Assembly: GCA_964291315.2 (NCBI GenBank) | Contig: OZ219753.1 | Location: 160,001-224,000 of the forward strand | Direction of reading: 5' to 3' | From: Candidatus Poribacteria bacterium | GTDB taxonomy: Bacteria; Poribacteria; WGA-4E; WGA-3G | DNA: 64,000 nt | Shown here: one piece after another, positions 1 to 64,000 of the stretch | Layout: every line of letters begins with the position of its first letter | Numbering within the stretch: the first letter of the stretch is position 1 | Notes under the pieces: model-generated | Told to the model about the DNA's origin: nothing | The model's input: only the letters and a program-made list of their open reading frames with translations | Database searches by the model: none | Program-made: the position numbers and the translations under genes

Positions 1-132
1 CTTCTTTAGTCGGATAGGTTCAAGAAAGGTTCGTTTTTTCTAAAAACTTGATTTTGAGACCGGACATGATCCGTCATCCGTTTGCGATCATATCTGCAGA
101 CATTGATTTTTATTCGTAAATAATGTTATATT

Positions 133-1059
133 ATGAAAAAAGGGGGCAGTATGGATTGGAGAGAGGCATTGCCGGAAATTATAACGCAACCCTGTTCACG
201 TCTCCGATTTGGAGAACCGCTTGCGAAACATACCTACTTTGGCATTGGCGGTGAGGTGTCCGCTTACATTGAAGTCAGCACGATGCCTGAACTTGCAGCA
301 CTAGCGCATTTCCATGAGCAGTGGGAGGTTCCGATTGCACCTATCGGTCGCGGGTCCAATCTACTAGTGAACGATATAGGCTTCAAAGGCATCGCCGTGA
401 GATTAGTCGGTGAGTTGGCGAAGTTGGAGGTCGACGGGAACGTAGTTTCGATGGGTGCGGGAGTTTCACTGCCTCGCCTGTCAAAAACCATGTCGCGAAG
501 AGGGTTGAGTGGTTTAGAATTTGCCTTAGGTATTCCGGGTTCTGTGGGCGGTGCACTCATCATGAACGCCGGTGCATGGGGCAGTAGTTTCGCGGATGTT
601 GTTACATCTGTTACAGTCATGAATAGTACTGGTGATCTTGTCAATCTAACGCACACTGAAGCGAACTTTGAGTATCGACATAGCGGTCTGGATGCCTATT
701 TCTGCGTTACGGGGGCGCGGCTTACGCTTGAACATGGCGATGTTGACACAATAACGGATCGGATGAGAACCTTCTACAAAAAGAAGGTCGAAACGCAGCC
801 CTTTGTTGAAGAAAATGCTGGATGTATGTTCAAAAATCCGCCCGGCGATTCCGCGGGGCGGTTGATTGACATCACTGGATTAAAAGGCTATCGTATCGGC
901 GGCGCAGAAATCTCCACGGTGCACGGGAATTTTATTCTCAATATTGATAATGCAACGGCAGCGGATGTTCTGAATTTGGTCGCATACATCCAACAGCAGG
1001 TCCGGGAAAAAACTGGAATTTCCCTCCAAACAGAGGTAAAGCGGTTAGGGTTTGACTAA
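133..1059 (+). CDS. murB: UDP-N-acetylenolpyruvoylglucosamine reductase
   Basis: GRGSNLLV, GIPGSVGGALIMNAGAWG, FEYRHS, NAGCMFKNP, HGNFILN, LQTEV motifs; start may be ATG 151. Confidence 0.95.
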   Translation: MKKGGSMDWREALPEIITQPCSRLRFGEPLAKHTYFGIGGEVSAYIEVSTMPELAALAHFHEQWEVPIAPIGRGSNLLVNDIGFKGIAVRLVGELAKLEVDGNVVSMGAGVSLPRLSKTMSRRGLSGLEFALGIPGSVGGALIMNAGAWGSSFADVVTSVTVMNSTGDLVNLTHTEANFEYRHSGLDAYFCVTGARLTLEHGDVDTITDRMRTFYKKKVETQPFVEENAGCMFKNPPGDSAGRLIDITGLKGYRIGGAEISTVHGNFILNIDNATAADVLNLVAYIQQQVREKTGISLQTEVKRLGFD

Positions 1060-1306
1060 GCCCGATTGCTTTCGTTAATCTATCTGAATCTGGGTAGAAT
1101 CGGCCTGGCGTACATGTGCTTTTCGCTGGTAATGTTTCGCTAAAGTTTTTATTTGTTCTTATCCAGACACAATAAATCATTACGTGAATTCCGATAGGGC
1201 ATCATATGAGAAATAGAAACCTGGTTGGTCATCGTTATGGTAACTAAAAGAAGCTTTCTCCCGCGGATTTTCTCATCGAGAAATTTTTCACCTGTTACTT
1301 CTTGTA

Positions 1307-2500
1307 TTAAGGCCTGATAACTGTGCCGTCCATGCGCCTCACGGGTGCCCAACCGCCGTTGAGTGGGTGTTCAGGGAAGGGGAATCTTGCAGCGAGCTCC
1401 TCATTTAGATCTATGCCGAGTCCGGGTTCCTCGCTTGCCCAATAGCAGCCTTCTCTGATTTCAGGGCACCCTGGGAAAACCTCTTTGGTATTCTCGCCGA
1501 AGACATGCTGTTCCTGAATGCCGAAGTTGTAGCATGCGAGGTCTAGGGCCACGTTCGCAGCATGTCCGACTGGAGAGACGTCCCCCGGTCCATGCCATGC
1601 GGTGCGCACGCCAAAGAATTCACAAAACGCGGCAAGTTTCCGTGCTGGACTAATGCCGCCGATTTGTGAGATATGTACTCGGATGAAGTCGATAAGCCTA
1701 TTTTTGATAATATTGATGTATTCGTTCGGGTTGTTAAACAATTCTCCCATGGCAATTGGAGTGCTGGTCTGTTGGCGCATGAGTTGGAAATAGTCAACAT
1801 CTTCTGGGGCGAATGGGTCTTCGAGGAAGAAAAGATTATACGGTTCTAAGCCTTTCGAGAGATTAATTGCTTGGATAGGTGGGATGCGTTCATGTACATC
1901 GTGGAGGAGTTCTACCTCATCCCCGAGTTGTGTCCGTAGATGATCGAAGAGTTTGATGACGGTGTTGACATAAGGTGTTGGTTCGAAGGCATCGGAGCTG
2001 TCTTTTCCGCGCCTGGCGCCGTACGTTGAATAGCCGGGTATTGCTACTTGTGCGCGGACATAGCGATAGCCTTGTTCTATATAGCGCCGGATGTTCTGTT
2101 CTACTTCCTCGAAAGTGTTTCCGCCTGCATGGGCATAGAGCGTTGCAGCCTCACGGCATTTGCCGCCGAGTAGTTGATAGACTGGCATACTGGCGCGTTT
2201 CCCCATGATGTCCCATAGTGCAATGTCTACGCCGCTGAGGGCATTGTTCAAGACCGGTCCGTTCCTCCAATAGGAGCTGACGAAGCTAGTTTGGAAGATG
2301 TCCTCTATATTCCCTGGGTCCTTGCCGACGAGAAACGGCTTGAGATATTCCTCAACCGCTGTTGCGACTGCGAGCGGCCGTTGTGTAAACGTAGCACAGC
2401 CGATCCCATATAAGCCCTGCTCACTGGTTTCAACCTTAACAACGACAAGGCGAATACCGTTGGGTGCTGTCAGAATGGTTTTAACGTCTGTAATTTTCAA
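1307..2500 (-). CDS. Enolase superfamily sugar-acid dehydratase (RspA/ManD-like)
   Basis: YWRNGPV, ELLHDVHER, FFLEDP, PIAMGELF, TAWHGPGDVSP; probable TTG start at 2500 after AGAGGAG. Confidence 0.88.
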   Translation of the reverse strand: MKITDVKTILTAPNGIRLVVVKVETSEQGLYGIGCATFTQRPLAVATAVEEYLKPFLVGKDPGNIEDIFQTSFVSSYWRNGPVLNNALSGVDIALWDIMGKRASMPVYQLLGGKCREAATLYAHAGGNTFEEVEQNIRRYIEQGYRYVRAQVAIPGYSTYGARRGKDSSDAFEPTPYVNTVIKLFDHLRTQLGDEVELLHDVHERIPPIQAINLSKGLEPYNLFFLEDPFAPEDVDYFQLMRQQTSTPIAMGELFNNPNEYINIIKNRLIDFIRVHISQIGGISPARKLAAFCEFFGVRTAWHGPGDVSPVGHAANVALDLACYNFGIQEQHVFGENTKEVFPGCPEIREGCYWASEEPGLGIDLNEELAARFPFPEHPLNGGWAPVRRMDGTVIRP

Positions 2501-2573
2501 GTGATATTTCTCCTCTCTTACGTTCCTATGGAGTATAGCAGAGCAGCGGTGATCTGTCAAAGGGATTTGGCAT

Positions 2574-4718
2574 CTATCGTGTTTTCCTTAGGATAAGGTT
2601 TTGGTAGGGATCAACAATAGCAGAAAAATTGGGAGGTATTATAGTCGTCGCGCTGAATTCTGTGACAATCGCGGGCCCAGTGATACAGTTGCCCGGACGC
2701 AGCAGTTCGCGGCGATAGAGATCCGTTGGGACTGTTTCGTTCTCAAAAACTACTTGTGTTTGAGTGATGCATGCTTCAGATGTATCGGTATCAGCAGGTT
2801 GTATCGGTTGGATGAGAGGTTTGTTTGTCTCTCCGAGAGCTGTGAGGCGGAGGTTCACTACTTCCGATGGAGCATCAGTTCTGGCATACCCGAATCGTTG
2901 GGCATGTGCAGCGTGGAATCTCTCGGTAAACGTCTGTATCGCCTCGGCAGAAGCGTTTATTGCATCGGTATATGGGATATTTAATTCGTAAGATTGACCG
3001 GCATACCGTATATCAAGTGAACGAGTGATTTTGAGTTGGTCTAGTGTAAACCCCTCTGTCTTCATTTCAGTTTCGGCCCGGTTGAGCAGTTTATTAAATT
3101 CGTTGTTTAATGCTTCAACAAGGTTTTCAGCATTACTTTTTTCAAGATGCCATAACACTGTCCGTGAATAATCTTTGACAACCTCTGCAAAGAGCATGCC
3201 GTAGGCAGAGAGTAGACCGCCGTTGGGTGGGATAAGAACTGTTCCGATCCCAAGGTTCTCAGCTATAAATGCTGCGTGTAGTCCCCCGGCCCCTCCGAAA
3301 GAGACGAGCGTGAAGTCGCGTGTATCGAATCCGCGTTCGACAGAAATGACTTTGACTGCGCGTTCCATAGTTGCATTGGCAACCTTGAGGATACCGTCTG
3401 CGGTTTGAAGAGGCGAGATACCGAGATCCGAGGCGAATTTTTCAATGTAGGTGCGGGCCCTATGAATGTCGAGAGACATCGTGCCGCCTAAAAATTGTGT
3501 TGCTGCGATGCGTCCTAAGAAGAGGTTCGCATCGGTTACCGTGATGTGTTCACCTTTATTTCCATAACAGATTGGACCTGGATCCGCTCCTGCGCTCTCC
3601 GGTCCGACCCGTAGTGCGCCGCCTATATCGACATTTGCAATTGAACCGCCCCCGGCACCTACAGTGTGGATGTCGATAAGCGGTACCTTGATAGGAAGCC
3701 CGCTGATCGTGCTTTCTGTTGTCAAGGCTATGCCGTTACTGCAGAGACTCACATCTGTTGAAGTTCCGCCCATATCGAATGTGATAATTTGGTTGTAGCC
3801 GGCGGTTTTCGCGATTTGGAATGCACCAAGAACGCCGCTAGCGGGACCGGATAACACAGTACGGATACCAGCCGACTCACCTTTATATGGCAAGTTTTCA
3901 GTTTGTGGGCTGCTCTGAAAAATCTTTCCAGAAACGCTGCCGCCGTTAGAGAGCATCAAACGCAATGCTTTCGGAAACTGTTTTGCCTCTATGAGTGTGG
4001 AAAGGTGTCGTTCCAAGGTAGGACGAATATAAGCGTTGGCAACAGTAGTGCTGAAACGGGCATATTCTCGGTACTCAGGTAGGACTTCGTGTGAGCAGGA
4101 AACTGGGACCTCAAGTCGTGATGAGAGGTGTTCCCTAACAACCTGTTCATTTTGTGGATTAACGTAGGCGAACAGAAAACAGATTGCGATTGCATCGAGT
4201 TCCAACGCAGCGAGTTGTGTCGCAAGCGCATCTAACTCATCTAGTTTAACCTCAGTTTGAATGTCACCGGTGTGCAGTGTTCGTTCTAAAATCCCGAAGC
4301 GTCGTTCAGCAGGTACTAGCGGGGCCGGGCGTTCCGCGGAAAAGTCATAAAGGTTTGGGCGCGCTTGTCTGCCTATTTCTAAAATGTCTTCAAAACCTTT
4401 TGTTGTGACAAGTGCGATACGTGCCCCTCTGCGTTCAAGGAGCGCGTTTGTGGCAACCGTGGATCCGTGGACGACCTCGACCTGCTGGGCATCGATGTCA
4501 TGCATGCACAGAATTTCAGCGACCCCTTGTATCACAGCATGAGCGGGATTCTGTGGTGTGGATAGAACTTTGTGTGTGAATAGCGTGTCGTTGATATGCA
4601 GCACGATATCGGTGAAGGTCCCCCCGGTGTCGACTCCTATTTTTTTTACTAACTTTCGGGGTCCGTCTGGATGTTCGCTATGTTCACTTTGGGCTATGAG
4701 TGTATGGCAGTTATGCAT
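2574..4718 (-). CDS. Hydantoinase A/oxoprolinase family protein
   Basis: GVDTGGTFTD, HGSTVATNALLER, SGPASG, DMGGTSTD, GAGGGSIA, VGPESAGADPGP. Confidence 0.92.
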   Translation of the reverse strand: MHNCHTLIAQSEHSEHPDGPRKLVKKIGVDTGGTFTDIVLHINDTLFTHKVLSTPQNPAHAVIQGVAEILCMHDIDAQQVEVVHGSTVATNALLERRGARIALVTTKGFEDILEIGRQARPNLYDFSAERPAPLVPAERRFGILERTLHTGDIQTEVKLDELDALATQLAALELDAIAICFLFAYVNPQNEQVVREHLSSRLEVPVSCSHEVLPEYREYARFSTTVANAYIRPTLERHLSTLIEAKQFPKALRLMLSNGGSVSGKIFQSSPQTENLPYKGESAGIRTVLSGPASGVLGAFQIAKTAGYNQIITFDMGGTSTDVSLCSNGIALTTESTISGLPIKVPLIDIHTVGAGGGSIANVDIGGALRVGPESAGADPGPICYGNKGEHITVTDANLFLGRIAATQFLGGTMSLDIHRARTYIEKFASDLGISPLQTADGILKVANATMERAVKVISVERGFDTRDFTLVSFGGAGGLHAAFIAENLGIGTVLIPPNGGLLSAYGMLFAEVVKDYSRTVLWHLEKSNAENLVEALNNEFNKLLNRAETEMKTEGFTLDQLKITRSLDIRYAGQSYELNIPYTDAINASAEAIQTFTERFHAAHAQRFGYARTDAPSEVVNLRLTALGETNKPLIQPIQPADTDTSEACITQTQVVFENETVPTDLYRRELLRPGNCITGPAIVTEFSATTIIPPNFSAIVDPYQNLILRKTR

Positions 4719-4745
4719 TGTTTCTCTTTTTTTCGCTGTGAATGG

Positions 4746-5708
4746 TTATGAGACAACTACGTTTTGGGGGTTGCCTTCCAGAAAAGTGATGATGTTATCT
4801 ACCGCGCCTTCGTTAAGGAGTTCGACTCCTTCCGGAGTCATATCGGCACAATGCGGTGTTAGAATCACTTGTTTGCACGCCAAGAGTGGATGGTCTGCAG
4901 GGAGCGGTTCTTGATCGTAGACATCGATAGCAGCGCCTCCGAGGTGGCCGCTGTTGAGGGCGTTAACCAAAGCATCTGTATCAATTAGATTGCCGCGCGC
5001 AACATTGATTAAAAGGGTCCCCGGCTTCATCATAGCGATTTCGTTTTCGCCAATGAGATGGTAGCTTTTCTCTGTCAATCTAACGTGTAAACTGACAACA
5101 TCGGCGGTACGGAGTAATTCTGTCAGGGAAACGAAGCGGATCCTTAATTCTTGTGCTCGTGTTGTTGAAGGATGGTATGTCCAGGCAATAACATCCATCC
5201 CGATGGCTCGTCCGAGTCGTGCCATCTCAGCCCCGATATGCCCGGTGCCGATAATTCCCAAGGTTTTCCCTTGAAGGTAGACATTGTCGATACGTGGCCA
5301 GCCCCCTGCTTTCATAGATGCCGTTAGAAATGCTGCGCGTTTGGCAAGTCCGAGCATCAGTCCGAACCCGTGTTCCGCGACAACGGGAGCAGTCCGTCCG
5401 GGTTGGTTGCAAACGGTGATTCCGCGCTTTTTTGCTTCATCGAGTCCAATCATATCAGTCCCGATGGAGCAGAGCGAGATTAATTTAAGCTTAGAAAGTT
5501 GTCGTAGAAGTTCAGCTGGCCACTTGACGAGTCCACGCGAATTGATGAGGATTTCTGCGTCCTCGGCGCGACGGAGTTGTTCTGTGTCGGTTTCGGGTCG
5601 GTTGGTGTAAATGACGACATCGCCATACGGTTTGAGGCGTTCTAGATGCGGTGAGCCTTGGATTTGCGGTGGTGAATCACCAGGGACAACAATTTTGAGC
5701 CTGTTCAC
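4746..5708 (-). CDS. D-isomer-specific 2-hydroxyacid dehydrogenase
   Basis: GIIGTGHIG Rossmann motif, LINVARG, AAIDVYDQEP, LTPHCA; GTG start at 5708 inferred. Confidence 0.88.
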   Translation of the reverse strand: MNRLKIVVPGDSPPQIQGSPHLERLKPYGDVVIYTNRPETDTEQLRRAEDAEILINSRGLVKWPAELLRQLSKLKLISLCSIGTDMIGLDEAKKRGITVCNQPGRTAPVVAEHGFGLMLGLAKRAAFLTASMKAGGWPRIDNVYLQGKTLGIIGTGHIGAEMARLGRAIGMDVIAWTYHPSTTRAQELRIRFVSLTELLRTADVVSLHVRLTEKSYHLIGENEIAMMKPGTLLINVARGNLIDTDALVNALNSGHLGGAAIDVYDQEPLPADHPLLACKQVILTPHCADMTPEGVELLNEGAVDNIITFLEGNPQNVVVS

Positions 5709-5724
5709 AATTTGTTCCTTTTTA

Positions 5725-6339
5725 TTATTCTTCGCCCCACTTGTGTGTTTTTGCGCCACCGTCGTAGGCGACAGCGTGTCCTGCTTCTAACAACGACTCG
5801 GCGACGTTGATAAAGATATCATCTTTGAAACATATGACGGTGGCGACGGTTCGCCCGAAATATTTATCGGGTTGCGGATTCTGAATTATGAATCCGAGAG
5901 TCCCCTCTTCGTTTCTGTTTGCCATGATGAGTCGTTTGAGGAAATCGGTTGCAGCTTGGGCTTGTTCTTTTTCTTTTTGGAGAGAGGCTTCGGTGCGTCC
6001 GGCGCGTATCGGCCGCCTTTCAGGTGTGTCTATTCCAGCGATTCTAATATCAGTAAAGCTGTAAATACCGTCAACCCTTTGTTCGATGCCGGGCCAAAGC
6101 ATTAATCGATCTTCACTCATACCGAGTGGTGATGAATGAAACGAATGAATCTGGACAGTCACATCCAAAATTGTATCGCCATCGTAAACGTTGTCAATGC
6201 TATCAATTGTGCCGTAATAGATTGGCCCGCTATCGTTCTGAATCAAGAGATTAGAGGTCTCACATCCGGCGAGCGACATGCACAACAAGAGTGCTAAGCT
6301 TATTTTTTTTAGAATGGCGGTGTATGGTGGTAGAAGCAT
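5725..6339 (-). CDS. Thermonuclease (SNase-family) lipoprotein
   Basis: Lipobox LAGC; YDGDT, IRIAGIDTPE, DKYFGR and LLEAGHAVAY SNase motifs; start trimmed to ATG 6339. Confidence 0.8.
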   Translation of the reverse strand: MLLPPYTAILKKISLALLLCMSLAGCETSNLLIQNDSGPIYYGTIDSIDNVYDGDTILDVTVQIHSFHSSPLGMSEDRLMLWPGIEQRVDGIYSFTDIRIAGIDTPERRPIRAGRTEASLQKEKEQAQAATDFLKRLIMANRNEEGTLGFIIQNPQPDKYFGRTVATVICFKDDIFINVAESLLEAGHAVAYDGGAKTHKWGEE

Positions 6340-6361
6340 AAATCTGATAACTTCCCCCGAT

Positions 6362-7522
6362 TTACTCAAAACATTCCTTATATAGGGTGACAATATCTTC
6401 GGCAGTAGCCTGTCGCGGATTGTTAGCGGGACTCCCGCTTGCGAGGGCATCGGCTGCCATCTGTTCAACGACAGACTCGAATTCTTCTTTGTTAATGCCG
6501 ATTTCTCCAAGGCGCGGCATCTGAATGTCGGTGACGAGGCGTTCAACGGCAGAGATTGCTGCATCAGCTTGATGCATCGGAGACAATCCGTCAATTGGTT
6601 CCCCCATGGCGCGTGCGACATCGGCAAATCGAGCAGGTGCCCCGATGATACTGAACGCCATCACGTCGCGTAATAAAACTGAATTTGATAACCCATGGTG
6701 AATATGGAAGTAGGCACCAATTGGACGTGACATGCCGTGGACCAAAGCCACAGATGAATTGCTGAACGCTATACCAGCGATAGACGCACCGATCATCATA
6801 TCATTACGCGCAGAGACATTTTCGCTGTCGCTCCACGCCTGCCGGAGCGACCCTGAAATCATGGCAACCGCTTTCAGAGCGAGTGCGTCTGTTATTGGTT
6901 GGGCGCGTTTGGAGATGTATGCCTCTATTGCGTGCGTCAAAGCGTCAACGCCTACCGCGGCAGTCAGAGGCTGCGGGGTTGTTAAAGATAACAACGGATC
7001 TACAAGGGCAACGGATGCAAGTAGGCACGGACTACTGAGCATCATCTTGACGTTTTGTTCGGTATCAGTAATGACGGTAACTTTGGAAACTTCGCTCCCT
7101 GTTCCCGCTGTTGTCGGTATTGCAATGAGCGGTGCAGCTGGATTTGGGATCTTGTCCACCCCGATATAACTGGCGAAGTCCCCTTTATTTGTGAGTTTCA
7201 TCGCGATGCCTTTTCCACAGTCAATAGCGCTTCCGCCACCGATACTCACGATTAGATCACAGGCTTCGTCAATGTATTGCTTTAAACCGTCACTTACGTT
7301 TTGTAAGGTTGGATCGGGTGTGACATCAGCGAAGCATGAGGAGGCTATTCCGGCATTGTGTAAATTTTGGGCGATGTTGGCGGTGTATCCAATTTCGGCG
7401 ATACCAGGATCGGTTACGATAAGTACATTCGTTGCCCCGAGATGTTTTGCTTGTGCACCGACGTTCTCGGCTGCCCCTGCGCCTGTGATTATCGTAGGAG
7501 GGAGTGTTAATGTTGTAGGCAA
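6362..7522 (-). CDS. Iron-containing alcohol dehydrogenase
   Basis: GGGSAIDCGK, IPTTAGTGSE, DALTHAIE, VHGMS, HHGLSN. Confidence 0.93.
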   Translation of the reverse strand: MPTTLTLPPTIITGAGAAENVGAQAKHLGATNVLIVTDPGIAEIGYTANIAQNLHNAGIASSCFADVTPDPTLQNVSDGLKQYIDEACDLIVSIGGGSAIDCGKGIAMKLTNKGDFASYIGVDKIPNPAAPLIAIPTTAGTGSEVSKVTVITDTEQNVKMMLSSPCLLASVALVDPLLSLTTPQPLTAAVGVDALTHAIEAYISKRAQPITDALALKAVAMISGSLRQAWSDSENVSARNDMMIGASIAGIAFSNSSVALVHGMSRPIGAYFHIHHGLSNSVLLRDVMAFSIIGAPARFADVARAMGEPIDGLSPMHQADAAISAVERLVTDIQMPRLGEIGINKEEFESVVEQMAADALASGSPANNPRQATAEDIVTLYKECFE

Positions 7523-7605
7523 TTTTCGATTCCCTATGAAGGTTTAGTGTTCAGTTGAATGTAGATTGGATTAAAAGCAACACTATATTGACATTCAAAC
7601 GAAGA

Positions 7606-7791
7606 TCAAAGTACATCTAACCTACCAATCAATTTCCCCCAAGTCGTTACCTTCACGCGGCCTAATGAACTGACTTCTTTTCGTTCGGTTATTTCTTGGG
7701 CAAGTTTCGAATTCATGATGTAATTGTCTAATATATCCGCAACTCGATCTGTGCCTAACTGGTCGGCTTCGATCGTAATGTCGTCTGTTGT
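7606..7791 (-). pseudogene. 3' remnant of a secreted-protein gene carrying the C-terminal TTWG motif
   Basis: Open frame with no upstream start, ...EVSSLGRVKVTTWGKL..., bounded by TGA at 7792-7794; 3' end overlaps a GTAG/CTAC REP-like element. Confidence 0.5.
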
Positions 7792-7846
7792 TCACTTATT
7801 TGTATGCGGCTTGGATGCGTAGGTGGTAGAATTTATCGAATGTGTC

Positions 7847-9412
7847 TTAATGCCGGAAATGGCGGACCCCTGTCAGCACCATTGCTATACCGTAGGTGTC
7901 CGCTGCTTCAATCACAGGCCCGTCATTGACAGAACCGCCGGGTTGAATAATGGCACGGATCCCTGCCTCACCCGCGATCTCAACGCTGTCTGGGAATGGG
8001 AAGTAGGCATCCGAAGCCAGCATGGCACCTTGTGCCTTTTCACCTGCCTTTCGGACAGCGATGATAGTGGAGTCCACACGGCTCATTTGTCCTGCGCCGA
8101 TGCCGACACTTTGGGTGCCTTGGGCCAACAGAATGCAGTTAGATTTGACGTGTTTACACGCTTTCCATGCGAAAAGTAAGGATTTTATCTCTATGTCTGT
8201 TGGTGCACGCTTCGTGACGACCTTTAAGGCATCCGTTGTTAACTCGTGGACATCCGGGTACTGAACCAACACGCCTCCTGCAACATTGCGAACTTGTAAA
8301 ATAGGTTCTGAAGAGAAAAGAGTACCTGTTTCCAGAATCGGGCGGCGTTTAACGCGGGACAAAGCTCTTAGCGCTTTTTCAGTGTAATTAGGTGCGATAA
8401 TTGCGTCGATTTTCACACCAGCATTCGCAGCTTCTCGGATCGTGTTAGCAGTCTGAATTGTCACTTTGCGGTTTAGTCCTATAATTGAGCCGAAAGCAGA
8501 GGTTCGATCGCATTCTAGGGCTTGTGTGAAAGCATCTTTTAAGTTGTCGGCAATTGCGAGTCCGCACGGATTATTATGTTTGATGATGGCGCAAGCCGGT
8601 TGTGTGAAGTCCTTGACGATTTCTAGAGCGGTTTCCAGATCGAGGATATTGTTAAAAGAGAGCGGTTGTCCGTTGAGTTGTTTTGCCCAGGCCGCACATG
8701 CACCAGGATCGGTTCTAGTTTTGTAGAAAGCGGCGCGTTGATGTGGGTTTTCGCCGTAACGGAGGGCCCGCTCTTTCTTAAAATGGAAGGTCAGTTCAGA
8801 AGCGAATTCATCCGTTTGTGAGTCAACGTTACCGAGATAGGTGGAGATTGCCGAGTCATACGTAGCGGTATATGCAAAAGCTGCTTTTGCAAGCTCAAAT
8901 CGTTGCTCTTCGGAAAGGCAGCCGGCGTTGGCATCTAGGGCGGTGATGATCTGTGGATATTGACTCGCTGCAGTCAGGACAGCAATGTGTTGGTGATTTT
9001 TCGCTGCAGCACGAATCATAGTTGGCCCCCCGATATCGATGTTCTCAATCGCTTCTGCCAGTGTTACGTCCGGTTTGGCGACAGTTGCTTCAAACGGATA
9101 CAGGTTGCATATCACCATGTCGATACGGTTGATGCCGTGTGTTTCCATTTGTTTCCTGTGTTCCGTATTGTTCCATTGCGCGAGGAGACCTCCTTGAATT
9201 TTCGGATGTAACGTTTTAACTCGGCCGTCCAACATTTCAGGAAAACCGGTGTAGTCAGACACATCGTGAATGTCAATTCCGGCATCTCGGAGGTGCTGAG
9301 CCGTGCCGCCCGTAGAGAGGATTTCCACGTCACACTGGACAAGGATGTTTGCTATTTCCAGAATACCGGTTTTATCATAGACGCTGATGAGTGCGCGTTG
9401 TATTTTTTTCAT
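7847..9412 (-). CDS. purH: Bifunctional AICAR transformylase/IMP cyclohydrolase
   Basis: RALISVYDKTG, GRVKTLHP, ENIDIGGPTM, LRYGENPHQ, GAGQMSRVDS, TGVRHFRH. Confidence 0.97.
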   Translation of the reverse strand: MKKIQRALISVYDKTGILEIANILVQCDVEILSTGGTAQHLRDAGIDIHDVSDYTGFPEMLDGRVKTLHPKIQGGLLAQWNNTEHRKQMETHGINRIDMVICNLYPFEATVAKPDVTLAEAIENIDIGGPTMIRAAAKNHQHIAVLTAASQYPQIITALDANAGCLSEEQRFELAKAAFAYTATYDSAISTYLGNVDSQTDEFASELTFHFKKERALRYGENPHQRAAFYKTRTDPGACAAWAKQLNGQPLSFNNILDLETALEIVKDFTQPACAIIKHNNPCGLAIADNLKDAFTQALECDRTSAFGSIIGLNRKVTIQTANTIREAANAGVKIDAIIAPNYTEKALRALSRVKRRPILETGTLFSSEPILQVRNVAGGVLVQYPDVHELTTDALKVVTKRAPTDIEIKSLLFAWKACKHVKSNCILLAQGTQSVGIGAGQMSRVDSTIIAVRKAGEKAQGAMLASDAYFPFPDSVEIAGEAGIRAIIQPGGSVNDGPVIEAADTYGIAMVLTGVRHFRH

Positions 9413-9502
9413 TTTTGGCTTTCATTTATTGGTTATCAGTCGTTGGTTAAAAAGGTTTTAATGCCTTAAATATGCTTAGCTGATGGGTGTTTACTGACAG
9501 TC

Positions 9503-10777
9503 CTAAGTAACATATCTGGGGAATCCGAATCCATCGTTTGCGACGTGGCTTCGCGCGGGAATCTGCGATCGGTTTGGTATAATCAAGTCCATTTCTGACG
9601 TATTTTCAATAACGGTGCCGTCTCCGATGCGTACCTGGTCGCCGATGTAGATTTTACCGGGATGTTTCGCCGCCCCGCGAATCGTTCCGATAACGACGGA
9701 CGAACCGATGCTGCACCGTTGGGCGATTTCAACAAATCCATAAATTTCTGTATTCGTGCCAACAGTGGAATAGTCAGCGATCTGCACCGGACCGAGCAGG
9801 CTTGTGTCGGTGCCAATTTCGACAAAATCGCCGATGACAGGGTGGCGTTGTTTGACTTTAACGCTCAAACCGCCCAGGGTACAAGGATAGATAACACATC
9901 CGGAGCCTATAATTCCTGTTTGACCGGTGGTTACGCCGCGGTGCGGGTGTTCTAAGAGGTTAGCGTCTCCTATCTGTGTTTCTGGATGCAAATCGGCTTG
10001 GTAGTAGCGTCCTGCAAGTTCTGAAATCGCGCGCGGTAACAGGGGGACAGGAACTCTCTGAATTTTTGGACTCTCTTCAAGGGGTGTGCTCTGCGTCAAC
10101 GCGTGCGCGACATCGTGGTAGAAAAGTATTCGCCACCCCGGATAAGTGCTACCGACCAACTGGAGTTGATAATCTAAAACGGAAGCGAGGTTCAAAGTGT
10201 CTAGAAAATCTTGATACGGTTTAAAAGTGCGCTCCTGAATTGCCTCGTCAATTTGGGAACGAAAATCTATGGAGGCTGTTTTTTCGAGAGAGATGCCGGT
10301 GTGAAGAAGATACGCATCCCAGACTGCGGGGTCTTTGAGAGAGGCAAAGCGATTCCAGAGGGCTCTGCTTTTAAAGCGTGGCAATTCCCAGAGAAGTGAG
10401 AAGGCAGTTTCCAGGGCAGCTCCGAGGTGTGTTTCATCTGTAACGGCTAAAAAGGACTGTGCGACCATGGCATACAACTGGTCGGCTACCTCTTCAATTG
10501 CGTCTGAAAGGTTTTGGTTCTGATGGTGAAGATGTGGTGCGTTGTGTGACCCCGGGGCAACACATTCTAAGAGGTTGCCGAGCACAGTTTCGAGAGTGTC
10601 CCGATTGACGAACCCGCGTCCTGAACGTTGTGCCAAGCCTTCATGGCTTGTGCGATCGATACGAAGAACACTCAACTCCGCTTTGCTATAAATAGGGCGA
10701 AGCCGTTCCAAAGTCTGGATCAATAGCGGCTTTTTTCGGTGTTCGTACGATTCATCAAAAAGCGTGGTTTCAGTCAT
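9503..10777 (-). CDS. Divergent serine O-acetyltransferase-like protein with hexapeptide repeats and a long N-terminal extension
   Basis: YPG..HDVAH, DLHP, LEHP.RGV, TLGG....RHPVIGD and left-handed beta-helix repeats. Confidence 0.65.
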   Translation of the reverse strand: MTETTLFDESYEHRKKPLLIQTLERLRPIYSKAELSVLRIDRTSHEGLAQRSGRGFVNRDTLETVLGNLLECVAPGSHNAPHLHHQNQNLSDAIEEVADQLYAMVAQSFLAVTDETHLGAALETAFSLLWELPRFKSRALWNRFASLKDPAVWDAYLLHTGISLEKTASIDFRSQIDEAIQERTFKPYQDFLDTLNLASVLDYQLQLVGSTYPGWRILFYHDVAHALTQSTPLEESPKIQRVPVPLLPRAISELAGRYYQADLHPETQIGDANLLEHPHRGVTTGQTGIIGSGCVIYPCTLGGLSVKVKQRHPVIGDFVEIGTDTSLLGPVQIADYSTVGTNTEIYGFVEIAQRCSIGSSVVIGTIRGAAKHPGKIYIGDQVRIGDGTVIENTSEMDLIIPNRSQIPARSHVANDGFGFPRYVT

Positions 10778-10990
10778 CTTTTCAGTTGCTTGCTATTAAA
10801 TATGAGCTACTGCGCGTCTACTGTACTAATAACCATCAGCGGTCAGTATTTCGATTGTCACAACCTAGCTTCTTACAGTTTTAAGGCTTGCCGTGATTAC
10901 AAGTCTCTCGTTATACAGTATCTGATAATGTCACAGATCCCAGTTCAGATAATTTTAAATTTGTGTTGATCACGGAAAAGGTACTCAGAC

Positions 10991-12124
10991 TTAACGGTTA
11001 AAAACTTCTTGAGCTGCACTGATACCTGCGCCGAGAGGGACATCGTAGCCGATTTGCACTAAACCTCGCTCCAATGCAGAGATAGCGACAATAACATCGT
11101 TTTCGTTCATCCAACCGAGGTGTGCGATCCGGATGATTTTTCCACTTAACTGACTCTGACCTCCGGCGTAAGTTATACCGTATTTGTCTCGCATCAGGTT
11201 GATGAATGCCTTTCCATTTATTTTTTGCGGTAATCGGATTGAGGTTAAGGTGTTTGCTGGAGATACTGCAAATAAGGGTAAGCCTAATGCCTTAACAGCG
11301 CTCCGCGTTGCAAGTGCTAAGCGGCTGTGTCGGGCAATAGTTGTTCGGATTCCTTCAGTGCAGATGCGTTTCAAAGCGCATTGAAGAGCGGTAAGGAGTG
11401 TCACTGCTGGGGTATAGGGGGCAGAGCCTTTCGATCCACTCTTTTGTGCCTTGCGGTAGTCTAAGTAATACTTTGGGAGATCAGCGTGCTCGACTGCGTT
11501 CCACGCGCGGTGATTCAGAGCAGCGAACGCCAAACCGGGCGGTGTCATCAAACCTTTCTGGGAACAGGAGACGACGACATCCACGCCCCAGTTGTCCATC
11601 TGTAGATCATCTGCCCCGAGCGCGCTGACCGCATCAACAACCAAGAGTGTGGGACGAATCCGCGTTAGACGTGCTAACGCTTCAATGTCGTGCAAAGCCC
11701 CGGTTGAAGTCTCACAGAGCGTTGCGAAAACGGCTTTGACATCTGGAGATGCACTTAAGAGGGATTCTACTGTCTGTGGTTCGACGGAATTTCCCCAGGT
11801 TACGTCGATCGGGATAACTTCAACACCGTAAGCGGTGCAGATTTCACCCCATCGTTCCCCGAATTTACCGCTCCGAATTACAACTGCCTTGTCTCCGCAA
11901 GACAAAAGATTGGCGACTGCGCCTTCCATCGCCCCAGTGCCGGATGATGTCAAAAAAAGAACATCGTTTTCGGTTTGGAAGACGTGTTTGAGTTTTTCGA
12001 GTACGTCTTTGATTAAGGCGGCGGCGGCATTGCTGCGGTGGTAATCGATCGGTTGTGCCATCGCTAGCAAGGCTTCAGGCGGGATTAACGTGGGACCTGG
12101 GGTAAAAAGTATATCTTTTTTCAT
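10991..12124 (-). CDS. Class V aminotransferase (serine-pyruvate/alanine-glyoxylate family)
   Basis: LFTPGPT, SSGTGAME, CETSTG, VDAVS, SQKGLMTPPGL. Confidence 0.9.
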   Translation of the reverse strand: MKKDILFTPGPTLIPPEALLAMAQPIDYHRSNAAAALIKDVLEKLKHVFQTENDVLFLTSSGTGAMEGAVANLLSCGDKAVVIRSGKFGERWGEICTAYGVEVIPIDVTWGNSVEPQTVESLLSASPDVKAVFATLCETSTGALHDIEALARLTRIRPTLLVVDAVSALGADDLQMDNWGVDVVVSCSQKGLMTPPGLAFAALNHRAWNAVEHADLPKYYLDYRKAQKSGSKGSAPYTPAVTLLTALQCALKRICTEGIRTTIARHSRLALATRSAVKALGLPLFAVSPANTLTSIRLPQKINGKAFINLMRDKYGITYAGGQSQLSGKIIRIAHLGWMNENDVIVAISALERGLVQIGYDVPLGAGISAAQEVFNR

Positions 12125-12162
12125 GTTTCTTAATAGTTATTGGTTCTCGGTCAGCTGTTAAA

Positions 12163-12378
12163 TTAGGCCGTACTCACAGCCACAACAGTTTTACCCTCCA
12201 CGTTAACCACAATCCATTCTTGGTCTAGAAGTTCACAAAGGTTTATGACGGCAGCCCGTTGCGATGTGCTGTCCATCGGTATTTCGATGGTGAGTGTGGC
12301 GAATTCCTCTTTTTGTATTTCGCCTTCTTTGTCGAATTTCATAGGTGTAATCTGAATTTTTTTCAATTTTGCATCCAT
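12163..12378 (-). CDS. Small hypothetical protein
   Basis: 71-aa ORF with AAGGA RBS, co-oriented with neighbours, protein-like composition. Confidence 0.65.
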   Translation of the reverse strand: MDAKLKKIQITPMKFDKEGEIQKEEFATLTIEIPMDSTSQRAAVINLCELLDQEWIVVNVEGKTVVAVSTA

Positions 12379-12591
12379 ATTTTTCCTTACTAATGTGAGT
12401 TCAATTTAAAGGTTGAAGTTGATCGTATAATACGAGCTAGTGAGGATCAAAACCAAATTTAGTATGAGGATGGGCTCAAAATCCGCTCCCTCTAGGACAT
12501 CCACGCGTACACTACAAAGATGTACGGTTTTGTGTAAGGGGTCTCTTACATTTGCCTTAGTCCTTAGAAGGAATTCGGATAAATTATAAAA

Positions 12592-13602
12592 TTATGTTTT
12601 ATCCATGAACGAGGCAATGTCAATACATTCTCCATTGCGGCGGGAGGACTCCCATCCTGCTAAAACTGGGGCTAAGGAGAAGAGTCCATCGTGATAATCA
12701 CTGAGCAACATACTGGAGTCTCCAGATTGAACGGCGTGGATAAAGGTTTTATCCTGTTCCAACCACGGATCAAATTCATCTGCTTGATAGAGAAGTTCAC
12801 CATTTACCACAATCTTTTCGTATCCGTGAATTTCAAGACATCCGCCTTGGTACAATATAGTGAAACGAGGTTCGTTTTTCGGCCCCGGACCCACGGAGAC
12901 GAAGTTAAGTGTCATCGTTGCACCGTTCTCGAAACAGTAGTTGAAGCTGCTGGACAAGGCGTTGGCATAAGCGGGATGGTCATAATAGAATGCTTGAGAT
13001 TTGACGACGTTTAATCTAGTCATGAAGCGGGCGTAGTCGGTTGCATGAACCCCCCAATCCAAGGCGCGTCCGCCAGATTTGTCCATTTCTTCCCACCAAG
13101 TTTTGGGACCACCTGCCTTTAGGGGCGGTAGACTGCCGAAGCTCTGAAATCGGACATGTACAATCAGCTTGTCCTTCAAATATCGGCGGGCTTCTTGAAA
13201 GATCGGACGATATCGTTCTCGGAATCCGACGGTGCTGATGACTCCTGTTTGCTGAATTGCATCGTTAATTCGGTGGGCAGCTTTCATTGTAATTGCTTGC
13301 GGTTTTTCACTGAAGATATGGATGCCTTTTTGTGCAGCAGTCACTTCGATGTCAGTTCGCACGTACGCCGGTACGATAGAGTATAGCACATCAATTGCTT
13401 CAGTGTCAAGCATTTCGTGTGCGTCTTGGTAGATCCTGGAAATTTCGAAGCGTGTCGCTGTTTCTTGGGCCGTTTCGAGATTGCTATCACATGCAGCGAC
13501 AATATCCACAGCCCCTATTTGCAGTAGGTTCGGGATTCGAGTTCTGTTAGGGAAGTTTCCACATCCGTAGAAAGCGACCCGGACGCGTGATGCTGTTGAC
13601 AC
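12592..13602 (-). CDS. Gfo/Idh/MocA oxidoreductase
   Basis: YGCGNF, HIFSEKP, GG.ALDWGVHATD. Confidence 0.88.
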   Translation of the reverse strand: MSTASRVRVAFYGCGNFPNRTRIPNLLQIGAVDIVAACDSNLETAQETATRFEISRIYQDAHEMLDTEAIDVLYSIVPAYVRTDIEVTAAQKGIHIFSEKPQAITMKAAHRINDAIQQTGVISTVGFRERYRPIFQEARRYLKDKLIVHVRFQSFGSLPPLKAGGPKTWWEEMDKSGGRALDWGVHATDYARFMTRLNVVKSQAFYYDHPAYANALSSSFNYCFENGATMTLNFVSVGPGPKNEPRFTILYQGGCLEIHGYEKIVVNGELLYQADEFDPWLEQDKTFIHAVQSGDSSMLLSDYHDGLFSLAPVLAGWESSRRNGECIDIASFMDKT

Positions 13603-13636
13603 AATAAATATTCTCCAAGTGCTTCTTCATGATTTT

Positions 13637-14114
13637 TCAAGTTTCTCTCCACGTCGGAACAGTCCACGTATTGAACCACTTGCCTTTCCGGATGAGCTGT
13701 TTCTCTAGCATCTCTATTTCACATTCTATTTCTGCAGTGAACGGGAGAATGTTCGTTCTGTCTCCGACGATTTCGCGCATTGCTTCAATAAACGCCGTTT
13801 TATGGGTGACATTTAGGGGCCAATGTCGTATCGGAATCAGATCAGATTTCCAATAGCCGAGGTGCAAGCCCCTCGTCAAGCCAGAGTTTCGGGTGAATTA
13901 AGACATCTATCTTGCCTCGAAAATTCACCAATACTAGGTAGCGTTCATGAAAATCACCTGTGTGTGGAATAGATACCTCATTTGCGGCATCGGTACCGGG
14001 GCTCAGCCAAGCCCCGGATTCCATATCAATAGGAACTTCAGGTTGATGGACGTTTGCAGTGAGGTCGACATCTGTAAACGGAGACGCTGCTAGAGCAGTG
14101 ACCCAGCAGAACAT
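13637..14114 (-). pseudogene. Possible frameshifted remnant of a secreted protein (peptidase MA-like WLDEGLA motif)
   Basis: Two overlapping short ORFs (13842-14114 and 13637-13879); signal-peptide-like start; no HExxH seen. Confidence 0.35.
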
Positions 14115-14154
14115 GAAAAAATAATCAGGCAGCCTGCATAAACAGTGTCTATCC

Positions 14155-14925
14155 CTAATATTGAGTTTTCACTGCTGCCCAAGCGGTTGTGGCTTTCCCG
14201 GTTGGTTCAACAGGGAAAGGGTTAAGGTTGTCGTTAAAATATTCATACTCGACCTCTAAATTCCCGGTGCCTGCCGCAACGCCGGCGTAAACACCGAGCC
14301 ATAAAGGTGGTGTGAGTTTGAATTCGGTTACACCAATCTCGATCCAATCCTCTTTTCCCTCAGTTTTATACCAAGCGCTGTATTCATCTCCGTCTTTAGC
14401 AAGTCGGAGAAAGAGTTCAGTTTCTCCGAATTCAGGGGTGAACCCAGCATTTCCTGTTAAACCGTTACCGCCTTCATTCTGTTTTGTCTGATACTGGATT
14501 TGTCCTTTTGCAGCTGCATCTCGGGACCAGAATTTGATGGTAACCCAATTGTCGTCCTTCGGGCTTTTCACAACGAGGCCATTGACACCTGAACTAGTGT
14601 CCCATCTGGCGAAGAAGTGGGTTTCGACATCGAAAATATCTGTGTCGGTTTCCTGATACAGCAGATGAGACATATCGTTTGCCCAGAGATTTCGGTTTTG
14701 TTCGCTGTCAATAAACAGATAATTCTCACGGGTGTGGCCGAGATCCCATTTGGGTGGTTCGTTTTGCCATTTCCAGTTGGGATTTTGCAAAGTCCCTTTC
14801 TCAAACGGGTCACCAAATGAGTTTTGTGCGGCTGCAACCCCTGCGAAAAGGAGTGTAAGCAGGCACACACTAGCGCTACACAGGACAATTTCTTTAAAAC
14901 CTATTGTTGGTAATAGAGTTTTCAT
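14155..14925 (-). CDS. Secreted ConA/LamG-like beta-sandwich protein (DUF1349-like) with C-terminal motif VEPTGKATTAWAAVK
   Basis: Signal peptide; LRLAKDGDEYSAWY...W..IG pattern typical of DUF1349/GH43-C folds. Confidence 0.65.
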   Translation of the reverse strand: MKTLLPTIGFKEIVLCSASVCLLTLLFAGVAAAQNSFGDPFEKGTLQNPNWKWQNEPPKWDLGHTRENYLFIDSEQNRNLWANDMSHLLYQETDTDIFDVETHFFARWDTSSGVNGLVVKSPKDDNWVTIKFWSRDAAAKGQIQYQTKQNEGGNGLTGNAGFTPEFGETELFLRLAKDGDEYSAWYKTEGKEDWIEIGVTEFKLTPPLWLGVYAGVAAGTGNLEVEYEYFNDNLNPFPVEPTGKATTAWAAVKTQY

Positions 14926-14952
14926 ACGTCTATTTTATACCTCCTATCTTCA

Positions 14953-14981
14953 ATTTTAAAACAAATTATCCGAATTGTCAA
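14953..14981 (-). promoter_or_regulatory. Sigma70-type promoter
   Basis: TTGACA-17bp-TAAAAT upstream of the gene starting at 14925. Confidence 0.7.
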
Positions 14982-15330
14982 GATGAATCAAATTCTACGC
15001 GATACTCAGTCCCGCTTTACGCCAACAACTATGTGTTCGGACGACATATCTTCGGGAATAGCAACAAAAATGTTCTACTCTATTTTACAAAGTACAAAAC
15101 TTGCTAACATGAACTGTGGATTTGTGTTTGGCGTTTTTAAAAGAGTTCTGTAAATTTTCCGTTGTTATTTTTTATGAGATTGTATATTATATCTCTTATG
15201 TGAAGTTCGTATATTCATCTTGGAAGCGAGGAGCAGAATTTTAAAAGACAGCTTGTCAGGCTCGATCAGGACTAGGGTAAGAAGCATACTGTGCTTGTAA
15301 CGCGCCTAGCGCGCAGAGGAGTAGACGATT

Positions 15331-16353
15331 ATGGTAGGGAAACTGAAAGTTGCAGCGGTTGGATGTGGCGGTATCGGGTATAGACATCAGCTTGGTTATC
15401 TTCAGCATCCCGGGGTGAACTTAGTGGCAGTGTGTGACATAGATGTTGCGAAGGCGAAAGCACGTGCCGAAGAACTTGGTATCCGCAAGTGGTATCCTTC
15501 TGTCAAAGAGATGCTAGAGCACGAGGAGTGCGATTTAGTGGATATTGTAACAGCTGACTATTTGCACTTTGAGCCGGTGATGGAATGCATTGAAGCGGGC
15601 AAACATGTTATTTCTGAGAAACCGCTGTCGCTGTATATCAACGAGGCGGAGCAGATGGTAGCGAAGGCAGAAGAGAAGGGGGTTTATCTCGCGATTGATT
15701 ACAATCGGCGTTTTGCTCCTGGTTATGTCCAAGCGCGGAAATGGTTTGATGCTGGTGAGATCGGGCAGACTTACTACTTAGACATGAAATTATCCCAGGG
15801 AGGCCCCGCTTCAACGTGGAAGGGCGAGTATTACCTTCTGTATGAGCTACAAACGCATGCAATTGATCTGTTGCGGTGGTTTGGCGGTGAAATCGTAGCT
15901 GTTTGTGCACAAATGGCAAAACCGCGCCAGCATGAAGCCCGCGAGGGTGAGAATGCCTGCTATACAAGTATGGCTATTTCGTTCCGTTATGAGACAGAGG
16001 TCGTTGCCACATTAATGGCGAGTTGGGATAGCGATTTTATTCATCCTATTGAGCATCTCGAAATCTGTGGTTCCGATGGCGAAATCGTTGTTGATAATGT
16101 TTTAACTCGCGCAACATTGATGAAACGCGGTAATCAGATCGTTGAAGAATATCGGCCGTCCATTTTTAAAGACGAGCAACTCGCCTTTAATGGAACGTTT
16201 GCCTTGCGGATTGCAGCACTCGTTGACGATTTGCTGGCCGACCGGTCGCCTGCACCTACCGGAAGGGACGGTTTACAAGCCCTCCGAGTAACCGAAGCAA
16301 TTGTGGAATCGTGGAAGAGGAAATGTGAGGTGGTGGTTAAGATTGATCCGTAA
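15331..16353 (+). CDS. Gfo/Idh/MocA oxidoreductase
   Basis: VGCGGIG, GKHVISEKP, YNRRFAP. Confidence 0.9.
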   Translation: MVGKLKVAAVGCGGIGYRHQLGYLQHPGVNLVAVCDIDVAKAKARAEELGIRKWYPSVKEMLEHEECDLVDIVTADYLHFEPVMECIEAGKHVISEKPLSLYINEAEQMVAKAEEKGVYLAIDYNRRFAPGYVQARKWFDAGEIGQTYYLDMKLSQGGPASTWKGEYYLLYELQTHAIDLLRWFGGEIVAVCAQMAKPRQHEAREGENACYTSMAISFRYETEVVATLMASWDSDFIHPIEHLEICGSDGEIVVDNVLTRATLMKRGNQIVEEYRPSIFKDEQLAFNGTFALRIAALVDDLLADRSPAPTGRDGLQALRVTEAIVESWKRKCEVVVKIDP

Positions 16354-16411
16354 GGATGGTAAACTGTTTGGCCCGCAACCCGTTTCTATAATATCCAAGG
16401 AGGATAAAATT

Positions 16412-17101
16412 ATGAGGTGCCATTTGTCTATTTTGGGCGAAGTGTGTCTATCATTGATTACGGATTTTTCATATTCAGCTGGGTGCACTTGTGTTGGGTC
16501 ATTTATTTTTGCCTTTTTGGCAATAAGTTGCGGACCACCCCCTCAGGGGCAATACCATGTTCCGGAATCGGCGATCCAAGCCGCCGAGAGAAACGAACCG
16601 GAACGAACCAAGCAGAATCAACAGATTCGGTTACCTGAGAGTGCTATGGTCCGGTTGGAAGAGAAACCTTATCTAAGAAATGCGTTCAAAGAAACGCCGC
16701 GCGTTGGCAGCAGAGGTGGGCTCGATGATTTTTATGCAACCACCCGCGGTAGAGTCCAGAATCTTGCGGTTGTTTCCGACTGTTCGCTCGATGTACTAAA
16801 AGCCTTTATTGCGAAGGGATGGCCCCCTATCGTGATGATTCAATTCCAAGGACGAAGTCCTGAGATATTAATGTTGTCCGGTTATAATGATCAATTGAGC
16901 GAAGTATCGCTTCAAAATCCGACTAATTTTAGCAAGCGCCGGTTGAGTTACACCGATTTTGAGGCATCTTGGAGCAAGCGTTCAAGGAACAAGTGTATTT
17001 TAATCACAGCACAACAACTTTCGAAAATAGACGTTCATAACGTGTTACGGAGATACTTACCCACAGAAGCGTTCCAAGGGACTAACGTCAGGAGTCGTTA
17101 G
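16412..17101 (+). CDS. Putative lipoprotein with degenerate peptidase C39-like C-terminus
   Basis: LAISC lipobox-like site; GWPPIV...LSGYND...VSLQNP...FEASW pattern; start uncertain. Confidence 0.5.
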   Translation: MRCHLSILGEVCLSLITDFSYSAGCTCVGSFIFAFLAISCGPPPQGQYHVPESAIQAAERNEPERTKQNQQIRLPESAMVRLEEKPYLRNAFKETPRVGSRGGLDDFYATTRGRVQNLAVVSDCSLDVLKAFIAKGWPPIVMIQFQGRSPEILMLSGYNDQLSEVSLQNPTNFSKRRLSYTDFEASWSKRSRNKCILITAQQLSKIDVHNVLRRYLPTEAFQGTNVRSR

Positions 17102-17142
17102 TTCAATCTTGCCGATTTCGGTTAGATATTGTTAAGTGTTAG

Positions 17143-19029
17143 TTAGCGATGAAATCGGCGTTCCAATTCATCTCGCCCCATCTCAACGATGATAGGACGT
17201 GAGTGTGGACAATTGAAGGGTAGTTTTGCCTCGGATAACTCTTTGAGGAGGTTTATCATCTCTTTCGTATCCAATGTATCTCCTGCTTTAACGGCTGATT
17301 TGCATGCGACGGTTATCAAGGCGTTATCAATCGCTTCCGGGATTTGTACTTCGGTGTATGGTTGTGTCTGAAGTTTGTCGAGTAAATCTGTTACGGTTTG
17401 TGCTGCAACGCGTGTTGGTAATGGTGCCGGAATTGCGCGGATTAAAATAGTATTTCCCCCGAATTCGTCTAAGTCAAAACCGAGTGTTGTAAAAATATCT
17501 CTGTGAATTTTGAGGTTGCTGAGCTGCTCTGGTGTGCTTTCCAAAGTGACAGGTAATAGCAGTCCTTGCATAGGAATACCGCCGGTTTCCATCTGGTTAA
17601 CGAAACGTTCATAAAGCACACGTTCTGCGGCGACGTGCTGGTCGATAAAGAAAATTTTATCGTTCGACTCAACAACAATATAGGTTTGAAAAAGGTTTGT
17701 CTTCAGTTGGACGTTCTCGAAATCAAGTAGGCTGAGGTCTGCGTTTTCAGGGACCTGCTGTGGTGGTTGCACAACAATTTCAGCAGATGCAATTGGGGGT
17801 CGAGCCTCGTCGGTTTTCGGTAATGCCTGACCGGTTTTTGATTCCGAATTCCCACTTTCGGTTTCTATAGGGTTTTCTGGCTGCCCCGTAAATTGTGTCC
17901 GTTGCGTTTCGCTAGTGCCTGGGTGGGTGTTTGATGTACCGCGTGATCTGGAAATCCGTTGTGGTAAATTCATATTGCGGTTTTCAGTCTCTTCTGCAGA
18001 TTGCCTTGGTTCAACGGGGGTTTCGATTTTAGGAATGTACTTCGCTTTGTGGATAGCGTTGCGGAGCATTCGAACGATACCGCTATAAATGGTACGTTCG
18101 TTCCGAAAGCGCACTTCTATTTTGGCCGGGTGTGCGTTGACATCCACCGCTTCTGGTTCTAAGGTTAGAAATAGCAGCGCGACGGGCTGCCGGTCCTTGG
18201 CGATCATCGAATTAAGTGATTCTGTGAGGGCGGCGGCTATGATATGGCTGCGAATTGGGCGCTGATTGAGAAAAAAGAGTTGGTATTCACGGTTCGGCTT
18301 TGTGAATTCCGGTTTTCCGAGTAAGCCGTACATTTTCAAGTCGGGCAATTCTTCTGTGAATTCTATGAGGTTGTTAGCGAATTCTTTGCCGTATATGAGG
18401 CGGATCCGTTCCAAGTGTGAATCGCAGGCGCGGACATCGAGAATGGACCTCTTGTTGTGTTTCAGCGAAAAATGGAGACTCGGGTGGGCAAGAGCTGTCC
18501 ATGTTACCTGTTTGGTAATGTGATTTATTTCTGTAGTGTCGGTTTTCAGGAACTTCAGACGTGCTGGAACGTTGTAAAAGAGATTGTTAACTGACATGTG
18601 GGTGCCGGGAGAGCATCCGCTTTCCTGAACGGATCGAAAAACGCCGCCTTCAACGTTCACCTTTGTTCCGATGAGTGCGCTGGGCGTACGGGTGAGGAGT
18701 TCGAATTGTGAAACTGAGGCGATACTGGCTAAAGCTTCGCCACGGAAACCAAAGGTCTGAATCTGATCAAGATCTTCGATACGGTTGACTTTGCTCGTTG
18801 CGTGGCGTTCTAAGGCGAGGAGTGCGTCCTCGCGTTCCATCCCGAGCCCGTTGTCAGAAACGCGGATGAGGCGTTTCCCGCCGGCGCGAACTTCTACACG
18901 AATCGAGGTGCTTTCGGCATCTACCGCGTTTTCGACGAGTTCCTTGACGACTGAGGCAGGACGCTCAACGACTTCGCCTGCGGCGATCTTATTAGCGACA
19001 TCTGCAGAGAGTATTTTAATTTTGGGCAT
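17143..19029 (-). CDS. mutL: DNA mismatch repair endonuclease MutL
   Basis: IAAGEVVERPASVVKELVEN, GFRGEAL, DQHVAAER, ACKSAVK, CPHSRP. Confidence 0.97.
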   Translation of the reverse strand: MPKIKILSADVANKIAAGEVVERPASVVKELVENAVDAESTSIRVEVRAGGKRLIRVSDNGLGMEREDALLALERHATSKVNRIEDLDQIQTFGFRGEALASIASVSQFELLTRTPSALIGTKVNVEGGVFRSVQESGCSPGTHMSVNNLFYNVPARLKFLKTDTTEINHITKQVTWTALAHPSLHFSLKHNKRSILDVRACDSHLERIRLIYGKEFANNLIEFTEELPDLKMYGLLGKPEFTKPNREYQLFFLNQRPIRSHIIAAALTESLNSMIAKDRQPVALLFLTLEPEAVDVNAHPAKIEVRFRNERTIYSGIVRMLRNAIHKAKYIPKIETPVEPRQSAEETENRNMNLPQRISRSRGTSNTHPGTSETQRTQFTGQPENPIETESGNSESKTGQALPKTDEARPPIASAEIVVQPPQQVPENADLSLLDFENVQLKTNLFQTYIVVESNDKIFFIDQHVAAERVLYERFVNQMETGGIPMQGLLLPVTLESTPEQLSNLKIHRDIFTTLGFDLDEFGGNTILIRAIPAPLPTRVAAQTVTDLLDKLQTQPYTEVQIPEAIDNALITVACKSAVKAGDTLDTKEMINLLKELSEAKLPFNCPHSRPIIVEMGRDELERRFHR

Positions 19030-19300
19030 ATTATTTTAACGATTACTCCTAGGCTACCGTGTCCTTTGTCCTTGAAAGTTTCTAGTTAATGTAATGTGCT
19101 CTTGATAATTATTTGGTTCATCTTTGGATAAAGAGAAGTCTTGCACAGCCTAGCAGGAAATTGTGCCATAGATGCACAGACCGCTAGTTTATGCTACAAG
19201 CCCTACGCCAACCCTAACAGGCTATGCTACGGAAGAACCTACCCAACTTTTTTCAAACTCACGTTATTATAACAACACACTGCTTGCGAACTATTCCCAA

Positions 19301-19329
19301 ATTATAGCACCGTACTCTGCCCCTGTCAA
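19301..19329 (-). promoter_or_regulatory. Consensus sigma70 promoter upstream of mutL
   Basis: TTGACA-17bp-TATAAT with extended -10 TG. Confidence 0.8.
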
Positions 19330-19401
19330 CAGTATTATTTTAATGCATCGCGTTGTTAGTTAAACAAAGTAGATAGAATGGAAAGCGTTAGAGCGGCCAC
19401 G

Positions 19402-22400
19402 TCAATCTCTCAAACCCATCCGATATTTGATGTCGTAGTTGATGATGAAGTCTAATTCTTCGTCCGTGAAGCCGTAGTGTTTTGCGAGGACGCGGTCTAT
19501 TTCGTCTATGATGTGCTTGGATTTTTGAATTTTGAATAACTGCGTTTCAGTGCGTCCAGTTGATTTTTGGCTAACTTCCATTGTACTGTTCTGTTGTAAG
19601 TCTTCCAAATATACCTCTCCAAGTCGAAGGAGGCGAGGATCATTGAGTGCAGACTCAGGGATAGGAAAATTTTGGACATCATATGGATTAAGTGTCCGAC
19701 AATCTGACGTAATAGTATACCACCACCAAAAACTGTTGCTGCTCAGGATAGCGATAGATGGTTTTATCATTTCTTTTTTTGCCAAAGAGAAAGAGGTTTC
19801 ACGTGAGGAATGTCCTATTTTGCCGTTGATTTTGAATGCTGGCGGAAAATTAGTGAACACTTTCCAATATCTTCCACCTGAATTACGATAATAAACACGA
19901 TGTTCACTTTTAGCCATGAATAATTTTAAAACGGTTGGTACTCTCAGGTATTTCTCTAGTAGACCGTTCTCAATTTCTAACCCTAACTTTGGTGCCCAAA
20001 AGGCTGTCCTATGGCGTGGTATCTCTACGTATTTGATGTTGTACATCCGCAAATCTTTGCTGTGTGAATACCACTTCTGATTGTTTGTAGAAAAGGTTCT
20101 ACCTTGTTTTGAAGGGGTTGCGGTGAAAATAGTGAGAGCTCGACTCACTGTATCAAACAATTTACCGGGAGAATCACTATAGTTAGCATACCAGACATTA
20201 CGGTCTTTTTCTAAGAGGTTCTGGATAATTTTCATTCGTTGTGTGGAAACTAATGCAGAAGGAACAATCATACTCAAACAGCCTTGCTGATTTAGCAGAC
20301 CCAAACTGCTGTCGATGCACATTGCATGAATCGCGCGGGTTTCGTAACTAACAAAATTTGTATTTGGTGTATAGTCAATTTTGTTTGATTCAAGGTAAGG
20401 CGGGTTTCCGATGATGACATCAAATCCGCCGTCTTTGAGGATGCTGTAGAAAGCAATGAACCAGTGGAACGGCTTATGCGTGGCAAGCCATTTGTGGTAA
20501 TCTGTGATTACCCCCCCCCGCTTATATTATGTGAAGTGTTCACGCCATACTCACCCGCAAGATAGATGTTCAACTCATCTTCTAAGACACCCAGTCTCTC
20601 CCGCAATGCCTGCTTATCCGCACGCGTCACGACCCCGCCTAACGCCGTCTGTTGCCTGCGGAACGCTTGGAACAACGCATCTACATCCTCCGCCTTCTCC
20701 CGAAGCCGCCGCATCGTGCCGTCAAAGTCCAGCTTGCCCGTCACCGCTCGCTCTACCGCATCATACGTTGAGAACCCGACGAGACTATTCCCCGACTGAA
20801 TGTTAAAGTCGATGTCTGGCAACGGCTCTATCTGCCGCACATCTTCAATCTGTGAGACCATCTTCAGAAAGAGCCGGAGCTTACAGATTTCAACCGCCTC
20901 CGCCATGATGTCCACACCGTAGAGGTTATTTATCACAATAGACTTGAGGATAAAATAGGCTCTGTTCGGATGCTGCTCTATACGCCCGAGCGTCTCTCGG
21001 AAGTCAGCATAGCGCCGGCCGGCACCCGAGTCGTCGTTGAGGAAGGCTTGCATTCGGTCGAGACACGCCTCATAGAGCGGCACGAGGATATTCACGGCAG
21101 CGAAGAGGAACGCTCCCGAGCCACACGTCGGATCCAGGATGCTGATGTGTCTGATCGCCTGCCAAAACGCACGCAGCAGCTCGGGGCCCTCACATCCCGC
21201 GATTACATCCTGTGCGAACTGGCGGACATCTAGATTGTAGGTAATCAGATCGTTGATGCTCCCGATGTCTCCGTTCACCAGCTTCGCACGCAGCGTCTCG
21301 TAGCGTTGCCGTCTCGCAACGACTTCCCGCCATATCTCTGTCGGCAAGGCATACTCGGAAGGTGCAACGGTGTTCCAATCCGTGCGCTTAGAGACATCCG
21401 CAACCCCCGCAGCGATGTGGGGCGGCAACTCTAATTCAGCACCTTTGCTCACAGCAGCGTAGATATAGCGCTCCGGGGCATCTCGCAGCAATTGCCACAC
21501 CGCACCACCCGCCGCAAACGCTATCTCACACGACCGACGCGCCGCATCAAAGAGAAACGGAATAATCGTGTTTTTGCTGATATACTCGGTGATGTCTTCC
21601 TTGGTATAATAAGCACCCATCTGCTTCTGATTGATGTATTTCTCAAAGATATATCCCAGCACATCCGGGTTGATCTCCGTGTCGTTTTTCAACGGGCGAT
21701 CGTCCAAATGCCACTGATACGCATCAAAGAAGCCGAAGAGCTGCTCAAACGCCGCATCCGGGATCTCAATACGCTCCCCGTGATGCGTCTCTATGGCGTG
21801 CTGCTCAAAGATGCCGCCGTTGAGATACGGCACATCCCCGAGAAGCCCGACCACAGCTCTGCCCCGCTCTGCCTCCGGCTTTGCGAACCCTTCAAAGAAC
21901 AGCGGACAGAGAAACGATCTATAGTACCGGTCGCTGCCACTCTTTTGCGTCTCCGTCAACGTGTGCCGCAGATAGTCTGGGTCGCTGTTGAGAAACCCCT
22001 TCTTCTGAATGAAATAGATGAACATCAGCCGATTCAGCAGGATAGAGACATATGCGCGCTGCACCTCGGCATCCGGGATGCCCGTGAGGAAGGATAAGAA
22101 CGCCGTCTGCTCTCGCTTGAAGCGATCGTAAAACTTCTTGGTCACCCGCTCCGCATAGAACGCGCTCCCGACGCGACCTGTCACGTCAGAGAGTGTCAGT
22201 TCGGCTTCTTCTTCAAGACTGAAGGCGATCGGCTCTAACTTTTGTATCAGCGACTCCCCCGATTGCGCCGTGTGATACCTGTGCTCTCGGCAGGCATCCG
22301 GCTTGCCCGGCTCCCTTCTGACCCACTGCCAGAGGTGGGTTGTCCTCTCGGCATCCGTGTAGATGATAATATGCTCATGCGCAGAGCGTGCGACTTGCTG

Positions 22401-22631
22401 CTGGATCTTCCGGCGCAGCGCATAATCGGGGAGTTGTCCATCTGCGTCTGTTGCGTGGCATTCAAAGACGAGCATGCCGCGTTTCTCTGCGACTGCGGAG
22501 AGGTGCCACTCGACCGCATCTACGCGGATCTTCAGCGCCTGTGTGTAGTGATCCCAACCGAGTGCTTGGGTGAAGAGGGCGCTAAAGTTAGCCGCTCTGA
22601 GATAGTCAAGTATCTGTTCTCGATGAAGCAT
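19402..22631 (-). CDS. Eco57I/type IIG-like N6-adenine DNA methyltransferase, frameshifted at a poly-G tract (phase-variable candidate, OFF as assembled)
   Basis: 5' ORF has GGIF, LGYIFE, GAYYT, ILDPTCGSGAFL, LYGVDI and GNSL; the -1 frame from 20511 continues KPFHWF...GGFDVIIGNPPY into the 19402-20322 ORF. Confidence 0.88.
20511..20519 (-). repeat. G9 homopolymer at the frameshift site
   Basis: C9 on the + strand directly next to the premature TAA (20508-20510). Confidence 0.95.
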
Positions 22632-22681
22632 AGATGTTTCCCCGTCCGTTCGTTTCCATTTACCGAAGACTAATAGGTAGG

Positions 22682-22710
22682 ATCTTAAAGCTTTTTTGCA
22701 GAATTGTCAA
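22682..22710 (-). promoter_or_regulatory. Sigma70-type promoter of the methyltransferase gene
   Basis: TTGACA-17bp-TAAGAT. Confidence 0.65.
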
Positions 22711-22874
22711 GCATTCATGCCGGAATGCCTCTCAACCAAGTTTGTAATTTCTCTATTTTCCCTAAGATAAGAGTAGGTAGGCGATGCTACCCAAATATAG
22801 CACTGCCCGCTGCTGCCAGATCAACCTTTTAGATCCTGTTTTAGACAGTCCGCAAAGGTTAACTGAAAACTGAC

Positions 22875-22903
22875 TTGACATGTCGCCAGAAATTGTGTAT
22901 AAT
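22875..22903 (+). promoter_or_regulatory. Consensus sigma70 promoter upstream of nusB
   Basis: TTGACA-17bp-TATAAT. Confidence 0.8.
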
Positions 22904-22976
22904 ACAAACGAATACCGACGCGATGACAAAACGTTTTCGTGTGATGGTGCTAAAAGTCAAAAAGTAGGAAAGGATA

Positions 22977-23396
22977 ATGTCCTCTCGTAGACAATCTCGC
23001 ATCACTGCGATGCAAATGTTATATCAGATTCACCTCATCGAAACGCCGGCGAAAGTCGTTATAGAACAGTTTTGCCAGAGCCAGAGCGTATCGGTAGAAC
23101 CTTGTTCCTTCGTAGTGCAACTCGTTGAAGGCACCACTGCATCTCTCGAAACAATTGACGCTTTACTTCAAAAGGTCTCTAAAAACTGGAAACTTCACCG
23201 GATGCCGATCGTAGACCTCTCGATCCTACGATGTGCCACTTATGAGATACTCTATCTCACTGATGTCGATCCAGCTGTCTCGATCAGTGAAGCTGTTGAG
23301 ATTGCCAAGACTTACAGCACGCTAGACTCGCCTAAATTCATCAACGGGGTCTTGGACAATGTCCGAAAAGAGCATCTTGATGCATCGAAGCCTTAA
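22977..23396 (+). CDS. nusB: Transcription antitermination factor NusB
   Basis: RRQSR..AMQMLYQ, WKLHRM..VDLSILR, SEAVEIAK.Y, KFINGVLD. Confidence 0.95.
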   Translation: MSSRRQSRITAMQMLYQIHLIETPAKVVIEQFCQSQSVSVEPCSFVVQLVEGTTASLETIDALLQKVSKNWKLHRMPIVDLSILRCATYEILYLTDVDPAVSISEAVEIAKTYSTLDSPKFINGVLDNVRKEHLDASKP

Positions 23397-23442
23397 AATA
23401 TCTGATCATCAGAAAGGTTGACTGTTTGTCCCGAAATAGGAA

Positions 23443-25257
23443 ATGTCTAAACTAAAAAATTTAATGCTCTGTCTTCTGCTCTTGTTTCCGATCCACATAA
23501 CCGCCGCGCAAGAATTCAAATTTGTTGGTGAGTTTGGCAGAAAAGGGGAGCGAGAGGCACAATTCGCAGAAACCTTATTCATGACGTTCTGCCCTGAGGG
23601 GGCCGTCTATATTACAGACACGGATAACTTCAGAATTCAAAAATTCGATCAAACCGGGAGTTTTGAATTCGAGATCCAGATGACGGAAGACAGCAAATTT
23701 CGGTTCATCAACCCTACAGATATTGCTATAGGAAGGGACGGTTCCATTTATGTAATGGATTGGAACTTCATGGAAATTTCAGACACAGTGTTGCAAGGAC
23801 CATCGCAACCAAAAATCTTCAACTATGCCCCATGCGTCCATAAATTTGATGCGCAAGGCGCTTTCGTAGCAACATACCCAATTCAAGATTTCAGCAAACG
23901 GGTAGCTTCCCTTGAATCAGCAAGTCCCGGACTCGATGCCGACGGCAATTATATCCTCATCATTCCACGAGGGGACACGAAACGCAATTTTTTATTGGGA
24001 ATAGATGGACGCGGAAACCTCTACGTTTGTGACAGCGGTGGACAGAAGAAATGTATCTTCAAACTTGATGCGATCGGTAGACCTGTTGCTCGCTATCCGA
24101 TTAGACAATCTGGGACAGGCGACCTCATTGAACCCGTGGATATGACTGTCGATGAAGATGGAAACGTCTATGTTGTTGATGAAAGAGGGCATCGGGTACT
24201 CAAATACAGTGCTGAGGGAAAATTCTTGTACGCCTTTGGCGAGTATGGGGACGCAGAAGCACAATTTATTGCCCCCTTTCGTATAGCAGCATTAAAAGAT
24301 GGAAGTCTGCTTATTGCCGACACTGCAAAGTATCTTAAGTATTTCGTTTCCACTCTTCCAACACGACTCAACGATCCGGTGCGCCAGCTTACCGGTGTAA
24401 CCCGTCTCTTTCGCTACCGTCTACGACGGATCCAGCGGTTTACTACAGACGGGGTATATACCGAAAACATGCTTATTCCATTCCAGAGAGAAGCTGAAGC
24501 CGATCTTGCACTGCAACTCAAGGGAATTGATAAGGATGGAAACCTTTACTACCTCGATTCAGCAGAATTACGTTTTAGGAAGTATGCCCCAACACGATCC
24601 CTGATCTCTTCTATGTTTCAGACAGAGCTCAAGCTCCGTTATACACGCGACCTACAAGACGTTGAAATTGATAATCAGGATGACTTGGACGCAGATCTCT
24701 ATACCAAATCTGATTTTGACGAACAGATTATTCAGGATACCGCTGATGCAAATTTGATTTTATCTTACGATATCAACGAGGCATATCGACTTGCCCTTTC
24801 CAATCGGCTCACTTTTGTCCAATCTACCGATACAAGTTACTATCGCGCACGAGCCTTCGAGGATTTCCGTGGAAGTTTCAATCAAGATGAGAGAGCAACC
24901 GAAACTTCTTGGGACAATCGAGTTCGACTTGATTTTGCATGGATACGCGACCAGAGTCTCTACAGTTATCGAGAAGCGCGTGCATTCGTCTATTTCAGCG
25001 TTGTCCGCGTCGGTTTTATTAGCGAGGCCCTTGACCGATTCAATTTCCGAAACTTTGACTTCAACGCGAATCTCTCTGATTGGGGTGCAGGCGTGCATTA
25101 CGACTTGAGCCGACGGTTCCGTCTGAATTTTGAAATCACACACTTTTTCGGCAAGAATCGGTATACCTATATTGATGAAACGAATGTCCTTTATGCCACC
25201 GGTTTTCAGGAAGCAGATCTCATACGCGCTGTTTTGTTGATAAACGGGATATTCTGA
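23443..25257 (+). CDS. Secreted NHL-repeat protein with putative C-terminal outer-membrane beta-barrel
   Basis: Signal peptide; NHL repeats (VYITDTDNFRIQKFD, VYVVDERGHRVLKY); amphipathic beta-strands from about residue 390; terminal Phe. Confidence 0.65.
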   Translation: MSKLKNLMLCLLLLFPIHITAAQEFKFVGEFGRKGEREAQFAETLFMTFCPEGAVYITDTDNFRIQKFDQTGSFEFEIQMTEDSKFRFINPTDIAIGRDGSIYVMDWNFMEISDTVLQGPSQPKIFNYAPCVHKFDAQGAFVATYPIQDFSKRVASLESASPGLDADGNYILIIPRGDTKRNFLLGIDGRGNLYVCDSGGQKKCIFKLDAIGRPVARYPIRQSGTGDLIEPVDMTVDEDGNVYVVDERGHRVLKYSAEGKFLYAFGEYGDAEAQFIAPFRIAALKDGSLLIADTAKYLKYFVSTLPTRLNDPVRQLTGVTRLFRYRLRRIQRFTTDGVYTENMLIPFQREAEADLALQLKGIDKDGNLYYLDSAELRFRKYAPTRSLISSMFQTELKLRYTRDLQDVEIDNQDDLDADLYTKSDFDEQIIQDTADANLILSYDINEAYRLALSNRLTFVQSTDTSYYRARAFEDFRGSFNQDERATETSWDNRVRLDFAWIRDQSLYSYREARAFVYFSVVRVGFISEALDRFNFRNFDFNANLSDWGAGVHYDLSRRFRLNFEITHFFGKNRYTYIDETNVLYATGFQEADLIRAVLLINGIF

Positions 25258-25554
25258 CATGGAGGCTGCACAGCTGCTGTGCTTTCCAAAGATTTCTTGG
25301 GATAAGCGGAATCTATGTTATGTCGCTTTCAACTCCGTATAGGAAGTAGCTCTGTAAAGTGTAGAACGCTGTTCTGAAGCTCAACCTCTTTTCTTTTGAC
25401 TGATAAAAACTAAAGACCGCCATTCAAGAAAGTTGAAATATTCCGTATAATCGTATATCATAATCAGAATTAAATGCACTTTGAGGACGCGGCGAGCATC
25501 CTCTGAAGTTTTATTTACTCTCTATCTCGCTAACGCGCAATAGGAGGCATCAGT

Positions 25555-26403
25555 ATGGCAACTTTTGGGACAGGTGAGTATCAGTATGAAGTTGTGGAAG
25601 GCTGGGGCATGATTCCGCAACTCGGCCTCGTTTCTGGCGTGGCTTGTGACTCAAATGATCGTGTCTACGTCTACAATCGGAGCCCACAACCCGCTATGCT
25701 CGTTTTCGAGCCTGACGGCACACTTATCGACGAATGGGGCAAGGATATTTTCCGGAAACCCCATGGCATCTGGATTAGTCCCGATGACGACATCTATACT
25801 ACAGACACCCTCGATCACACCGTGCGGAAATTTTCGCTTGATGGAAAACTTTTGCGGACCTTTGGCACTCTCAATCAACCCGGGGGAGTTGGGGAGCCCT
25901 TTAACCAGCCGACGCGAGCTGTGCTCTCAGGGTCGGGTGAGATGTACGTCTCTGACGGTTACGGACAATCACGCGTCCATAGGATGACAGCAGATGGGCA
26001 AGTCATTGTTTCGTGGGGAACCTCCGGCACTGGGCCCGGAGAGTTTAACCTTCCGCACGATGTCACTGTAGACCATAACGAGCGCATCTACATTCTCGAT
26101 CGCGGAAACCTCCGCTGCCAGATTTTCAACAACAAAGGTGAATATCTCACTGAGTGGAGAGACCTTCGTGCCCCGAATGACCTCTTTATTGATCGTAATA
26201 ATATCATCCATATCGCGGAGGCGGGGCAACGCATCAGTATTATGACGTTTGACGGTGAAATTATCGGACGCTGGGGAGAGAGAGGAACTGCCCCCGGACA
26301 GTTCAGCGACTCTCCACACGGGATCTGGATCGATTCAAGCGGAGACCTCTACGTTAGCGAAGTTGTCGCTGACAGATGCCTCCAAAAATTCGTGAGGATT
26401 TAA
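25555..26403 (+). CDS. NHL-repeat protein, peptidyl-alpha-hydroxyglycine amidating lyase-like
   Basis: PHGIWI, YVSDGYGQSRV, FNLPHDV, LDRGNLRCQIF. Confidence 0.85.
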   Translation: MATFGTGEYQYEVVEGWGMIPQLGLVSGVACDSNDRVYVYNRSPQPAMLVFEPDGTLIDEWGKDIFRKPHGIWISPDDDIYTTDTLDHTVRKFSLDGKLLRTFGTLNQPGGVGEPFNQPTRAVLSGSGEMYVSDGYGQSRVHRMTADGQVIVSWGTSGTGPGEFNLPHDVTVDHNERIYILDRGNLRCQIFNNKGEYLTEWRDLRAPNDLFIDRNNIIHIAEAGQRISIMTFDGEIIGRWGERGTAPGQFSDSPHGIWIDSSGDLYVSEVVADRCLQKFVRI

Positions 26404-26409
26404 CCTATT

Positions 26410-27321
26410 TTGAAGAAACGTTACCTTCATATTTGTTATATTTTAGGCATCGCTTTTATTGCAATCGCCGCATGCACACTCGGAATTGCCGATGAAGGAC
26501 ATGAACATTCAGGGGATCGGATAAGGGAACTGATAAACCAACCTCTTACGTTTCAATTGGCAATCGCTGCACTTGTTATTTCATTTGTGCTTGGTGGATT
26601 ACATGCATTGACCCCCGGTCACGGAAAAGCTATAGTCGGTGCTTACCTTGTTGGTTCTAAAGGTAGGATCATTGACGCAATATTTCTTGGACTTGTCGTT
26701 ACTTTTACGCACACCTTCAGTGTCATCGCGCTCGGTGTCATTATGTTAGTGGCCCAGGAGTTTGCCCCCGAGGATATTATCCCATGGTTGAGTCTATTTT
26801 CGGGTGCCCTAATTGTCGGTATTGGAGCGTGGCTGCTTGCAAAAAACATGAAACAGTATTATACCGGCAACGCACACAACTACAGGCCCGGAAATCCTCA
26901 TCACGAACATGATCATGAGCATTCGCATGAGCACACCCATCAACCTGGGGATTCGCACAGCCATGGTGGGGATACGCATAGTCATGTCCCGCCCGAAGGG
27001 ACCGGTTTTTGGAGTTTGTTATCGCTCGGCATTTCCGGCGGGATCGTACCGTGTGTTGATGCACTCATTGGACTTCTCTTCGCAATCAGTCTTAACAAAC
27101 TGGTGTGGGGTCTAGTTATTCTATGTGCATTCTCATTGGGGCTTGCTGCTGTATTGGTCGCTATCGGTATTTTGATGGTAATGGCAAAACCGTTGATTGC
27201 ACGTTTCACAGGGGAAGGTGTCTGGCTACAACGCCTGCCTATTTTCAGTGCAGTTGTTGTCATCTTGCTCGGGGCAATATTGGTATTCAAAGCAATCAGC
27301 ACTGTTGGCATTTCACTATAG
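26410..27321 (+). CDS. Ni/Co efflux transporter, RcnA/NicO family
   Basis: LHALTPGHGK, His-rich loop, GIVPC, multiple TM helices. Confidence 0.88.
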   Translation: MKKRYLHICYILGIAFIAIAACTLGIADEGHEHSGDRIRELINQPLTFQLAIAALVISFVLGGLHALTPGHGKAIVGAYLVGSKGRIIDAIFLGLVVTFTHTFSVIALGVIMLVAQEFAPEDIIPWLSLFSGALIVGIGAWLLAKNMKQYYTGNAHNYRPGNPHHEHDHEHSHEHTHQPGDSHSHGGDTHSHVPPEGTGFWSLLSLGISGGIVPCVDALIGLLFAISLNKLVWGLVILCAFSLGLAAVLVAIGILMVMAKPLIARFTGEGVWLQRLPIFSAVVVILLGAILVFKAISTVGISL

Positions 27322-27517
27322 ATCTAGCACCCCAAATAAGAATTTAGAGTATGTAGCCTGAGATGTCCGTTTAGTACTACATGCAGTAAAGGGGTTTCGT
27401 CTATACAACTGAAAAAGCCTGAGAGCTGCTTGTCAGCTGAACCGCTACCCTGGGGGCACGTCAGCTTTGAATCTGTAGAAATAGGAACTAACCGAAAGAA
27501 AGGAGTCTCGGTCTATT

Positions 27518-28399
27518 ATGCCTGACACTGTCGGAATTTTAAGCCCTGGTGATATGGGGCACACCGTCGGACATGTCCTCCGTCAAAACGGTTTACGCGT
27601 CATCACTTGTTTACGCGGAAGGAGTCCGCGCACCCAACAGCTCGCGGAAAAAGCAGGTATTCAAGATGTCCGGACGTATCTACAATTCGTCACCGAAGCA
27701 GATCTTATCCTCTCAATTATGGTGCCGGCACAGGCAATGTCTGCTGCCTCCGTAGTTGCAGAAGCGCTCCGGCATGTAGACACGCCCCTAACCTATGCGG
27801 ACTGCAACGCTATCGCTCCACAAACCGTTCGCAAATTGGGAAATGTTATTACCGAGACAGGCGGGAATTTCGTCGATGCCTCCATCATTGGTCCACCACC
27901 GCGTAATCCAGGAGCGACCCGATTCTATGCATCAGGACCCGACCTTAATTTCTTCTCAGAACTCAATAATTACGGATTGGATGTGCGAATGCTCGGCGCG
28001 GAGGTAGGACTCGCCTCTGCGATTAAAATGTGTTATGCCTCTTTAACAAAGGGACTAACTGCGCTCTGCACTGAATTGCTTACAGCGGCGAAGGTTTTAG
28101 GGGTGTCAGAAGCACTCACGGCTGAGTTTCAGTTGAGTCAATCTGCGCTCTTTGAACGAATGGAAAAGGGGCTGCCGACTATGCCCACTAAGGCACGCCG
28201 TTGGATCGGCGAGATGGAAGAGATCTCAGCAACTTTCGATCATGTCGGATTGACACCAAACATCTTGACAGGTGCAGCAGATATGTATCGCTTTGTCGGG
28301 GACACACATCTTGCAAATCTGCCGCCTGAAGCTCGCGACAAGCTCCCTACTTTAACGGAACTTATCGAAACCTTGGCGAAAAATCTTAAATTGGAGTAG
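27518..28399 (+). CDS. NAD(P)-dependent oxidoreductase with DUF1932
   Basis: PGDMG, DCNAIAP, IIGPPP, KMCYASLTKG, RRWIGEMEEI. Confidence 0.85.
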   Translation: MPDTVGILSPGDMGHTVGHVLRQNGLRVITCLRGRSPRTQQLAEKAGIQDVRTYLQFVTEADLILSIMVPAQAMSAASVVAEALRHVDTPLTYADCNAIAPQTVRKLGNVITETGGNFVDASIIGPPPRNPGATRFYASGPDLNFFSELNNYGLDVRMLGAEVGLASAIKMCYASLTKGLTALCTELLTAAKVLGVSEALTAEFQLSQSALFERMEKGLPTMPTKARRWIGEMEEISATFDHVGLTPNILTGAADMYRFVGDTHLANLPPEARDKLPTLTELIETLAKNLKLE

Positions 28400-28454
28400 A
28401 CCGCAGCACAGTATCTAGTGTGTGAGGTGTGAAAGGTGCCGTTTCTTCTGAAAC

Positions 28455-29249
28455 TTACTCTTCAGTGACAGGCGGTTTAAGAATCCACGCTTGGAAAGTA
28501 GTCATATCCGTAAAGAATGAACGCATCAGTGCAAACTCGCCCGGATCACCAATTGCACACCATAAAAGTCCTTGCCAAACGCCATGTGTTTCTAGCTTTT
28601 CGCGCCAAACCTCTTTGAAAACGTTGTTATGCTCCGTCATAAATAGAGAAGACATGCCGATATGAACGATTTGACTATGCAAGCCGGATGCCTCCACATC
28701 CTCTTCCATTAGTGGGGCTATCAGGTATGTCTGATGGAGTTCATTGAGTTCTTTCATATTGTCCTGTGGGGCTTCAACGGTAGTACCCCATGCTCGAACT
28801 TTGAAGTAATAATTTGTCCATATCTCTAGTTCTGCATTTTCTTTGTCCGATCCAAGCGTGGCTGTGATGCGAGAACGAGCAATGGTTCTCATATTGGTTG
28901 TAGGCATTGCAGCGATATAGGCTGGAAAGTTTTCGTAGGTTTCGTCTTCCATTCCTTTAAGATGTGCCAGATACGGTTCACTCGACAAGACCTTTTCTAA
29001 ATCGTTTGGATTTTGAGATGCCACTATCTCTCTTGTGCCCGCAAGCAGTTGGGATAACAGCTCTTCTTGAACCACAGTTAGCGGTTGGCGTGCCGACGCT
29101 TCTAATGCACGAATATATTGACGGTGCTGCGCCATGCTTTCTTCCATCTCGTTGTACATCTTAACGAACCACGGAACGACAAAGGCCGCTCCAACAAGAA
29201 GAAGGGAAACGCCTATACCGATAAGAATCAGGAAGATGGGTTTCTTCAT
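28455..29249 (-). CDS. Membrane-anchored hypothetical protein
   Basis: N-terminal TM helix; AAAGGA RBS. Confidence 0.7.
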   Translation of the reverse strand: MKKPIFLILIGIGVSLLLVGAAFVVPWFVKMYNEMEESMAQHRQYIRALEASARQPLTVVQEELLSQLLAGTREIVASQNPNDLEKVLSSEPYLAHLKGMEDETYENFPAYIAAMPTTNMRTIARSRITATLGSDKENAELEIWTNYYFKVRAWGTTVEAPQDNMKELNELHQTYLIAPLMEEDVEASGLHSQIVHIGMSSLFMTEHNNVFKEVWREKLETHGVWQGLLWCAIGDPGEFALMRSFFTDMTTFQAWILKPPVTEE

Positions 29250-29335
29250 TTTAATGTATCCTTTTTCGTTAAAGGTTTATCTCACCATAGCATTTTTTGA
29301 GGCAGGTGCCAACTTTTTCGGAACGAGGACTTGCG

Positions 29336-32035
29336 TCAAAACTCATATATAAATCCTACAACGGTATTAAAGGGGTATCGCACAGGACTCTCGTATTCCA
29401 ACGATTCTGGGTCCCATGGAAACTCGTCCGAGCTCTCTTCTTCTGCCTCTTTGATTTCTTCGAGGAGTCTATCCTGAAGATTGAACTTTATCTTATTTTT
29501 CCTACTGTAGACATTCCGGATTTCGGTAAATCCTGTCAAGGGAATCCCCCACAACCTCGTTGTTTTTGTACTATAACGTAAATCTAAGCGGTGATATCTC
29601 TGAATCTTAGTTTCGGCAATGCTACCTGCCACATCAGAGAAAACTGGGTGTATTCCTAAGGTCACAGGATCTTGAATCATCAAGAGCGTGTTCAGAGAGA
29701 CTGCAGAGGTACCGCTCGTATATTGCCACCGTAGCCCAATTTCGTTTTTCACGTTTGGACTGTAGTTCGCGACTATACTAGCAATGTGTGTATTGTTAAA
29801 GAGGAAGGGCTTGTAAGTAGCCTCTGGGGTTTCACGCTGCTCAGCATGAATATAGGCATACGATAGCCATCCGAAAAACTTTTCGTTAACGCGATGCCGT
29901 AGAAATATCTCTGCTCCGCTCACGAACCCTGTCCCTTGATTGAGGTATGCCGTTGTAACTGGGGTGTCTAAACCGCCAAAGAGTGAATCAGTATTAACAG
30001 ATCGGGTGACTAATTTTTTCAGATCTTTGTAATAAAGAGCAAATTTAAGTTCCGTTTGTGGTGAGAGTTCATGCTCTAATTCCATGACGTAGTGCTCAGC
30101 GACGCTTGATGTTAGGTTTCTGTTACCGTCTGCTTTTAAAACCTGATGTGCAAAGGGACTTTGCTCATATCTGCCGTAAGCCAGGCGCAGGATAGAGCTC
30201 GTTGGCAACGTGAAGCTGAGGCTGCCGCGCGGTTGAATAGAGAGCTCCTCCGTCAAATTGAGATAATCAAACCTTACACCGAGAGCGACTGACAGAAAGG
30301 ATAAGGGATCGTAGCGGCCTTGTAAATACCCCTCAGCACGTCGAAAACCGTAATTAAATTCCTCTACATTCTTTTTCCAAACCACTGTTTCATCATCAAA
30401 GTTTAGATTGGGCGTAGAGGTATGTGTGACGCTCTCGGTAGGACTGAAGGCGAGGAGAAATCCCGGCTCGACTTGAAACGTTGATGTCAGTTTGTAGGAT
30501 ACGTCTTCGCGAAGAGCATACGTTGGCGCATTAACCCTAACATCGTAAACAAATTTTTCGGATCCAGCCCTATCGTTTTGGCTTGAATCTGCACCGAAAT
30601 CGATATTAAGAAAATTATAGGAACGTGTAAGCGAAAAACGGGAAGTCAATTTGTCAGTAAAATAAGATCTGAGATGGATGCCCTGCGCTTCAAATCCGTT
30701 TTTAAAATAGGCGGAAAAATTGTCCATATCTTCCACGCTTTCTGATCCGATATTAGAGAAGTCGAAATGATCTATCGCGCCCAGACCGTTGAGCGTCAGA
30801 TGATGTTTTTCCGTGAGTTCATAAGCAAATTTGAGCTGATAATCCCACCAGTTAGGAAATGTCCAATCAAAAAAAAGCCCGAGTATATGATTGAGGGTCG
30901 TGAATTGACCTGCGATGTACGCGTAACCTTTTTCTCCTATTTTAGCTTCGAGGAGTCCAGAAGGTGCTGCAATGTTCAGATCCAGAACACCCGCCCACTT
31001 CTTTTTTAAACGTTCGCGTGAACGGATGTCAATGATCGACTGTGAATCTAACCCGTATTCAACCCCATAGCCACCTGCATAAATCTGAATGTCAACGATA
31101 CTATCTGGGTTAATCGTTGAGGAAAGTCCACCATAGTGGAACGGATATCCGATCGGGGTTCTATCGAGATAGATGCGCGTATCGCCCGGTGCGCTGCCGC
31201 GAATATAGAGTACGCCGAAGAGATCGTTAGGAATACCGATGCTTGGCAGCGTTGTGAGACCTTTGAGTGGATCGCGTCCTGTTCCCGGAATCCGTATTAA
31301 TTCACTGCCTCGAATCTCTTTACGGCTGATTTTCGGGGGAAGACGTTGCCCTTCCACGACAACTGTTTCGAGCCTTACCGCGGTTCCGAGATATATTTTC
31401 GATTGTGTTATGTCGCCTGCAGTAACCCGTATTACTATAGTTGTGGGGATCTTGTGTGTTGTATGTCTAATTAACAAAGTGTAGGTGCCGGGTGCGATCC
31501 CTCTGAACTGAAAGTTCCCGGAAGCATCCGTATGCGCTAACCTGTCGATTTCCTCAATCCGCACTTCTGCTGCGTCAATAGGTTTCCTTGTTATTTGACT
31601 ATAGACTTGTCCGACGATATCCCCGCTATTGGCTGCGTTGACAAATGGCACCGGGGCCCCGGGGTAAAATCTCCCCCGGAGCATCTCGCCTGCTTGAATC
31701 TTGATAATGATCTCTACCGGTGTACTTATAGAAGCGTGGGATATGGATAACGTGTAAGTTCCGATAGGAATCTCAGCAAACTGAAAAGCTCCCTTCTCGT
31801 CGGTGGTTGTGTGTTGTTCGGTTTCGACAATGTGCACTTCTGCCTCGACCAATGGCATGTCGGTGTCACCTTGGTAGACCGTCCCTTCTATATCACCTGT
31901 GCGAGGAAAGACATTCTGCCAAAAGCTCTTTTTAGCTTTTGAAACATCGCCTTTTTGGGAATCTTCTGTTTTGGCGAAAACAGAAGATGGTATAATCAAG
32001 ACCACAAACAGAAACGGATACAAGCAACATTTCAT
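29336..32035 (-). CDS. TonB-dependent receptor with two carboxypeptidase-regulatory-like N-terminal domains
   Basis: Signal peptide; repeated GxIxGxV...GTYTL domains; plug LYIRGS; LGVRFDY; C-terminal YEF. Confidence 0.88.
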   Translation of the reverse strand: MKCCLYPFLFVVLIIPSSVFAKTEDSQKGDVSKAKKSFWQNVFPRTGDIEGTVYQGDTDMPLVEAEVHIVETEQHTTTDEKGAFQFAEIPIGTYTLSISHASISTPVEIIIKIQAGEMLRGRFYPGAPVPFVNAANSGDIVGQVYSQITRKPIDAAEVRIEEIDRLAHTDASGNFQFRGIAPGTYTLLIRHTTHKIPTTIVIRVTAGDITQSKIYLGTAVRLETVVVEGQRLPPKISRKEIRGSELIRIPGTGRDPLKGLTTLPSIGIPNDLFGVLYIRGSAPGDTRIYLDRTPIGYPFHYGGLSSTINPDSIVDIQIYAGGYGVEYGLDSQSIIDIRSRERLKKKWAGVLDLNIAAPSGLLEAKIGEKGYAYIAGQFTTLNHILGLFFDWTFPNWWDYQLKFAYELTEKHHLTLNGLGAIDHFDFSNIGSESVEDMDNFSAYFKNGFEAQGIHLRSYFTDKLTSRFSLTRSYNFLNIDFGADSSQNDRAGSEKFVYDVRVNAPTYALREDVSYKLTSTFQVEPGFLLAFSPTESVTHTSTPNLNFDDETVVWKKNVEEFNYGFRRAEGYLQGRYDPLSFLSVALGVRFDYLNLTEELSIQPRGSLSFTLPTSSILRLAYGRYEQSPFAHQVLKADGNRNLTSSVAEHYVMELEHELSPQTELKFALYYKDLKKLVTRSVNTDSLFGGLDTPVTTAYLNQGTGFVSGAEIFLRHRVNEKFFGWLSYAYIHAEQRETPEATYKPFLFNNTHIASIVANYSPNVKNEIGLRWQYTSGTSAVSLNTLLMIQDPVTLGIHPVFSDVAGSIAETKIQRYHRLDLRYSTKTTRLWGIPLTGFTEIRNVYSRKNKIKFNLQDRLLEEIKEAEEESSDEFPWDPESLEYESPVRYPFNTVVGFIYEF

Positions 32036-32081
32036 GAATAGCTCTCCTCTCTAACTAATAAACCAGAACTGTATCTTTTTC

Positions 32082-32110
32082 TTGACACAATTTAAATAAG
32101 CCCATATACT
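32082..32110 (+). promoter_or_regulatory. Sigma70-type promoter
   Basis: TTGACA-17bp-TATACT. Confidence 0.7.
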
Positions 32111-32193
32111 TAAGATAATACATATTTGACATTTTTGACATAAAAAACTGTAAGTTACAAATTAATGCTAAGTGCTCACATCCAACAAGTATC

Positions 32194-32835
32194 ATGAAAC
32201 TTTTATCTATAAACGTCTCAAAGCCGAAGCCTATCCAATACGGAGGTAAGACTATCCGGACCGGGATTTTCAAAAAACCGGTATCAGGGGTTGTCATGCT
32301 CGGAAAAAAGAACATCGACGGTGATGGCCAGGGTGACCCCCGAGTACACGGCGGCACCTATAAAGCTATCTATGGGTACCCGTTTGAACATTATAACCAT
32401 TGGCAACAGGTATTGCAGAGAAATGACTTGATGTATGGGCAGTTTGGCGAAAATCTTACCCTTGAAGGCCTGTTGGAAGACAACGTCCATATAGGGGATG
32501 TTTTTCAAATAGGTTCAACAGTGAAATTGCAGGTTACTCAACCGCGCGTACCATGTTTCAAACTCGCTTACAAAATGGGGCTGCCAGAATTCCCTAAGCA
32601 GTTTCTAGAGAGTCGGCGCGTCGGGTTCTATTTTCGAGTGCTTGAAGAGGGCGAGATCACGGCGGGTGATACAGTTGGATGCGTTGAAACCGCCTCGGCA
32701 TCGTTGAGTGTAACAGAGATACTGAATCTGCGGTATTTTGATACCAGTAACCATGAGAAAATCTCACAAGCGAGAAAACTTCCAGCCCTGTCTCCAAGTT
32801 GGAAACGGGATTTTACAAAGCTTCTAAACCGATGA
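32194..32835 (+). CDS. MOSC domain protein (YiiM-like)
   Basis: [37 protein letters not shown]. Confidence 0.92.
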
Positions 32836-33563
32836 ATATTTTTAAATCTACAACTAGACAGGAAACTAGTGAAGCCGCAGCACATCTTGCAAGTAAGAGT
32901 CTGCGCGAAGCGATCGCCGAAAATGGACATGCCAACTTCATTGTAGCAACTGGGGCATCACAATTTGACTTCCTTGCTGCCCTCACAGCCGATAGGGCAA
33001 TCGACTGGAAAAAAACCACGATGTTCCATCTCGATGAGTACATAGGCATTCGTGAGACGCATCCTGCTAGTTTTCGCAAGTACCTACGTGAACGTTTCGT
33101 GGACATCGTTCATCCCGGAACGTTGTATTTTCTTGATGGAGAATCTGACCAACCGCAAGTCGAGTGTGATCGGCTCAATCAGATCATCTCACAGCAGCTC
33201 ATCGACGTGGCATTCGTAGGGATCGGTGAGAATGGACACCTCGCCTTCAACGATCCACCAGCGGACTTTGAAATAGAGGATCCGTATATTCTTGTCGAAT
33301 TAGATAGGGCTTGTCGCCTGCAGCAAGTGAGGGAGGGATGGTTCAAAAAATTAGACGAGGTACCGACCCAAGCGATTTCAATGTCTATCTGTCAGATTCT
33401 GAAAGCGCAAACAATTGTCTGTACTGTGCCAGATGAACGGAAAGCGGAGGCGGTACGGAATTGTCTGCATGGAGAGATAACACCTATGCACCCCGCCTCA
33501 ATTTTGCAAACGCACCCGGATTGCTCAGTGTTTCTAGACGCTGGATCGGCATCTCTGTTATAG
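32832..33563 (+). CDS. nagB: Glucosamine-6-phosphate deaminase family protein
   Basis: [31 protein letters not shown]. Confidence 0.8.
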
Positions 33564-34026
33564 GTAAAACTCACAAGCCCGCCGGGGAATTTTACTATTG
33601 AGAAAAGATTCATTTTATGTCAAATTCCTTTTTCGGTTAAAGCTGTCCTGCTGCGTGTCAAGACGTTTTTTCGATTATTTCTTGTATACCAACCATTGAA
33701 GATCGATAATTAGTAACCGGCGACTAGTTCAAATCAGTGAAAACAAATTATAAAATCTTCCCAAATTTTGGATATAGCAATATATAAAGTCAACGTGAAA
33801 TATCAAGGATTTTGAAAATGGAGTCATTTAGTTTTCTTGTACTGCGGAAACCCGAAGCCCCAATTTCTAGCTATAGGATAGATTACCCAGTTCCCGCTGA
33901 ATGCCCTACAAGCATTCAGTGTTGATTTCTTTTCTTGTAGAAGCAAGCTCCCGTTCTCGACTTTCGGAGGGAAATGAAGAAAAAACTGAAAGCTAAATGG
34001 CTTTGTTTTGAAGATCGTTCAGTTTA

Positions 34027-34887
34027 ATGAAAGGAAAGAAGGTGGCACAACCTATCTACGGATTAACCGTTCGCGGGGTAACGAAACATTTTCGCAGAAC
34101 CAAGCGGGTGAAGAAAAAAGCCCGCTTTTATCAGAATATCCGCCAGATGTTCAAGCCAGAGAAAGATGTTATCCCTGCTGTTGACAATATCTCTTTAGAG
34201 GTGAATATTGGAGAAATCTACGGGATTCTCGGTGCAAATGGTTCAGGGAAATCGACCTTGATCCGCCTTATTTCAACGCTACTTGTTCCCGATGCGGGGA
34301 GTATTCACGTCTTCGGAGATGATGTTGTCACAGACAGCCTGAAGGTAAGACGCATAATGAATCGGGTTTCTGTTGAAGCCTCATTCTTCAAACGGCTTTC
34401 TTCAGCAGAAAACCTGATTTACACAGCTCGTCTTTACGGCATTCCTACTCCTGAAGCTGAACGAAAGGCGAGACAAATTTTGGAAAGACTTGGTTTTGAC
34501 GTGGATCGAATGAACGAGGAAATGGAACATCTATCGCGCGGGATGCAGCAGAAAGTTGCTATTGCCCGGGCCTTACTAACGACACCCATGCTCCTTTTGC
34601 TTGATGAACCCACCACGGGACTTGATCCCAAATCCAAGCGCGATGTGCAAAGCTTTATTGAGGAGGTCCGTCAAGAGCGAAGTGCTGTTATTGTCCTCAC
34701 AACGCATGATATGGCAGAGGCTGAAAGGTTGTGTGACAAAATCGCAATTATCGATGGTGGCAGGTTTATCGCACAGGGGACTGTCGAGGAGCTCATTGCT
34801 AGCACACTATCGCAGAACGGAGCACCTGTAACATTAGAAGAAGCCTTTATTGCATTAACCGGCAAATCGATTGAGGAGGAAGAGTAA
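34027..34887 (+). CDS. ABC transporter ATP-binding protein
   Basis: GANGSGKS, LSRGMQQK, LLLDEPT. Confidence 0.93.
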   Translation: MKGKKVAQPIYGLTVRGVTKHFRRTKRVKKKARFYQNIRQMFKPEKDVIPAVDNISLEVNIGEIYGILGANGSGKSTLIRLISTLLVPDAGSIHVFGDDVVTDSLKVRRIMNRVSVEASFFKRLSSAENLIYTARLYGIPTPEAERKARQILERLGFDVDRMNEEMEHLSRGMQQKVAIARALLTTPMLLLLDEPTTGLDPKSKRDVQSFIEEVRQERSAVIVLTTHDMAEAERLCDKIAIIDGGRFIAQGTVEELIASTLSQNGAPVTLEEAFIALTGKSIEEEE

Positions 34888-35698
34888 AGTCTTGCTTAAT
34901 CTCGCTCGAGAGACGATTGTCTCTTACGCTTTCATTGAACGCAACTTTAACTTGTTGAAGCGGTATCTGAGTTGGGAAATCCTCTTTTTCAGTTATTCCA
35001 TCGTCAATGCCCTAACTATCGGTTTGATTATGGTAGGGCGTGGCAGCAGTGAAGATGTACTGTACCTCGTCATTGGTGCATTAATCTGGGGATTTCTCTC
35101 TATTATGATGCGTGAGGTGAGCGACGCAATTACTTGGGAACGTTGGGAAGGAACAATCGAATATACCTTTATGGCACCGATTTACCGCATCACACACTTA
35201 GTCGGTTCGTGTCTCTTCGCAATTCTGTACGGATTGCTGCGAACCGGTTTAGTGCTGGCGATAATGCCATTTTTTTTTGGTGAGTACATCGACTTGGGGT
35301 CCGCAAATTGGTTAACTATGTTCGTTATTGTCCTAATTTCCAGTCTCTCTTTCATCGGTATCGGTCTAATAGCAGCAATTTTCCCTTTGCTCTCCCCTGA
35401 AAAGGGACAATCTGCAACCGGTATTATCCAATCGTTCCTGCTTTTAGTCTCCGGTGTTTATTACGAAATTGAGGTGCTACCGGACTGGATCCAACCAATC
35501 TCCAAAATTTCACCTGCCACCTATACACTCAAATCTATCCGGGCGGCGATACTTGATAACGCCTCTATTCAGAGCCAGATGGGTAATTTAGCCTTGCTGT
35601 TGATCATCGGTACTCTACTCATTCCCTTCGGATTTTGGGTCTTTTACCTCGGTGAAAAGTATGCGAAGCGCGTTGGTAGACTTAAAAGGAGTGGTTAG
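34871..35698 (+). CDS. ABC-2 type permease
   Basis: WERWEGTIE, SGVYY, about 6 TM helices; start approximate. Confidence 0.88.
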   Translation: MRRKSKVLLNLARETIVSYAFIERNFNLLKRYLSWEILFFSYSIVNALTIGLIMVGRGSSEDVLYLVIGALIWGFLSIMMREVSDAITWERWEGTIEYTFMAPIYRITHLVGSCLFAILYGLLRTGLVLAIMPFFFGEYIDLGSANWLTMFVIVLISSLSFIGIGLIAAIFPLLSPEKGQSATGIIQSFLLLVSGVYYEIEVLPDWIQPISKISPATYTLKSIRAAILDNASIQSQMGNLALLLIIGTLLIPFGFWVFYLGEKYAKRVGRLKRSG

Positions 35699-35946
35699 AT
35701 ATTTAAGAGCGAACCTGTAGTTAACTTCAGGTTCATGCAACCTTAAGCGCGGCTGTAGGTGTTGCTAGTTAAGTTTTCTTCGGAATCAGCCAGTGTGCCA
35801 ACCAATTTGTTGTGTTCTAAGTGACATGCCGGGGCTTACATGGGTTTAAGGTGTTCCACTTTCCCGCTCCAAGGTGTAGGAGGTGTATAAAAAGTAGCGC
35901 ATCGGACGGGGATGCGTATAGCTATTTATTTACTACGGAGGAGTTA

Positions 35947-38900
35947 ATGTCAGGATATTACAGATTTCCAACAATTTGTCAGGAGACTATTGTTTTTGTA
36001 TGTGAAGATGACTTATGGACAGTTCCAGTCGAAGGCGGTATTGCCCGAAGACTCACATCAAATCGTGGGGCAGCAAGCTCTCCATGTTTATCCCCGAATG
36101 GCGAATTGCTTGCTTTTTCTGGGCGTGAGGAAGGTCCGTCAGAGGTTTATGTTATGCCTGCCCTTGGCGGTGAGGCGAAGCGCCTCACTTATCAAGGTAG
36201 CAACGCTGCTGTTGTTAATTGGGATGCTGAGGGTGAATATATCCTCTATTCAAGCGGTGCTGGTTTAGCATTTGATCCATGGATATGGAAAATTTCCGCA
36301 GAAGGTGGAGAGCCGCAACGACTTGCCTACGGACCTGCTAATCACATCGACTTCGGCAACGCGGGCCGGGTGATCATCGGGCGATTGACGCGAGAACCCG
36401 CACGGTGGAAACGCTACCGGGGCGGTACAGCTGGACAACTCTGGGTAGACATCAAGGGAGATGGGGAATTCCGCCACATCGCGCCTGTCGATGGTAATTT
36501 CACTGCACCCATGTGGATCGGCGAACGTCTCTATTTTATTTCGGACCATGAAGGAGTCGGAAACATCTACTCCTGCTTCCCTGACGGTGCGGGCGTTCAA
36601 CGCCACACTCACCAGGATATCTACTACTGCCGCTCGGCGCAAACAGATGGAACCCAGATCGTCTACCATGCTGGCGCAGACTTGTTTGTTTATGACATTG
36701 GAAGCGACACCGACACTCGCGTTGATGTTGAGTTCCGCAGCCCGCGTATTCAGAGACAGCGGAAGTTTATTAGTGCATCGAGATATCTACGAGAGTATGC
36801 CCTAACCCCGGATGGACATGCATTAGCTTTGACAGTCCGGGGCAAACCCTTTACTATGGCGAATTGGGAGGGCGCTGTTCTCCAACATGGCGAGCGCAAT
36901 GGAACGCGTTACCGCTTTACAAAGTGGCTCAATGATGCCAAACGTCTTATTACCCTTTCTGATGCTGGTGGAGAGGAAGCACTTGAAATCCATACACTCG
37001 ATGACAGTGCAGACATAATCCGTTTTGACACGTTTGACCTCGGACATGTTCGTTCTCTTACAGTCTCACCACAAACGAAGGCAGGCAAAAGTGACTGTTT
37101 ACTTCTAACTAACAACCGTTTTGAGCTTCTGCACATTGACCTCGAAATGCAGAAAATGCGGATCCTTGACGAAAGTATCTATCGGAGCATCCAAGGCGCG
37201 GCGTGGTCCCCTGACGGCGAATGGTGTGCATATAGTTTTTCATCAACAGAGACTACTATTTCGATCAAACTCTGCAAAATCGCGACAGGTGAAACATGGC
37301 TCATTACCCAGCCTGAGTTTAAAGATTTTTCACCTGCGTGGGACCCCGATGGGAAGTATCTCTACTTTCTTTCGTACCGTGAATTCAATCCAATTTACGA
37401 TGCGCTTCACTTTGATCTGGGTTTTCCTTCAGCGATGCGTCCGTTTTTGATAACTTTGCAGGAGACTCTAGGGAATCCGTTCGTGCCGGAGCCGCGTCCA
37501 TTTGAAGAGGAGAAGGAAGATAGGGACAAGGAAAACCAAGAAGAGCAACCAGAATCGTTCGTTGAGAAGGACGACGGGGCTGAGAAGGAAAGCCCACCGA
37601 TCACCATCAATCTAGATGGGATTTCACAACGTGTTGTCGCTTTTCCCTATCCGCGAGGACATTATGGACAGATTGCCGGCATTGAGGGCAAGGTCATCTT
37701 TACTTCCTTTCCTTCGCAAGAGGTATCAGATCCTCTCACTGATGATAGCAATACGGGACGGGGCAAGCTCCACTCCTATGATTTCAAGGAGCAGAAAAAA
37801 GAGATGCTTGTTTCAGGTATTACGGATTTTCAACTCTCTGGTGATGCGAAGACGCTTGTATATTCTAGCGGAAATCGGTTGCGTGTTATCAGAGCAGGTA
37901 AAAAAATCGAAGACACCTCGAAGTCTGGGCATAAAGGTGACCCAAGTCGCCAAAATGGTTGGGTTGATCTCAACCGTATCAAAGCTTCTGTCATTCCCAC
38001 GTCCGAGTGGTATCAGATGTATCGAGAGGCGTGGCGCCTTCAACGAGATTACTTTTGGACAGCGGATATGTCTGGCGTGGATTGGGAAAACGTCTATCAA
38101 CGTTATCTTCCACTCCTCGACCGAATTGCAACGCGCGGAGAATTTTCTGACCTCATGTGGGAGATGCAAGGCGAGCTCGGCACCTCACACGCCTATGAAT
38201 TTGGGGGCGATTATCGCAATTCACCGAATTATGCCCAGGGGTTTCTCGGTGCTGATTGTGCCTATGATGCTGAGAGCGGAGGGTATCGCGTCACGCATAT
38301 TCCGCAAGGCGATCCTTGGGAAACAACGAAGAATTCTCCGCTGAATGCCCCTGGTGTTAACGTCCGCGTAGGAGATATTTTGCTTGCGATCGGGGGACAA
38401 AGCGTCAGCGAAACCGTTTCGCCCTGTGAACTCTTAGTGAACCTCGCTAACCAAGAGGTACAAGCTGTCTTCCAAAACGCGGAGGATAGCGAGAAACGTT
38501 TTGTTACGCTCAAAGTGTTGGGAAGTGAAAAAGAGTTACTGTATCGCGAGTGGGTGTCCCGAAATCGGCAATACGTCCATGAAAAAACGGATGGAAAAGT
38601 CGGATATGTCCATATTCCAGATATGTCGCGACGTGGATATGCAGAGTTTCACCGTGGTTTTCTTGCTGAGGTTAGTTATCCGGGGTTATTGGTTGATGTC
38701 CGTTATAATGGTGGTGGACACGTTTCCCAATTGCTTTTGGAGAAATTGGCGCGGCGTCGGATCGGCTATGACGTGCCGCGTTGGGGAACACCACACCCGT
38801 ACCCAGATGCTTCAGTCCTCGGTCCGATAGTGGCGGTTACTAACGAAAACGCAGGTTCTGACGGCGATATCTTCTCACACTGCTTTAAACTCATGGATCT

Positions 38901-39216
38901 AGGGTTGCTTATCGGAAAACGAACCTGGGGCGGCGTTATCGGTATTTCACCGCATCAGATGTTTGTGGATAGAGGGGGAACGACGCAACCCGAGTATTCT
39001 TTCTGGTTCGTTGATGTCGGTTGGAACGTTGAAAATTACGGCACCGACCCTGATATCGAGGTAGACTATCGCCCGCAGGATTACGCCGCCGAAAACGATC
39101 CGCAGCTCGACAGGGGAATAAAAGAGCTCCTCCGGCAGATGGAAGAGAATCCACCCGAAGTTCCTGATTTCGGCGACCGTCCACGTTTAACCTTGCCCAC
39201 TTTACCTAAGGCTTAA
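35947..39216 (+). CDS. Tricorn protease (S41 family, PD40 propellers, PDZ)
   Basis: GYYRFPTI, WKRYRGGTAG, GELGTSHAY, GYVHIPDM, RYNGGG, AGSDGD, RTWGGVIG. Confidence 0.95.
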   Translation: MSGYYRFPTICQETIVFVCEDDLWTVPVEGGIARRLTSNRGAASSPCLSPNGELLAFSGREEGPSEVYVMPALGGEAKRLTYQGSNAAVVNWDAEGEYILYSSGAGLAFDPWIWKISAEGGEPQRLAYGPANHIDFGNAGRVIIGRLTREPARWKRYRGGTAGQLWVDIKGDGEFRHIAPVDGNFTAPMWIGERLYFISDHEGVGNIYSCFPDGAGVQRHTHQDIYYCRSAQTDGTQIVYHAGADLFVYDIGSDTDTRVDVEFRSPRIQRQRKFISASRYLREYALTPDGHALALTVRGKPFTMANWEGAVLQHGERNGTRYRFTKWLNDAKRLITLSDAGGEEALEIHTLDDSADIIRFDTFDLGHVRSLTVSPQTKAGKSDCLLLTNNRFELLHIDLEMQKMRILDESIYRSIQGAAWSPDGEWCAYSFSSTETTISIKLCKIATGETWLITQPEFKDFSPAWDPDGKYLYFLSYREFNPIYDALHFDLGFPSAMRPFLITLQETLGNPFVPEPRPFEEEKEDRDKENQEEQPESFVEKDDGAEKESPPITINLDGISQRVVAFPYPRGHYGQIAGIEGKVIFTSFPSQEVSDPLTDDSNTGRGKLHSYDFKEQKKEMLVSGITDFQLSGDAKTLVYSSGNRLRVIRAGKKIEDTSKSGHKGDPSRQNGWVDLNRIKASVIPTSEWYQMYREAWRLQRDYFWTADMSGVDWENVYQRYLPLLDRIATRGEFSDLMWEMQGELGTSHAYEFGGDYRNSPNYAQGFLGADCAYDAESGGYRVTHIPQGDPWETTKNSPLNAPGVNVRVGDILLAIGGQSVSETVSPCELLVNLANQEVQAVFQNAEDSEKRFVTLKVLGSEKELLYREWVSRNRQYVHEKTDGKVGYVHIPDMSRRGYAEFHRGFLAEVSYPGLLVDVRYNGGGHVSQLLLEKLARRRIGYDVPRWGTPHPYPDASVLGPIVAVTNENAGSDGDIFSHCFKLMDLGLLIGKRTWGGVIGISPHQMFVDRGGTTQPEYSFWFVDVGWNVENYGTDPDIEVDYRPQDYAAENDPQLDRGIKELLRQMEENPPEVPDFGDRPRLTLPTLPKA

Positions 39217-39242
39217 TGCAAGCTAACATCGGTTCTCGAATT

Positions 39243-39268
39243 GGTAGGCGCGGTTTCTTAACCGTGCC
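39243..39268 (+). repeat. GTAG-type REP-like palindrome
   Basis: GTAG-GCGCGGTT-tctt-AACCGTGC. Confidence 0.55.
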
Positions 39269-39406
39269 GAATCCGCTTCCCTATCTTACCTTAGGGTGTT
39301 TCTGGTCCTGACTCTTTTGCTGTAAGGGCGAGTGCCGGCTCTCAACTGCTTCCGCAGTCTTGCAAAAAACGGAAAATAAATGGTTCTAAATCGCTAAAAG
39401 ATATTT

Positions 39407-39436
39407 TTGACATCTACCTTAACTTTATGCTATACT
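39407..39436 (+). promoter_or_regulatory. Sigma70-type promoter upstream of dprA
   Basis: TTGACA-18bp-TATACT with extended -10 TG. Confidence 0.65.
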
Positions 39437-39464
39437 CTTTAATATAAATATATAAGAACCTAAA

Positions 39465-40457
39465 ATGGACAATTGCACACTTCAGAGGACAAGCATGGCG
39501 GATTCAAAAGAAGGAGCTCTTGTTGAATATTGGCTAGCCCTTTCTTCAGTCGAAGGATTAGGGAGTGTTCGCATCAAGCGCCTCATTGCCCGCTTCGGGA
39601 GTGTCAAGGCAATTTTTGAAGCAGAACTCCCGGAAATCGCACGGTTGCCCTCCTTCAACCCTCTTCTCGCTACGCGGATACTTACGGTATCGAGCAATTT
39701 TCGGATGTTCCGAGATAGGCTCGCTGTACTCAACAAGCAGAATGTTCGTGTTTTGTGTCCGGATACCCCTAGCTATCCGATGCAACTTAAAATACTTCCT
39801 GATGCCCCTGGGATTCTCTGTCATGTCGGTGAGTTGATAGAGATTAATAGACCGTGTGTCGCCGTCGTAGGCACACAGCGGCCCAGCACAGAGGCGATTC
39901 AGCTTACACTTGCACTCGCGACAACCCTGGCGCTCACCGGGTTTACCGTCGTCAGTGGACTCGCAGCAGGTATTGATACTTATGCTCACGCCGGCGCGCT
40001 GGCCGCTATGGGGCAAACCATCGGAGTTGTCGGCGCAGACCTCTCTTCTATCTATCCAGCACATAATAATTCACTTGCTATGCAGATCTCTGAGAACGGG
40101 TGCTTGTTTTCAGAGCATCCCTTTCCGACTGTGCCATCGCCCGGAAACCTCGTTCAACGCAACCGTATCATCAGCGGACTTTCAACGGCAACAATCGTAA
40201 TTGAGGCGCAGAAAGCCGGTGGGGCAATGCACACGGCCCGATATGCACAACGTCAAGGTAAAGCACTCCTAGCTTGCCGATGGGAAGGAGCCCCCACCGC
40301 TACCCGTGAAGGGCCACGAGAGTTGATAAAGGGCGGCGCTTTTCCTTTCCGGCCCACCGAACTCGATAAAGTCATTGATGTACTTCTGCATCCAGAGCAG
40401 TTCGAAAGTTACATGGCCAGTACATCCAGTGAGCAGATAGGACTGTTTGAGGAATAA
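39465..40457 (+). CDS. dprA: DNA-processing protein DprA
   Basis: VAVVGTQ, VVSGLAAGID..AH, RNRIISGLS, IEA...GAMHTA. Confidence 0.92.
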   Translation: MDNCTLQRTSMADSKEGALVEYWLALSSVEGLGSVRIKRLIARFGSVKAIFEAELPEIARLPSFNPLLATRILTVSSNFRMFRDRLAVLNKQNVRVLCPDTPSYPMQLKILPDAPGILCHVGELIEINRPCVAVVGTQRPSTEAIQLTLALATTLALTGFTVVSGLAAGIDTYAHAGALAAMGQTIGVVGADLSSIYPAHNNSLAMQISENGCLFSEHPFPTVPSPGNLVQRNRIISGLSTATIVIEAQKAGGAMHTARYAQRQGKALLACRWEGAPTATREGPRELIKGGAFPFRPTELDKVIDVLLHPEQFESYMASTSSEQIGLFEE

Positions 40458-40997
40458 CGGTCAGCAAGAAACTTTTGTACCAATTAGATAGATTAGAACG
40501 CAACGAATTGGTGCACTCCGAAAATGGACAAAGTCGATGTGCTAACAACTAATAACTGAAACTAACTTTGAGGATATACGAGTTAATATCTCTATTCTGC
40601 TGTGAAGAGATATGGGTTGATAAGCCAGACTCTGTGAGCTTGTGGTTTGATTCCAAATAACCTTGCTGATTTCGAATCTTTACTGCAGATAGCAAGTAGG
40701 TTCAGCAAACAAAACAGAATATCTTATTCTGCTTACCTCGATCTCAAGTATCTTAATGCTGATCAATACGTTGAATTTATCTACGACATCGCCAGCACCT
40801 TCTTTATCATATTTTACTTGCTTTTTTTTAAAAAATGTGTTAACATATATCTAAAGTATCTCGGAGCGCCCTTTCCAGGAGTGGAGCCCATTTCAACTGG
40901 CAGAGGATGTTAAAGTATACTTGCATGTTGAACAGTGTCCTTAAAATCGATTTCGTATAGCAGTATGTATCATTTTTTTCTTGACAACGTTTAAATC

Positions 40998-41015
40998 TAT
41001 GGTAAATTTACCATA
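40998..41015. promoter_or_regulatory. Perfect 18-bp palindrome, putative operator
   Basis: TATGGTAAA|TTTACCATA between two TTGACA hexamers. Confidence 0.55.
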
Positions 41016-41029
41016 TAATAAGTTTTTTC

Positions 41030-41058
41030 TTGACAAAAGAAAACTACTTTTGTATAAT
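41030..41058 (+). promoter_or_regulatory. Consensus sigma70 promoter
   Basis: TTGACA-17bp-TATAAT. Confidence 0.8.
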
Positions 41059-41149
41059 CTTTAATAGAACCCATATTTTACCTTTACAGAGTTTTCAATT
41101 TTTGCTAAACTTTTAAGGTACTTGTTTAGATATTGACTTTCGGGCGAAG

Positions 41150-41420
41150 ATGCGGTTTTCCAATGGTGTTTTAACAAATCGTTCTCGCGAAATTCTATTC
41201 TCAAGGTGTCGGATCGCTCTTTATGAAATCGTAAAGGACGCCAACGAAATAGCCCTGCGTTACTCGACTTAACGAGAATATAACCGTGGGTTCTCAGCAT
41301 CGCTGTTGAATTGTACAAGCAACAACGATCGCGAAACCAACTTTCCCTAAAATCTAATTTTGCAGACTAATAGGGAAAGCACCGAAAGTTTTTAGCACAC
41401 CCAATCCAACGGGTGTATTT
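41150..41420 (+). ncRNA. Candidate structured 5' leader RNA
   Basis: Series of nested and tandem hairpins between the promoter and the ATG at 41451. Confidence 0.45.
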
Positions 41421-41450
41421 TGATAATTTAAATTTAAGGAGTTAACTCTA

Positions 41451-42104
41451 ATGACAAAATTGTTTAGAACCTTAGCCTTATTATTAGCAGGCTTGCTTGC
41501 TGTTTCCATGCTCGCCGGCTGCGGAGGCGATGATGATACTAGTGATGAGGAACCCACCCCGGCGAGCTTTACAAGCGCAAACCCGCCAAGCGGTTCAACC
41601 ATTGCCTCTAATGCAAGTGTCACCCTCACTTTCGACAACGCACCGACTGATGTTACAGTAAGTGCCGGCACTCACACAGTTACCGGTAAAACCGTGACCG
41701 TCACCGGTTTCACACCCGGAGCCTTAAGCCTAACAGTCACTTGGGCTGATGGGACCCAGGCTCTTAACTACACCGTTACTGCTCCTGACACGGATGCACC
41801 ACAAGTTACCGGTGGAACCGTTGAAGACGGGGCAGAAGATGTCGATCCCGAGGAAATCAATAGCGGTGCTATGCTGGAAGTTACCTTCAATGAAGACGTA
41901 ACCGGAAACATCGCGCTTCAAACCGAAGCCGGCGATGATGTCGGTTGGCTCGGAAAAGTTGAGGGGAATACAGCTACTCTCGAACTTGTTAAGGGCAAAG
42001 AGATCGGCAACGAAACCACCTACGTTATCGCAGGTAAGGTTTCTGATGCCGCAGGCAACCCGGCTGACGTTAACATAACCTTTGTAACCAAGGGTAAAGA
42101 GTAA
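41451..42104 (+). CDS. Lipoprotein with two bacterial Ig-like domains
   Basis: Lipobox LAGC, acidic linker, Thr/Val-rich beta-sandwiches, DTDAPQV and VSDAAGN motifs. Confidence 0.85.
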   Translation: MTKLFRTLALLLAGLLAVSMLAGCGGDDDTSDEEPTPASFTSANPPSGSTIASNASVTLTFDNAPTDVTVSAGTHTVTGKTVTVTGFTPGALSLTVTWADGTQALNYTVTAPDTDAPQVTGGTVEDGAEDVDPEEINSGAMLEVTFNEDVTGNIALQTEAGDDVGWLGKVEGNTATLELVKGKEIGNETTYVIAGKVSDAAGNPADVNITFVTKGKE

Positions 42105-42127
42105 ATTTTGAGGCTATTTCGGTACCG

Positions 42128-42163
42128 AGGGCGGCGTATTTTCGAATACGTTGCCCTTTTTTT
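42128..42163 (+). terminator. Rho-independent terminator
   Basis: AGGGCGGCGTATT-TTCG-AATACGTTGCCCT followed by a T run. Confidence 0.9.
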
Positions 42164-42238
42164 GTTAGCAGTCAACCCTTGACAAGAAAGACAGAATCTC
42201 TGATAACTGATTGCTGGCAGCTAACAACCTTTTTTTTA

Positions 42239-42267
42239 TTGACACAATTTTTCATTAATGCTATGAT
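42239..42267 (+). promoter_or_regulatory. Sigma70-type promoter of the ECF sigma gene
   Basis: TTGACA-17bp-TATGAT with extended -10 TG. Confidence 0.7.
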
Positions 42268-42300
42268 CGTGTAGTTAGATTCAAAAGCAGATATTTTTTT

Positions 42301-42328
42301 GAACAGTTTTTGAAAAGGTGTTGTCTAA
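42301..42328 (+). promoter_or_regulatory. Putative ECF (RpoE-like) autoregulatory promoter
   Basis: GAACAG-N17-TCTAA resembles the GAACTT...TCTAA consensus. Confidence 0.45.
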
Positions 42329-42365
42329 TCAATCAGACATCAGAACACTTAAGGAGTAAAGTTCG

Positions 42366-42950
42366 GTGGAAAGAACTGAAGCCTTGCTCATAGCTGACCT
42401 TTGCGAAGGTGATGAGTCGGCGTTAGCACCGTTAATAGAAAAGTACAAACGTATGGTGTATCGTCTTGCAGTGCGGATTACTAAGAATCACGCAGATGCC
42501 GAGGATGTCATGCAAGAGACTTTTTTCAAGGTGTACCGCTCAATCCGAACGTTCCGAAGGGATGCGGCTTTTGAGACTTGGGTCTATCGAATAGCCGTCA
42601 ATGAAGCATTGAACTTCGTTAAGCGTAGGAAGCGCCGACAGGAACGTACGATTGAGAGAACAGCAGATACTGAATTTGCAGCGGATATGCGGGAGCGTGC
42701 AGCTCAAGCCAATGACCCGCATGTACACGCCGAAAAAGCTGAACTCCGTCGCTATGTTACAGCGGCGGTCAACAGTCTCTCGTTGAAACACCGTACCGTG
42801 GTAATTCTGCATGAATTTGAAGGATTAACACATGCCGAGATCGCTTCTATTCTTAGTTGTTCAGAGGGAACTGTTCGTTCTCGACTGCACTATGCACGCA
42901 AAAAACTCCGAAATTTGCTCAAACCGTATGTAGATGCCGGGGCAATTTAG
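42366..42950 (+). CDS. ECF RNA polymerase sigma factor
   Basis: DAEDVMQETF, FETWVYRIAVN, EIASIL.CSEGTVRSRLHYAR. Confidence 0.95.
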   Translation: MERTEALLIADLCEGDESALAPLIEKYKRMVYRLAVRITKNHADAEDVMQETFFKVYRSIRTFRRDAAFETWVYRIAVNEALNFVKRRKRRQERTIERTADTEFAADMRERAAQANDPHVHAEKAELRRYVTAAVNSLSLKHRTVVILHEFEGLTHAEIASILSCSEGTVRSRLHYARKKLRNLLKPYVDAGAI

Positions 42951-43023
42951 CTTCTAAATGCTGATCTCCGGTAGCGACATAGAATTATAAGCGCAAAAGC
43001 CCATAATGTCGTGGAGAATACTG

Positions 43024-44016
43024 ATGAGCTTGAAGTGCCAGAAAACACAACGTCTTTTATCAGACTATTTTGATGGAACGCTTTTCGAACGGCAGATGAA
43101 AGCTGTCGACAAGCATCTCAAAGCTTGTCTGTACTGTAAACGAGAAGCCATTAACCTGAAAAAGATGTCCTACCTCCTCGAAAATTTTTACGTTGAACCT
43201 GAAGCGTCCGACGCGTATTATGCACGATTCACAAAGGAGCTCCATCAACGCATTGAACAGACTGCACCTATTCCTTTCTATCAACGTCTGCACGATATGG
43301 GTACTAAGTTGACTTGGCAGCTCTTGACGCAGCTGCGCCGGGCTGTTGACCATTGCATCCCTTGTGGATTCACCACTCTGCGGCAAAAGATGCTGCCGTA
43401 CTACGCACTCGTAGCAACGATGATGATGCTTCTTGTGGTGCCCTTCGCCTTGAAGCTTCTGCCTTCAGGTGAGAATGGAGAACAGACCCTTGGACACTTA
43501 TACGCAGTAGTAAAGGCACGACTTTTTTCTACATCAATAGATGTTTCGCGTCAGCCCGCGGCAACGCTTGCTATCCAACGGGATACTGCAGCGCAACCCA
43601 CCGAGGTCCGTCGAAACGTCAGTAGAAACCGTACAACAGAGATGCTTATTGTGGACTCAGGCACCGATGTCTGGCAATTTACTGACGACCCATTGGCTGA
43701 TGGATATATTTTAACTACACTTCTTGAAAGTAGTGAAGGCACACTCCCTAGCGTGGCTTTAGACATTGATTCAAAACTTCTAACCTATGCTGAATTATCA
43801 AGCCAAGGCACACCATGGGAATACCCGACAGCCCGGGAGGTACTCACCGACGGTAGGCATACCCTCCTTTTGCTACAAGGTATCCATTTAGGGCAGCAGG
43901 TGCCTCAACAGTATCAACGCAAAAGAAGTCAACCTGAAGATTTCTCAAGGAAATTGTTGGACGTATCGTTGGAAACCCTCTCAATTACAGAAATCTACGA
44001 TTCAATAGAATTATAA
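43024..44016 (+). CDS. Zinc-binding (ZAS) transmembrane anti-sigma factor
   Basis: C...LLSDYFDG...HLKACLYC (HxxxCxxC); one TM helix; directly downstream of the ECF sigma. Confidence 0.82.
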   Translation: MSLKCQKTQRLLSDYFDGTLFERQMKAVDKHLKACLYCKREAINLKKMSYLLENFYVEPEASDAYYARFTKELHQRIEQTAPIPFYQRLHDMGTKLTWQLLTQLRRAVDHCIPCGFTTLRQKMLPYYALVATMMMLLVVPFALKLLPSGENGEQTLGHLYAVVKARLFSTSIDVSRQPAATLAIQRDTAAQPTEVRRNVSRNRTTEMLIVDSGTDVWQFTDDPLADGYILTTLLESSEGTLPSVALDIDSKLLTYAELSSQGTPWEYPTAREVLTDGRHTLLLLQGIHLGQQVPQQYQRKRSQPEDFSRKLLDVSLETLSITEIYDSIEL

Positions 44017-44204
44017 GTTGATATATTGACAATGTGTATTTTATTAATTAACTCCTCGCCCGCGGGTTGCGGGAGAGAATGAATGCCTGTGGAACCGTTA
44101 TAAGACCACAGCGGGTGGCTGTGGGCGGTGAAGCAGGAACTACTAATCTGCACTGAAGCAACGTTCCTACCGTGACAGGGCAGGTTAAAAGGAGCAGAAT
44201 ACGA

Positions 44205-47200
44205 ATGAACCCAAGGATTTTGGGAATTATCGGCGGCCTTGCCTTGATAATCGCGCTCCTCTCACCTTTAATGATGGGAAGCTCTAAAAAGGTGGAGCAG
44301 CTGTACCAAGCTGCTGAAGATTTACGCGGGCAAGCAGACTATGAAGGCGCGATTGAAAAGTATAATGAGGCACTCGAAGAATCAACAAAACGAGGCGTTA
44401 AAACCGAAGTTATTGACAAAGACTTTGCAACCCTCGCTAACTATAAAATTGCTGTTAGTTACTCACGACTTGCAGAACAAACAGGTGATGTCAATTATTA
44501 CGACACTGCGGTTGGGTACATCGAAAAGGTCGCGCCTACAGCGACGATCCCCAAACATCAGGAGGGACTCACCTACCTCTGGGGACATATCCTCTATCGC
44601 ACGGAGCAGTTTGAATTGGCAGAACCGAAGTTTACGCAGCTCATTGAGAACTTTCCGAACAGTCTCTTTGTTGAAAACGCTTGGTATGCTATTGGACAAC
44701 TGAACTTCAAATTACAGAACTATGAAGACTCCCGACAAGCATTCAAAGCCGTTCTTGACGGTTTCCCGAATTCGGACTTCAAAGATGATGCGCAGCACCT
44801 CATCGCGCAGTCGTTCCTCAACGAATCTAACTATGAACAAGCCTATCAGGAGTTCGATAAAATCGCGACGGAGGAGTTCAAGAACTACCCGGACTTGCAA
44901 GCTGAAGCGATGTACAAGGCCGCGTATAGCCTAAACCAGCTGGGTAGGGATGATGAAGCTATCGGTCGCTACACAAACTTCATCACACAGTTCCCGGAAA
45001 GCCAATACGTCACAGCGGCATACTTCGACCAAGGTGCAATTTATGCTCGCCAGAAAGACTATGACAATGCACGCGTCAATTACGAGTTAGCACTGCAAAA
45101 TACAGCTGACCGGACGCTACAAGCAGAAATTCAGTCTGCCATCGGCCGCACGTACTTCGACCAAGGGGACTATGAAAACGCTATCGTTTCATACACGTTA
45201 CTCCTCGAAGAATACCCGGAGAGCGATTATATTGCAGAAGCAAAGCTCGGTATTGCAGATAGTTACTTCCGGTTGGATAACTGGAGTCAAGCAACCGTTG
45301 CATACGAACGGGTCATCAATGAACACCAAGAAGCTACTGATTTTATCCCTTACTGTTCTTATCAGATCGCTGAGGCATACTATAAACTCGGCACTGATCA
45401 GAGGAAAGCCGGGGATGTTGAATCAGGAACAGCAACGCTTGAACTCTCATTGCAATGGTATCAGAGAACGATCGACGATTTCCCGCAAGATCCTGTTGCG
45501 CCGCATGCACTCTATGGGGCAATCTGGGCTCTTAACGATCTCGGACGTAAAGATGATTTAGAAATCATGGCACGCGAGTTTATCGACAAGAACAAGAATG
45601 ATAACGAGTTCGACATCCTCGCTGCGGAGGTCCAACTCCGCTTTGCTGACATCAAGCGAACAGAGTTCAAACAGTACGTTGAAGCTGCTGAAGAATACGC
45701 AAAGTTATGGGATTACCGTCCGCTGCCTAAGTTCCATCTCGTCAAATTGATGGGTAAGTTTTTTGAAGGACGTTCCTACTACGAAGCCGCCAAACCCGGG
45801 GGGTATCAGGAAGGCGATCTAGACGCTGAGTTCAATACGGAATACCTTCAGATGTCTGTCTCAGCGTATCAAGAGGCAATAGGCAGGTTTAATGACGAAG
45901 CCTTCCTACCAGGTGTTGCCGAGGAACGCTATGATGACTTCAGCGAGCGTGTCGCCCAAGTGGAAGCCTGTATCATGAACGAAGCACTGTCTCATGAAAT
46001 GCTTGGTGATTGGGGAGAGGCACGCGATCGGTACGCCTCTATCCCGGAAACCAGCGAGTACTACGAACGCGCGCTCCTTCTCGTCGCTAATAGCCACGTT
46101 AAGCAAGGCAATAAAGACGATGCGATTGACTACTACAATAGCATTTTGGATAAACTTGCCGATGCTGACAATAGATCGTTGGCAGAAATCAAGCTCGCTG
46201 ACCTGCTCCGCGCAGAAAAACGGTTTGAAGAAGCTGCTGTCCAGTATCAAGCTGTAGTTGACGGTAACCCGTCGGGTGAATATGCTGACGACGCGCTTTA
46301 CCTCGTTGGCCTCTGCTACTACCAAGCCGCGGCTGATAATCCGGACCTCTTGGCCCCCTCTGAAACGGCATTCAAACGCGTGATTTCAGATTACGCCGAT
46401 AGCCCGAACGCCGTTGAAGCCTATTATGGGTTGGCACTCGCTTACCGTGATGCCGCTCAAAAACAGGACGATGCAGACAAATGGCCACTTATTCTTCAGA
46501 TCGCTGACGAAGCTAACAGTAAATATGCTTCAAGTGAAAACGAGCTTGTTCTCAAGACCCTTGGACATATTGATCTGATAAAAGCCACTGCTATTGAAAA
46601 TAGTAGCGAAGTGGTGGATTTAGAGGCATTAGTGATGTCTCTAAGGCGGATCGTCGAGAACACCGGGGCACCTGGAGATGCTCGCAGCCGTTCACAGTTG
46701 AAGATTGGACATACCTACTATTCTGCTGAACGCTACGAGGAAGCTCTCGCGGAATATCTCGCTTTTGTGCAAAATTTTCCAAACAGCGAGCTGGCACCAA
46801 ATGCCCAGTACCAAGCGGCTGTTTGCCATTATCAAATTGCACAAGCTGCGACAGATGCCGGTAGCAAGCAGTTAAGCCTCCAGAATACTGTAAGTGCTGC
46901 TCAAAAAGTGGCGACTTTAACAGATGATGCTGACAACCTGATTAGCGCGAATTACACTGCAGGATTGGCGAAACTTGGACTAGACGATAATAAAGGTGCT
47001 GTGGACGCGTTCAAAGCCGTCACTGCATTAGAAGGGCAAACCAAGGACGAGGCGCGGATGTCTCTTATTTTTCAAGCCCATTCTCGTCTTGCTGAACTCA
47101 ATGGCTCCCTTGGTGACCACGCCGCAGCTGTGCAAGAGTATCAGTATATTGTCGAGCACACTGATGATCCAGATATGAAGGGACGTTCCTACTTCGCAAT

Positions 47201-48896
47201 GGCGTTTGCCCAAGAGGAGCAGTTGAAAGCATATCCAGAGGCGTTGATGAGCTACCAGAACTCCGCTGAATTGGTAAAGGACCCGCTTGTCAGAGCACAG
47301 TCCTACTATCGGATGGGTTTGATCTATCAAGATCGGCTTAAACAGCCCGAAAAAGCATTAGAGACTTTTCAGACGTTGATCGGTGAGTACAGCGGTTCGG
47401 ACAATGCAAATGTCGCTTCAATGGTGGCTGACGCTGGCATCCGGCGCTCCACGCTCTATGTCGAGTTGGGGCGTTTGGATGAAGCGATCGCCGAGGCCCT
47501 TGATACGCGCGACCGGACCTTAGAGAATCCGCAAGCAACTGTGGCAGAAAGAGCTGCTGCTCAATACAACGTTGGGTTCCTCTATTTCGACAAAGCACGT
47601 TCTCTCTACTCAACGGAGGCCGGTACAGAGCTGCAACCTTATATTGATACGAGTCGTGAGGCTGCTGGTTCGTTTCATGAGGTAATAGCTATCGCAGCAC
47701 CGGTCGAGGAAGCTGACAAACAAAGTGTCATCCCGTATGTTCAAAATTCACTTTTTCAAGCTGGACAGATCTACTACTCCGTCGGCCTCGGCGTGAAGCT
47801 GCCGCAAGACTTGACAAGTGCAATTGCCCCACTCACAGCATTTGTGAGCTATGCCGATAAAGGTATTTTCCCGATGTCCGACGATCTCCGGAAAAACATA
47901 GAGACGGCACTGAATTACCTTGCTGCTGCTAACTTCGAGTTGGGCAGGATGCAAGTTGGTATGGATGGCGAGATGTCTGAAAAAGCGGTGAATTACTTCC
48001 TCGCAGCTGGAGATGTGTTCCGGGATATGGTACGCCGTTATCCAAGTGCTAAAGATGCAGCTTCTTGGCAATATCATGTCGGTGAATCGCACTACGCAGC
48101 GCAACAATTCGAGAAAGCGATTACGGAGTATGAGAAGGTCCGTTCTGTAGATCGGAATCACAAGAGTGCACCAGAATCACTTTATGCGATCTCGACGTGT
48201 GCACAGCTTCTCAGTCAAGCTGCTGAAGAGGCTGGCGATGAAGAGGAAAAACAGCGCTGGTATGATCGACTTTTTGAGGCGAACGAAGTACTCGCTGCTG
48301 AGTACCCGAACAGTCAGTACACGGCTGATGCCCTTATTAACATCGGCAATAAGTACTACCATTCTGGGTCCGAACAAGGTGTCGAGCTAGCAGAACGTAT
48401 CCGTCTTTATCAAACCTCGATCGGTTACTACCAAAGAGCGATTGATACACCTGGAATCGGAAATGAGTCGAAATCGCTGGCACTCAACTATCTCACCGAT
48501 ACAGCGAATGCTCTTACTTTCCATGAGTATGAGGTAGCAACCGAGCTACTCAATAAAGCGAAATCCACAAGAGGTGAAGAGCAGTCAACCACCATCCAAG
48601 CCGCTATCGATGCTTTTTCGAAGATCATCGAAACCTATCCGATGACCAAGTACGCTGATCTAGGGTTTGCACAGATTGGTGACGCGTATATGGTGTTAGC
48701 AGATAGTGACGATAAGTATTTCAACGATGCGTTGGATTACTTCAACCGCTTGTGGGCGAAATACGAGACAAGCCCACCCGTAGATTCAAAAGTCAGTCAG
48801 GCTCTCAAGTATGCAATCAGCCAGATTCAGGTAATCCAAAGCTACATGCGAGCAAACAACTTGGAAATTCGGGGTGGTGCTGCTGGTGGTGAATAA
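44205..48896 (+). CDS. Giant tetratricopeptide-repeat protein (BamD/CpoB-like TPRs) with N-terminal signal or anchor
   Basis: Many TPR units with (Y/F)P.S turns; hydrophobic N-terminus; AAGGAG RBS before ATG 44205. Confidence 0.88.
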   Translation: MNPRILGIIGGLALIIALLSPLMMGSSKKVEQLYQAAEDLRGQADYEGAIEKYNEALEESTKRGVKTEVIDKDFATLANYKIAVSYSRLAEQTGDVNYYDTAVGYIEKVAPTATIPKHQEGLTYLWGHILYRTEQFELAEPKFTQLIENFPNSLFVENAWYAIGQLNFKLQNYEDSRQAFKAVLDGFPNSDFKDDAQHLIAQSFLNESNYEQAYQEFDKIATEEFKNYPDLQAEAMYKAAYSLNQLGRDDEAIGRYTNFITQFPESQYVTAAYFDQGAIYARQKDYDNARVNYELALQNTADRTLQAEIQSAIGRTYFDQGDYENAIVSYTLLLEEYPESDYIAEAKLGIADSYFRLDNWSQATVAYERVINEHQEATDFIPYCSYQIAEAYYKLGTDQRKAGDVESGTATLELSLQWYQRTIDDFPQDPVAPHALYGAIWALNDLGRKDDLEIMAREFIDKNKNDNEFDILAAEVQLRFADIKRTEFKQYVEAAEEYAKLWDYRPLPKFHLVKLMGKFFEGRSYYEAAKPGGYQEGDLDAEFNTEYLQMSVSAYQEAIGRFNDEAFLPGVAEERYDDFSERVAQVEACIMNEALSHEMLGDWGEARDRYASIPETSEYYERALLLVANSHVKQGNKDDAIDYYNSILDKLADADNRSLAEIKLADLLRAEKRFEEAAVQYQAVVDGNPSGEYADDALYLVGLCYYQAAADNPDLLAPSETAFKRVISDYADSPNAVEAYYGLALAYRDAAQKQDDADKWPLILQIADEANSKYASSENELVLKTLGHIDLIKATAIENSSEVVDLEALVMSLRRIVENTGAPGDARSRSQLKIGHTYYSAERYEEALAEYLAFVQNFPNSELAPNAQYQAAVCHYQIAQAATDAGSKQLSLQNTVSAAQKVATLTDDADNLISANYTAGLAKLGLDDNKGAVDAFKAVTALEGQTKDEARMSLIFQAHSRLAELNGSLGDHAAAVQEYQYIVEHTDDPDMKGRSYFAMAFAQEEQLKAYPEALMSYQNSAELVKDPLVRAQSYYRMGLIYQDRLKQPEKALETFQTLIGEYSGSDNANVASMVADAGIRRSTLYVELGRLDEAIAEALDTRDRTLENPQATVAERAAAQYNVGFLYFDKARSLYSTEAGTELQPYIDTSREAAGSFHEVIAIAAPVEEADKQSVIPYVQNSLFQAGQIYYSVGLGVKLPQDLTSAIAPLTAFVSYADKGIFPMSDDLRKNIETALNYLAAANFELGRMQVGMDGEMSEKAVNYFLAAGDVFRDMVRRYPSAKDAASWQYHVGESHYAAQQFEKAITEYEKVRSVDRNHKSAPESLYAISTCAQLLSQAAEEAGDEEEKQRWYDRLFEANEVLAAEYPNSQYTADALINIGNKYYHSGSEQGVELAERIRLYQTSIGYYQRAIDTPGIGNESKSLALNYLTDTANALTFHEYEVATELLNKAKSTRGEEQSTTIQAAIDAFSKIIETYPMTKYADLGFAQIGDAYMVLADSDDKYFNDALDYFNRLWAKYETSPPVDSKVSQALKYAISQIQVIQSYMRANNLEIRGGAAGGE

Positions 48897-49028
48897 TCGC
48901 CACACGTTTTACTTGTAGCCTCGGTATCTTGTTTGAGGTGTCTGAATAGAGGGTGCTAACGGCATCCTCTATTTTTGCGAATCCGCTTTAACCTCAATCG
49001 CCCCTCTAATTCTGAAAACTGCTGATTT

Positions 49029-50246
49029 ATGAAATGTCTGAGGAGCCTCCAAAAAGTGTATGATGAATTGATAGTGTCCCCACGCGTTCTGCTTGGTCCC
49101 GGACCCAGTGAAGCCAATGCGCGGGTCCTTAAAGCAATGGTGACCCCGATGTTGGGGTATTTAGACACAGAATTTGTTCAAATAATGGAAGATACGGTGG
49201 CCATGCTCCGTCGTGTCTTTGGGACTGAAAATAGTTTAACGTTGCCCATCTCTGGTACTGGTACGGCCGGAATGGAAGCCGCCCTTACTAATCTCATTGA
49301 ACCTGGAGACGCGGTTGTCGTAGGTATCTGCGGTTATTTTGGTGGAAGAATCGCTGACATCGCTGCACGCTGCGGGGCAACGGTAACAACCGTGGAAGCA
49401 GAATGGGGCAAACCTGTCCCGACAGAAAAACTTGCTGAAGCTGTTGCTAACGTTTCCAAACTCAAGCTCGTCGCGCTCGTACATGGTGAAACCTCTACCG
49501 GTATTCTCCAGCCGCTGACCGATGCTGTCCAAATTGCCCATGATAACGGTGCTCTCTTTCTTGCGGATTGCGTGACATCCCTCGGTGGGCAGCCTGTGGA
49601 CTTGGATGCCCGCGGTATTGATGTTGCCTATAGTTGCACCCAAAAGTGTCTTGCCTGTCCGCCAGGGCTTTCACCTATCAGTTTCAGCGATCGCGCCGTC
49701 GAAGTCATCCGAAACCGAAAGACCCGTGTCCAGAGCTTTTATCTCGACATGACACTCCTCGAAAATTATTGGCATGGCGAAAAACGCGGTTATCATCACA
49801 CAGTTTCGATGTCGCTTGTTTACGCTTTAAGAGAAGGGTTGCGCGTCGTGTTAGAAGAAGGTTTAGCGACTCGTTACGAACGACATGAACGCAATGCGCG
49901 AGCACTTCTAGCAGGTGCTAAAGCGATTGGACTACAACCTGCTGCCGAGGATGGTTACCGGGCACCTATGCTAACGACATTGCGTATTCCTGATGGCATT
50001 TGCGACGCAACTATTCGGGGGCGTTTAATTGCAGACTACGGTATAGAAATCGGGGGTGGGCTCGGGATCTTTGCAGGGAACATGTGGAGAATCGGGTTAA
50101 TGGGGGATTCATCTAGCCAACGGAACGTGATGCTATTTCTCAATGCTTTGGAAAAGCTACTGATTGAATTTGGACATAAGACAAGACCTGGTACCGCCGT
50201 TCAAGCTGCTTCACAGGCTTACGCCGCATCATACGACTTCCCATAG
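49029..50246 (+). CDS. Alanine-glyoxylate aminotransferase family protein
   Basis: LLGPGPS, SGTGTAGME, HGETSTG, DCVTSLGG, TQKCLACPPGL, YHHT. Confidence 0.92.
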   Translation: MKCLRSLQKVYDELIVSPRVLLGPGPSEANARVLKAMVTPMLGYLDTEFVQIMEDTVAMLRRVFGTENSLTLPISGTGTAGMEAALTNLIEPGDAVVVGICGYFGGRIADIAARCGATVTTVEAEWGKPVPTEKLAEAVANVSKLKLVALVHGETSTGILQPLTDAVQIAHDNGALFLADCVTSLGGQPVDLDARGIDVAYSCTQKCLACPPGLSPISFSDRAVEVIRNRKTRVQSFYLDMTLLENYWHGEKRGYHHTVSMSLVYALREGLRVVLEEGLATRYERHERNARALLAGAKAIGLQPAAEDGYRAPMLTTLRIPDGICDATIRGRLIADYGIEIGGGLGIFAGNMWRIGLMGDSSSQRNVMLFLNALEKLLIEFGHKTRPGTAVQAASQAYAASYDFP

Positions 50247-50457
50247 AATTGGCAGGCGTGATTTTACAACGTCGCCTAACACTAATTTGCTCTCAAGTTA
50301 TCTAGGTCATGCTAAAGAAATATCGCGGATCGGATATTTTGGGGTTAGCTTGATTTATCTTGCTTGGGCTGCTACATCGCGGAGGCTGGAATTAGGTATA
50401 TTCTTCTATACAATTTCGGTCGGCTAGACAGAAAGAGAGCGTTGACCTTCAGCTTCA

Positions 50458-52029
50458 CTATTCCCATTCGATGGTACTCGGCGGCTTCGAGCTAATATCG
50501 TAAACAACCCGGTTGATGCCTTGTACCTCATTAATAATACGGTTCGAGATTCTAGTGAGTAAGTCGGTAGGGATACGGGCCCAATCAGCGGTCATCGCAT
50601 CACTGCTGGTGACTGCTCGCAACACGACAGCATTTTCGTAGGTCCGGGCATCTCCCATAACTCCGACACTTTTGACCGGTAGGAGCACTGCTAATGCCTG
50701 CCAAATCTCGTTGTACAATCCTGCCTCTTTAATCTCATCTATAAAAATGGAGTCGGCTGCGCGGAGTACTTCCAACCGGGCGTAGGTAACCTCACCGATA
50801 AGGCGCACGGCGAGTCCGGGGCCTGGAAAAGGGTGCCGACCTAAGACATGCATTGGTATATTTAATTCTTTACCAACCGCGCGAACCTCATCCTTAAAGA
50901 GCTCCCGGAAAGGTTCTAGCAATTCAAACGGCATGTCAGCTGGGAGTCCACCAACATTGTGATGGGTCTTGATCGTAGCAGATGGGCCTCTCACGGAGAT
51001 ACTCTCTATTACGTCCGGATAGAGTGTGCCTTGTGCAAGAAATCGGAGGTTATGTGCCATTCTGAGGACTGTAGTCCTAAAGATTTTGATGAACTGTGCT
51101 CCAATCACCTTACGTTTTTCTTCAGGATCGGTAATTCCTGCTAAAGCATTCAAAAACGGAGTTGCTGCATCAACAAGCACAAGCGGGATACCGAGTGCCT
51201 TGCAGGTCGCAAGGACCTCCGCCGCCTCGTTCTCACGAAGGAGCCCATTGTCAACAAAGACTGGGACAAGTGCATCACCTATTGCTTTATGGAGAAGCGT
51301 CGCCAGCACCATGGAATCGACACCACCACTCACGGCGCATAGAACGCGCTCATCTCCAACTTGCTTCTGGATTTGCGCCGTTGTCCGGGTGATAAAAGCT
51401 TGCATCGTCCATCCGTTGTGACATCTGCAGATTTTCTGTGTAAAATTCCGTAGAATTTTATCAGCATCCTGCGTATGTTCGACCTCAGGGTGAAACTGCA
51501 AGCCGTAAAACGCGCGATCAGAATCTACCATAGCAGCGATTGGGGCATTTTCTGTCTGTCCAATCGTCTGAAACCCGATTGGAAGTCTTCCAATTTGGTC
51601 CCCGTGGCTCATCCACACAGACAATTCCGAAGGAAGTCCTTCAAATAGAGGCTCTGATGTCTTGAGAATTTGAACGGAGGCGTGTCCGTACTCGCGCTCA
51701 CTGGCTGGTTGAACCTCACCCCCCGCGAGAAGTGCCGCCATAAGCTGCATACCGTAGCAGATACCTAATATGGGAATACCTAATCCAAAAAGTTTGGTAT
51801 CAATTTTTGGAGAGTCAGTGTCGTAGACGCTCGCCGGTCCACCACTCAAGATGATTCCCTTTGGTGCAATCTCCTTAATCTTCGCCAGGGGTAGGAGATA
51901 TGGATGAATTTCGCAGTAAACATGCTGCTCACGGATACGCCGAGCAATTAGCTGCGTATATTGTGAGCCAAAGTCCAAGATAAGGATGGTCTCTTGCTGT
52001 TCTGATGTTACATTATGCGTCTGACTCAT
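50458..52029 (-). CDS. guaA: GMP synthase (glutamine-hydrolysing)
   Basis: [51 protein letters not shown]. Confidence 0.97.
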
Positions 52030-52057
52030 ATTGTTAACGGCTTGCGGGGGACAACAG

Positions 52058-52345
52058 TCAATCTGTACGGGTCGGTTCACAATCAATAATCTCGCCTGTT
52101 TCTGGTCCAAAGATTACGCCGTAACGCCCTAGAGGCGCGAAATCGATATCGCTCCACATCGCCAAGCCTGTATTTGCGTCTTGTAGGTAGTAATATCCAT
52201 GATATGGATGTTCGGGTATATCGATACTTCTAACATAGTAGCAGTGGTTGTGAAACTGAATAGTATTCTCATAAATTATGATATATCTGTCACCAAACAG
52301 GTTCAGGGCAATTTGATGGATGACATAAGGTTGTTTGTGTTGCAC
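52058..52345 (-). CDS. Small His/Tyr-rich hypothetical protein
   Basis: 95-aa ORF filling the gap in a co-oriented run; GAGGA RBS. Confidence 0.55.
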
Positions 52346-52351
52346 AAGTCC

Positions 52352-54001
52352 TCAGTTTGTCTTGATAATTATATCAATTCTGTGGTTATGTTCCATTTTG
52401 TCTGTACCCTCCGTAGCAATCGGTTTGTCCTCGCCCAAACCGGCTGCAGTCAATCGTTCGATGTCAATATTTCCGGTATCAATAAAGTAATTCTTCACCG
52501 CGGCGGCGCGTGCTATACTTAAATTCCGATTGACATGGGCACTTCCCAATGAACTTGTATGCGATTCAATTCGGATGAGATAGGCACGAAAATCATTTCT
52601 CTGTAGAATTTCAGCAAGCTCCGCAAATGTAGGGAAAAAATCCTCTTGGAGAGATGCACTCCTAGGAGCAAATACATTTCCCTTAATACGAATTAGCACA
52701 CTATTCGGCAATTCTATGACATCGGAAACCTTAGCAATTTTCTTTGTTAACCCTATCAAATCTGATTTAATAGAAGTCAACTGCTGTGTGTTTTCGACAG
52801 CACGCGTTAAGAAACCGGTACCTTCCGCTGCAGCTTCAATTGCAGCCTGATATTCTTTAGCCTCCAATGCTGCCTCTGCCTCTGTCTGCTTGGATTTGGC
52901 GTTTTCGTACAGTTCTGCCCCTAATTGAGGCACCTCTGTGTTTTTTTGTTCAGCAATCTTTTCACCAAGTGTTTGAACTGCTTGCTCTGCTTTGGCTATT
53001 AGCAAATTCAATTTGGCTTGCGAGCGCTCCTTGAATTCTATCATCTCCACAATCGTGACCATGTCGTCTGCCATCCGTTGGGCTTGCTGGGCGGATTGGC
53101 TTGCTTGCTCATAGAGGCCTTTTGTCAACGCCTGTGTGGCACGTTGCAATTGTGCGCTCGTCTCTTCGAGTCGCTGTGGTTCATGCTGACTAGCATTGAG
53201 AAGTTGCGCTCGCTGAATGATGACTTCAGCCTTGGCAATCGAAATCCACGCACTGGTCTTCGCGTCCGTCTCTTCTTTCCATTTTTGTCTCGCCAACTCA
53301 TAAAGACTGTTGAGCATGGGTTGTGTCTTAGCAATAACCTTCTCTGCTTCGGCAAAATCTTCGCGTTCAATCAGGTTCGCTATCGAGGCAAGTGCTAGCT
53401 GGGTTTTTTCGTAATTCACAGTTGTTTCAATCGCCGGATAGAAATATAGAGTAGCACTAGTCAGAGCCTCTAAATTTGTGAGTGGTAAACGGAATTCTGC
53501 CTGACGCAGCGCGCCCTTTAAATCAGCAATTTCGGTCAAAAGTTGTTCCTTGACCTGCTGTACTTTGGCGTGTGAATCCAAAGTGTGATCAAGTTGCTTT
53601 TCGGTAATTACTTGCCGAATGTGGACGGCTTCGTGTTCATACTTCAGTGTCTTTATAATTTGCTGATATGTTTGTTCTCGGATAGTGGTAACCTGTTGTT
53701 GTGCTTGATGCTGTCGTGCCTTTGCTCTAGCAATTTGTGCTACTAATTCCGCTTGATACGCAAACTCTCCACTTTGAGAGGTATCGCCTTCTTTTTGTGC
53801 ATTGTGTGCGAAGTTTAGGAGTTTCACGGCTCTCCCATATTCTTCGGGAACCAAAGCTTCAGCCTCCAATTCAGCTGCCCTATTAATTGCCTGCTGGGCA
53901 TCTTGCAGTTGCGTTGCTAGCATGACTTCATTAATCTCTGGGACGGTACATCCAAAAAAAACGAGGTATACGGCTAAGAGCAACCATCCGTAGACTTTCA
54001 T
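52352..54001 (-). CDS. OmpA-family lipoprotein with DUF4398-like helical repeats
   Basis: Lipobox FFGC; coiled-coil repeats; C-terminal ESHT...N..LS..RA..V...GLGEDKPIA...NHRIDI. Confidence 0.85.
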   Translation of the reverse strand: MKVYGWLLLAVYLVFFGCTVPEINEVMLATQLQDAQQAINRAAELEAEALVPEEYGRAVKLLNFAHNAQKEGDTSQSGEFAYQAELVAQIARAKARQHQAQQQVTTIREQTYQQIIKTLKYEHEAVHIRQVITEKQLDHTLDSHAKVQQVKEQLLTEIADLKGALRQAEFRLPLTNLEALTSATLYFYPAIETTVNYEKTQLALASIANLIEREDFAEAEKVIAKTQPMLNSLYELARQKWKEETDAKTSAWISIAKAEVIIQRAQLLNASQHEPQRLEETSAQLQRATQALTKGLYEQASQSAQQAQRMADDMVTIVEMIEFKERSQAKLNLLIAKAEQAVQTLGEKIAEQKNTEVPQLGAELYENAKSKQTEAEAALEAKEYQAAIEAAAEGTGFLTRAVENTQQLTSIKSDLIGLTKKIAKVSDVIELPNSVLIRIKGNVFAPRSASLQEDFFPTFAELAEILQRNDFRAYLIRIESHTSSLGSAHVNRNLSIARAAAVKNYFIDTGNIDIERLTAAGLGEDKPIATEGTDKMEHNHRIDIIIKTN

Positions 54002-54014
54002 AGTATTTTTCTCG

Positions 54015-54473
54015 CTATTTCTCCAGCGCATCTAGTTCAACTTTTATGGACTTAAGTTTCTGAAGTGCTTCAGTGGCGCTTTGTTGGTTGGTTTTCAACT
54101 GTTTTTTCGCTTCTTGAACATGTCCCTCTTCTCGAACAGCAATAGCGATTTCTGTTGCGATACGAGCATGAAGGTACGCTCGTAATGCTAATCGGTAAGC
54201 TTGTTCTGCATCACCCCCGTTCATTGCGTTCTTAGCGCTGGTAAGCATCTCCTCAGCAGTCCGTAGGGGCGGCAATGCAGCCCCTGTCTCCTGTGCCCCC
54301 ATGGTGTTTGCTGAAGTAAGGGCGACTTGGGCATTCTCCATAGTTTCTACAGCGAGCTGCTGTAACTGTCCACCACACCCTATGAGCATGGCTAAAACAA
54401 AAAGGCACACCGTCGATTTCACAATTAATCTGTTCTGTCTGTTTTGAAATGGTGTTGTCACTTGAACAGTCAT
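54015..54473 (-). CDS. DUF4398-like lipoprotein
   Basis: Lipobox LIGC; A..A...GA.....L..AEE.L..A...A.RLA pattern; paired with the OmpA gene. Confidence 0.75.
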   Translation of the reverse strand: MTVQVTTPFQNRQNRLIVKSTVCLFVLAMLIGCGGQLQQLAVETMENAQVALTSANTMGAQETGAALPPLRTAEEMLTSAKNAMNGGDAEQAYRLALRAYLHARIATEIAIAVREEGHVQEAKKQLKTNQQSATEALQKLKSIKVELDALEK

Positions 54474-54718
54474 AGGTGGTCAGGTTGAATAAAATGTCAA
54501 AAACCAGATACTTAAGCTCCGTAAATGCTTTGAAATGCATGAACCATCAGTGGGAACGAAGGTTTGCTGCCTGTTCATGGCTAATAACCAACGGCTTATC
54601 AAAAGGTTTTCAACTTAATAGTGATTTCGCGAAATTGGAAACCTCCGATTCACTAGTGTTGTCAGTTATTATCACAAGGATGGCATCATATCATTAGTTA
54701 AATCAAAACCTGTTTTAT

Positions 54719-54772
54719 CAAAAAAGCCTCGCTCAGATCGTGTGTCAATGCACGTCCCTTAGGCGAGGCTTC
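54719..54772 (-). terminator. Rho-independent terminator after rpmA
   Basis: AAGCCTCGC...GCGAGGCTT stem followed by a T run on the minus strand. Confidence 0.7.
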
Positions 54773-54797
54773 TCATCGTTCCTGATGCCGGAATATT

Positions 54798-55064
54798 CTA
54801 AAACTCAGGACGTTCTGTATACACACTCACCTTCCGGCGATATTTGTCTTTCCTCTCGAACCATACATATCCATCTATTTTTGAGTAGAGCGTATAATCG
54901 CGTCCAACGCCGACGTTGTTGCCGGCATGAATGTGGGTTCCACGCTGTCGGGCGAGTATGCTCCCTGCCGTGACGTAATTTCCAGAAAACCTTTTGACAC
55001 CAAGTCGTTTTCCGATACTGTCACGTCCATTGCGAGTGCTTCCGCCGCCTTTTTTATGTGCCAT
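54798..55064 (-). CDS. rpmA: 50S ribosomal protein L27
   Basis: [27 protein letters not shown]. Confidence 0.98.
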
Positions 55065-55392
55065 CAGATTCCTCCTCCATTGCACCAATTGCGGTAATTT
55101 TCACGCGTGTGAATGATTGTCTGTGTCCTAATTTCCGTTTATATCCTTTACGCCGTTTCGATGTGAACACAATTGTCTTTTTCGCGCGCGCTTGTTGAAC
55201 AATCTCACCTGTAACTGTGGTGTTATCAAGATACGGTGAACCGGTTTGTAACTCGCCGTCCTCATCCTTGAACGCTAAAACGGAAGGGAACGAGACACTG
55301 GCACCGACATCAGCGTCCAGTTTTTCAACATCAATAAGGCTTCCAACTTCTACTCGATGCTGTTTCCCACCGCTTGCAAAAACTGCATACAT
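55054..55392 (-). CDS. rplU: 50S ribosomal protein L21
   Basis: [28 protein letters not shown]. Confidence 0.98.
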
Positions 55393-55420
55393 TTTTAAAT
55401 ATCCCTCCTTTCTGTTTAAA

Positions 55421-55449
55421 ATTATACTCTAAAAACAATCTGATGTCAA
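55421..55449 (-). promoter_or_regulatory. Consensus sigma70 promoter of rplU-rpmA
   Basis: TTGACA-17bp-TATAAT. Confidence 0.82.
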
Positions 55450-55506
55450 TTCAGATTTTCCTGTCAACACTGACTAGAATCTAAAGTGGAGATCATCAGG
55501 ACAGCG

Positions 55507-57069
55507 TCAATCGAGAAATAACTCTTTGCCTCTGCCGACAAAGATTCTATAATCTTCGAGGTGCAGGTCAGCATTGGGTTCGAGGGTCAGTTTTAATTTC
55601 AACGTGTGTGTGAGTTCACTTAACTTATTTGACATCTCGGACTTTATGTGGGAAACGACATAATCATTTGCCATAACGCGTAATTCCGAGTGCTGGGTTT
55701 GGTGATGTGCCAATTTTATTGCGCGGAGCAGCTGAATGACAACCGTTTCGATCGAGAGAACCGTACCGTGTCCATCGCAATAGGGGCAATCTTCCATCAA
55801 TAAAGTGGCAAGACTTGGTCTAGTGCGCTGGCGTGTCATCTCGACGAGCCCTAGATCAGAGAAATGCAAGATATTCGTGCGCGCCCGGTCCTTTTGCAGT
55901 GCTTCTTGGAGCATTTTAAAGACCTGTCTTCGGTGTGCTGCCTCGTCCATGTCAATAAAATCGACAACGATAATACCTCCTAAGTCTCGCAGTTGAATTT
56001 GGCGGACGACCTCTTCAACTGCCTCAAGATTGGCGCTGAGAATTGTGTTATCAGGATCGGATTTGCCGACGAATCTCCCTGTATTAACATCAATAGAAAC
56101 CATCGCTTCAGTCTGTTGAATGATGATGTGGCCGCCACACTTGAGCCAAATTTTTTCACTGAGAGCGTCCTTGAGTGCACGTTCGACACCATAAGTGTCA
56201 AAGAGCCTTGCTTTGCCTCGATAGTGTGAGACTCTCGATTGCAGCTTAGGCATGACAGAAGAGACATACTTCATAACTTCTTGGTAGCCTGTTTTTGAAT
56301 CAATAAGGAGTTGTTTGACATCTTTAGTGAGCATATCTCGAACAATCCGATTCGTAAAGCTCAAATCTTCGCTAATGAGGGCGGGTGCGGGTTTTCGTTC
56401 GGCGCGCTCACAGGTCTCTTTCCACTGCTCAATGAGATATCGGATTTCAGCTGCAAATTCATCTTTGCATAAACCTTCAGCGGCAGTTCGTATGATAAAA
56501 CCCCCTTTGATGTCTGCCTTAATAGATTTTGCCATATCCCGGAGTCTATCGCGTTCTGCAAGCGATTCAATTCGCCGTGACACCCCGATATTTGAGGAGT
56601 TCGGCATGTAGACGGTATACCGTCCAGGGAGCGTGATGTTACTTGTAACGCGAGCCCCTTTGGTGCCTATAGGTTCTTTGCCGACTTGTACGAGGATTTC
56701 CTGATTTTTGGAAATGAGGTCGCTTATCAAAAACGGGAATCCGCGTCCACCGCGGAATTGATGCGGCTGCTTCGTTTTCAAATCCACGATAGCCGTGTTC
56801 TTAGCGGGCTTCCCATTCCCGTTCTCGCTTTCGTTGATGTTCTCATACCTGAGATCAGAAATATGCAGGAATGCATGCCTATCCAGTCCAATATCGACAA
56901 AGGCTACTTGCATGCCTGGTAAGACATTCTCCACCCGTCCTTTGTAAAGGTTGCCCAATGTTTGCGTCGCAGCTTTCCGTTCAATACAGATCTCTGTCAC
57001 CACTTGCTCTTCTAGCACAGCACAGCGGGTTTCATACTCATCGTCAGAAATAAGGATCTCCTTTTCCAT
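55507..57069 (-). CDS. Ribonuclease E/G family
   Basis: GNLYKGRVENVLPGMQVAFVDIG, KEPIGTKGAR, IDVNTG, GGIIVVDFIDM, CPYC.G. Confidence 0.95.
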   Translation of the reverse strand: MEKEILISDDEYETRCAVLEEQVVTEICIERKAATQTLGNLYKGRVENVLPGMQVAFVDIGLDRHAFLHISDLRYENINESENGNGKPAKNTAIVDLKTKQPHQFRGGRGFPFLISDLISKNQEILVQVGKEPIGTKGARVTSNITLPGRYTVYMPNSSNIGVSRRIESLAERDRLRDMAKSIKADIKGGFIIRTAAEGLCKDEFAAEIRYLIEQWKETCERAERKPAPALISEDLSFTNRIVRDMLTKDVKQLLIDSKTGYQEVMKYVSSVMPKLQSRVSHYRGKARLFDTYGVERALKDALSEKIWLKCGGHIIIQQTEAMVSIDVNTGRFVGKSDPDNTILSANLEAVEEVVRQIQLRDLGGIIVVDFIDMDEAAHRRQVFKMLQEALQKDRARTNILHFSDLGLVEMTRQRTRPSLATLLMEDCPYCDGHGTVLSIETVVIQLLRAIKLAHHQTQHSELRVMANDYVVSHIKSEMSNKLSELTHTLKLKLTLEPNADLHLEDYRIFVGRGKELFLD

Positions 57070-57417
57070 TGTTACCTCCTATTGTGCCTGTATCCGAAAG
57101 GCACATCGATTAATTGACATGTCAAAAATCAGCAGCGTCGCAAAAAACTGTAAAGGCATTGCAGAATTGCCTCTTACGTTTTAATTCATGGCAGTGAGGC
57201 GTGTCTGCGGTCCAATCGAACGTCTGAGAAAAACCAGTATGTATGTGCGCTCGCCTCCTTTGGAGGTGAACGATACGGGGCGTACTATCTATCGTAAAAT
57301 CCACAATGACAGATCCGACATTGTACCATCTATCCTTGCTTGCGAAGGTGCGTCTGCTTAGATGCAATGTTTGTATATTTATGGACTTTACGGAATATTG
57401 GCATGTAAAGCCGCGTT

Positions 57418-58986
57418 CTACAGTCGTGGTGTCAGCGTCACAACGGGTGTTATCAGTTCACCCATCGAAATACCGCCGTGCTGGAATCCTCCTTGAAACT
57501 GCCGTTTATACTTGTGAAAATCGTTCGGATAGACGAAATAGTAATCGTCTTTTGCGAGAATATAGTCCTTGCTTGTGCTCTCCGAGGGAAGTCGATAATC
57601 TTGTGGGTTGCGAATATAGACTGCCTCGCCTTCTTCGCACCCTAAGTTAGCCCCAATTTTAAAGCGTAAGCTGGTGGTCGTGTCGCGGTTTCCAAAGGCA
57701 GGTGTCGCGCGGTTGCAGAAGACAGAGCCATGATCGCTCGTGAGTACGACAGTGGCGTTTTGTGCTGCAATAAGGCGCAAAATATCAAAAAGGACCGAAT
57801 GTGAGAACCACGAATGGGCTAGGGTACGAAAAGCTGTCTCGTTTGGAGCAAGCTGCTGTAAAATATCTAATTGTGAACGTTGATGTGTTAAGATATCAAT
57901 AAAGTTGATAACCAAAGCAGAGAGACTGGTGTGCTTAGTAGCAGCGACACGTTTCTTATAAGTATTTCCGCCCCGTGTGTCAAAAATCTTGAAGTATTGG
58001 AGTCCTGGTTTCAAACTTATACCTCTACGTTCAAGATGTGCTTCAAGAAGATGTCGCTCATATCGATTTGTGCTGGTGTTTCCATCTGATGCCTCTTGCC
58101 AATACTGTGGATAGCGTTCTGCAATCTCTTCCGGAAATAAGCCGCTAAACAAAGCGTTCCGCGAATACATGGTTGCACTCGGTAGGATTGAAAAACTATA
58201 TTGGCGATCAATAGAGAAATAGGGGTATAGAAGTGGTTCCACTGCCAGCCAATGGTCTAAGCGGAAGCAGTCAACGACAATAAAATAGACAGATTTTCCT
58301 GCTTGGAGCTCGGGTATAACATGTCGATCTAAGACATCTACGGAGAGTGGTGGTGTATCTGGACTCCCTGCGACCCAGTCTGGATAATGTGCCTCGACGA
58401 AATCAGAAAACTCAGCATTGCACTCCTTCTTTTGTGCAAGGTGTGTCTCTTCCAGTCCACCTTCAGCTAATTGCTCAGAAACCAAGTCCCATTGTAATAG
58501 CTTCAGATAGATGTCAACCCAGTTTTGCCAATTAGGTTCTGAGGCCTTCAGGGTACATATAGCATTGAAGTCCAGCGTATACCGGTTGGGAATTTGGCTT
58601 GCAACTATCTCGGGTTGATCTAGTACCCGTTTTAAGGTTGAGGCGATCTGGGCTACACCGATGGGTTTCACTAAAAAATCGGTCACCTGTTTACCGAGGG
58701 CACCCTCAACAAACTGCTCATCGCTGGATTGCGTAACAAGGATAACAGGAATTTGGGCATCAATGTCGCGGATAGCATCAAGTGTTGCCATTCCATCTTT
58801 ACCGGGCATGACCTGGTCAAGAAGAACAGCATTGTACTGTTTGTCAGTATTTGCTAAGAGCGCGATTCCATCATCACCGTTTGTGACCGAGGTGACAGCG
58901 TAGCCTCGTTCGCGCAACACATGAATATGTGGTTGCAGCGCTTCTATTTCATCATCAATCCATAAGATCTGGTGTGCTTGTACCAT
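57418..58986 (-). CDS. PorX-like response regulator (receiver plus PglZ/alkaline-phosphatase domain)
   Basis: ILWIDDE, LLDQVMPG, FLVKP; VVDCFRLDHW, SILPSATMYSRNALFSG, NFIDILTH, TSDHG, FQHGGISMGE. Confidence 0.88.
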   Translation of the reverse strand: MVQAHQILWIDDEIEALQPHIHVLRERGYAVTSVTNGDDGIALLANTDKQYNAVLLDQVMPGKDGMATLDAIRDIDAQIPVILVTQSSDEQFVEGALGKQVTDFLVKPIGVAQIASTLKRVLDQPEIVASQIPNRYTLDFNAICTLKASEPNWQNWVDIYLKLLQWDLVSEQLAEGGLEETHLAQKKECNAEFSDFVEAHYPDWVAGSPDTPPLSVDVLDRHVIPELQAGKSVYFIVVDCFRLDHWLAVEPLLYPYFSIDRQYSFSILPSATMYSRNALFSGLFPEEIAERYPQYWQEASDGNTSTNRYERHLLEAHLERRGISLKPGLQYFKIFDTRGGNTYKKRVAATKHTSLSALVINFIDILTHQRSQLDILQQLAPNETAFRTLAHSWFSHSVLFDILRLIAAQNATVVLTSDHGSVFCNRATPAFGNRDTTTSLRFKIGANLGCEEGEAVYIRNPQDYRLPSESTSKDYILAKDDYYFVYPNDFHKYKRQFQGGFQHGGISMGELITPVVTLTPRL

Positions 58987-59098
58987 ATTCAAATTTATAC
59001 AATCCTGCTCGCTGCAGTGCAGCACCCTTTTTCTTTTCAGTAGAAGTTAGACAGAAAGGGGTGTTTCTATTTAGTCGACAACGCTGGGTACTTAGGTT

Positions 59099-60589
59099 CT
59101 ATGCAACAGGCATCCGAATTTCAAAAATCGTTCCTTCAGGACTCGTTTTAACAACTCGGATACTTCCATGATGATACTCACGGATGATGCGCTGGACGAC
59201 TGTTAACCCGAGTCCCCATCCGTGTGTCTTCGTAGACATCCCCGGTTCAAATATCTTTCTCTGATTTTCGCGGGCGATACCGCTTCCATTGTCGGCGTAT
59301 CGTATGATAATATTGTCGGAGCGTTTATCGTGCCTCGCTTCAATCTGGATCCATCCATCTGTTTTATCCATGGCATCTAAGGAGTTGCGAACGAGGTTTT
59401 CAAACACCCAATGCAACAACAGCGCATTTGCAAGGATAGCGGGTATTTTATGTGGTATCAGCCGAATTTCCACACGGCGGCTAATATGCGGGAGCCGTTT
59501 CTCAAAGTAGATTTGAACTTCTTGAAGAATATCATCTAAATCCACTTCTGTTCGCGGAGGTTGAGTGCCGATCATGCCGAAGCGGGCAGTCGTTTTCTGC
59601 AAACGTTCAAGATCGCTTTGCATGTTTTCTGCGAGTTCAACGAGTGCTGGCTCAGTGGCTTCTTTGCTGCGTTCGTGCAGAAGCTCTGTCCATGCTAACA
59701 ACGACGAAATCGGCGTTCCGAGTTGATGCGCTGTTTCCTTAGCTAAGCCTCCCCAAATTGCCGAGAGTTCATAAGATTTTATCCGCTGATAGATAAGAAA
59801 ACAGACTGCCCCAAAGGCTAATAGGATTATCGGGACTATGAAAGGGATTATTAACCCATAATAGGGTTTACTTTCATAATAGAAGGAGCCGTAGTGCCAT
59901 TCTGGGTTCGTTTCAATCGCAGAAGATGCTTGTGCGTTCTGAATGAAGATTTCTGCTCGTTTACGTTGCTGTGCAGTTGCGTTATCAATCGTAATAACAT
60001 CGCCCCATATCTGCCACTTCTGCGGTGCGCCGGTGGTATCCGTTATCACAAACGGCAAGTGATAGAGCTCGCTGGGCGCTGCGTCGCCATAGTAGATATA
60101 TCCTTTTAGATGCCTATCTTCGAGGAGCATCGGTATTTTACGGGGCACATTTTTATTTTGCATCCGATCCAAAGTCGATCGCAATAAGACTTTTTCATCT
60201 TCTGTTAACGCCTCTCCATCATTTTGGTTGACTTGTATATCCAAATTGTTGATTTTGGCATCTAATTTTCTGTCAACACCTCGCGTGATTAAAACATTTT
60301 CCTCTGCATCTGTGATGATAAATGAAAATGGGCGTAACCTTTCTTCAGAGAACGACTTCTTGACGATCTTTATCAGCTTTAACTGAAACTCCCGCTCCTC
60401 GACACTGGGGAGCTCGGCCGCGAGATCGGCGAAAATGTCTATCTGCGCATCTATATCAGCGTTTAGTTGTGAGATTTGCTGGTTGTAATAAACAAATCCA
60501 AAGACTAGCATGCTGAGTCCAACAATGAAATAGACGGATATTAAGCGGGTGGTTGTATACCCCGGAGTAATTCGACGATTCAGGCGCAC
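59099..60589 (-). CDS. Membrane sensor histidine kinase (PorY-like H-box)
   Basis: Two TM helices; WGGLAKETAHQLGTPISSL, ENLVRNSLDAM, DNGSG, GWGLGL; GTG start inferred after GGAGA. Confidence 0.9.
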   Translation of the reverse strand: MRLNRRITPGYTTTRLISVYFIVGLSMLVFGFVYYNQQISQLNADIDAQIDIFADLAAELPSVEEREFQLKLIKIVKKSFSEERLRPFSFIITDAEENVLITRGVDRKLDAKINNLDIQVNQNDGEALTEDEKVLLRSTLDRMQNKNVPRKIPMLLEDRHLKGYIYYGDAAPSELYHLPFVITDTTGAPQKWQIWGDVITIDNATAQQRKRAEIFIQNAQASSAIETNPEWHYGSFYYESKPYYGLIIPFIVPIILLAFGAVCFLIYQRIKSYELSAIWGGLAKETAHQLGTPISSLLAWTELLHERSKEATEPALVELAENMQSDLERLQKTTARFGMIGTQPPRTEVDLDDILQEVQIYFEKRLPHISRRVEIRLIPHKIPAILANALLLHWVFENLVRNSLDAMDKTDGWIQIEARHDKRSDNIIIRYADNGSGIARENQRKIFEPGMSTKTHGWGLGLTVVQRIIREYHHGSIRVVKTSPEGTIFEIRMPVA

Positions 60590-60794
60590 TTTCGCATTTC
60601 TCCGTACACATCGGACACAACATATCAATATATTAATGGTACCACTTTTAAGGGGAAATTGCAAACCTATTTTGACTTTCGCGCGTTTTGGGGCCAAAGT
60701 CTGCTTCCGCAATTTTGATCTCTAAGTCATCTTGGTTACTTGCCGGATGCTAGTTCAACCTGCCTCAGCCCGTTCGAACAAAACAACACATTAG

Positions 60795-60823
60795 TTGACT
60801 TTTTGGAATAAATAGTGTAAAAT
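60795..60823 (+). promoter_or_regulatory. Sigma70-type promoter
   Basis: TTGACT-17bp-TAAAAT. Confidence 0.6.
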
Positions 60824-60972
60824 AAAGTCTAAGGTTGTAGAATACAGTTTCTATTATCACCACTGCGTCAGAAGCTGCGTTCGTAGATGACACAAGAACA
60901 TTAACTCAATACTATTCGGAAAACACTCAGAGATTGGAAAAAACGAAAAAGACTTAAGAATGGGGCCACGTA

Positions 60973-61695
60973 ATGCTCAGAGCGATTACATTCGATTTTT
61001 GGCAAACCCTTTACGCTGACTCGGAAGAAAACTGGCAAAAACGTCAGGCGATACGGGCGAAAAAATGCCACATCTACTTGATCAGTCGTGATTATACTTG
61101 TAAGTTAGATGATGTCCTCTTCGGACTTGAAGAAGCATACAATTTGGTAATGACTCTATGGCATCAGCATCGAGGCGTATCCGTAAAACGATGCATGATT
61201 CGATTTGCAGAAGTGCTGGAGATGCAGCTGGAAGAGACAGATTTAAATCATCTAATTGCGTGCCTTGGTGTGGCTTTCTTGGAAGTACCGCCGATTATGA
61301 TACCACATGTCAAACCCGTGGTTTCGGGGCTTAGCGAAAACTATCCGCTTGGAATCATCTCAGATTCCGCATTGACACCGGGTAGTTTTGTGCGACAATT
61401 GATGGACCGGGACGGTATCCTACAATTTTTTTCGGCATTTACATTTTCTGACGAAACCGAGTATACAAAACCTCAAGCACCGCAGTTTCATTCAACCTTA
61501 GCAGAGCTCAACGCTGAACCAAAGGACGCGGTGCACATCGGTGACATTTTCCGAACTGATATTGTTGGCGCGAAAAACGCTGGGATGAAGGCAATTCGCT
61601 TCAAAGGTTTCAACAACGCGGAAGTAAACGACACCCTTAGCGATGCTGTTATTGATGACTACCGACAGCTAAAAGCTATTACCGCTGAACTTTGA
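60973..61695 (+). CDS. HAD-family hydrolase
   Basis: FDFWQTL, IISD, KP, HIGD...DIVGAKNAGM. Confidence 0.9.
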   Translation: MLRAITFDFWQTLYADSEENWQKRQAIRAKKCHIYLISRDYTCKLDDVLFGLEEAYNLVMTLWHQHRGVSVKRCMIRFAEVLEMQLEETDLNHLIACLGVAFLEVPPIMIPHVKPVVSGLSENYPLGIISDSALTPGSFVRQLMDRDGILQFFSAFTFSDETEYTKPQAPQFHSTLAELNAEPKDAVHIGDIFRTDIVGAKNAGMKAIRFKGFNNAEVNDTLSDAVIDDYRQLKAITAEL

Positions 61696-61722
61696 AAATA
61701 TAAGACTTTACGGAGAGTAAAA

Positions 61723-62631
61723 ATGGCAAATGTATTGGTTACCGGTGGTACAGGTTTCATTGGCAGTCGGGTATGTGAAGCCCTTCACCAAAAAGGCGAT
61801 ACGGTTTATGTATTATCTCGCAATCCAGCACGTGTCCAAAGTAAATTAGGTTCAGCAAAAGCAGTCTATGGTTGGAATCCGGAAACTGAGAAATTACCAA
61901 CAGAAGCTACATTAGATATGAATGCAGTTATCCATCTGGCAGGTGAAACTATTGCCGGTAGATGGAATGCTGAAAAGAAACGGAAAATACGGGAGAGTCG
62001 AATTCTTTCGACACAGAACCTTATTGCCTCTTTCTCCGATATGGATACTACCCCGGATGTACTCGTCTGTGCGTCGGCAATCGGATACTATGGGGGTAGC
62101 AACAACGGAAACTTCACAGAGGGATCGCCCGCTGGCACGGATTTTCTCGCCGAGGTCTGTAAAGAGTGGGAAGCAGAAGCACAGAAGGCCGATGAGCTCG
62201 GTATTCGGGTTGTCACAGTTCGGATCGGGCTTGTACTCGGATTAGGGGGTGGACTTTTACAACAGGTGCTTCCCCCTTTTAGAATGGGAGTCGGCGGTGT
62301 ACTCGGCAACGGCAAGCAGTGGATGTCTTGGATTCATATCGACGATGTGGTGGGTATTCTACTTCACGCCTTGGATAGTAGTCATATTCATGGAGCGTTG
62401 AACGCGACTGCCCCGACCCCCGTTCGGAACACGGAGTTTACGAAAACACTCGGCGCAGTGCTACGGCGACCAACACTATTTCCTGTTCCGACTTTTGGGT
62501 TAAAACTTATGATGGGTGAATTTGCGGACTTCGTTGTGTTGAGTCAGAAAGTTATTCCGGAGAGAACCGAGGCAAGTGGTTACGAATTTTACTATCGCAC
62601 GCTGGGATCCGCTCTCAACGCCCTCCTCTAA
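61723..62631 (+). CDS. TIGR01777/YfcH-family NAD-dependent epimerase
   Basis: TGGTGFIG, HLAGE, ASAIGYYG, GKQWMSWIHIDD. Confidence 0.92.
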   Translation: MANVLVTGGTGFIGSRVCEALHQKGDTVYVLSRNPARVQSKLGSAKAVYGWNPETEKLPTEATLDMNAVIHLAGETIAGRWNAEKKRKIRESRILSTQNLIASFSDMDTTPDVLVCASAIGYYGGSNNGNFTEGSPAGTDFLAEVCKEWEAEAQKADELGIRVVTVRIGLVLGLGGGLLQQVLPPFRMGVGGVLGNGKQWMSWIHIDDVVGILLHALDSSHIHGALNATAPTPVRNTEFTKTLGAVLRRPTLFPVPTFGLKLMMGEFADFVVLSQKVIPERTEASGYEFYYRTLGSALNALL

Positions 62632-62656
62632 GTGAGGGCATACAATGAAACAGACA

Positions 62657-63963
62657 TGCAGATTCGCGATGTTTTATTTTCTGCGTACGGAAATGCATCT
62701 GATGACCGACTTGCTGTCGGCTTTCGGGATGAGTAGGATGTCAACCTTGGCGTCTGATATGTCAATGAACAGACAATTCCGCACCAACAGATTCAGGCTG
62801 TTTGTGAAGGAGTCCTCTCCCCCGGAAAAAACACCGGGCTGCTCTTAATTACGGAGGGGCATAGGGCTCACTAAACCTGATTGCGTCACTCAAACGATTT
62901 TACATTAATAACCAAATTCGGGGGATAACTGCAGAGACTTTCCATAGTCGAGACATCATTATTGGCTCGAACGGCGCGACGAGCGTCTTGGAAAGCATCA
63001 CACACTTCCTTTCCTGTCGGGCTCGTGCTCACTGCGGACCCGATGTATTATATCTATTTAACGACTTGGATTGGCAAGGTTTCGACGTTATAGCGATACT
63101 CGAAGATGTAGAAGGAATCGATAGAGCACGTTTAAAAGACAAACTAACAGCATTCGGTAATCAGAAACAGACCACCTAATTTTTCTATGTTGTGACGGTC
63201 AACAATCCGACCTGCGCTATTCTATCCAATGAGCGTAAGAGAGATTTGGTCAGTATTGCTACGTAACTTTTATACGGAGTCAGTGGGAAGATCCTTGTTT
63301 TTTTCGATAATACCTATAGCGATCTCCTACATGGCAGCAACGTCCAACATCTAGAATCTGCTTTCTGCTATGATGAACTCGGTATCATCTATGAGATCGG
63401 CACGTTGTCAAAAATTCTCGCTCCCGGATTACGTATCGGCTATCTTATTGGTCCCAAGGGAGCCTTCCTAAACAGCATCATCCAGCGCACAAGCGACATC
63501 GGTTTTAGTGCCCCGCTAATCAATCAGGAAATTGTGAGTTATCTACTCGACCAAGGAATTGAAGAGCGAATCGCGAGGGTTAATAAGGCATACCGTCGGA
63601 AGGCAAAAGCCGTTAAAAGTGGATAACCGAATTATTGCTGGTAACGTTCAGGAATGCCGAGGTGGAAGAGTAGGCTTCTATTACTATCTGACCCTGAAGC
63701 AGACAGCAACCGATTCGCCCTCCAATTTCTTCAGGTTTTTAACCCGAACGACTGGAAAAGAGAGTATTGATGGACCATTAGATGCTCAGCTCTCTAAGGT
63801 AATTTATATACCTGACGAATACTGCGTCCATCCAAGTGGTGAGATGGTTGAGATTGGAAAACGGCAGTTCCGCATATCTTACGGATTTGAGGAACTGCCT
63901 CAGATTCACGCTACTTTGAAACTCATGAAGTCTGCGATAGTCTATAGTAGTAAAAACCCGTAG
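62657..63963 (+). pseudogene. Decayed PLP-dependent class I/II aminotransferase
   Basis: Fragments in several frames with in-frame stops: FRDE*DVNLGV*YVNE, GSNGATS, TVNNPT, FDNTY, GTLSKILAPGLRIGY, FRISYG. Confidence 0.82.
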
Positions 63964-64000
63964 CCCTAGCGAGGTACAGAGACTAGGCTACATAGTAAAG

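Follow-up and report, generated by a model that had tools for sequence, protein, structure and literature searches.

What does a run of nine guanines do in the middle of a large methylase gene: does it mark a sequencing error, a gene in decay, a site of slippage during expression, or a heritable switch? The question is raised by a locus in a 64,000-nucleotide stretch of a Candidatus Poribacteria genome (hereafter the window). Poribacteria are sponge symbionts, and phase-variable methylases have been described chiefly in pathogens, where they occupy a single locus or a few. A preliminary description of the locus had proposed a solitary, poly-G-switched, type IIG-like m6A methyltransferase of probable Poribacteria origin; the best named relatives of the gene are indeed Poribacteria metagenome-assembled genomes (MAGs), and the G9 frameshift is real, as first described. 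On the minus strand, an open reading frame of 707 aa (20508..22631) encodes an N-terminal domain without a PD-(D/E)xK motif, a helical region and, by sequence, the SAM-binding motif I ILDPTCGSGAF (21108..21140), and its 3' end reads AGC GGG GGG GGG TAA, the G tract (20511..20519; C9 on the plus strand) running directly into the stop. The -1 frame from 20511 reads VITDYHKW and continues without interruption over 369 codons until a stop closes it at 19402 (19402..20511), comprising the region of the catalytic motif IV NPPY (20395..20406, by sequence), the target-recognition region (TRD) and a conserved C-terminal end. Upstream of the tract this frame, which there reads FT*YKRGGVITD, has a TAA of its own (20527..20529), confining the shift to the tract region. 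The 707-aa OFF product lacks motif IV and the TRD, whereas a tract of 10 or 7 is in frame and gives a read-through product of 1076 aa (G10) or 1075 aa (G7); the tract, the two frames with their motifs and the two read-through lengths had been reported before and were recovered unchanged.

That the two halves constitute one gene follows from a single PADLOC profile, PDLC03628 (1100 positions, labelled type IIG), which is contiguous over both, residues 2-700 of the first half aligning to positions 3-719 and residues 5-366 of the second to 725-1095; the downstream half also matches Eco57I (PF07669, 1.2e-15). Comparison with six paralogues and with the intact genes of relatives delimits the variable TRD (19522..20379, minus strand), which is bracketed by the conserved 5' part and by a conserved 3' end common to the copies (19399..19521, minus strand; 87-97% DNA identity by blastn). 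The tract itself sits in a loop, which the G10 frame would make 7 residues longer than in most tract-free orthologues, and a short inverted repeat with 7-bp arms and a 3-nt loop (20496..20512) overlaps the tract end. A related tract flank accompanies 26 tracts in this genome, whereas 158 other genomes of the order all lack it. Five metagenome matches to the flank were set aside, as their upstream flanks are unlike that of this gene.

Seven copies of the methylase gene are scattered over three contigs of the genome, five with G9 and two with G8, all out of frame. Relative to the other six, the copy in the window is 94-97% identical in the N-terminal half and 36-41% identical in the downstream half, the latter being 65-77% identical to nine intact genes of relatives (1078-1141 aa). 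No downstream half contains a stop codon (0/7), although one copy (C1:360080) carries a second frameshift, in motif I. In a tree from a quick search (40 rows, the doubly broken copy omitted), six copies form one clade sharing the tract (SH-aLRT 100). Across the 15 pairs of N-terminal halves from these six copies, pN/pS is 0.11-0.21 at pS 0.11-0.19, and among three copies with related TRDs pN/pS is about 0.16-0.24. Moreover, strain differences within the TRD of this gene in the contigs of one public sequencing run (X3) are synonymous in 7 of 12 listed cases against 21% expected (p 0.006); 14 differences were counted in two contigs, and taking the 2 unlisted ones as non-synonymous gives a worst case of p 0.016. 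Both gene halves are shown to be under purifying selection, and the simplest reading of these data is that full-length protein is made some of the time.

Beyond this family, long G/C runs are in excess across the genome (four contigs, 4.4 Mb), with 510 runs at length six, 47 at seven, 45 at eight, 18 at nine and 2 at ten. Counting runs inside one long open reading frame (in frame) against runs splitting one gives 328 vs 3 for A/T runs of 7-9, 217 vs 2 for G/C runs of 6-7 and 3 vs 28 for G/C runs of 8-9, the three in-frame cases of the last class all being G/C8; in-frame G8 runs lie at C4:597818 and C4:1183726. Breaks are concentrated at G/C8-9 runs: 28 of the 31 such runs inside or between long open reading frames split a gene, compared with 2 of 219 G/C6-7 runs. 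All 28 splitting runs lie in methylase genes, belonging to four families, and all 28 genes are OFF in the assembly and would be restored at a length of 7 or 10. Since homopolymers elsewhere are almost all in frame, the assembly handles them well, which argues against an artefact. Additional evidence comes from contigs of four public runs (X1-X4) of one study, possibly including the source sample, that were compared over the gene. An allele one base shorter occurs in contigs of X1, X3 and X4, and one three bases longer in X4, in which G8 stands at depth 12.5 and G12 at depth 5.4. The genome and the X1-X4 contigs contain no one-base-longer or G7 allele at a 3% threshold, which hides minor alleles and corresponds in depth to roughly an entire gene copy in X1 and to about 29% of a copy in X2; no contig piece listed across the tract reaches 31 bases beyond it in both directions. 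These contigs argue against a true G10 and say little about rare ON cells.

The preliminary description had noted the lack of a partner nuclease or helicase in the window and favored, partly on that account, a regulatory over a restrictive role. There is no partner within 7 kb of the copy in the window or of five other copies, but an intact PLD-SNF2 gene lies elsewhere in the genome, and the gene, one of seven copies, is not solitary. At 67 of the best 80 of 561 related loci, part or all of a PLD nuclease fused to an SNF2 helicase (about 1130 aa) lies upstream of the methylase, and in 6 of the 13 partner-less loci of this set the sequence upstream is shorter than 1 kb; all 58 full-length partners retain HxK, GSSN and Walker A. 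When neighbors at the best 80 of 561 loci were clustered, the only frequent ones were this helicase (67) and, less often, a DprA-like gene (36). This genome encodes exactly one close PLD-SNF2 member, intact and 1131 aa long (G000:C4:3027324-3030716), directly upstream of a methylase copy 97% identical to that of the window (C4:3030805) and 2.85 Mb away from it. The two-gene layout is present in the family and at one copy here, and is not adjacent for the copy in the window. With seven copies in the genome, a partner at 67 of the best 80 of 561 loci and an intact partner here, the argument from solitude to regulation is not supported: a partner missing from the window does not make the methylase an orphan. 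The layout of several methylases around one motor also recurs. Family B has 8 copies and one PLD-helicase and family C 7 type III-like copies and one helicase, while the fourth split family has no partner within 7 kb of its 6 copies. Among the fetched copies in multi-copy relatives, one adjacent full helicase occurs both where the methylases are split (G089, with 3 methylase copies, and G117) and where they are intact (G080, G152 and G064).

The earlier remark that no PD-(D/E)xK motif is present was borne out across 31 aligned methylase N-termini, in which a conserved D...(D/E)xK is absent: position 69 is D in 18, and E86 is followed by H, with no conserved K two residues further on. Being without this motif and accompanied by a separate nuclease gene, the family looks like a predicted methylase-specificity subunit plus separate nuclease-motor. 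It is not a strict type IIG enzyme for the same reason. The read-through frame does combine a gamma-class m6A methylase with motif I and NPPY and a C-terminal TRD in one chain, as do the intact genes at 70 of the best 80 of 561 related loci; the N-terminal nuclease motif that a type IIG enzyme would carry in the same chain is not seen. The N-terminal domain was modeled at pLDDT 77 and gave no Foldseek match at E <= 0.001, and sequence searches against solved structures returned nothing useful. An Atlas match of this domain to MmeI_N at 0.86 is recorded as a lead only. A complex predicted from the C-terminal 270 aa of the helicase and the N-terminal 200 aa of the methylase scored 0.24 against a mark of 0.32 and is counted neither for nor against the pairing. 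Co-occurrence and complementary domains suggest that the methylase and the distant PLD-SNF2 may act as one restriction complex, also in trans.

Tract variation extends to relatives, here GTDB genomes represented by the best 80 of 561 related loci. Of these 80, 70 are in frame and tract-free at the linker and 4 have an out-of-frame run there (G8, G9, C10 or C11); the remainder comprises 5 incomplete loci and a single tandem pair. One relative (G003) harbors a G8 OFF copy together with a paralogue in which the same insertion is an interrupted, in-frame run of 7 nt; another (G132) has a 13-nt G4-A-G8 allele, in frame and contig-limited; and the three copies of G089 are G9 and OFF. A further loop, near residue 535, bears tracts as well: all three copies fetched from G117 are G9 at this second loop, where the ON length would be G8, and L060 is alike, while L104 has an in-frame C23 and L110 an out-of-frame C15. 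The set of multi-copy relatives overlaps the best-80 set, and the two sets of counts are not additive. The comparison of orthologues proposed earlier thus yields G8 and G9 among the copies and both tracts and in-frame alleles in some relatives, and homologous in-frame alleles are shown, by alignment, to exist there. The tree (again without the doubly broken copy) requires 4 tract changes, at least 3 of them forced. Because the G-tract insertions of this genome, G003, G132 and G089 align with each other, separate origins are claimed for the inverted C-tract and for the tracts at the second loop, and for no others. Overall, the coding strand reads G at some tracts and C at others, two loops are affected, and the shift required would be either +1 or -1.

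The explanation that we favor, at a probability of roughly 0.55, is that the tract would be a heritable ON/OFF switch operated by replication slippage, and the gene a methylase-specificity subunit serving the single PLD-SNF2 protein in a restriction-like defence. The majority of cells would make only the 707-aa fragment, which, without NPPY or TRD, would be unable to methylate; a one-base slip (G9 to G10 here, G8 to G7 in other copies) would give a minority of cells the 1076-aa enzyme, which would mark host sites and guide the nuclease-motor common to the copies to those sites on incoming DNA that lack the mark. The seven copies would then constitute a library of specificities that is OFF by default and distributes phage resistance over the population, with TRDs exchanged by recombination between the conserved flanks. 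As in SSR phase-variable genes, the frame is set by a homopolymer of at least 7, and lengths differ among copies and relatives, with in-frame alleles among them. Either tract orientation, either direction of shift and length differences in the DNA itself favor a mechanism at the DNA level. That this tract splits every one of the seven copies, that 28 of 28 methylases would be restored at 7 or 10 and that the shared-motor layout recurs (families B and C; G089) speaks for the switch, and an all-OFF assembly is compatible with rare ON cells, since a consensus shows the majority allele only. Of the reversible poly-G switch proposed at the outset, slippage is supported by the sequence; neither the genome nor, at the 3% threshold, the contigs show this gene with G7 or G10. 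A wider reading can be entertained more tentatively, and we consider it possible rather than probable: one nuclease-motor per family might be served in trans by up to 8 scattered specificity genes, with a portable poly-G cassette, inserted in either orientation in four unrelated families, keeping each gene a single base short of ON and 28 anti-phage specificities dormant.

Four other explanations compete with the favored one to very different degrees. The proposal that the true tracts are G10 (or G7) and were miscalled is largely refuted already and has very little left to recommend it. The four-contig assembly was probably built from long reads, the X1-X4 runs come from one study that may include the source sample, and few control runs of at least 9 lie in ordinary genes; set against this are the in-frame majorities among A/T7-9 and G/C6-7 runs and the three in-frame G/C8 runs, the two-base error from G10 that 22 of the 28 tracts would require, the one-base-longer row that would dominate X1-X4 yet is absent there, and the out-of-frame G8 that also occurs in a relative assembled in 590 contigs (G003). 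Somewhat less remote, and still improbable, is recent inactivation, whereby tracts would have shut off a costly restriction system whose decay is now starting. All copies being OFF, one with its second frameshift, would suit this, as would a genome among the smallest of the genus sample, and the low pN/pS of the TRDs could predate TRD import. However, the clade that shares the tract has since gained pS 0.11-0.19 at a pN/pS of about 0.17, the downstream halves have stayed free of stops, and strains differ by an excess of synonymous changes. An orphan phase-variable methylase, acting mainly as a switch of gene expression (a phasevarion) with no restriction partner, is a little easier to accept but unlikely and, on the present evidence, not supported. 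Its case draws on the missing partner within 7 kb of six copies, the lack of a PD-(D/E)xK motif, the gene's own promoter candidate and the finding that cj0031 switching alters transcripts (PMC4889913), and meets the intact cognate nuclease-helicase in the genome and beside most relatives, swapped TRDs that fit defence, and the description, in the same account, of a 5- to 1000-fold restriction of phage by cj0031, whose sites are only weakly tied to expression (PMC4889913). Gene regulation could still be a side effect of switching.

The main rival, though we consider it distinctly less probable than the favored switch, holds that the tract is fixed out of frame by design and that RNA polymerase slips on it (programmed transcriptional realignment), so that in each cell every copy yields a little full-length enzyme. 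It explains the all-OFF state, the family-specific lengths and the intact mutS and mutL: 28 of 28 genes are OFF, also in G117, where the ON length would be the common G8; both halves are under purifying selection; tract lengths are inherited within families while mismatch repair is intact; and the flank is conserved, with its short inverted repeat. Known bacterial slippage sites are mostly A/T runs. Transcriptional slippage would moreover need -1 on G8, +1 on G9 and -1 on C8 from the same cassette in either orientation; DNA lengths differ between copies and contigs, and relatives have in-frame genomic alleles; and poly-C/G runs in methylase genes have been ascribed to slipped-strand mispairing (PMC3711429). 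Ribosomal -1 frameshifting is less likely than transcriptional slippage, as the G8 copies need +1.

Returning to the favored heritable switch, its rate deserves comment. C. jejuni runs of G8-G11 are reported to switch at 1e-4 to 4e-3 per division (PMC3401435), and at such rates the probability of finding 28 of 28 genes OFF is about 1e-5, assuming no selection and independent loci. The share of G9 differs by family (5/7, 0/8, 1/7 and 0/6; permutation p 0.0016), and this family structure points to slow switching. The all-OFF state, G117 at G9 although G8 is its ON length, and the intact mutS and mutL genes speak against fast switching; together with lengths sorted by family, they suggest that switching is probably slower than in Campylobacter and that ON is selected against most of the time. 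Against the favored reading also stand the 70 of the best 80 of 561 related loci that are in frame and tract-free at the linker, and the copy with a second frameshift in motif I.

By analogy, the gene may work like the switches of cj0031 and of the H. pylori type IIG methylases (PMC4889913, PMC3936762). Cj0031 of Campylobacter jejuni is a type IIG enzyme phase-varied by poly-G (PMC4889913), and it shares with the present gene a poly-G tract flanked by conserved sequence within a large m6A methylase gene of the gamma type, a variable TRD, many tract-free homologues and an interrupted tract that locks the frame (4G-A-4G there, the interrupted 7-nt run of G003 here). Cj0031 is a single fused nuclease-methylase, ON at G9 and OFF at G10 with both states common; in contrast, the present methylase shows no nuclease motif and has a separate PLD-SNF2, and seven dispersed copies are all OFF in a host with mutS and mutL. 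In H. pylori, phase-variable type IIG and type III methylases such as JHP1272 and HP1353-1354 are likewise out of frame at homopolymers in the sequenced genome, and frame correction gave activity in 4 of 7 tested; they belong to other families, each at a single locus, JHP1272 has endonuclease activity of its own when purified, and the available text of that account describes no dispersed near-identical copies sharing one motor (PMC3936762). The two-gene layout is matched by loci in CP083813.1 and CP044495.1, where a type II restriction-modification gene of variable specificity, with an adjacent PLD and SNF helicase gene, is listed as undergoing programmed inversion (PMC9881135, Table 3); there, the variation comes from DNA inversion at a single locus rather than from a homopolymer. 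The type III mod/res system of Mycoplasma agalactiae 5632, with two repeat-switched mod genes, similarly couples a switched methylase-specificity subunit, in more than one gene per strain, to a separate restriction subunit (PMC9465063). Its Mod is reported as beta-class (DPPY) with GA repeats, unlike the gamma order (motif I before NPPY), length of about 1076 aa, PLD-SNF2 partner and three-contig scatter seen here (PMC9465063). Finally, BREX-related type 2 and DISARM class I systems are described as joining an HKD and Swi2/Snf2 helicase effector to an N6 methylase (PMC12839542), resembling the arrangement here, in which a PLD(HKD)-SNF2 fusion would be the effector and an N6 methylase would give protection. 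Profile matches to DrmD, DrmMI and PglX are weak, all NCBIfam matches fall far below cut-off, and no BREX or DISARM cluster genes (BrxC/PglZ, DrmA-C, DUF499 ATPase, DUF3780) recur among the frequent neighbors at the best 80 of 561 loci.

A literature search covering titles and abstract openings, with most subscription journals outside its scope, found no report of phase-variable methylases in Poribacteria, in line with the earlier statement that no described example was known; within the literature covered, it likewise found no functional test of a PLD-SNF2/methylase pair and no methylation or restriction activity for this methylase family. New for this gene are its one partner, encoded far away, the tests for selection and the in-frame alleles that occur naturally in relatives. 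A switch is likely, and it would place seven switchable variants of one system, among 28 switchable methylases, in a lineage that is uncultured, probably associated with sponges and equipped with intact mismatch repair; within each split family, the copies apparently have no more than one motor between them. Should this be correct, phase variation of restriction-modification would extend to an environmental symbiont, as a dispersed, trans-acting way of storing specificities; under the wider reading, single cells could sample rare combinations from a repertoire not tied to one invertible locus. The seven-copy system would also offer a test bed for the widespread PLD-SNF2/methylase pair.

The surroundings of the gene add some detail. 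Insertion boundaries of the locus could not be read from relatives, neither the methylase nor nusB lying within 1.5 kb of mutL in any of 24 examined. The sigma-70-like promoter candidate noted earlier, TTGACA-17-TAAGAT (22682..22710, minus strand), is present and matches at 10 of 12 positions, but such sites are no commoner than in shuffled sequence (6 found vs 4.7 +/- 2.2). The upstream region that carries it is absent from the six other copies, homology by blastn beginning at about 22658. As context, the neighbors are an intact mutL (17143..19029, minus strand; TIGR00585 over cut-off) and a divergent nusB (22977..23396, plus strand).

Besides the family to which the window methylase belongs, three more methylase families are split genome-wide in the Candidatus Poribacteria source genome (for example at C1:165754, C1:318425 and C4:461879, C1 and C4 being two of its contigs), with eight, seven and six copies, respectively. 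They are split at related cassettes with G8/G9 or C8 tracts, and a tract length of 7 or 10 would give read-through in every copy. Within the window family itself, the seventh copy bears a second frameshift, a change from G3 to G2 within motif I (C1:360697), which reflects either real gene damage or a miscalled base.

The methylase complement of this genome is very large, with more than 100 ORFs recovered genome-wide by a motif screen. Approximately 15 of these are intact, related ORFs (1025-1074 aa) in which IIDPFVGTG and NPPY occur; several others, approximately 930-990 aa long, have DPPY. One DPPY methylase-like ORF, of 1054 aa (C4:2870801-2873962), contains an in-frame G8 run at C4:2872878 and is possibly a member of the switch set in the ON state.

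Two orthologues from Limisphaerales carry C runs in a loop near residue 535, namely a C23 run that is in frame (locus L104, position 8640) and a C15 run that is out of frame (locus L110, position 8652). These runs probably form a separate, longer switch in another phylum.

Regarding genomic surroundings, 36 of the best 80 of 561 related loci have a DprA-like gene (PF02481) close to the methylase (e.g., L070:10250-10858, L073:10185-10796 and L084:10152-10862), and such a gene also lies approximately 3 kb downstream of the source-genome copy at C4:2470476. In the window, a dispersed repeat of 50-200 bp, situated between mutL and the methylase gene (19085-19275), has many partial blastn matches throughout the genome and might aid the spread of methylase copies. 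Perfect TTGACA-17-TATAAT sites are located upstream of mutL (19301-19329, minus strand) and of nusB (22875-22903, plus strand).

Approximately 30 G/C8-10 runs occur outside long ORFs of the source genome (e.g., C4:1202798, C4:2059155, C4:692552 and C4:2430290). The flanks of many of them are alike, which suggests a cassette of the leader or promoter type, akin to the intragenic methylase cassette. Elsewhere in this genome, three A7-A8 runs break long ORFs (C4:1570749, C4:1018843 and C4:2194756).
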